This document shows positions 1 to 26,783 of a stretch of 26,783 bases of DNA, piece by piece; the first letter of the stretch is position 1; each line of letters starts with the position of its first letter. The stretch is from NCBI GenBank assembly GCA_041484155.1, contig JBGPHB010000001.1:1-26783 (forward strand). The letters run 5' to 3'. A program made the translations under genes and the position numbers. The stretch is from Bryobacteraceae bacterium. GTDB taxonomy: Bacteria; Acidobacteriota; Terriglobia; Bryobacterales; Bryobacteraceae. The notes under the pieces were generated by a model, which was not told the origin of the DNA, ran no database searches, and saw only the letters and a program-made list of their open reading frames with translations.

Positions 1-1
1 G

Positions 2-259
2 AGCATTCCGAAGTTCCGAACGGAAGCCCAGGAGGCGGAGTGGTGGGATAACCATCCGGAAGCTGCCACGGAAATCATGAAACGCGCACTGAAGTCTGGC
101 AAGGCAAGACGGGTAATTCCCTTGAAGACCGTCACCATGCGACTTCCGGTGCCTGACATCCAGGCGGCTCAAGATCTGGCACACGAGAAGGGACTTCCGT
201 ATCAGACCTACATAAAGATGCTGCTGCACGAGGCCCTCAAAAAAGAGCGCTCTGCGTAA
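2..259 (+). CDS. CopG/BrnA-type antitoxin-like protein (5'-partial)
   Basis: The frame of ORF 77..259 is open back to the window edge and reads SIPKFRTEAQEAEWWDNH..., the N-terminal pattern of this antitoxin family. The C-terminus TVTMRLP..D...A..LAHEKGLPYQTYIKMLLHEAL is ribbon-helix-helix-like. The true start lies outside the window. Confidence 0.75.
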   Translation, partial: SIPKFRTEAQEAEWWDNHPEAATEIMKRALKSGKARRVIPLKTVTMRLPVPDIQAAQDLAHEKGLPYQTYIKMLLHEALKKERSA

Positions 260-290
260 GAAAAGCAGTGACGATCCGAGAGATGTGCGT

Positions 291-306
291 CCCGGCGTGC
301 GAACAT
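291..306 (+). promoter_or_regulatory. Candidate promoter motif CCCGGCGTGCGA (copy 1), upstream of typA
   Basis: An identical 12-mer lies at 2199-2210. Both copies end exactly 18 nt before the ATG. Here it reads TG-C-GAACAT, resembling an extended -10 element. Confidence 0.35.
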
Positions 307-320
307 AGAGGAGTCCCCGC

Positions 321-2117
321 ATGATTTCAAACACCTCCATCCGTAATGTGGCCATCATTGCCCACGTCGATCACGGCAAGACCACACTGGTTGACGCTAT
401 GTTCCGCCAAAGCGGCGTATTTCGAGAAAACGAGCAGGTTGCCGAGCGGGCGATGGACTCGAACGACCTGGAGCGCGAGCGCGGCATTACGATTCTGTCC
501 AAGGCCACCGGCGTTCGCTATCACGAAACCAAGATCAACATCGTCGATACGCCCGGCCACAGCGACTTCGGCGGCGAAGTGGAGCGCGCGCTGAAACTGG
601 TGGATGGCGTGATGCTTCTGGTGGACGCGAGCGAAGGCCCGTTGCCGCAGACGCGCTACGTGCTGATGAAGGCGCTGGAGGCGCGGCTCCCGCAAATCGT
701 GGTGATCAATAAGATCGACCGGCCCGACGCACGCATCCAGGACGTATTGAACGAAATCTACGACTTGTTCATCGATTTGGACGCGACCGAGGACCAGCTC
801 GGCTTTCCGGTGATCTACACGAACGCCAAGGAAGGGATCGCCAAAACCGATCCCGACGGGCCCGAACAGGACTTGCGGGTGCTATTCGAGGCGATCCTGG
901 CGCACATTCCGGCGCCCGTGGGCGACCCCGACGGCGTTCTGCAACTTCTCGTAGCGAACCTCGATTACAGCGACTACCTGGGACGCATGGCCATCGGGCG
1001 CGTATTCAACGGCACGCTCCGGCACGGGGATGAAGTCGGCATCGCCAAGCTGGACGGCACCCTGCACAAGACCAAGATCACCAAACTCTACTCGTTCGAA
1101 GGGCTGAAGCGGGTGGATGAAACCATCGGCTGGCCCGGCGACATTCTGGCCATCGCCGGCGTCGAGGGGATCACCATCGGCGAGACGCTCACCAGCGCCG
1201 AAACGCCGCAGCCCCTGCCGCACATCCCCATTGACGAACCCACCATCGCCATGACGTTCACCATCAATACGTCGCCCTTTTCCGGCCGCGACGGGACTTA
1301 CGTCACGTCGCGCCACCTGCGCGACCGCCTGGACAAGGAACTTCTCACCAACGTCTCGATTCGCGTCGAGGAAGCGGGCGGGCCGGATTCGTTCAAAGTG
1401 ATGGGCCGCGGCGAACTGCAGCTCGCGATCTTGATCGAGATGATGCGGCGCGAAGGCTTTGAGCTGGCAGTGGGCAAGCCGGAGATCCTCACCAGGCAGA
1501 TCGACGGCAAGCTCAGCGAACCGGTGGAACTGCTGGTGATTGACTGCCCGGAGTCGTTCATTGGAGTCGTCATCGAAAAAATGGGTGTCCGCAAGGGAAA
1601 GATGCTGAAAATGGTCAACCATGGGTCAGGACGGGTGCGGCTGGAGTTTCATGTGCCGTCGCGCGGGCTGATCGGGCTGCGCGGCGAGATGCTCACCGAC
1701 ACCCGCGGCACGGCCATCATGAATTCCCTGTTCCACGGCTACATCGAATGGCAAGGCGAGATCCCCACGCGGCCGACGGGTTCCCTGGTCGCGGATCGTT
1801 CGGGCAGAACTACCGGGCATGCCATCTTCAACCTGCAAGAGCGAGGGGAGATGTTCGTGGCTCCGGGCACCGAGGTTTACCAAGGGATGATCGTCGGGGA
1901 AAATGCGCGGGAAGCGGACCTGAACGTGAATATTGTGAAGGAAAAGAAGCTGACCAACATGCGGGCATCCACGGCCGACGAAGCGATTCGCCTGATTCCT
2001 CCACGCTTGCTCAATCTGGAGCAAGCCATCGAATTCGTGCGCGACGACGAACTGGTCGAGGTGACCCCGCAGTCGATCCGGTTGCGAAAGAAAGTACTGA
2101 AAGCCAACCAGCGCTAG
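321..2117 (+). CDS. typA: Translational GTPase TypA/BipA
   Basis: [18 protein letters not shown] (G1), [31 protein letters not shown] (G3), NKID (G4), [18 protein letters not shown], and C-terminal KKLTNMRAS...LELVEVTP-type tail ([15 protein letters not shown]). GAGGAG Shine-Dalgarno upstream. Confidence 0.98.
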
Positions 2118-2198
2118 TTTCTTTTTGTCCTCATTAAGTCTTTATAAATCAGCAATATAGACTGGGGCTGCCGGTCTGATTGTCTTTTCAAAGATATC

Positions 2199-2214
2199 CC
2201 CGGCGTGCGATACT
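2199..2214 (+). promoter_or_regulatory. Candidate promoter motif CCCGGCGTGCGA (copy 2)
   Basis: Identical to 291-302 and 18 nt before the ATG at 2229. Reads TG-C-GATACT, resembling an extended -10 element. Confidence 0.35.
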
Positions 2215-2228
2215 AAGTTCAAGAAAAC

Positions 2229-3581
2229 ATGACTCAAGTGGGCGAAGCCATAGCCCGTTATCACAAGTTAATCGAGAGCGAGCCTTATATCGACATGGGG
2301 TGGGCGCTGGCCCTCCAGGAGCGCATGAAGGCCGAGAGGCTGGGCAGCCGTCCCATTTCACCGGTTTTGCGTCCGCATTTCGTGACCAACCGTCAGTATG
2401 CCGCGTTGGTGAAGGCTGCCGAAGCGCTGTTTTCGTCCATTGATCGGGTGGAGCAGATGGCGCTCGCCAATCCTGTGCTGCTGTCGCGCATGCAACTTCT
2501 GCCGGCGGAGCGGATGCTGGCCGCGGTCGACCCAGGCTACTCTTTCTTCAGCGTCACCGGGCTGCTCGACAGCAATCTGAACAATGGTAGTTTACGTTTC
2601 GTCTCCCACGACGCCGATGCGCCGGCGGGCGTGGTGTATGGCGACGCGCTTGCGGATCTGTTCTACGATGCGCCGCCGGTGAAGGAATTCCGCAAGAAGT
2701 ACAAGCTCACCAAGCTGAGCGCCACCAAATACCTGTTGCAGGCTCTGGTGAAAGCCTACAAGGATTTCGGCGGCAAGCAGAAGAGACCGCGCATTGCCAT
2801 CGTCGAGTACCGGCCGCCGTCCCAGTCGGCCGATCTGAGCGAGTACGCGCTGCTGGCGGAGTTTTTCAGGCGCGAGGGGTTTCCCACCGAGATCGTCTCG
2901 CCCGACCAGCTCGAATACCGCGGCGGGGTCCTCCGGCGCGGTGACTTCGCGGTCGACATCGTGTATCGCCGCATCAAGCTACAGGAGTTCCTGGTGCGGT
3001 TCGATCTGGCCCATCCGATGGTGCGCGCCTATAAGGATCGCGCCGTGTGCATGGTGAACAGCTTCCGTTCGGAACTCGGAGCCAAGAAGGCCATTTTCGA
3101 CCTGCTCACGGACGATACAGTGACCGCGAGGTTTCCGGCGGCCGAGCGCAGAGCGATCAAGGAATTCGTTCCCTGGACGCGCATGGTTCAGGCGGCCAAA
3201 ACCACCTACCGCGGCCGCACGGTGGATCTGCCGGACTTCGTGATGAAACATCGGGCCAAGCTGGTGCTGAAGCCGAATGACAGTTCCGCCGACTTGAACT
3301 CCTTCCGCGGCGCTGATACGGATGACATGGGATGGGAGAAGGCGCTGCGTCAAGCCATGCGCACGCCCTACGTGGTGCAGGAACTGTCTGAGCCGGCCCG
3401 CGCCGTCTTCCCGCTGATGCAGTACGGCAGCCTGGTCATGAAAGAGATGCAGGTGGATGTGCACCCGCACTCGTTCCTGGGCAAAGTGCACGGCTGTTCA
3501 AGCTGGTTGAGTGTGGCGGGGTCGAATACTTTCTCCACGCTGACGGGTCTGGCGCCGACGTTCCTGTTGGAAGGGAAGTAG
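2229..3581 (+). CDS. Circularly permuted ATP-grasp / glutathionylspermidine-synthase-like protein with a degenerate active site
   Basis: Family-type segments PISPVLRPHF, VDPGY, DIVYRR, VCMVNSFRS, KKAIFDLL, VPWTR, LVLKPND and YVVQE are present. The expected R-x-D, E-x-N and YGGxG motifs are replaced. Confidence 0.7.
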   Translation: MTQVGEAIARYHKLIESEPYIDMGWALALQERMKAERLGSRPISPVLRPHFVTNRQYAALVKAAEALFSSIDRVEQMALANPVLLSRMQLLPAERMLAAVDPGYSFFSVTGLLDSNLNNGSLRFVSHDADAPAGVVYGDALADLFYDAPPVKEFRKKYKLTKLSATKYLLQALVKAYKDFGGKQKRPRIAIVEYRPPSQSADLSEYALLAEFFRREGFPTEIVSPDQLEYRGGVLRRGDFAVDIVYRRIKLQEFLVRFDLAHPMVRAYKDRAVCMVNSFRSELGAKKAIFDLLTDDTVTARFPAAERRAIKEFVPWTRMVQAAKTTYRGRTVDLPDFVMKHRAKLVLKPNDSSADLNSFRGADTDDMGWEKALRQAMRTPYVVQELSEPARAVFPLMQYGSLVMKEMQVDVHPHSFLGKVHGCSSWLSVAGSNTFSTLTGLAPTFLLEGK

Positions 3582-3586
3582 CTCCT

Positions 3587-3658
3587 GGCAGGCGAAACCG
3601 CCTGCCCCACTTCTTACAAACCCTTTGCAGCAAGGTGGGGCAGACGGTTTCGTCTGCC
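3587..3658. repeat. REPIN/MITE-like inverted doublet of 24-bp self-palindromic units between convergent genes
   Basis: GGCAGGCGAAACCGCCTGCCCCAC (3587-3610) and GTGGGGCAGACGGTTTCGTCTGCC (3635-3658) are inverted copies with 2 mismatches and a 24-nt spacer. Each arm is its own 8-bp hairpin. It may also act as a bidirectional terminator. Confidence 0.75.
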
Positions 3659-3671
3659 GTACCGGCGTGCC

Positions 3672-4637
3672 TCAGGTAGATGCGATGGCCTCAGGCGTTC
3701 CCGCATCCTTCTCCACCGTTACCTTCGCGCGCAAGTTCGCTACGCCGGCGGTCGGGCGCTCGTCGGTGACGGTGAAGGCGATCGCGTCGTCCAGCCAATC
3801 GTGCGAGGTACCGTCGGGATCGTGCGAGGCGAGCGTTAGCGTGTAAGCGTGCGGGCACAAGTCGCAGAGGAACCGGAACACGACCTTTACGGTGTCACCC
3901 GCGGCGAAGGGACCCATCTTCACCCGCTCGATCTGGGTATTGGTGCCGTAGACCTCGAAGCCGATCTGCGTGCGGATGAGCATCCCTAGCACGGGCTCGG
4001 CGACTGCCTCATGGAATCGTATGGTGGCGCGGACGCTCACCATCTCCCCGCTCTTCCAGACAATAGTCGGCTCCCCTTTCGAGCCCAGCGTCTCGATCGA
4101 GATGACCTCCGCCCGGCCATCTCCGCGACGGGAAACCGGCGCCATGCGTGGCGGGATGGTTTCGCCCCAGCTTCGCACGCGTTCGGAGACGAAGCGGCGA
4201 TAGCGGGCGACGGTCTCCCGCGGATCGCCCTTGGCGCCGAGCTGGCCGGCGTCCATCCACCACACCTCATCGCTCAGCGATTCCAGCAGCCACTCTTCGT
4301 GCGACGCCACCAGTATGGTCGTGCCCGATCTCCGCAGGCGGTCGAGGCCGGTGAGGGTGCGGGCACGCACGACGGCGTCCTGTGTGGCCAGCGCCTGATC
4401 GAGAGCCAGTACCGCCGCCGGGGCCAGATTCAGCGTCTCGCCGAGCGCCACGTAACGCCGCTCCGCTGCCGCGACAATTTCACCCTGGTCCGGCTTCGCG
4501 ATTCCTCCGGCCAGCTTGAGCAACTCGGAGACGCCTGAGTTCTTGTCGCCAATCACACCAATGATCGCGCCCGCGGGCGCCATCGCACTAAAACCGGCCA
4601 GCGGCGCGGCGTGCACGTTCCGGAACTCGATGGACAT
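3672..4637 (-). CDS. Wzt-like protein: degenerate, shortened ABC ATPase domain plus Wzt C-terminal carbohydrate-binding domain
   Basis: Walker A-like GVIGDKNSGVSELL, Walker B-like VLALDQAL, H-loop VASH, then DEVWWMDAGQ. The linker RRGDGRAEV leads into a Wzt_C-type domain (PVLGMLIRTQIGFEVYGTNT, YTLTLASH, DWLDDAIAFTV). Confidence 0.8.
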   Translation of the reverse strand: MSIEFRNVHAAPLAGFSAMAPAGAIIGVIGDKNSGVSELLKLAGGIAKPDQGEIVAAAERRYVALGETLNLAPAAVLALDQALATQDAVVRARTLTGLDRLRRSGTTILVASHEEWLLESLSDEVWWMDAGQLGAKGDPRETVARYRRFVSERVRSWGETIPPRMAPVSRRGDGRAEVISIETLGSKGEPTIVWKSGEMVSVRATIRFHEAVAEPVLGMLIRTQIGFEVYGTNTQIERVKMGPFAAGDTVKVVFRFLCDLCPHAYTLTLASHDPDGTSHDWLDDAIAFTVTDERPTAGVANLRAKVTVEKDAGTPEAIAST

Positions 4638-4667
4638 TAAACAACAGGATACGTCAGACGGCTCACC

Positions 4668-6701
4668 TTAATTTGACGGCTGCTTGACCCACTCGCCGAT
4701 CCATTCCAGGAACTGGTTGTACCACAGCACACTGTTCTGCGGTTTCAGAATCCAGTGCCCTTCATCCGGGAAGACAATCAGCTTCGACGGAACCTTTTGA
4801 AGCTGCAGCGCCGTGAACAGTTGCAGGCCTTGATCGACCGGGACGCGATAGTCCAGCTCGCCGTGGATTACCAACGTAGGCGTCTTGAAATCCTTCGCGA
4901 AGTAACTTGGCGACCACTTGGCATACGCGTCCGGGCTATCCCACGGCATGCCGTGAAACTCCCACTGCGGGAACCACAGTTCTTCGGTCGCGCCCGCCAT
5001 GCTGCGCAGATCGTACACGCCGGCGTGCGAGACCAGCGCCTTAAAACGTGTGGTGTGGCCGAGCAGCCAATCCACCATGTATCCGCCGTAGGATCCGCCG
5101 GCGGCGACCATCCGATCCGGATCGGCGTAGGGCAGGGACGCCACATGGTCGACCACGGCCATCAGATCGTCGTAGACTTTTCCGCCCCAATCGTTATTGA
5201 TGTCGTCGATAAACTTCTGGCCGTAGCCAGTGGAACCGCGTGGATTGGGCATCACCACGACATAGCCGGCTGACGCAAACACCTGCGGATTCCAGCGGTA
5301 GCTCCAGGTCTCGCCCCAGGCGCCCTGCGGCCCACCGTGAATCAGAAACAGCACGGGGTGTTTTCGCGATTCGGAAAAACCCGGTGGTTTTACCACGAAC
5401 GAGTGCACGCGGGTCTTGTCGGGCCCATCCACCCACATCTCTTCGAGCGGCGTAAGCACCGCGGAGGCAAGTAATGAGTCGTTGAGATGAGTCAGGGCGA
5501 CGCCGGTCCCGCCGGACGACGCAGCGCGATAGATCTCGGTGGGATGCGAGCCGCTCTGCTCGGTGTAGATCATCAGGTTGCCATCGGAGTTGAACTGGAC
5601 GTCGTCCAGACTCGACGAGCCGGCGATGATGTTGCGCGATCCGCCACCCGTGACGGCAATCATCTGCAAGCCGTTGCGGCCGCGGTCTTCCACGGTGAAG
5701 AAAAGACGCGAGGAATCCGGCGACCAGGTCATGCTTTCGATCCATCGGTCCAGTCCCTCGGAGAGATTGCTGGTGCGGCCCGTGGCGCGCTCCAGCACCA
5801 TGAGTCTCCAGCGGTCGCTTTCATATCCGGCGCGCGCCTGGGAGCGAAACGCGAGGTACCTTCCGTCGGGGGAATAGATGGGGGAATCGTCGGCGCCCAG
5901 GCCGATCGTAATTTTCTTCGCCTCGCTGCCGCCCGAGATCGGCGCCGTGTAGATATCGGAGTTAGTGCTGGTGGCCGGGTCCGGGTTGGCGTTCATCGTG
6001 AACGCGACCTCATTCGAATCGGGTGAGATCGCATAGTCATCCGGCCCGCCCAGCGAGAACGGCGGCACGTCGCGCGTGCCCGGCGTCAGGTCCTTCGCGC
6101 CCGTTCCATCGGTGTTGATCACCATCAGGTGCTGCCGGCGTTTGCTCTGCCACTCGGTCCAGTGACGATACAGCAGCGAAGTGTAAATGCGCGCCTTGAC
6201 TTTGCTTTTGTTCTCGTCATCGAGCCTGGTTTTGTTGCACTGGTCGTCGGACCCGCACTCCGGATAGACGCTCGACAGGAATACGAGCTTTTTTCCGTCG
6301 GCGGCCACCAGAATGCCGCTGGCTTCGGTGGAAAGGTGCGTGACCTGATGTGCGTCTCCGCCGCCCGGGTGCATGCTCCAGATTTGCGATGAGCCGTCGC
6401 GGTTGGAAACGAAATAGATCTGCTTGGAGTCGGGCGACCAGCGCGGGCGTTCATTCTGGACGCCCTCCCGTGTGATCTGCCGCGGCAATCCGCCATTCAG
6501 CGCGACCGTGTAGATCTGCTTCGGCTTCGTGTTTTTCTCGAGGTCGATGGTCTGGACGGTGAAGGCGACGAGCTTTCCGTCCGGAGAGAGCACGGGCTCG
6601 CTGATCCGAGCGATCTTGAGCATCGTCTCGACGCCGAACGGCTGCTTCTGGGCGAGCAGGCCCGTGGCAGCAAGAAGAGCCAGCACGAATACGCGCATCA
6701 T
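4668..6701 (-). CDS. Secreted S9-family (prolyl oligopeptidase / dipeptidyl aminopeptidase-like) serine peptidase
   Basis: Signal peptide MMRVFVLALLAATGLLAQ and PD40-type beta-propeller repeats (SPDGK, WSPDSK). Catalytic domain: IHGGPQG, GGSYGGY (Ser), GELDYRV (Asp), FPDEGHW (His). Start taken at the ATG-ATG at 6701/6698 rather than the GTG at 6749. Confidence 0.93.
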   Translation of the reverse strand: MMRVFVLALLAATGLLAQKQPFGVETMLKIARISEPVLSPDGKLVAFTVQTIDLEKNTKPKQIYTVALNGGLPRQITREGVQNERPRWSPDSKQIYFVSNRDGSSQIWSMHPGGGDAHQVTHLSTEASGILVAADGKKLVFLSSVYPECGSDDQCNKTRLDDENKSKVKARIYTSLLYRHWTEWQSKRRQHLMVINTDGTGAKDLTPGTRDVPPFSLGGPDDYAISPDSNEVAFTMNANPDPATSTNSDIYTAPISGGSEAKKITIGLGADDSPIYSPDGRYLAFRSQARAGYESDRWRLMVLERATGRTSNLSEGLDRWIESMTWSPDSSRLFFTVEDRGRNGLQMIAVTGGGSRNIIAGSSSLDDVQFNSDGNLMIYTEQSGSHPTEIYRAASSGGTGVALTHLNDSLLASAVLTPLEEMWVDGPDKTRVHSFVVKPPGFSESRKHPVLFLIHGGPQGAWGETWSYRWNPQVFASAGYVVVMPNPRGSTGYGQKFIDDINNDWGGKVYDDLMAVVDHVASLPYADPDRMVAAGGSYGGYMVDWLLGHTTRFKALVSHAGVYDLRSMAGATEELWFPQWEFHGMPWDSPDAYAKWSPSYFAKDFKTPTLVIHGELDYRVPVDQGLQLFTALQLQKVPSKLIVFPDEGHWILKPQNSVLWYNQFLEWIGEWVKQPSN

Positions 6702-6705
6702 CTTT

Positions 6706-6711
6706 ATTCTA
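6706..6711 (-). promoter_or_regulatory. Candidate -10 hexamer TAGAAT (possible leaderless promoter of the S9 peptidase)
   Basis: TAGAAT lies 7 nt before the ATG at 6698 (4 nt before 6701), with no Shine-Dalgarno sequence. Confidence 0.4.
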
Positions 6712-6749
6712 TCGTGGGTCTCCACTGCGAGCGGCGGGGAAAGAGGCAC

Positions 6750-7748
6750 CTACCGTCTGGGCGGCAGATATAGCGTCGGATGAGTACGCGCGTACCCCAC
6801 GCGCATCCGCGGGAGTGCAGACAGGCTCACCTGGGGATGGATGTGATGGACGATATGGTAGCCAATGTTGCGCGGCGCAAGGGCGATGGCGCCTAACAGG
6901 CCGAGGTAATTATCGTTGGTCGTGGCAATAATCGTCTCTACCTGACGATCAAAGACGCGCTCGTAGTTATGCTCGATCAGCACCCGGCGCGCGGCAAGCA
7001 CTCCGGCGATGGTCACGGGCACGACGTAGCCGAGGAGCACGGGCCCAGGATGCGCCATGCCCGCGGCGACGATGCCCGCCTGGAAGGCGACCTGGCCGAG
7101 CTCGGCGCGTGCGCAATCCATCAGTTCGCGCGAGCGGCGCAGATCGGCCTTGCTACGATCCTGGAGAAACACGTGCGCGTAGAGGTTGCGCAACCCACGC
7201 ACACCGAGCGCCGCTGCGCCGACGAGTGCGCGCACGGTCCAGAATGGTACGAGAACCAGTCCGCGCAGGGTGTTTAGGCTCCACCAAAGAACGTTCTGCC
7301 GCCCCGTTTTGTAGTATGGATCCGTCTCCATCCCACTGTCGCGATGGTGACGGAGGTGGTGGTAGCGCATCGCGTTGAGGGTCGACGCGATCGGGTAACC
7401 ACACAGTACCTCCACCAACCGTATGCCGAGCGCCTTTTCCCGGAGCGGCATGTGCGCGGCATCGTGCAAGATGACGCCGAGGGCGTGGAACCGTCCTGCC
7501 AGCGGAATCACGAGAATCAGGTAGGCCCACCACGGCAAGACAGTCATGCCTGCCCAAAGCGCGAGGATCATCCCCCATTCCTCCAGGGCCATGCGCACAA
7601 GTCCTGCCGCCGTGGCAGGTTGCAGGAACACTTGGGGTACGTCGCGGCGGGAAAGGTGCGGAGTGGACGCGGAATCCAAAGCCTCCTCGAGATCCTGCGC
7701 GAGATGAGGACGGGCGTCACACGACGAGGCATTTACCGCTTTGCTCAT
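6750..7748 (-). CDS. Membrane-bound fatty-acid-desaturase-superfamily diiron enzyme (desaturase 1)
   Basis: His boxes HDAAH, HHLRHH, IEH and NIGYHIVHH, with hydrophobic segments. ATGA overlap with the upstream stop at 7745-7748. Confidence 0.88.
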   Translation of the reverse strand: MSKAVNASSCDARPHLAQDLEEALDSASTPHLSRRDVPQVFLQPATAAGLVRMALEEWGMILALWAGMTVLPWWAYLILVIPLAGRFHALGVILHDAAHMPLREKALGIRLVEVLCGYPIASTLNAMRYHHLRHHRDSGMETDPYYKTGRQNVLWWSLNTLRGLVLVPFWTVRALVGAAALGVRGLRNLYAHVFLQDRSKADLRRSRELMDCARAELGQVAFQAGIVAAGMAHPGPVLLGYVVPVTIAGVLAARRVLIEHNYERVFDRQVETIIATTNDNYLGLLGAIALAPRNIGYHIVHHIHPQVSLSALPRMRVGYARTHPTLYLPPRR

Positions 7749-8701
7749 ACAGAACCTTTCCCCCGGCTCGGCGACTGAGGTGGCCGATCTTGGAGCAGCA
7801 CGGCGAGCACCGCGAGCCAGTAGCGCGCATGGTCAAAACCATATCCGCCAACCGCGGGCTGCGCGTGGTCCAGATCGGGGAGCAGGAGGTGCGGCAGCCG
7901 CGGCCAGATGAGATCGTTGAGGAAGAACTGGCCATCGTGCGCGTGACCTGGGCTGATTTCGCCCAGCCGCTTGTGAAATGAATCGAGCCATGCGGTAGGG
8001 CGAGACGACCACGAGGCGGTCTGCAGCACGGGGAACGGCCAGGCGACGCCTTCCACGCGACCGACCAGCGCCGGCCACACGTCGGAGGTAAGCTCGTAGC
8101 CGCCGCGTCTTGCGGCGAGCAGGACCAGAGCCGCGTGTTGCATGACTTCCGCGACACGCCGGCCTGCACGGCGAGGCGTCTCGTGGTGGCGTCCCAGAAG
8201 CACACTTTCGATGACCCTCGATGATCCGTGCGGCGTCTGCGAGAGTGCCACACCATCGCATCGTGCCGCCAGTTCCGGCTCGCTTGCAAGCAGCGTCATG
8301 CACTCCAGGCCGCCGCGGCTGTGCCCGCAGAATACCAGGCGCTTGCGGGTTCCTCGCACAGCGAGCTGATGCGCCAGGGCAGCCACGTTAGTGGCGACTG
8401 TCCCTCCAGCACGGTTGCGGGCGATGAATGCATCGAAACCCAGTCGGCGCACGGCAGCATGCGCGGCGAGGAGGTTGCCCGGCATGTAGTGGCCGAGGTA
8501 CCCACGAACAAAGACGATCGTTGTGCGGGCCGAGCGTGACCGCAGCTTGTCCCCGGCGCCCGCGTTGCCTTCACGCCACACCCTGGCAAACTGCTTGGTC
8601 CACACCCGGTCGGGCTCGGGCGCGAGAGAAGGCGTTTGCGGGTAGAGCCCACGGTATCGGTCGAACCCGTCGGGGGTCCATGTGGCTGGCAACATCGACA
8701 T
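7745..8701 (-). CDS. Alpha/beta hydrolase (lipase/esterase-like)
   Basis: Nucleophile elbow GHSRGG, oxyanion-region strand FVRGYLGH, candidate Asp (HDGQF) and His (DLDHAQP). Confidence 0.75.
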   Translation of the reverse strand: MSMLPATWTPDGFDRYRGLYPQTPSLAPEPDRVWTKQFARVWREGNAGAGDKLRSRSARTTIVFVRGYLGHYMPGNLLAAHAAVRRLGFDAFIARNRAGGTVATNVAALAHQLAVRGTRKRLVFCGHSRGGLECMTLLASEPELAARCDGVALSQTPHGSSRVIESVLLGRHHETPRRAGRRVAEVMQHAALVLLAARRGGYELTSDVWPALVGRVEGVAWPFPVLQTASWSSRPTAWLDSFHKRLGEISPGHAHDGQFFLNDLIWPRLPHLLLPDLDHAQPAVGGYGFDHARYWLAVLAVLLQDRPPQSPSRGKGSV

Positions 8702-8707
8702 TGTGAA

Positions 8708-8737
8708 CTAAACCATTCAAATCTAAACCATTGCCAT
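8708..8737. repeat. Imperfect 15-bp tandem duplication of the GNAT gene 3' end
   Basis: The minus strand reads ATGGCAATGGTTTAG ATTTGAATGGTTTAG. The 10-mer CTAAACCATT occurs at 8708 and 8723. Confidence 0.5.
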
Positions 8738-9880
8738 CTCGAAGGCTGGAGGTCCGCCGCCCCGGAGGGCGTTCACTTCGTCGCTAGATCGCCCGGGGGG
8801 CACTACCGCATAAAGAGTGATCGGCACCGTCTGCTGCACGAACCCGCGCAGCGCCCGCCCAAGACCCCAATCCACGAAATCGCACAGAGCGACGCAGTGC
8901 CAGTCAGCATCGCGCCAGCGGTCAAACAGGTGGTCGAGCATGGCGCGAAACATCGACGCGCGCGCCGTTTCCGTGAGCTGGTCGCTAAACGTCAGATGGG
9001 TAAGGTAGGGAGACCGCAGCGGCTCGCCGGCCTCGGGAATCCGCAGCGGCGGGCGCGGCAGGAAGCTCGCCGCAAGTCCCAGGAGGCGCAATGCCGGAGG
9101 CACCCGCGAAACTACCGTTTGCTTGACCTGGCACGGCGACCAGGGCGCGACACACGACACGATCTCCTCGCCTTCGGCGGCATACACAAAATCAGTAACC
9201 GATAGCCCATCCCACCGGGCGAGCCGTCTCTCGAATTCCCCGCAGAAGCCAAGCGGGAGGCGCCGATTGTTTTCTTCAAAAAAAGCCGCCAGCCGCTCGC
9301 GATCTCCCGGAGCGGCGTCGCGTACCTGCCAGCGCCTGCTCGCATGCCCGGCCCGAGGGATCGGCAATCGGACGATGAGATTACGCATCGTGAACGGAGC
9401 GAGCGGAACATACCCCGGCAGCCCCGCGCGTCGCGAGCCGAGCGCCAGACGCGCGGGCCGATTGTCGTCGAGGATGGTGGTGAACCAATGTGTGCAATCG
9501 GCCAGTTCATCGATCTCTCCGGAACGCGCGAGGAACTCGCTGTACAAGCGGCGCCACATGGGCCCGGCGGACCGGTCGAACCTGACCCGCAGGTCACCAA
9601 GATAGCCCACCGTCGTCAGCCGGCCGGCCACCCATGCCGGGCGCAGCGATACCGTACCGATGCCACGCACGGCGCCGGCGGCGTCTTCGGTTATGAGAAC
9701 GTGCGCACGATCTGCCTGATAGCGGAGCAGCCCGAAGAAGTCAGGACGGCGGCGGTACTGTACCGTGAAGCCCGCCGAGCGCATGGGCGCCCGCTCGAAG
9801 AACTCGAGGATACGTGCGTTGTCGTTCGGCGTCGCGAGCCGCGCCGTGGGATAGCGAGCGATCAGTTCCGCGAAGCGCAT
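8723..9880 (-). CDS. Large GNAT-fold (probably tandem GNAT) acyltransferase-like protein
   Basis: The pattern RRPDFF...GIGTVSLRPAWVAG...VGYLGDLRV...TTILDDNRPA is GNAT-like. The length of 385 aa suggests two GNAT lobes. Substrate unknown. Confidence 0.6.
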   Translation of the reverse strand: MRFAELIARYPTARLATPNDNARILEFFERAPMRSAGFTVQYRRRPDFFGLLRYQADRAHVLITEDAAGAVRGIGTVSLRPAWVAGRLTTVGYLGDLRVRFDRSAGPMWRRLYSEFLARSGEIDELADCTHWFTTILDDNRPARLALGSRRAGLPGYVPLAPFTMRNLIVRLPIPRAGHASRRWQVRDAAPGDRERLAAFFEENNRRLPLGFCGEFERRLARWDGLSVTDFVYAAEGEEIVSCVAPWSPCQVKQTVVSRVPPALRLLGLAASFLPRPPLRIPEAGEPLRSPYLTHLTFSDQLTETARASMFRAMLDHLFDRWRDADWHCVALCDFVDWGLGRALRGFVQQTVPITLYAVVPPGRSSDEVNALRGGGPPAFEMAMV

Positions 9881-9893
9881 CCGGGATACTCAG

Positions 9894-10934
9894 TCAGAAG
9901 TAACGCTTTTGGAGGACCGAGAGATCCTCCGGGAACGGAATGGGTGCGCGGAAAACCAGCAGGTAACGGTACCATATCGGCTGTGTCTCCTTTGGGTTGC
10001 TGCTCTTGTGCAGCTCCTGCCATGGCATGGCCGGGTTGCGGTGGTGCGTGAGGTTGTAATTGAAGTTTAGGAACAATACTCGTATCCACGACGGCGCACG
10101 CAGGTTGTACGCACCTTCGATAACATGGACTGGCGTGCGCATGTGGTAGATCCACTGCAGCGACGACCAACTGAATGCGAAAGCGGCGTACGATATGGCT
10201 AGCGTCTGCCAGTGCCATGGCCCCAGCCACAGCACGCCAGTCCAGAACACGAGCAACCACAAGCCCTCCCACTGCATCATCCGCCATTCACGCGCTTTGA
10301 TCTCACCGAAACCCGTGGCGAACGTATTGAACCGCTCGCCCCGCGCGAGCCACTGTGAAAAACGGTATGGAACCAGTGGCACGATCAGAGGAAACAAGAA
10401 CGAAACCAGCCAGATTCCCCCCAGAATCGCCAGGTAGTACTGGGCTGTCTTCCAGATTGGGTGTTCGCCTGGGTGAATAAAGTCCGCGCGCTCCGCCTCC
10501 GTGCGATTACGGCGGTGATGTCCCCAATGCTGGACGCGAAACAACGTTGGCGCGGTGCTGAAGATCGTCGCGGTGATCCAGCCAATCAAGTAGTTAAGCC
10601 GGGGATTGCGGTGTGCGTTCCCGTGGCAGAACTCGTGCAGCATGGTGAAAACGCCCTGCATCATGAGGCAGAACGCCACGCCTCCACACGCGCGGACAAT
10701 CCAGGGAATCCGAGCGCCGTCTATGAGCGTGAGGAGGGCCGCCCATCCTGCCACCTGCACCGCAGTGACGCCCAGATTGGCATTACTATAGCGGCCGAGA
10801 TAGTTCCAGTCCGGCTCGACATGCGGCATCATGCTCTCGCCTTCGACTTCAATTTTCCGTTGCGCCGCCGGCTTCTGGATGCGCGGCGAGGGCAGAGATT
10901 TGGCCGGTGCTTGGGACGGTTTGCCTAACGTCAT
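9894..10934 (-). CDS. Fatty-acid-desaturase-superfamily enzyme (desaturase 2) with an atypical third His box
   Basis: HEFCH, HWGHH, WIYH and NFNYNLTHH. Start placed at the ATG at 10934, which forms an ATGA overlap with the upstream stop (alternative MM at 10832/10829). Confidence 0.85.
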   Translation of the reverse strand: MTLGKPSQAPAKSLPSPRIQKPAAQRKIEVEGESMMPHVEPDWNYLGRYSNANLGVTAVQVAGWAALLTLIDGARIPWIVRACGGVAFCLMMQGVFTMLHEFCHGNAHRNPRLNYLIGWITATIFSTAPTLFRVQHWGHHRRNRTEAERADFIHPGEHPIWKTAQYYLAILGGIWLVSFLFPLIVPLVPYRFSQWLARGERFNTFATGFGEIKAREWRMMQWEGLWLLVFWTGVLWLGPWHWQTLAISYAAFAFSWSSLQWIYHMRTPVHVIEGAYNLRAPSWIRVLFLNFNYNLTHHRNPAMPWQELHKSSNPKETQPIWYRYLLVFRAPIPFPEDLSVLQKRYF

Positions 10935-12448
10935 CGCAGCGCTCCGCTCCACAGGTGCGGCACAAGCTCGCGACCCGGACGCTGGCGGGCGGCGGGGAAC
11001 ACCACTGCCAGCCTGTCCCACGGCAGATCCGGCCGCCCATGATGCTCGCGATGATAGTTGATGTTGTGCGGCCAGATGGTTAGCCGGCCTACCAAACCCG
11101 GCGCCCAACTGTGCGATGGGCCCTCACGTGCGCCGGCGCCCGTATGCTCGGCGAAACTGCGCACTTTCTGCAGCAGTTGCGTGAGCGTAAAGTATGGGAG
11201 GAACCAGAGTAGGGCCAGGCGCAGGGCGACGGACGGCCACACCAGCATGACCGCGCCCCACACACAGGCATACGCGGCAAACTGGGCTGTGAGTTCGGGA
11301 TAGGCGTGCGTGGCCGGCAATCTCAGCCTCCGCGTGTTCCCTCGCTCCTGGAGGTAGCGCCACGCCATGACGATGGTGTACCAGCCAAACACGTCGCCAG
11401 CGAGTTGCCGCGCCAACGCAGCCAGCGCCAGCGGCCGGTAAGCCCACGGTTGGCCGCGATAGAGGAGCACCCGCTCGGGATCGCGTTCGGTCCCGAGATC
11501 CCGGTGATGGCTCAGATGGAGCGCGCGGTACAGGTGAATGGGAAGCAGTACAGGCACTCCGACGGCTGAGTTTACAACGAAGTCGTTGACCCGAAGGCTG
11601 CGCGCCACCAGTCCATGGACACCATCGTGAAAAAGCGCGAGCAAGGCGTGCTGCCGCGTCGCGATGATCAAGATGGCCAACACGACCATAGCCGGATTCC
11701 ACCAGCGAAGCGCGGCGAGCGCTACCGCTGCGATGATGCCCCACTCCATCGCGAGTGCGCGCACCGTCGGCCAGTGGAGGGCCAAAGCGCTTGAAACCCG
11801 GCGCCGGCCCCAGCCCACCAATCCGATGGCGGAGAGAGCGCCCAGCGCGGCTCCAGACAGTACATCGACCAGGTAGTGCTGCTTTGTCAACAGCGCCGAA
11901 GCGGCCAGCACGGCCGTCCACGAAGAGAACAGCGCCGCCAACCAGCGCCATCGGCGCGCATGACTCCGGCCTGCCGGGCGCGCGACCAATTGAGCTGCCA
12001 ACGCCATGGCTACGGGAACCGAGACATGCCCGCTCGGCATTGCGCAGAACGGCGGGTCAATGTGCTGAATGAAAGCGAGTAGCGTGCCGGCTGGCGCCGC
12101 CGGGCGCGCCGCGAGCCGCGTCGGCACCGCGAGATACAGCATCAGGTTCACCAGCGCGCAGCCTACGGTCGCGGTAAACACTCGCGCAAAACCAGGAAGC
12201 GCCCGCGCCAGGAGGACCAGAAGCGGCAGGAGGAACACATACGTGAGATAGGGCGCCGCGGCCGCTGGCGCGAACTCGATCTTCCGGTCCAGCGCACTCG
12301 GGGTCACTACGAGGGGTGCGGTGTACGGCGCGTGCGAGGCGAGCACATACAGGACCGACGTCAGCAGAGTATGCGCGGTTAGAACCTGCCACGGACGGTT
12401 ACCGGCGAGGCGCAAGAAAGCGTTGAATACGCGAGCAGGGCTATCCAT
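10931..12448 (-). CDS. Fusion of a PAP2/inositol-phosphorylceramide-synthase-like membrane domain and a fatty-acid desaturase domain
   Basis: N-half: PFCAMPSGH and KQHYLVDVLSG (PAP2-type H...H-x-x-x-D). C-half: HDGVH, HLSHH, FAEH and NINYHREHH. Start ATG 12448 overlaps the upstream TGA (TGATG). Confidence 0.85.
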   Translation of the reverse strand: MDSPARVFNAFLRLAGNRPWQVLTAHTLLTSVLYVLASHAPYTAPLVVTPSALDRKIEFAPAAAAPYLTYVFLLPLLVLLARALPGFARVFTATVGCALVNLMLYLAVPTRLAARPAAPAGTLLAFIQHIDPPFCAMPSGHVSVPVAMALAAQLVARPAGRSHARRWRWLAALFSSWTAVLAASALLTKQHYLVDVLSGAALGALSAIGLVGWGRRRVSSALALHWPTVRALAMEWGIIAAVALAALRWWNPAMVVLAILIIATRQHALLALFHDGVHGLVARSLRVNDFVVNSAVGVPVLLPIHLYRALHLSHHRDLGTERDPERVLLYRGQPWAYRPLALAALARQLAGDVFGWYTIVMAWRYLQERGNTRRLRLPATHAYPELTAQFAAYACVWGAVMLVWPSVALRLALLWFLPYFTLTQLLQKVRSFAEHTGAGAREGPSHSWAPGLVGRLTIWPHNINYHREHHGRPDLPWDRLAVVFPAARQRPGRELVPHLWSGALR

Positions 12449-13563
12449 CAGATCCAAAAGGATACCTCCTCAACCGATGGCTCGGGAGGCGAGCCCGTAC
12501 CACCCAGCTCGGCGTGATTGCGAAGGGACTCAATATAATCGTGCAGCAAGTCGGCAGGAGTTGATTTGAAGCAGGTCTCGCCACCGAAGCGGCGCAAGTT
12601 GTTACCCTGCACGCTCATGATTTCGACATCCTGCCGTATCACTTGGCGCGTGTAGAGGGGTAGCCAGAGCGGTGCGAAAGCGTTCAGCCACCCAAGCCTG
12701 TAACTGATCAGCGTATAGACCACCGTGTCGTAGGGCCCGCGCGGCGTGCACGTACTGGTGATGGTGATTCCGCGCCGCGAGCCGAAGGTGTAGTCCACGC
12801 GTGTGTTATTCGGCATGTAGAACCTGTCGGAGTGTTTTGTCGGCGCACCTTCGGGATTCAGGATCCGCCCCGTGAATCCGATCTCGTCGTTCGGAAGATG
12901 GTACGTCACCAGAACGCTCTCGGAGGTGCGTTCGACCACTACGCTCACGCGCCTGTGCGCCGGTTTGCGGAACCAGCCGGCGTGAACAAAGGTGGTGTGA
13001 GGGACGTCCATGAAGTTTTCGATGAGATGAGTAACCTCGTTGGAAAACTCCGTCACCATATAGTAGGCGCCCCAGCCGGGCGTCTCCCAATACGGCATGG
13101 CGAAGGGATCGCGGGTCGGAGTGAGGTTGCCCATCCATACCCAGACGAGTCCGTGACGCTCGCGGACGGGAAATCTGGGCACGCGGCATTCCACCGGTGG
13201 CACGCGGGTTCCCTCCGACGGCACGACGATACATCGTCCCTCGGCGTCGTAAACCCATCCGTGGTAGGGGCAGCCAAGCTTGCCGTCCAGCACCTCACCT
13301 TTGGAGAGAGCAGTACCGCGGTGTGCGCAGCGATCCTCCATCGCTACGGCGCACCCGCCTACGGCGCGCCAAAGCACCAGCGGTTGCTCTAGAATTACGC
13401 GTGCGAGCGGCCGCTTGCTCGTGAGCTCACTCGACAGTGCGGCTGCATACCAAGCCTCCTTGAGCAGGCCGGATCGCTCGCGCATCCGAGCACCCGGGCC
13501 GGGTTGCAGGACCTGGATCCCACATGGAACCGCGGAACTCTGGACAGTAGGATGCGCACTCAT
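12448..13563 (-). CDS. Rieske non-heme iron oxygenase, alpha subunit (VanA/PaO-like)
   Basis: Rieske ligands DRCAHRG...CPYHGW, mononuclear Fe motif ENFMDVPHTTFVH and C-terminal QDVEIM. ATGA overlap with the upstream stop. Confidence 0.92.
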   Translation of the reverse strand: MSAHPTVQSSAVPCGIQVLQPGPGARMRERSGLLKEAWYAAALSSELTSKRPLARVILEQPLVLWRAVGGCAVAMEDRCAHRGTALSKGEVLDGKLGCPYHGWVYDAEGRCIVVPSEGTRVPPVECRVPRFPVRERHGLVWVWMGNLTPTRDPFAMPYWETPGWGAYYMVTEFSNEVTHLIENFMDVPHTTFVHAGWFRKPAHRRVSVVVERTSESVLVTYHLPNDEIGFTGRILNPEGAPTKHSDRFYMPNNTRVDYTFGSRRGITITSTCTPRGPYDTVVYTLISYRLGWLNAFAPLWLPLYTRQVIRQDVEIMSVQGNNLRRFGGETCFKSTPADLLHDYIESLRNHAELGGTGSPPEPSVEEVSFWI

Positions 13564-15170
13564 CGTGCCGCCTCGGACAGTTCGGAAGGCGCGGCCGTCA
13601 CGCCGCCAAAGACCGCGCTCCAGTCCAGGCGGTTATCGAGGTACGTGGGCTTGATGTTGCCCGGCCGTTGGCCTGTGGCGACGCAGGCCCGATGGTAGCG
13701 CGCGGCGCCGTCCCGGACAGCAACGGCCTCGATCGCCGCGAGCTGGCCGAGAGCGCGGGCGTAGCGGTAGCTATCGTTCTCGGCAAGGGCGCGGTCGAGA
13801 CGATCCCCAAACGCCCGCAGGTTTGCGTCGTCGGTCCCTTCGCCGTAGAGTCTGTAGCGCGGCGGGTCCCCGGCCACGGGAGTCACCAGCGCGAAGGAGA
13901 GCGACACCGCGGTGTCTTGCTCCGCGCGCCGCAGCGCCGCAGCGACCAACCGCGCGTTGAGCTTCTCCCCGCAGACGTCGCAGACTTGATCGATGCGCCC
14001 CTCGAAGTGCAACAGCGGCGCCTGCATGTAAAAACCGTGGCAACGCACGGCGTCTCCGAAGCGATAGCGATAAAAGCCGCCTCCCGTCGAGACCACGGGC
14101 CCATAACTAGCTCCGCTGCGCAGCTAGTGAGCGAGCCGGAGTCGCGATTTCGGGTGCTCAAGATCCACGAATTCGAGAAAGTGTCCAGCCACGGCGGCCA
14201 CCTCGTGCGACTCGTCGCCGTGCAGCAAAGGGAACGATACGACGCCTTCGGTAGCCAGAAGACCTTTCGGCTGTACGCGGGCATGCGGAACGTACCGGCG
14301 GAGCGCCGGCAGCGCATCAGCGGACGCGCCGTCAGCCCAACAGGAAACCAGCGCGAGGCGCGGCCACAGCGCCTCACCGAGCGCATACCTCCCGAGCCGG
14401 GCACGCACATCCGCCGCGCGGCGGGGTGTCAGCCCCCCCAGCAACTCGTCCAGCCGGGCCTCGATGGTCCGGAGGAGCAGTGTGAAGAACGAAGGATGCC
14501 AGATCGAGACCAGGCCCAGGTTCGCGGACGCCACGAGATGTCGTGCCGTGGCCATCGACCAGGCTTCCATATCCTGGAGCCGGGCGACCGCCGGCGGCAC
14601 GGCGAGCGTGCGTCGCAGCGCCATCCGTGCGAGCGAACCGAAATACTGCGTGTCGTCGGCAAAACCGATGGGCACACCGCCCGGCGTGCGCTCGGGCCCC
14701 CGCATCGCGGGCGAAATCGACCAGTAGCCGCTGGCGCCGCGCAGGGCTGGGAGCGAGGTGTAAAGGTCATGCAGCCAAGGGCCGGTGGCCGCCGCGAATT
14801 CCGCAAGCAAGGTGTTGGTGTACGGCACGAGCTTGTTGGGCGCCGTCGAGCCGCTGGTTCGCTCAAACACACGAACCGGCTCCGCGGTGAGTACATTCCG
14901 CTCTCCGCAGGAAGCGCGCTGTACCCAAGGCTCCAGCTCATCGTAGCCAACGACGGGCACGCGGTTCTGCCAGTCGCGGACGGAAAATACCCGGTCGAAT
15001 CCGTGCGCTCGGCCGTATTGTGAGTTCGTGTTCGCGGCCACTAACCTCCGGAGCCGGGCCGCCTGCGCAGACTCGCATCCTCGCGCCGCGCGATCGAAAC
15101 GCCGCCGAGCCAGCGTAAGCGAGGCTCGGTACGCCGCATGGATCGCCCGCAACAGCACTGTCCCAGGCAT
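13560..15170 (-). pseudogene. GH3-family acyl-adenylate/amide ligase interrupted by a single in-frame TAG at 14124-14126
   Basis: ORFs 14124..15170 and 13560..14096 are in the same frame and read RLAH*LRSGASYGPVVSTGGGFYRYRFGD across the stop. GH3 motifs FERTSGST, GLLATEG and YRYRFGD. A read-through product would be 536 codons. Confidence 0.85.
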
Positions 15171-15179
15171 GGTTTCAGT

Positions 15180-15950
15180 TCACCGTTCAGTCACGCCTCC
15201 GCGGACCATCCGCCTTCCGGCGGGAGTGAGGTTCTCCTGGTCAAGCGATGCAAGGCATACCAGTTCGTCGCCGGCGATGTAACCCGGGTTCCGTTCCATG
15301 AAAAACCTTACGTGCTGGTCCGAGTACCTGCCCTCCGGAACGATGAGCAACTCCGCTCGAAGAACCTGCGGCTTCGAGAAACGCACTACGCCGATTTCGC
15401 GGTGATACTTCGCGCCGAATCGTTCCAGGCTTAGCGCATCGATCAGCGTCTGCTCCGCCGCCGGCGTGCTTTCGTCGTATCTTGGGTAGAATCGCCGCCA
15501 GAATACGGACATAAACCGATACGTTCGGAAACCAGACGTGAGCAGCAGCCAGTACAGATCTCCTTCCGGATAATCGCGACGGAGTTGGTAGACAGATTGG
15601 ATCCATGCTCGCGGTAACGCGGAAGAGCCCCACGCGGACGGCTCCACGATGGTGTCTCCGGAGTGAACCACAGTGAGCGGCCGGCCGTTTGTCCGGGTCG
15701 CGCATATGAGCAGGGTTGAGAAACCATGCAGCCCGCCGGCGGCGTCTTCGAGCAGGACGACCCAGTTCTTCTCCTGGAGATCTGCCTGAAACGTCTGGAA
15801 GTCGACCCCCGTAAAATTCTGAGCCAGCAACTCGAACAGCTGGCGAATCTTACCGGGAGCTAACTCCGCGCGTGAAACGAGCCTGCCGGCCAATGCTAAA
15901 CGAGGTCGCTCGGCCAACACAGGGCCGGGGGAAAATCCTGTTCCATTCAT
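15180..15950 (-). CDS. GNAT-like protein adjacent to the GH3 gene
   Basis: KNWVVLLED..G.LHGFSTL, VVHSGDTIVEPSAWGSSAL and YWLLLTSGFRTYRF form an acyltransferase-like pattern. The stop lies 9 nt before the GH3 start. Confidence 0.6.
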   Translation of the reverse strand: MNGTGFSPGPVLAERPRLALAGRLVSRAELAPGKIRQLFELLAQNFTGVDFQTFQADLQEKNWVVLLEDAAGGLHGFSTLLICATRTNGRPLTVVHSGDTIVEPSAWGSSALPRAWIQSVYQLRRDYPEGDLYWLLLTSGFRTYRFMSVFWRRFYPRYDESTPAAEQTLIDALSLERFGAKYHREIGVVRFSKPQVLRAELLIVPEGRYSDQHVRFFMERNPGYIAGDELVCLASLDQENLTPAGRRMVRGGVTER

Positions 15951-16001
15951 AATCCCGTCACTTCACCCCGAACGATTCAATGAGGACAAAATCAGTTCGA
16001 T

Positions 16002-16012
16002 CACTATATCAC
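16002..16012 (-). promoter_or_regulatory. Candidate extended -10 promoter GTGATATAGTG (copy 1)
   Basis: TG-A-TATAGT matches TGnTATAAT with 1 mismatch and lies about 50 nt upstream of ATG 15950. An identical 11-mer is at 17719-17729. Confidence 0.5.
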
Positions 16013-16062
16013 AGACCACGGCCCTCGCTGGGCGCAGATGCGGAAGTGCCGGCGCGATCCGG

Positions 16063-17688
16063 TTAGGCAATGTGAATCAAGTTTAGCGGTCGCGACGAAT
16101 CCCCCGGCGAGAGACACCGCTCCACATCGGCCGCGAGCCGCCAATCCACAAATCGGTTCAGGCTATCGAAGATCCAGGACGGAAAGCGCGAACCTCGCAC
16201 GATCGCCTTTTGTTGGCGCAACCAAGCGTCACGATCTTCCACCCGAAAATCAAGGAGACGGTCATGGAACAGGGCCGCGTGCAGGGATATGCCTTCGCTC
16301 ATCACATTTTGGTGCAACTGCCGTACGTGGTTGCCAACCTCGGTGCAGGACATGGTTCGGTGCAACCAGTAGGGCGCAGGCGTTCTCAAATGATCCGCCG
16401 TGTGCAGACCGAACCGGCGGCGATTGGCCTCGGTCAGCATAGGAACTCCGGTTGCACGAGTGCTGAACGGAGCAAGATAGAAAAAATCTGGAGGATGCCG
16501 CCGGAGAAAATCCAGTGTGCGCGCGAGAGTGTCGGCGGTCTCGCCGGGGAACCCAATGATGAGCGAGACCAAACTAGTGATGCCGTACTTACGGCAGTTA
16601 TCGATGGCGCGGCCATTTGATTCCACCGTGCAGGCCTTATCCATGTTGTCGAGCTGGGTTTGGTCGCCGGATTCGACGCCTATCTGAACCTGGTGCGCCC
16701 CGGCGGCCTTCATGAGTGCGGTGGTCGCTTCATCGGCTAAGTCGTCGGCTCGTGCATAGCAGATCCATTTCACATGCAGCCGGCGCTCGATGAGGGTTCG
16801 GCAGAATTCCGTGAGCCGCGCCCGAGGTACGGTGAAGAGCGAATCGAGACAGGTGACGTATTCGATGTCGAGATTGAACAGGTAGTGCTCCCATTCCTCA
16901 ACCATTCGTTCCGCGCTCTTGTACCGGAAGCGATTGTCGGTGAATAGATACGGGTAGTTGCAGAAGCTGCAGCGGTAGGGACAGCCGCGCACGCTCTCGT
17001 AGTAGATCATGCGATAGCGGCGGCGACGGTCGTGCTCGGAAAGCATCCAGTCCGGGGTGGGAAGAAAGTCGAGGTTATGGGTTTCCGGCACACCACTATG
17101 GAGAACTTGCGTGGGTCCCCTTTGCTGGAGGCGCCCTCCCGCGGCCGGCCGCAATACCGTGAACCCCGAACGAATCCAGTCCACCAGTGCCGCCACCAGG
17201 AATTCTCCGTAGCCGGCGGCGAGCACGTCGACCTCCGGCATGCCTTCCCAGCGGTCGGCGAGCAGCCCCGCCAGAGGGCCGCCGACAACGATACGATTGT
17301 GCGGGCGCTTCAGCATCCGGATCAGTGGAAGGATCTCGCTCAGGTCGCTTAGGAATGTGGTCGAGAAGAAGATGCAATCGGCTTCCTCGACAAGCTTGTC
17401 CACCATGCCAGGCCGGTCGAAGAGATCGCCGTAGGTCGCCAGCGAGTACCCCATTCCAGCTTGGTTGAGAAGAGTCGCAAGGACGACCTCCGTGAGATCC
17501 GGCGCCCAGAGATCTTGGTCTTCGGAGCGCGGCCTTCGAATCAGGAATTCGGCGAAGACCAGCTTGATTTTCAGATCGAGCCAGGCGTGCTCCGAGGCCC
17601 GCCATTGCTCGAACAGCTTCCGCAGCGCGATCCACACCGAGGCCTCGGTTCCCGTGACCAGGCCTCCGGTCATGACCAGCACCTTCAT
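16063..17688 (-). CDS. Cobalamin-binding-domain radical SAM enzyme (class B methyltransferase/BchE-like architecture)
   Basis: CxxxCxxC in ESVRGCPYRCSFC. N-terminal B12-domain-like IVVGGPL and VLAAGYGE, then RFRYKSAERMVEE, WICYARAD, IGVESGD and LIIGFPGET. Start taken at ATG 17688. Confidence 0.9.
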   Translation of the reverse strand: MKVLVMTGGLVTGTEASVWIALRKLFEQWRASEHAWLDLKIKLVFAEFLIRRPRSEDQDLWAPDLTEVVLATLLNQAGMGYSLATYGDLFDRPGMVDKLVEEADCIFFSTTFLSDLSEILPLIRMLKRPHNRIVVGGPLAGLLADRWEGMPEVDVLAAGYGEFLVAALVDWIRSGFTVLRPAAGGRLQQRGPTQVLHSGVPETHNLDFLPTPDWMLSEHDRRRRYRMIYYESVRGCPYRCSFCNYPYLFTDNRFRYKSAERMVEEWEHYLFNLDIEYVTCLDSLFTVPRARLTEFCRTLIERRLHVKWICYARADDLADEATTALMKAAGAHQVQIGVESGDQTQLDNMDKACTVESNGRAIDNCRKYGITSLVSLIIGFPGETADTLARTLDFLRRHPPDFFYLAPFSTRATGVPMLTEANRRRFGLHTADHLRTPAPYWLHRTMSCTEVGNHVRQLHQNVMSEGISLHAALFHDRLLDFRVEDRDAWLRQQKAIVRGSRFPSWIFDSLNRFVDWRLAADVERCLSPGDSSRPLNLIHIA

Positions 17689-17718
17689 GAGTGGTACCCG
17701 ATGAAAGCCAAGCCCGGC

Positions 17719-17729
17719 CACTATATCAC
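17719..17729 (-). promoter_or_regulatory. Candidate extended -10 promoter GTGATATAGTG (copy 2), overlapping the cca stop codon
   Basis: Identical to 16002-16012 and about 30 nt upstream of ATG 17688. Confidence 0.5.
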
Positions 17730-19138
17730 TTCGCCTGCCTGGCCATATAGCCTTGCAGCCATTTCAAAGCTTCGTCGCCGGTAGAGAAGACGCCGTCCGC
17801 TTGAGCCTCATAGGCCGCGTCCGTCACTTCGCCGATATGCTTGCCCGGTCGATTCTCGAAATACGGAAGCACGTGCCGGCCGAGGATCAGCGGGGCTTGC
17901 GGCTGGTGATCGACGGACTGCGCATTGGCCATGTCCCGGATGCGCGCCGCTGCTTCGGGCAAACCGGGGGGACGCGGCGGGCGGCCGGAGGCGTCGGCTT
18001 CGATCAGGTGTACCAATTGTCCGATGCTCGCGGGGGCCAGGCGGACCGCCAACCGGCGGACGGTCCGGGGCGTCACGTCGGCGCCGATGCTCGAGTGGGC
18101 CAAATGGTTCTCGACGAGGGGAACCACCTGATCGACGATCGCGCTCTTGATGCCGATTCGTTCCAGGAACTGGCGCGCCAGAGGACCGCCGGCGGGCTCG
18201 TGACCATAGGCTGTCCAGCGCAGCAAACCCTCTTTCTCGCGCAGTTCCGTGGTGCCGGCCTTTGCAAAGTCGTGAGTAAGCGCGGCGAACAGCAGTACGG
18301 CGCGAGGATCGCCTTCGAGGCCGTCGCGTTGCGCAATCGCCGCAGCCGCGTTGACCACGTGCATCGTATGGATGCCGACGTCGCCCTCGGGATGCCATTC
18401 CGGGTCTTGCGGCACGCCGAGGATGCGCTCTAGCTCCGGGAAATGGACCATCCAGCCGGTTTCAGTCAGGTATCCGGCGATGCGCCCGGGCCGCGGGCCT
18501 TTCACGGCCCATTTCATGAACTCCTCGGCAATGCGCTCTTTGGGAAGCGTCGAGTATTGTTCGGCAATACACCGGCACATGCCGGCAGTCGCGGGATCGA
18601 GCGTGAGATCGAAGCGGCAAACGAACTGCATCCCGCGCAGCACCCGTAGCGGGTCTTCGCGGAAAGCTTCGCTGGTGGCGCGCAAGACACGGTTTTGAAG
18701 ATCCTCGCGGCCGCCGAAGAAGTCCAGAAGCTCATCCGTCAGGGGATCGAAGGCGAGAGCGTTGATCGTGAAGTCGCGACGGCTGGCGGCCTCGCGCGGA
18801 GTAATGGTTTCGTCGAAGGTGGAGAGAAAATCGCGGTGACCCGAGCCAATCTTGCTATCTCGTCGCGGCACGCTCAGGTGGCAGGTTTCGCCGGACGCAG
18901 TGAAATTGACGACGCCAAAACTCTTGCCTACCAGGTCGATTCGTCCGTACCTCGCCAGGAAATCGGCTAAGCGATCGTAGCCAATGCCGTAGACCTCGAT
19001 ATCGACGTCCTTTGCATCGATCCCCAGCAGGGCGTCGCGGATCGCTCCGCCCACCACCAGGGCACGGAAACCCTCGGTGCGCAGATCGCGCACGATGTTG
19101 TGCAGCGCGGGTGACAGCGAAAGATTCATCCTCTTCAT
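17726..19138 (-). CDS. cca: Class II tRNA nucleotidyltransferase (CCA-adding/poly(A)-polymerase family) with HD domain
   Basis: VVGGAIRDALLG, KDVDIEV (DxD), RRDFTINAL, EDPLRVLRG, ERIAEEF, WHPEGDVGIH and THDFAK (HD). Real start probably ATG 19138 or 19129. The extension to 19324 is a pseudogene remnant. Confidence 0.9.
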   Translation of the reverse strand: MKRMNLSLSPALHNIVRDLRTEGFRALVVGGAIRDALLGIDAKDVDIEVYGIGYDRLADFLARYGRIDLVGKSFGVVNFTASGETCHLSVPRRDSKIGSGHRDFLSTFDETITPREAASRRDFTINALAFDPLTDELLDFFGGREDLQNRVLRATSEAFREDPLRVLRGMQFVCRFDLTLDPATAGMCRCIAEQYSTLPKERIAEEFMKWAVKGPRPGRIAGYLTETGWMVHFPELERILGVPQDPEWHPEGDVGIHTMHVVNAAAAIAQRDGLEGDPRAVLLFAALTHDFAKAGTTELREKEGLLRWTAYGHEPAGGPLARQFLERIGIKSAIVDQVVPLVENHLAHSSIGADVTPRTVRRLAVRLAPASIGQLVHLIEADASGRPPRPPGLPEAAARIRDMANAQSVDHQPQAPLILGRHVLPYFENRPGKHIGEVTDAAYEAQADGVFSTGDEALKWLQGYMARQAK

Positions 19139-19172
19139 TGTCACAAGTCTAAGCACTACTTCAGTCGTACAG

Positions 19173-19370
19173 TTATTCATCCTGTAATACTTGCATCGGA
19201 TCCACGCGGGGACGAGCGAAGCCGCGGCGGCGACAACCAGCACGATCAGGACTACGGTTGACAGTGTCGTCGCGTCGGATGGCGACACGCCGTAAAGCAT
19301 CCCGGACAGTGCTTTGGTGAACACTGCCGCGAGACCCAGGCCGGCGACACAGCAGTGCCGATACCGAACC
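19173..19370 (-). pseudogene. 3' relic of an ADOP/MacB-like ABC permease gene
   Basis: One frame reads CVAGLGLAAVFTKALSGMLYGVSPSDATTLSTVVLIVLVVAAAASLVPA. A shifted frame gives RVDPMQVLQDE* (TAA 19173-19175). This is the typical C-terminus of acidobacterial duplicated orphan permeases, here with frameshifts and no upstream body. Confidence 0.8.
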
Positions 19371-19417
19371 GCGACGGTAACGGAGCGGGCCGAACGAAGT
19401 TTTCACAGCTTGCATTC

Positions 19418-19434
19418 CTTATAGTTTCTTTACG
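19418..19434 (+). promoter_or_regulatory. Candidate KdpE binding box
   Basis: CTTATA-GTTTC-TTTACG against the E. coli kdpF operator TTTATA-CTTTT-TTTACA: 5/6 and 5/6 half-site identity with the same 5-nt spacer. It lies directly upstream of the operon that encodes KdpE. Confidence 0.65.
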
Positions 19435-19486
19435 CCTTTGCCGCGGATCTTGATAAAGCTCTAAGGGCGTTTTCCTTAGCCTGATA

Positions 19487-19987
19487 TTGGTGCGTAAGAG
19501 TCAAGTCTGGGAGGGCCATGACCGGCCTGCTGAGGGGGCTTCGTCCGAGGGCTGCCCGAAACTCGAGGTCCACGTTATTTTTACAAACATGGCGGGCACA
19601 CAGGCCACGCTGAAAGCGGCCACCGCCCTGGCGCACGATCTTGGCGCACGCATCACCATCCTGGTCGCGCAGGTCGTGCCTTATCCTTTGGACCTGCGCT
19701 GCCCGCCGGTTCCCGTCGAGTTTACCGAGCAGGCGCTCTGTACGATGGCGGCTGACCAGGACGTCGAGACCACCATTAAGTTGTATCTTTGCCGGGATCG
19801 ACAGCGGACCGTCCGTCAGGCGCTCAAGCCGGACTCAATGGTGGTGATCGAAGGACGGCAGGGTTGGTGGCCTACCGCCGATAAGAGATTGGCGAGGATG
19901 CTACGGCGGGACGGGCATCACGTGATGATCGTCGATCCGCGGGAGCCCTCTCCCGTCGAAGCCGCTCTGGAGAAGGTTGAGCAGTGA
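19487..19987 (+). CDS. Hypothetical protein with a universal-stress-protein-like pattern
   Basis: VHVIFT...TQATLKAATALAHDLGARITILVAQVVP...VRQALKPDSMVVI fits a USP-like alpha/beta arrangement. GTGA overlap with the next gene. Start uncertain. Confidence 0.55.
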   Translation: MVRKSQVWEGHDRPAEGASSEGCPKLEVHVIFTNMAGTQATLKAATALAHDLGARITILVAQVVPYPLDLRCPPVPVEFTEQALCTMAADQDVETTIKLYLCRDRQRTVRQALKPDSMVVIEGRQGWWPTADKRLARMLRRDGHHVMIVDPREPSPVEAALEKVEQ

Positions 19988-22191
19988 ACACGCAAGCCAC
20001 AACCACCAAAGTAGTGGTGGCCACCACCGTGGCCCTCTCGTTCATCTCCTTTTGGCAGGCCGCCGCGGTGGTGCTGAACGACATCGCGTCCACCATGTAT
20101 TACATCGGTGGAATCACCGAACAAGCCATCGGCAAGTCCGCCCCGTGGATGGTGCTGGCGGTCATGCTGTTCAGCTACGCGGTCCGCTCCGTATACATGG
20201 AGAGCTGCGGCATGTTCGTTCGGGGCGGGGTTTACGTGGTGGTACGGGACAGCATCGGGCCGACGGTTGCGAAGCTCTCCGTTTCCGCTCTGGTGGTGGA
20301 CTATATTCTCACCGGTCCCATCAGCGTGGTCAGCGCGGGCCTGTACCTGGGAAGTCTGCTGAACGATCTGAGCGAGACGATGCATCAGGGCTGGCGCACG
20401 AATCCAACTTCTTTCGCGGTATTTTTCAGCGTCGCGATCACCGTGTACTTCTGGTGGAGCAATATCAAGGGCGTCCCGGAATCCAGCCACAAGGCGCTTC
20501 GGATCATGCAGATCACAACCGTGATGGTGGTCGCGCTTCTCATCTGGTGCCCGCTTACGCTGCTGCTGCGGGGAAACGTGCAGCTCCCTCCCTTACCGAC
20601 ACCCTCCAACCTGCACCTGACCAGCGAATCCCTGGGATGGTTGAACGGAACTTTCTTCGCGCAGATATCATTTGTCGTGATCCTGGTGGCGGCCGGCCAC
20701 TCCCTGCTGGCGATGAGCGGCTTTGAAACGCTGGCTCAGGTGTATCGCGAACTGGGCTATCCCAAGCTCAAGAACCTTCGGATCACGGCGAACATCGTAT
20801 GCACGTATTGTGTGATCTGCACTGGAGTGATCTCCATCCTGGCGGTCATGATCATTCCCGACGCGACGCGCAGCATGTATTACGACAACATGATCGGCGG
20901 CTTGGTCATGAATCTGGCGGGCCCCACGCTGTTGAAGTTGGGATTTCATGTCTTTGTCGTAATTGTCGGCGTGATGATTCTGGCCGGCGCCGTGAACACC
21001 TCTTTGATCGGCGTCAACGGAGTGTTGAATCGCGTCGCGGAAGACGGCGTTCTGCTGGACTGGTTCCGGAAGCCACACGCTAAATACGGCACCACGTCCC
21101 GCATCCTCACCCTGATGGCCTTGCTGCAGATCGCGACCATCATTGGCAGCAGAGGGGACATGCTGCTGCTGGGCGAAGCGTATGCCTTCGGGGTCGTATG
21201 GAGCTTCGCGCTCAAAGCGCTGGGCGTCCTGGTTCTGCGGTATCAGCGCCACGATCAGGAATACAAGGTCCCGCTGAACCTAACCATCGGCGGTAAGGAA
21301 ATACCGGTTGGCCTGGCGGCGACCACGCTGGTGCTGTTTCTGGTGGCGATCGCCAATCTGTTTTCTAAGAGGGTCGCCACCATCTATGGCGTCTCCTTTA
21401 CGGTGGTACTGTACATCCTGTTCCTGATTTCCGAGCGCGTCAACGCCAGCAAGAAGCGTGAGAAAAGATCTGATTTGGAGAAATTCAACCTCGAGCACCA
21501 GTCGCAAGTAACCGCGGAGACGCTCCAGGCGCGCCCTGGGTGCGTTCTGGCGGCGGTCCGCGATTACCACCGCATGTGGCACTTGGGGAAAGTTCTGGAG
21601 AAGACGAATCTGCGCCGCCACGATATTGTGGTGATGACGGTCCGTCCCATTTCCGCCGGCGCCGCGGAGTATGACCTGCGCGACGACCAGCTCTTCGCCG
21701 GTTATGAGCAGGAATTGTTCTCGCACGTGGTGTCGATGGCGGAAAAGGAGGGCAAGCGAGTCGAGTTGCTGGTGGTGCCGGCCGTCGATCCGTTCGATGC
21801 GATGGTGCAGACAGCCGCTACACTGCAGGCTTCCCGGCTGGTCGCCGGAGTCTCGGCGCGCATGACTTCGGACGAATTGGCGCGCCGCATCGGTTTGGCC
21901 TGGGAACGGTTACCGGAACCGCGGCATCCTTTTTCATTGGAAGTGATGAGCCCCGACCGCCCCTCGGAGTTCGTGAACCTCGGCCCGCACCCGCCACGCC
22001 TTTGGCCGGAAGATGTGGACCGGCTCCACAGGATTTGGCTGCGGATGTCCGAACAACAAGGGCTCGGCTCAAAGCTGCACCACCGGGATGTTGTGGGAGT
22101 AGCGTTACAACGTTTGGAAGAGGAGCTCGACGGCGGCAGGCAAGACGAGATTCTGGGAGCAGCGGAAAATGCAGTTCAAAAGCACGACTGA
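19984..22191 (+). CDS. APC-fold transporter, KimA/YdaO (KUP)-like candidate K+ importer with a cytoplasmic C-terminal domain
   Basis: About 12 hydrophobic segments. Motifs LNDIASTMYY, VVDYILTGPISVVSAG and AMSGFETLAQ align with the KimA motifs SDALSSVAY, VDYILTVAVS and LTGVEAIS. About 250-aa soluble C-terminus. Confidence 0.75.
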   Translation: MNTQATTTKVVVATTVALSFISFWQAAAVVLNDIASTMYYIGGITEQAIGKSAPWMVLAVMLFSYAVRSVYMESCGMFVRGGVYVVVRDSIGPTVAKLSVSALVVDYILTGPISVVSAGLYLGSLLNDLSETMHQGWRTNPTSFAVFFSVAITVYFWWSNIKGVPESSHKALRIMQITTVMVVALLIWCPLTLLLRGNVQLPPLPTPSNLHLTSESLGWLNGTFFAQISFVVILVAAGHSLLAMSGFETLAQVYRELGYPKLKNLRITANIVCTYCVICTGVISILAVMIIPDATRSMYYDNMIGGLVMNLAGPTLLKLGFHVFVVIVGVMILAGAVNTSLIGVNGVLNRVAEDGVLLDWFRKPHAKYGTTSRILTLMALLQIATIIGSRGDMLLLGEAYAFGVVWSFALKALGVLVLRYQRHDQEYKVPLNLTIGGKEIPVGLAATTLVLFLVAIANLFSKRVATIYGVSFTVVLYILFLISERVNASKKREKRSDLEKFNLEHQSQVTAETLQARPGCVLAAVRDYHRMWHLGKVLEKTNLRRHDIVVMTVRPISAGAAEYDLRDDQLFAGYEQELFSHVVSMAEKEGKRVELLVVPAVDPFDAMVQTAATLQASRLVAGVSARMTSDELARRIGLAWERLPEPRHPFSLEVMSPDRPSEFVNLGPHPPRLWPEDVDRLHRIWLRMSEQQGLGSKLHHRDVVGVALQRLEEELDGGRQDEILGAAENAVQKHD

Positions 22192-22205
22192 CCCATAATG
22201 ATAGT

Positions 22206-23702
22206 GTGACGTTCCAGCCGAACGAGCACCCGCGCGAGTTTGCTCTGTCGGGCGTCATCATCGGGACCTCGACGCTGGTGGCCTTGATCCTGCGTCCTTA
22301 CCTGGTCCCGACCAACCTGGTGGTGCTGTATTTGCTCGGTGTGGTGGCGGTCGCGATGCGCTGTAGCCGGCGAGTCGCGGTCGCCGCCTCGTTTCTCAGC
22401 GTGGCTGCGTTCGACTTTTTCTGTGTTCCGCCGTATCTGACATTCCGGGTCGCGGATTACGAATATTTGATTACCTTCGCGGGGATGCTGGTGGTGGCGC
22501 TGGTCATCAGCACCCAGACCGCAAGAATCCGCATGCAGGCGGCGAACGCGGTCGATAGTGAGGCGAGGACCGAAACTCTGTACCGCCTGTCCCGCAGGCT
22601 GGCGGGACAGACCCGCGTCTTCGATGTGGCAAGGACCGCGGCGGAATGCGCCGAAGAAGTGTTTCAGGTGCCCGTGGTAATTTTTCTCCCCGACGAAGGC
22701 AAGATTACTTTCCGGCGTCGCACCTCCGATCACCTGCCCATCTCCACGGCGGAGGAGGCCGCCGCTCAGTGGGTGTTCGATCATGGCCAGAAGGCTGGAA
22801 AAGGCTCGGACGCGTTTTCCGACGCAGCCGCTGTTTATCTCCCTTTGCGCAGCGCGCGCAAGACTGTGGGCGTCATGGGTGTTCTCCCCGATTCCAACCG
22901 CGATGTATTTTTCCTAGAGCACAAGAATCTCCTGGAGGCGTACGCAAGCCAGACTGCCCTGGCCATCGAACGGACTCTTAGCCAGCACGCTGCCGAAGAG
23001 ACCCGCATCCAGATGCAGACCGAGCAGATGCGCAGCTCCCTTCTGAGCGCGGTTTCCCACGATCTTCGGACCCCGCTCGCATCCATCACGGGCGCCGCCT
23101 CCACACTCCATTCGCAGGGCGAGAGACTGCCGCCCGAAACCCGCGGGGACCTGCTGGACAGTATCTCCGAGGAAGCGGAGCGGCTTGGCCGGTTAGTGGG
23201 CAACCTTCTCGAGATGACCAGATTCGAGTCGGGCGGTGTCGAGCTGCGCCGGGACCTATATCCTCTGGAGGAAATCGTCGGCGCGGCGCTCCAGCGGATG
23301 GAGCCTCAACTGGTGGGACGACCGGTGACGACACTGCTGCCCGACAGCCTGCCACTCGTCTCAGTGGATGACGTGCTCCTGGGACAGGTGGTGGTGAATC
23401 TCCTGGAGAATGCCGTCAAGTACAGCCCGCCGGGGACGCCCGTGGAAGTGGCGGCCGAAGCCGAAGAGGGCGGCGTCACGCTGGAGGTTCGAGATCGCGG
23501 TCCCGGCTTCGCTCCGGGTGAGGAGCAGCGCGTCTTTGAAAAGTTCTATCGCGGGAGACCGGAGGGCGTGCGCGGCGCCGGTCTCGGTCTCGCGATCTGC
23601 CGTGCGATCGTGGAGGCTCACGGGGGAACCATCGAGGCCTTCAACCGGGCGGGAGGGGGAGCGGTCCTCAGGATCCGCCTGCCCTTGGAAACGCAGCGAT
23701 GA
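22206..23702 (+). CDS. kdpD: Short KdpD-type sensor histidine kinase (DUF4118 four-TM domain, GAF, HisKA, HATPase), lacking the N-terminal KdpD and USP domains
   Basis: SFLSVAAFDFFCVPPYLTF, LLSAVSHDLRTPLASITG, NLLENAVKYS, DRGPG and GAGLGLAIC. Start taken at GTG 22206, just after the upstream stop. Confidence 0.85.
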   Translation: MTFQPNEHPREFALSGVIIGTSTLVALILRPYLVPTNLVVLYLLGVVAVAMRCSRRVAVAASFLSVAAFDFFCVPPYLTFRVADYEYLITFAGMLVVALVISTQTARIRMQAANAVDSEARTETLYRLSRRLAGQTRVFDVARTAAECAEEVFQVPVVIFLPDEGKITFRRRTSDHLPISTAEEAAAQWVFDHGQKAGKGSDAFSDAAAVYLPLRSARKTVGVMGVLPDSNRDVFFLEHKNLLEAYASQTALAIERTLSQHAAEETRIQMQTEQMRSSLLSAVSHDLRTPLASITGAASTLHSQGERLPPETRGDLLDSISEEAERLGRLVGNLLEMTRFESGGVELRRDLYPLEEIVGAALQRMEPQLVGRPVTTLLPDSLPLVSVDDVLLGQVVVNLLENAVKYSPPGTPVEVAAEAEEGGVTLEVRDRGPGFAPGEEQRVFEKFYRGRPEGVRGAGLGLAICRAIVEAHGGTIEAFNRAGGGAVLRIRLPLETQR

Positions 23703-24391
23703 AGACACTGATCCTGGTGATCGAGGATGATTCCCAAATCCGGCGATTCCTGCGCGCGACGCTCGCCGCGGAAGGCTACCAGTTTCATGAGGCCGTCACC
23801 GCCGGGGAGGGCGTTGCCCAGGCCGCGGCGCGGCAGCCTGACTTGATCCTGCTTGACCTCGGCCTCCCGGATCGCGACGGACTCGAAGTCATCCGCCGGG
23901 TGCGCGAATGGAGCCAGACGCCGATCGTGGTGGTTTCCGCCCGCGGACAGGAGAAAGATAAGATCGCCGCGCTCGACCTGGGCGCCGACGACTACGTCGC
24001 CAAGCCGTTCGCGGTCGGCGAGTTGCTGGCGCGGATCCGTGCCGCGCTTCGCCGGTCAGCCGCGATCGGCCAGGATGGCGCCGGTGCCGTATTCCACTTC
24101 GGTCGCGTCGAGGCGGACCTGGACAAGCGCATCGTCAAGGTGGATGGCCAGGAGGTCCATCTCACACCGAACGAGTACAAGCTCCTCCTGGTGCTGATCA
24201 AACATGCGGGAAAGGTACTGACGCAGCGCCAGCTCCTGAACGAAGTCTGGGGGCCGAACCATATCGAACAAGCCCAATACCTCAGAGTCTACGTCGCCCA
24301 ACTCCGGCGAAAGCTAGAGCGCGACCCCGCACGGCCAAAACACTTGCAGACGGAGCCGGGCGTCGGCTATCGTCTGGTGGTTGAAGGGTAG
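23699..24391 (+). CDS. kdpE: KdpE response regulator (OmpR family)
   Basis: ILVIEDDSQIRRFL, PDLILLDLGLPDRDG, ALDLGADDYVAKPF, HLTPNEYKLL, LLNEVWGP, YLRVYVAQLRRKLE and TEPGVGYRL. ATGA overlap with kdpD. Confidence 0.93.
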   Translation: MKTLILVIEDDSQIRRFLRATLAAEGYQFHEAVTAGEGVAQAAARQPDLILLDLGLPDRDGLEVIRRVREWSQTPIVVVSARGQEKDKIAALDLGADDYVAKPFAVGELLARIRAALRRSAAIGQDGAGAVFHFGRVEADLDKRIVKVDGQEVHLTPNEYKLLLVLIKHAGKVLTQRQLLNEVWGPNHIEQAQYLRVYVAQLRRKLERDPARPKHLQTEPGVGYRLVVEG

Positions 24392-24409
24392 AGGTGACAG
24401 AATTGCCTT

Positions 24410-25483
24410 CTAGAACTTGGCACGCAAAAGTTCGAACTTGTCCAGCGTGCTGCCGTCGATCCCGATGGCTTCAACGCGAATGGTCTCGCCATCCACCGTC
24501 ACGCTGACGAAGTTCTCGATGCTGACCACCCTTTGAGTGATTCCCGGGGGCGGTTTATCTACGTCGTAGAGAGGAGCGCCGCCACCTCCGGTCACCACAT
24601 AGTGGATACCGTTCTTCAAATAGTGCTGGTAGTTGTGATCGTGACCGAAGAATCCAATCGTCACGTGATACTTTTCGAACAGCGGCACCAGCGCCGTCAT
24701 GTGCGGGTTGTCACCTTGCCGCCGGGCGACCGCGGTGTAGGGCGGGTGATGCGCAGTCACGAACCGGTAATCGGCGCCCTGGTGAGCTTGCAGATCCTCT
24801 TCCAGCCAGCGGGTCTGCTCGGCCCAAAACGCTGCTTTCTCCCGTTTGTTACGGGACACATTCTCGATGTCGCTGTTGATCACGATAAAGTGGCCGTTGC
24901 CCCAGTCAAATGAGTAGTACGCGGTGGTGGCCTGGAAGAACTCGTAGAAATCGCGGCTGTTGCGTTCATGATTCCCCAAAGCCGGGAAGAACGCGGTCTG
25001 CCTGAGAAGCTCCTTCTCGATGTCAAAGAAGATGGGCCACAGAGAGCTGTCGTTTCCGTTGGCGACCAGATCCCCCGTTTGGAGCACAAAATCCGGGATC
25101 CCATGTTTGACCAGCGTATCCATGACGCGGCGGTGCACGTCGTGACGCGTGCGATTGTCGCCGTACACCACGAAGTTGTAGGGTTCTGCTTTTGTGGGTG
25201 GTGTTTTGAAAGATCCCTTCCCGGCGTCCTGGCCGGCGACCTGATATTCGTACCGCGTATTCGGCTCCAGCCCGGTGAGAGTCGTCTTCTCTACGCGGAG
25301 GGATGGCGACTTGCGCGCGGCGGCTCCTCCGGCCGGCTGGACCGTCGCTTCGTCGCTTTGCACGATCCACACGACGGTGGCGCTATTGGAGGTCACCTGC
25401 GGGACCAACGGGCCGCCCGCGATCTTATCGGCAGCCGCGAGAGTAGCGGCACCGCCCAGAACCAAACACAACAGTTTCTTCAT
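24410..25483 (-). CDS. Secreted purple-acid-phosphatase-like metallophosphoesterase with an N-terminal FN3-like domain
   Basis: Signal peptide MKKLLCLVLGGAATLAAA. Motifs YGDNR, TGDLV, LGNHE, AHHPPY and GHDHNY. Confidence 0.9.
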   Translation of the reverse strand: MKKLLCLVLGGAATLAAADKIAGGPLVPQVTSNSATVVWIVQSDEATVQPAGGAAARKSPSLRVEKTTLTGLEPNTRYEYQVAGQDAGKGSFKTPPTKAEPYNFVVYGDNRTRHDVHRRVMDTLVKHGIPDFVLQTGDLVANGNDSSLWPIFFDIEKELLRQTAFFPALGNHERNSRDFYEFFQATTAYYSFDWGNGHFIVINSDIENVSRNKREKAAFWAEQTRWLEEDLQAHQGADYRFVTAHHPPYTAVARRQGDNPHMTALVPLFEKYHVTIGFFGHDHNYQHYLKNGIHYVVTGGGGAPLYDVDKPPPGITQRVVSIENFVSVTVDGETIRVEAIGIDGSTLDKFELLRAKF

Positions 25484-25666
25484 AAGACACCAAAAGAGTC
25501 AGTGGGTTCGTCCATGTTACGGACGTGCCGTGACGTACGGGTGAATATCGGATGAGAGTCCAGTTGCGATTCGATCCCGTAACACTCCTGTATTGGAAAC
25601 GTCAATTTCGAGTCATTCTCCGCCCACAGAATTAGGGTATTTCGTAGGAAAGGTTCCTGACCAACG

Positions 25667-26783
25667 ATGATAGCCTCTAAACCGTTTTCGTGTCTCTGCC
25701 TGTTGCTTGTCTCGACTCTGCGCCTGGCGGCGCAAGTGGATGGAACATCACTGAACGGCACTATAACTGACCCCACGGGCTCAGCGGTGCCGGACGCGAA
25801 GGTCGTGGCGGTCTCCTCCCATACGGGCCTTCGCCGCGAAACTTTGACCGGGTCGTCGGGAACCTACCAGATTCCGTCACTGGCGATCGGCGCGTACACC
25901 GTTACCGTCACGAAGCCAGGATTTCGCGCCGCGGAGTTCAAGAACGTGGAGCTGGCTGTCGGCCAATCGCGCACCCTGGATGCCGGACTGGCAGTTGGCT
26001 CTACCACTGACGTAGTAGAGGTAACCGCCACCGTGGAAACCCTGAACCGGACCTCCGCCGAAGTGGGTGGACTGATTGAATCGGAGCAGATCAAATCGAT
26101 CCCCATCAGTGGGCGAAACTGGGCCAGCCTCATGTTACTGGTCCCCGGCGCGGTGAACTACGGGGGCGGCTCGCAACGCAGCATACGGTTCAACGGGCAT
26201 TCCATAGACGACGCCAATTACACCTTCGATGGCATTGACAACAACGGCGTCCAGGAACAGACGCAGAAGGCCGAGACCCGGCTGAATATCGCCCTCGACT
26301 CGATCGCCGAGTTTCGCGTGAGCACGGCCGTTTACACTGCCGAGAGCGGTGCGGCGGGCGGTGCTCAAGTACAAGTGGTTTCGAAAACCGGCACCAATCA
26401 GTACCATGGCGGTACGTTTTATGCGATCCGCAACGATGCGCTGGATGCCCGCTCGCCGTTCGACGGCGCGACTATCCCGCCATTCACACTGCACCAGTTC
26501 GGCGCCAACTTCGGCGGTCCTATCAAAAAGGATAAAGCGTTCTTCTTCGTGAATTATGAAGGCTTGCGTCAGGATCTCGGGATCACCCAGGTCAGCTTCG
26601 TTCCCAACGCGGCGTTTCGCGCCAAAGTGATCGCGAAATCGCCGGTGCTGAAGCCTCTGATCGACGCCTACCCGATCGGCCAGACCGCGCTTGACTCGAC
26701 CACCGATCAGATCAACCTGGTGGCCAGCAACACCGTGCGCGAGGACTCAGGTATGGTCCGCTTCGACTACCGGTTTAACGACA
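25667..26783 (+). CDS. TonB-dependent receptor with N-terminal carboxypeptidase-regulatory-like domain (3'-partial; absent from the ORF track)
   Basis: Manual translation from ATG 25667: MIASKPFSCLCLLLVSTLRLAAQVDGTSLNGTITDPTGSAVPDAKV...IPISGRNWASLMLLVPGA...LDSIAEFRVST...KTGTNQYHG...RNDALDARSPF...HQFGANFGGPIKKDKAFFFVNYEGLRQ. The frame is open to the window end. AGGAAAGG upstream. Confidence 0.92.
   Translation, partial: MIASKPFSCLCLLLVSTLRLAAQVDGTSLNGTITDPTGSAVPDAKVVAVSSHTGLRRETLTGSSGTYQIPSLAIGAYTVTVTKPGFRAAEFKNVELAVGQSRTLDAGLAVGSTTDVVEVTATVETLNRTSAEVGGLIESEQIKSIPISGRNWASLMLLVPGAVNYGGGSQRSIRFNGHSIDDANYTFDGIDNNGVQEQTQKAETRLNIALDSIAEFRVSTAVYTAESGAAGGAQVQVVSKTGTNQYHGGTFYAIRNDALDARSPFDGATIPPFTLHQFGANFGGPIKKDKAFFFVNYEGLRQDLGITQVSFVPNAAFRAKVIAKSPVLKPLIDAYPIGQTALDSTTDQINLVASNTVREDSGMVRFDYRFND

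Follow-up and report, generated by a model that had tools for sequence, protein, structure and literature searches.

Sequence evidence supports the view that, in a metagenome-assembled genome (MAG) of a soil acidobacterium (Bryobacterales, Bryobacteraceae), a KimA-like permease shares its operon with a genuine KdpE response regulator and one half of a KdpD kinase. We read this arrangement as a potassium-limitation operon in which KdpDE would drive a KimA-like K+/H+ carrier that supplements the Kdp pump, and put the probability of the whole proposal at roughly 0.7. The proposal builds on homology, conserved residues and gene order as well as on the conserved box and the phyletic pattern, from which we infer that K+ is the substrate, that KdpE binds the operon's box, that induction occurs at low K+, and what roles the product of the first gene (ORF166) and the permease tail may play. 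KdpDE is the textbook example of a K+ sensor with a single target, and KimA is, to our knowledge, found only under c-di-AMP control and in Firmicutes. If the proposal is correct, a KimA-type carrier driven from a KdpE box would add a proton-driven importer to the Kdp regulon. No paper on such KdpDE-KimA wiring was found in the literature.

The window, i.e. the whole stretch of DNA analysed (26,783 nt), carries on its forward strand, downstream of the box, four translationally coupled genes: ORF166 (starting at 19487 or 19490 and ending at 19987), which encodes a small cytoplasmic protein of predicted USP fold; the gene of a 735-residue APC permease (19984-22191); the C-terminal half of kdpD (22206-23702; four-TM DUF4118, GAF, HisKA and HATPase); and kdpE (23699-24391). 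ORF166 and the permease gene are joined by a GTGA start/stop overlap, and the kdpD half and kdpE by an ATGA overlap. The open reading frame of the kdpD half begins at 22002, but homology begins only near 22218, and the start codon is probably the GTG at 22206. Every element of the locus that had been named by a sequence-only reading, that is, a 6-5-6 KdpE-type box followed by a four-gene operon, is present at 19418-24391, and the locus indeed holds no kdpFABC genes between the box and the regulators.

The permease consists of a 12-TM LeuT-fold domain (residues ~20-497), a KimA-type alpha/beta cytoplasmic domain (~520-660) and a conserved helical extension of ~75 residues. Its sole Pfam/NCBIfam match is AA_permease_2, and public annotations of its relatives say only 'APC family permease' or 'amino acid transporter', as had been foreseen when it was suggested that automated annotation would make it an amino-acid permease. 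A phmmer search of PDB with the single permease sequence gave no match, a family profile being required; with a profile of 17 diverse family members, hmmsearch returned KimA (6S3K, E 7.3e-14) and then BasC (E 6.7e-4). Furthermore, hhalign against a KimA family alignment gave 98.1% probability (E 6.7e-14) over 394 columns, and BLASTP of the permease with KimA gave E 7e-9. Identity to KimA is only 15-24%. For the AF2 model of the permease (pLDDT 84), the top three Foldseek matches were KimA, with cation-chloride cotransporters ranking next, and VIA-align superposed model residues 19-660 on KimA residues 22-606 with Z 42. That is, the cytoplasmic domain is included in the KimA match, whereas other APC carriers aligned only to about residue 490, ApcT and CAT carriers reaching Z 35-37 on the TM domain. 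Judged by profile and modelled fold, the permease is KimA-like, KimA being its best solved relative. In the cation-chloride cotransporters (NKCC1, NCC, KCC), too, a USP/PPAT-like cytoplasmic domain is attached to a TM domain of APC fold, but these Na/K/Cl carriers are eukaryotic, have far larger tails and show no detectable sequence relationship to the permease.

The hhalign alignment pairs permease residues D33, Y40, D106, Y107, T110, S114, S245, E248, T339 and Y400 with D36, Y43, D117, Y118, T121, S125, T230, E233, T317 and Y377 of KimA, respectively, so that only T230 is changed (to Ser). The four equivalences proposed earlier (KimA D36, Y43, D117 and E233) were all reproduced, as D33, Y40, D106 and E248. 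The aligned residues are invariant in nine family members down to 39% identity (alignment A3), except that Y107 may be M or F. Many APC carriers have a glutamate in TM6, which therefore does not discriminate for KimA identity. In KimA, D36, Y43, T121 and Y377, together with S125 and T230, belong to the K+ site or gate, and E233 is the proton-coupling residue (PMC6994465). KimA (YdaO) of Bacillus subtilis is a K+/H+ symporter of the KimA subfamily of KUP that is needed at low K+ (PDB 6S3K, 8B70, 8B71; PMC6994465, PMC10284832), and it shares with the permease both the 12-TM LeuT fold and a five-stranded alpha/beta cytoplasmic domain. The permease differs from it in the extra C-terminal extension, in a tail without detectable sequence similarity, in the loss of the tunnel residues S320 and Q324, and in the leader, where an Rfam search with E up to 1 found no riboswitch, including the ydaO c-di-AMP riboswitch, the predicted control being a two-component system and a KdpE box. 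The sole Rfam match, to radC, lies inside kdpE and was rejected as a chance match. With hhalign, the tail gave no significant alignment to the KimA tail or to ORF166, and c-di-AMP-binding residues consequently could not be mapped onto it. A tail profile matched only a USP in PDB, at E 0.1, and the only ESM Atlas matches of the tail were unnamed acidobacterial clusters. In Pfam searches with E up to 10, no Usp domain came up in the tail, in ORF166 or in the KdpD-N/USP fragment discussed below.

The kinase has a DUF4118-GAF-HisKA-HATPase core that covers positions 411-884 of the 895-position KdpD model NF007793 (403 bits), and neither a KdpD-N nor a Usp domain was found on its chain with Pfam or NCBIfam. 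What had been labelled a short kdpD is thus half of a split KdpD. This class is known from the literature, the KdpD/Usp atypical serine kinase and the TM/GAF/DHpCA histidine kinase being separate chains in it (Silberberg et al. 2024, PMC11018627). As in that class, the genome holds both chains, since a stand-alone KdpD-N/USP gene (P0005, on contig C581) is present besides the window's kinase, and in relatives the corresponding gene directly follows kdpFABC. It differs from the published class in that the KdpD/Usp gene is usually tandem-duplicated in this genus, and in that the kinase chain and KdpE have moved beside a KimA-like carrier, an arrangement absent from PMC11018627. In one relative (G011), the orthologue of the kinase, 69% identical, carries a fused KdpD-N domain and is thus a full-length KdpD.

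With the KdpE model NF007820, the regulator reaches 298 bits, under the 325-bit equivalog cut-off, with the next family at 197 bits, and E. coli KdpE structures are its top PDB matches (E 1e-80, the next being 1e-48). When aligned with 6LGQ/4KNY, it has YLRVYVAQLRRKLE against YLRIYMGHLRQKLE and TEPGVGYR against TETGIGYR. It keeps the arginines of the recognition helix and the threonine of the wing, R193, R200 and T215 being the DNA-reading residues of E. coli KdpE (PMC3264566).

The box is a 6-5-6 direct repeat (CTTATA-GTTTC-TTTACG) at 19418-19434 on the forward strand. A scan of the window for TTTAYR-N5-TTTAYR with at most one mismatch gave two matches, against 0.14 expected. The box is conserved before the ORF166-permease operons of six other Bryobacterales species (G009, G011, G012, G014, L044 and L046), and the same box type precedes kdpF-kdpA in G011 and an ORF166-like gene followed by kdpFABC in G012, G014, G006 and G003. 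A scan of 1.7 Mb with a position weight matrix (PWM) gave 27 matches of at least 15 bits, of which 18 lie in ORF166-permease or kdpFABC promoters (11 of these are the training sites themselves plus one duplicate, and about 7 are independent). An exact search with the window's box in other loci returned the window alone, as the motif is degenerate and its consensus had to be read from aligned promoters. These results support the view that the box is a conserved KdpE-type site and a predicted KdpE target. Moreover, a second conserved element (TTGATA-AAGCT-CTAAGG, 19450-19466, forward strand; alignment consensus TTGAYA-N5-TTWAVG) lies 32 nt after the box and could be a -35-like hexamer or a weaker second 6-5-6 site. 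A conserved TAnnnT (TAGCCT, 19477-19482, same strand), located 7 nt before the GTG start at a spacing kept in at least four orthologous promoters (alignment A6), may be the -10 element of a leaderless transcript. These promoter elements and the leaderless start are deduced from conservation, a sigma-70 consensus scan having found no promoter.

The E. coli KdpE box, TTTATA-N5-TTTACA, is located at -72 to -50 (PMC3264566; KdpE-DNA structures 4KNY and 4KFC). Like the E. coli KdpDE-kdpFABC system, the operon described here has a T-rich 6-5-6 direct repeat at a similar distance from its inferred start, conserved DNA-reading residues in KdpE and a DUF4118-GAF-DHp/CA kinase core. It differs in that the box is followed by a USP-fold gene and a secondary carrier rather than a P-type pump, in that the kinase has no KdpD-N and Usp domains, and in that the carrier gene precedes the sensor genes within one operon.

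In the proposed mechanism, the TM-GAF-DHp/CA half of the split KdpD would sense low K+ and phosphorylate KdpE, and KdpE~P would bind the box, at about -72 to -56 relative to the inferred start, and switch on transcription of all four genes, ORF166, the KimA-like carrier gene, kdpD-C and kdpE. As the last two genes are part of the activated operon, the sensor pair would also induce itself. The carrier would then, like KimA, import K+ with H+, using an occluded site made up of D33, Y40, T110, S114, S245 and Y400 and relying on E248 for proton coupling. The KimA-type cytoplasmic domain and the USP-fold ORF166 probably provide post-translational control, possibly through a nucleotide such as c-di-AMP. 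Besides this operon, the organism most likely carries kdpFABC, under a box of the same type, and separate KdpD-N/USP serine-kinase proteins, so that the carrier would supplement the pump.

That the carrier stands in place of KdpFABC, as the sequence-only reading had it, is not borne out. Although kdpA, kdpB and kdpC were not found in the assembly, this is a MAG that is 67% complete and split into 930 contigs. P0005, whose counterpart follows kdpFABC in relatives, is cut by the end of its contig, and kdpA is also present in six of the eight relatives with an orthologous permease. We therefore prefer to see the permease system as added to the Kdp regulon, and the sensor pair probably switches on two potassium importers, the Kdp pump and this carrier.

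The gene order in relatives bears on how control of the two importers is divided. KdpE orthologues (at least 68% identity) were found in seven of the eight relatives with a type-A permease and in none of the remaining relatives, and 14 relatives have kdpA without such an orthologue. In G014, G006 and G038, a second, paralogous kinase/regulator pair (HK2-RR2) is encoded immediately upstream of the box, the ORF166-like gene and kdpFABC. A tentative further step, which we consider doubtful, is that in a Bryobacterales clade KdpD-C and KdpE have been handed to the KimA-type carrier, whose USP-like tail would, with the USP protein, supply the missing kinase input, the pump being left to the paralogous sensor pair and to stand-alone KdpD-N serine kinases; if so, the handover would represent a modular re-partitioning of Kdp control between two K+ importers. 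Somewhat less likely still, KdpDE may have been re-dedicated to the carrier, with kdpFABC, where present, run by HK2/RR2 and, post-translationally, by KdpD-N/USP serine kinases. KdpE orthologues tracking the type-A permease rather than kdpFABC, and the position of HK2-RR2, would fit. However, in G011, which carries on one strand ORF166, permease, box, kdpFABC, full-length kdpD and kdpE, and also in G026, the same KdpD/KdpE lineage is kept within the kdpFABC operon with a full-length KdpD. Moreover, the kdp operon of G012 has the box without an adjoining HK2/RR2, the boxes at both kinds of operon are of one type, and RR2 resembles KdpE only weakly (201 bits, with RpaB at 198). Neither an RR2 orthologue nor a second ORF166 was found in the MAG itself, an absence that is uninformative at 67% completeness.

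ORF166 was modelled with AF2 at pLDDT 77, and in Foldseek it comes closest to the USP domain of KdpD itself (7JI4, E 4e-5), other USPs ranking next, with TM-scores of 0.5-0.68. The earlier description of the protein as USP-like thus has the fold on its side, whereas Pfam finds nothing in ORF166. Its ATP motif (G-2x-G-9x-G(S/T)), as read by eye, is incomplete, no G-S/T following GRQG. This fold, a kinase without cytoplasmic input domains, the presence of USP-type modules in the two genes upstream of it, and the two diadenylate cyclase (DAC) genes of the genome could suggest that the permease acts mainly as a co-sensor (transceptor), its tail and ORF166 replacing the KdpD-N/Usp inputs and reporting transport flux or nucleotide status to KdpD-C. 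We regard this as improbable, as the genome encodes the KdpD-N/Usp half in a gene of its own at another place, homologues of ORF166 lead not only permease operons but also kdpFABC operons that include no kinase gene, and the intact K+ site residues suggest real transport. Under the preferred reading of a KdpDE-driven K+ carrier, the common USP-fold leader gene and the split KdpD would provide a natural system for studying how K+ control is divided among a kinase half, a serine-kinase half and USP modules.

More than 8000 relatives of the permease were found. Two metagenome contigs with distant family members were too short for gene context. Most family members form clade B, which is without kdp neighbours and without the box (no PWM match upstream of the clade-B permease genes in the tree), and the association of the type-A permease with kdp genes is largely a single evolutionary event in one clade. 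In families f1 and f3, the permease is present in 29 of 31 genomes and TrkH in none, with no clear Kup match in these 31 genomes (one was borderline), whereas in the sister family f2 the permease occurs in 0/9 genomes and TrkH in 7/9. None of KdpA, Kup and TrkH was found in G001 (99% complete) or G008 (94%). It is very improbable that the substrate of the permease is an amino acid, a polyamine or another cation (e.g. NH4+) and that co-regulation or adjacency is its whole link to the K+ sensor, a reading in line with the AA_permease_2 match, the public annotations and the good superposition on ApcT and CAT carriers, but opposed by a profile search that favours KimA by ten orders of magnitude over any amino-acid carrier, the K+ site kept residue for residue, a tail matched by KimA only, the permease gene embedded in the G011 kdp operon and the distribution complementary to TrkH. 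If the K+ carrier reading is true, it would give a likely substrate to thousands of 'amino-acid permease' annotations in soil Acidobacteriota, and in the Bryobacterales, where no Trk/Ktr or Kup showed, the permease may be the main route of K+ uptake.

The KdpE-type box and the four-gene operon behind it, as described in the sequence-only reading, were confirmed at their place. The genes all lie on the + strand and are joined by start/stop overlaps or short gaps, namely ORF166 (19487/19490-19987), a 735-aa permease (19984-22191; GTGA overlap with ORF166), a histidine kinase 14 nt past the permease stop (homology from near 22218; sole nearby in-frame start GTG 22206) and a response regulator (23699-24391; ATGA overlap with the kinase). 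Since the upstream neighbour, a PolyA_pol/HD nucleotidyltransferase gene (17726-19324, − strand), is divergent and the downstream metallophosphoesterase gene (24410-25483, − strand) is convergent, the four genes form a self-contained unit. Public relatives come exclusively from Bryobacterales/Bryobacteraceae MAGs (Acidobacteriota). With a probability of roughly 0.7, the sequence comparisons would make this locus the operon of a KimA-type K+/H+ importer under the control of KdpD-C, the C-terminal half of a split KdpD, and KdpE. The component parts are all known, while their combination is new; in the limited library searched for links between KdpE, KimA and Kup regulons, KdpDE control of a KimA-type carrier was not found described.

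In Pfam the permease matched AA_permease_2 and nothing else, and its relatives are labelled 'APC family permease' or 'amino acid transporter' in the sources. A profile of 17 family representatives (27-51% identical) matched KimA (6S3K) with an E-value of 7.3e-14, the next family, BasC, reaching 6.7e-4. B. subtilis KimA was obtained by querying with a 78-residue stretch from the profile alignment, and hhalign of the permease against the KimA alignment then built covered 394 columns, TM1 through TM12, with a probability of 98.1% (E 6.7e-14). The residues paired (window/KimA) were D33/D36 and Y40/Y43 in TM1, D106/D117, Y107/Y118, T110/T121, S114/S125, S245/T230, E248/E233, T339/T317 and Y400/Y377, which bore out all the KimA equivalences proposed from the sequence alone. 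In KimA, D36, Y43, T121, S125, T230 and Y377 make up the occluded K+ site and gates, D117 is the cytoplasmic K+ site and E233 the proton-coupling residue (PMC6994465). Down to 39% identity (nine members), the paired permease residues are invariant except for Y107; among remoter relatives, substitutions by E, F or L occur. Since many APC carriers have a glutamate in TM6, this residue is less diagnostic than the aspartates of TM1 and TM3.

The AlphaFold2 model of the permease (pLDDT 84) had KimA as each of its top three Foldseek matches, and VIA-align placed model residues 19-660 on KimA 22-606 (Z 39-42), a span that brings the five-stranded cytoplasmic domain within the KimA match; alignment of the ApcT, CAT and LAT carriers to the model stops at about residue 490. 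The tail gave no significant sequence match to the KimA tail, ORF166 or Pfam Usp. Residues about 660-735 (21964-22188) form a helical extension without a counterpart in KimA, with G-P-H-x-P, H, W-L and H invariant across paralogues. A second permease paralogue in the window's genome (L041; G000:C410:2-2101), 70% identical and belonging to clade B, the paralogues without kdp neighbours, starts its contig, so that its promoter lies outside. In one relative, the orthologue of the window's permease (hereafter type A) carries an apparent frameshift (G006:C49:65079-67273), possibly an assembly error or decay. ORF166 itself had no Pfam match; a model based on nine homologues (pLDDT 77) came closest to S. 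aureus KdpD in its USP domain (7JI4, E 4e-5), with several other USPs ranking next, and a USP fold is a reasonable assignment for the predicted structure.

The regulator scored 298 bits on NCBIfam KdpE vs 197 for the next family, and its closest solved structures were those of E. coli KdpE (E 1e-80; next 1e-48). Aligned to the latter, its recognition helix and wing retain the equivalents of R193, R200 and T215, which KdpE requires for DNA binding (PMC3264566). On the KdpD model, 895 positions long, the kinase (DUF4118-GAF-HisKA-HATPase) covers 411-884 and thus represents the C-terminal half. The missing half is present in the window's genome, where contig C581 ends within a gene encoding the last 44 KdpD-N positions, about 150 residues and then a stop. 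The two chains show the same division as the published split KdpD, in which a KdpD/Usp serine-kinase chain accompanies a TM/GAF/DHpCA histidine-kinase chain (Silberberg et al. 2024, PMC11018627); the 'short kdpD' noticed earlier is therefore of a known class. In relatives, KdpD-N/USP genes of 370-400 aa directly follow kdpC, mostly as a tandem pair. These serine-kinase-type tandem copies (L040:9706-12003 in G012, and loci L024-L027) are ~31-35% identical to one another, and the duplication occurs in most genomes of the genus.

The box, CTTATA-GTTTC-TTTACG (19418-19434), matches the E. coli KdpE site, TTTATA-N5-TTTACA (PMC3264566). The pattern has two matches in the window vs 0.14 expected; the other, TTTATAAAGACTTAATG (2132-2148, − strand), lies between two plus-strand genes in opposite orientation and is probably a chance match in an AT-rich spacer. 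For the predicted box, conservation across promoters is more telling than this count. The 6-5-6 repeat recurs at the same position before the ORF166-permease operons of four relatives (G009, G011, G012, G014) and two further loci (L044, L046), before kdpF-kdpA in G011, before an ORF166-like gene and kdpFABC in G012 (in weaker form in G014, G006 and G003) and before a basal permease paralogue in G028. A weight matrix built on ten box sites gave 27 matches of at least 15 bits in 1.7 Mb of fetched loci, 18 of them in ORF166-permease, kdpFABC or permease-paralogue promoters; 11 of these 18 are the ten training sites and one duplicate locus, leaving about seven independent. No match of at least 15 bits precedes any clade-B paralogue in the tree. 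The aligned promoters share a TTGAYA element 32 nt past the box, and in at least four species a TAnnnT hexamer lies exactly 7 nt ahead of the GTG/ATG start, a spacing that suggests a leaderless transcript. We infer that such a start would place the predicted box at about -72 to -56; the E. coli box lies at -72 to -50. The operon leader contains no ydaO c-di-AMP riboswitch. Two diadenylate cyclases are encoded in the genome, so nucleotide control of USP-type modules is possible. At another locus (L119:13145-16374), a phosphoenolpyruvate carboxylase gene, not a transporter, comes after a KdpE-type box with an ORF166-like USP gene.

Gene order is identical to the window's in G014, L044 and L046. 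One strand of G011 reads box-ORF166-permease-box-small ORF-kdpF-kdpA-kdpB-kdpC-full-length kdpD-kdpE, the C-half of this kdpD being 69% identical to the window kinase, and in G009 ORF166 and the permease are transcribed away from a paralogous permease gene, behind which come kdpD-C and kdpE. In G011, the interval from the second box to kdpA (L028:10090-10200, −) contains two small ORFs, one hydrophobic (31 codons) and one KdpF-like (28 codons); kdpE of this genome has an apparent frameshift (L028:2845-2954), again possibly an assembly error or decay. When 101 family members were placed in a KimA-rooted tree, the window's permease fell within a tight clade of seven, all seven with ORF166 and box, so that the link arose mostly as one event within Bryobacterales, with G028, L119 and G009 as extra cases. 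Among the eight relatives with a type-A permease, KdpE orthologues (at least 68% identity) were found in seven, and no relative outside this group yielded one; 14 relatives have kdpA without such an orthologue (G022, which is unpublished, is left out of the KdpE and kdpA counts and included in the per-family tallies below).

A second, paralogous kinase/regulator pair, HK2/RR2 (a DUF4118 kinase and an OmpR-type regulator), directly precedes the box-ORF166-like-kdpFABC locus in G014 (L127:8315-10292), G006 (L128) and G038 (L021). HK2 is ~30% identical to the window kinase and RR2 45-47% to the window KdpE, RR2 scoring 201 bits on KdpE vs 198 on RpaB. Either regulator may serve a given box, so the idea of rewiring survives in a weaker form. 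An HK2/RR2-type pair also follows another KimA-like permease paralogue (L119:10880-13134).

The proposal that the carrier is wired to KdpDE instead of KdpFABC is not supported; that of a KimA-type carrier with KdpD-C/KdpE and a conserved box is. None of kdpA, kdpB and kdpC was found in the window's assembly, which is 67% complete and in 930 contigs, but C581 ends in the KdpD-N/USP gene, whose place in relatives is behind kdpC. Moreover, kdpA is present in six of the eight type-A relatives, the other two being fragmented assemblies (610 and 680 contigs). The carrier is therefore read as a second member of the Kdp regulon, and as judged from gene content it most likely works alongside KdpFABC.

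Among 40 relatives surveyed, the permease was found in 29 of the 31 genomes of families f1 and f3 and TrkH in none, with no clear Kup match (one borderline, 25.7 bits, in G003); in the sister family f2 (n=9) the corresponding figures were permease 0/9, TrkH 7/9 and KdpA 0/9. Such a distribution would be expected of a main K+ importer, the relatives not being independent and other K+ routes possible. In G001 (99% complete) and G008 (94%), KdpA, Kup and TrkH were not found, and the permease stands alone among the importers sought. TrkH and the KimA-like permease are mutually exclusive between f2 (within G025-G040) and its sister families f1 and f3 of the order.
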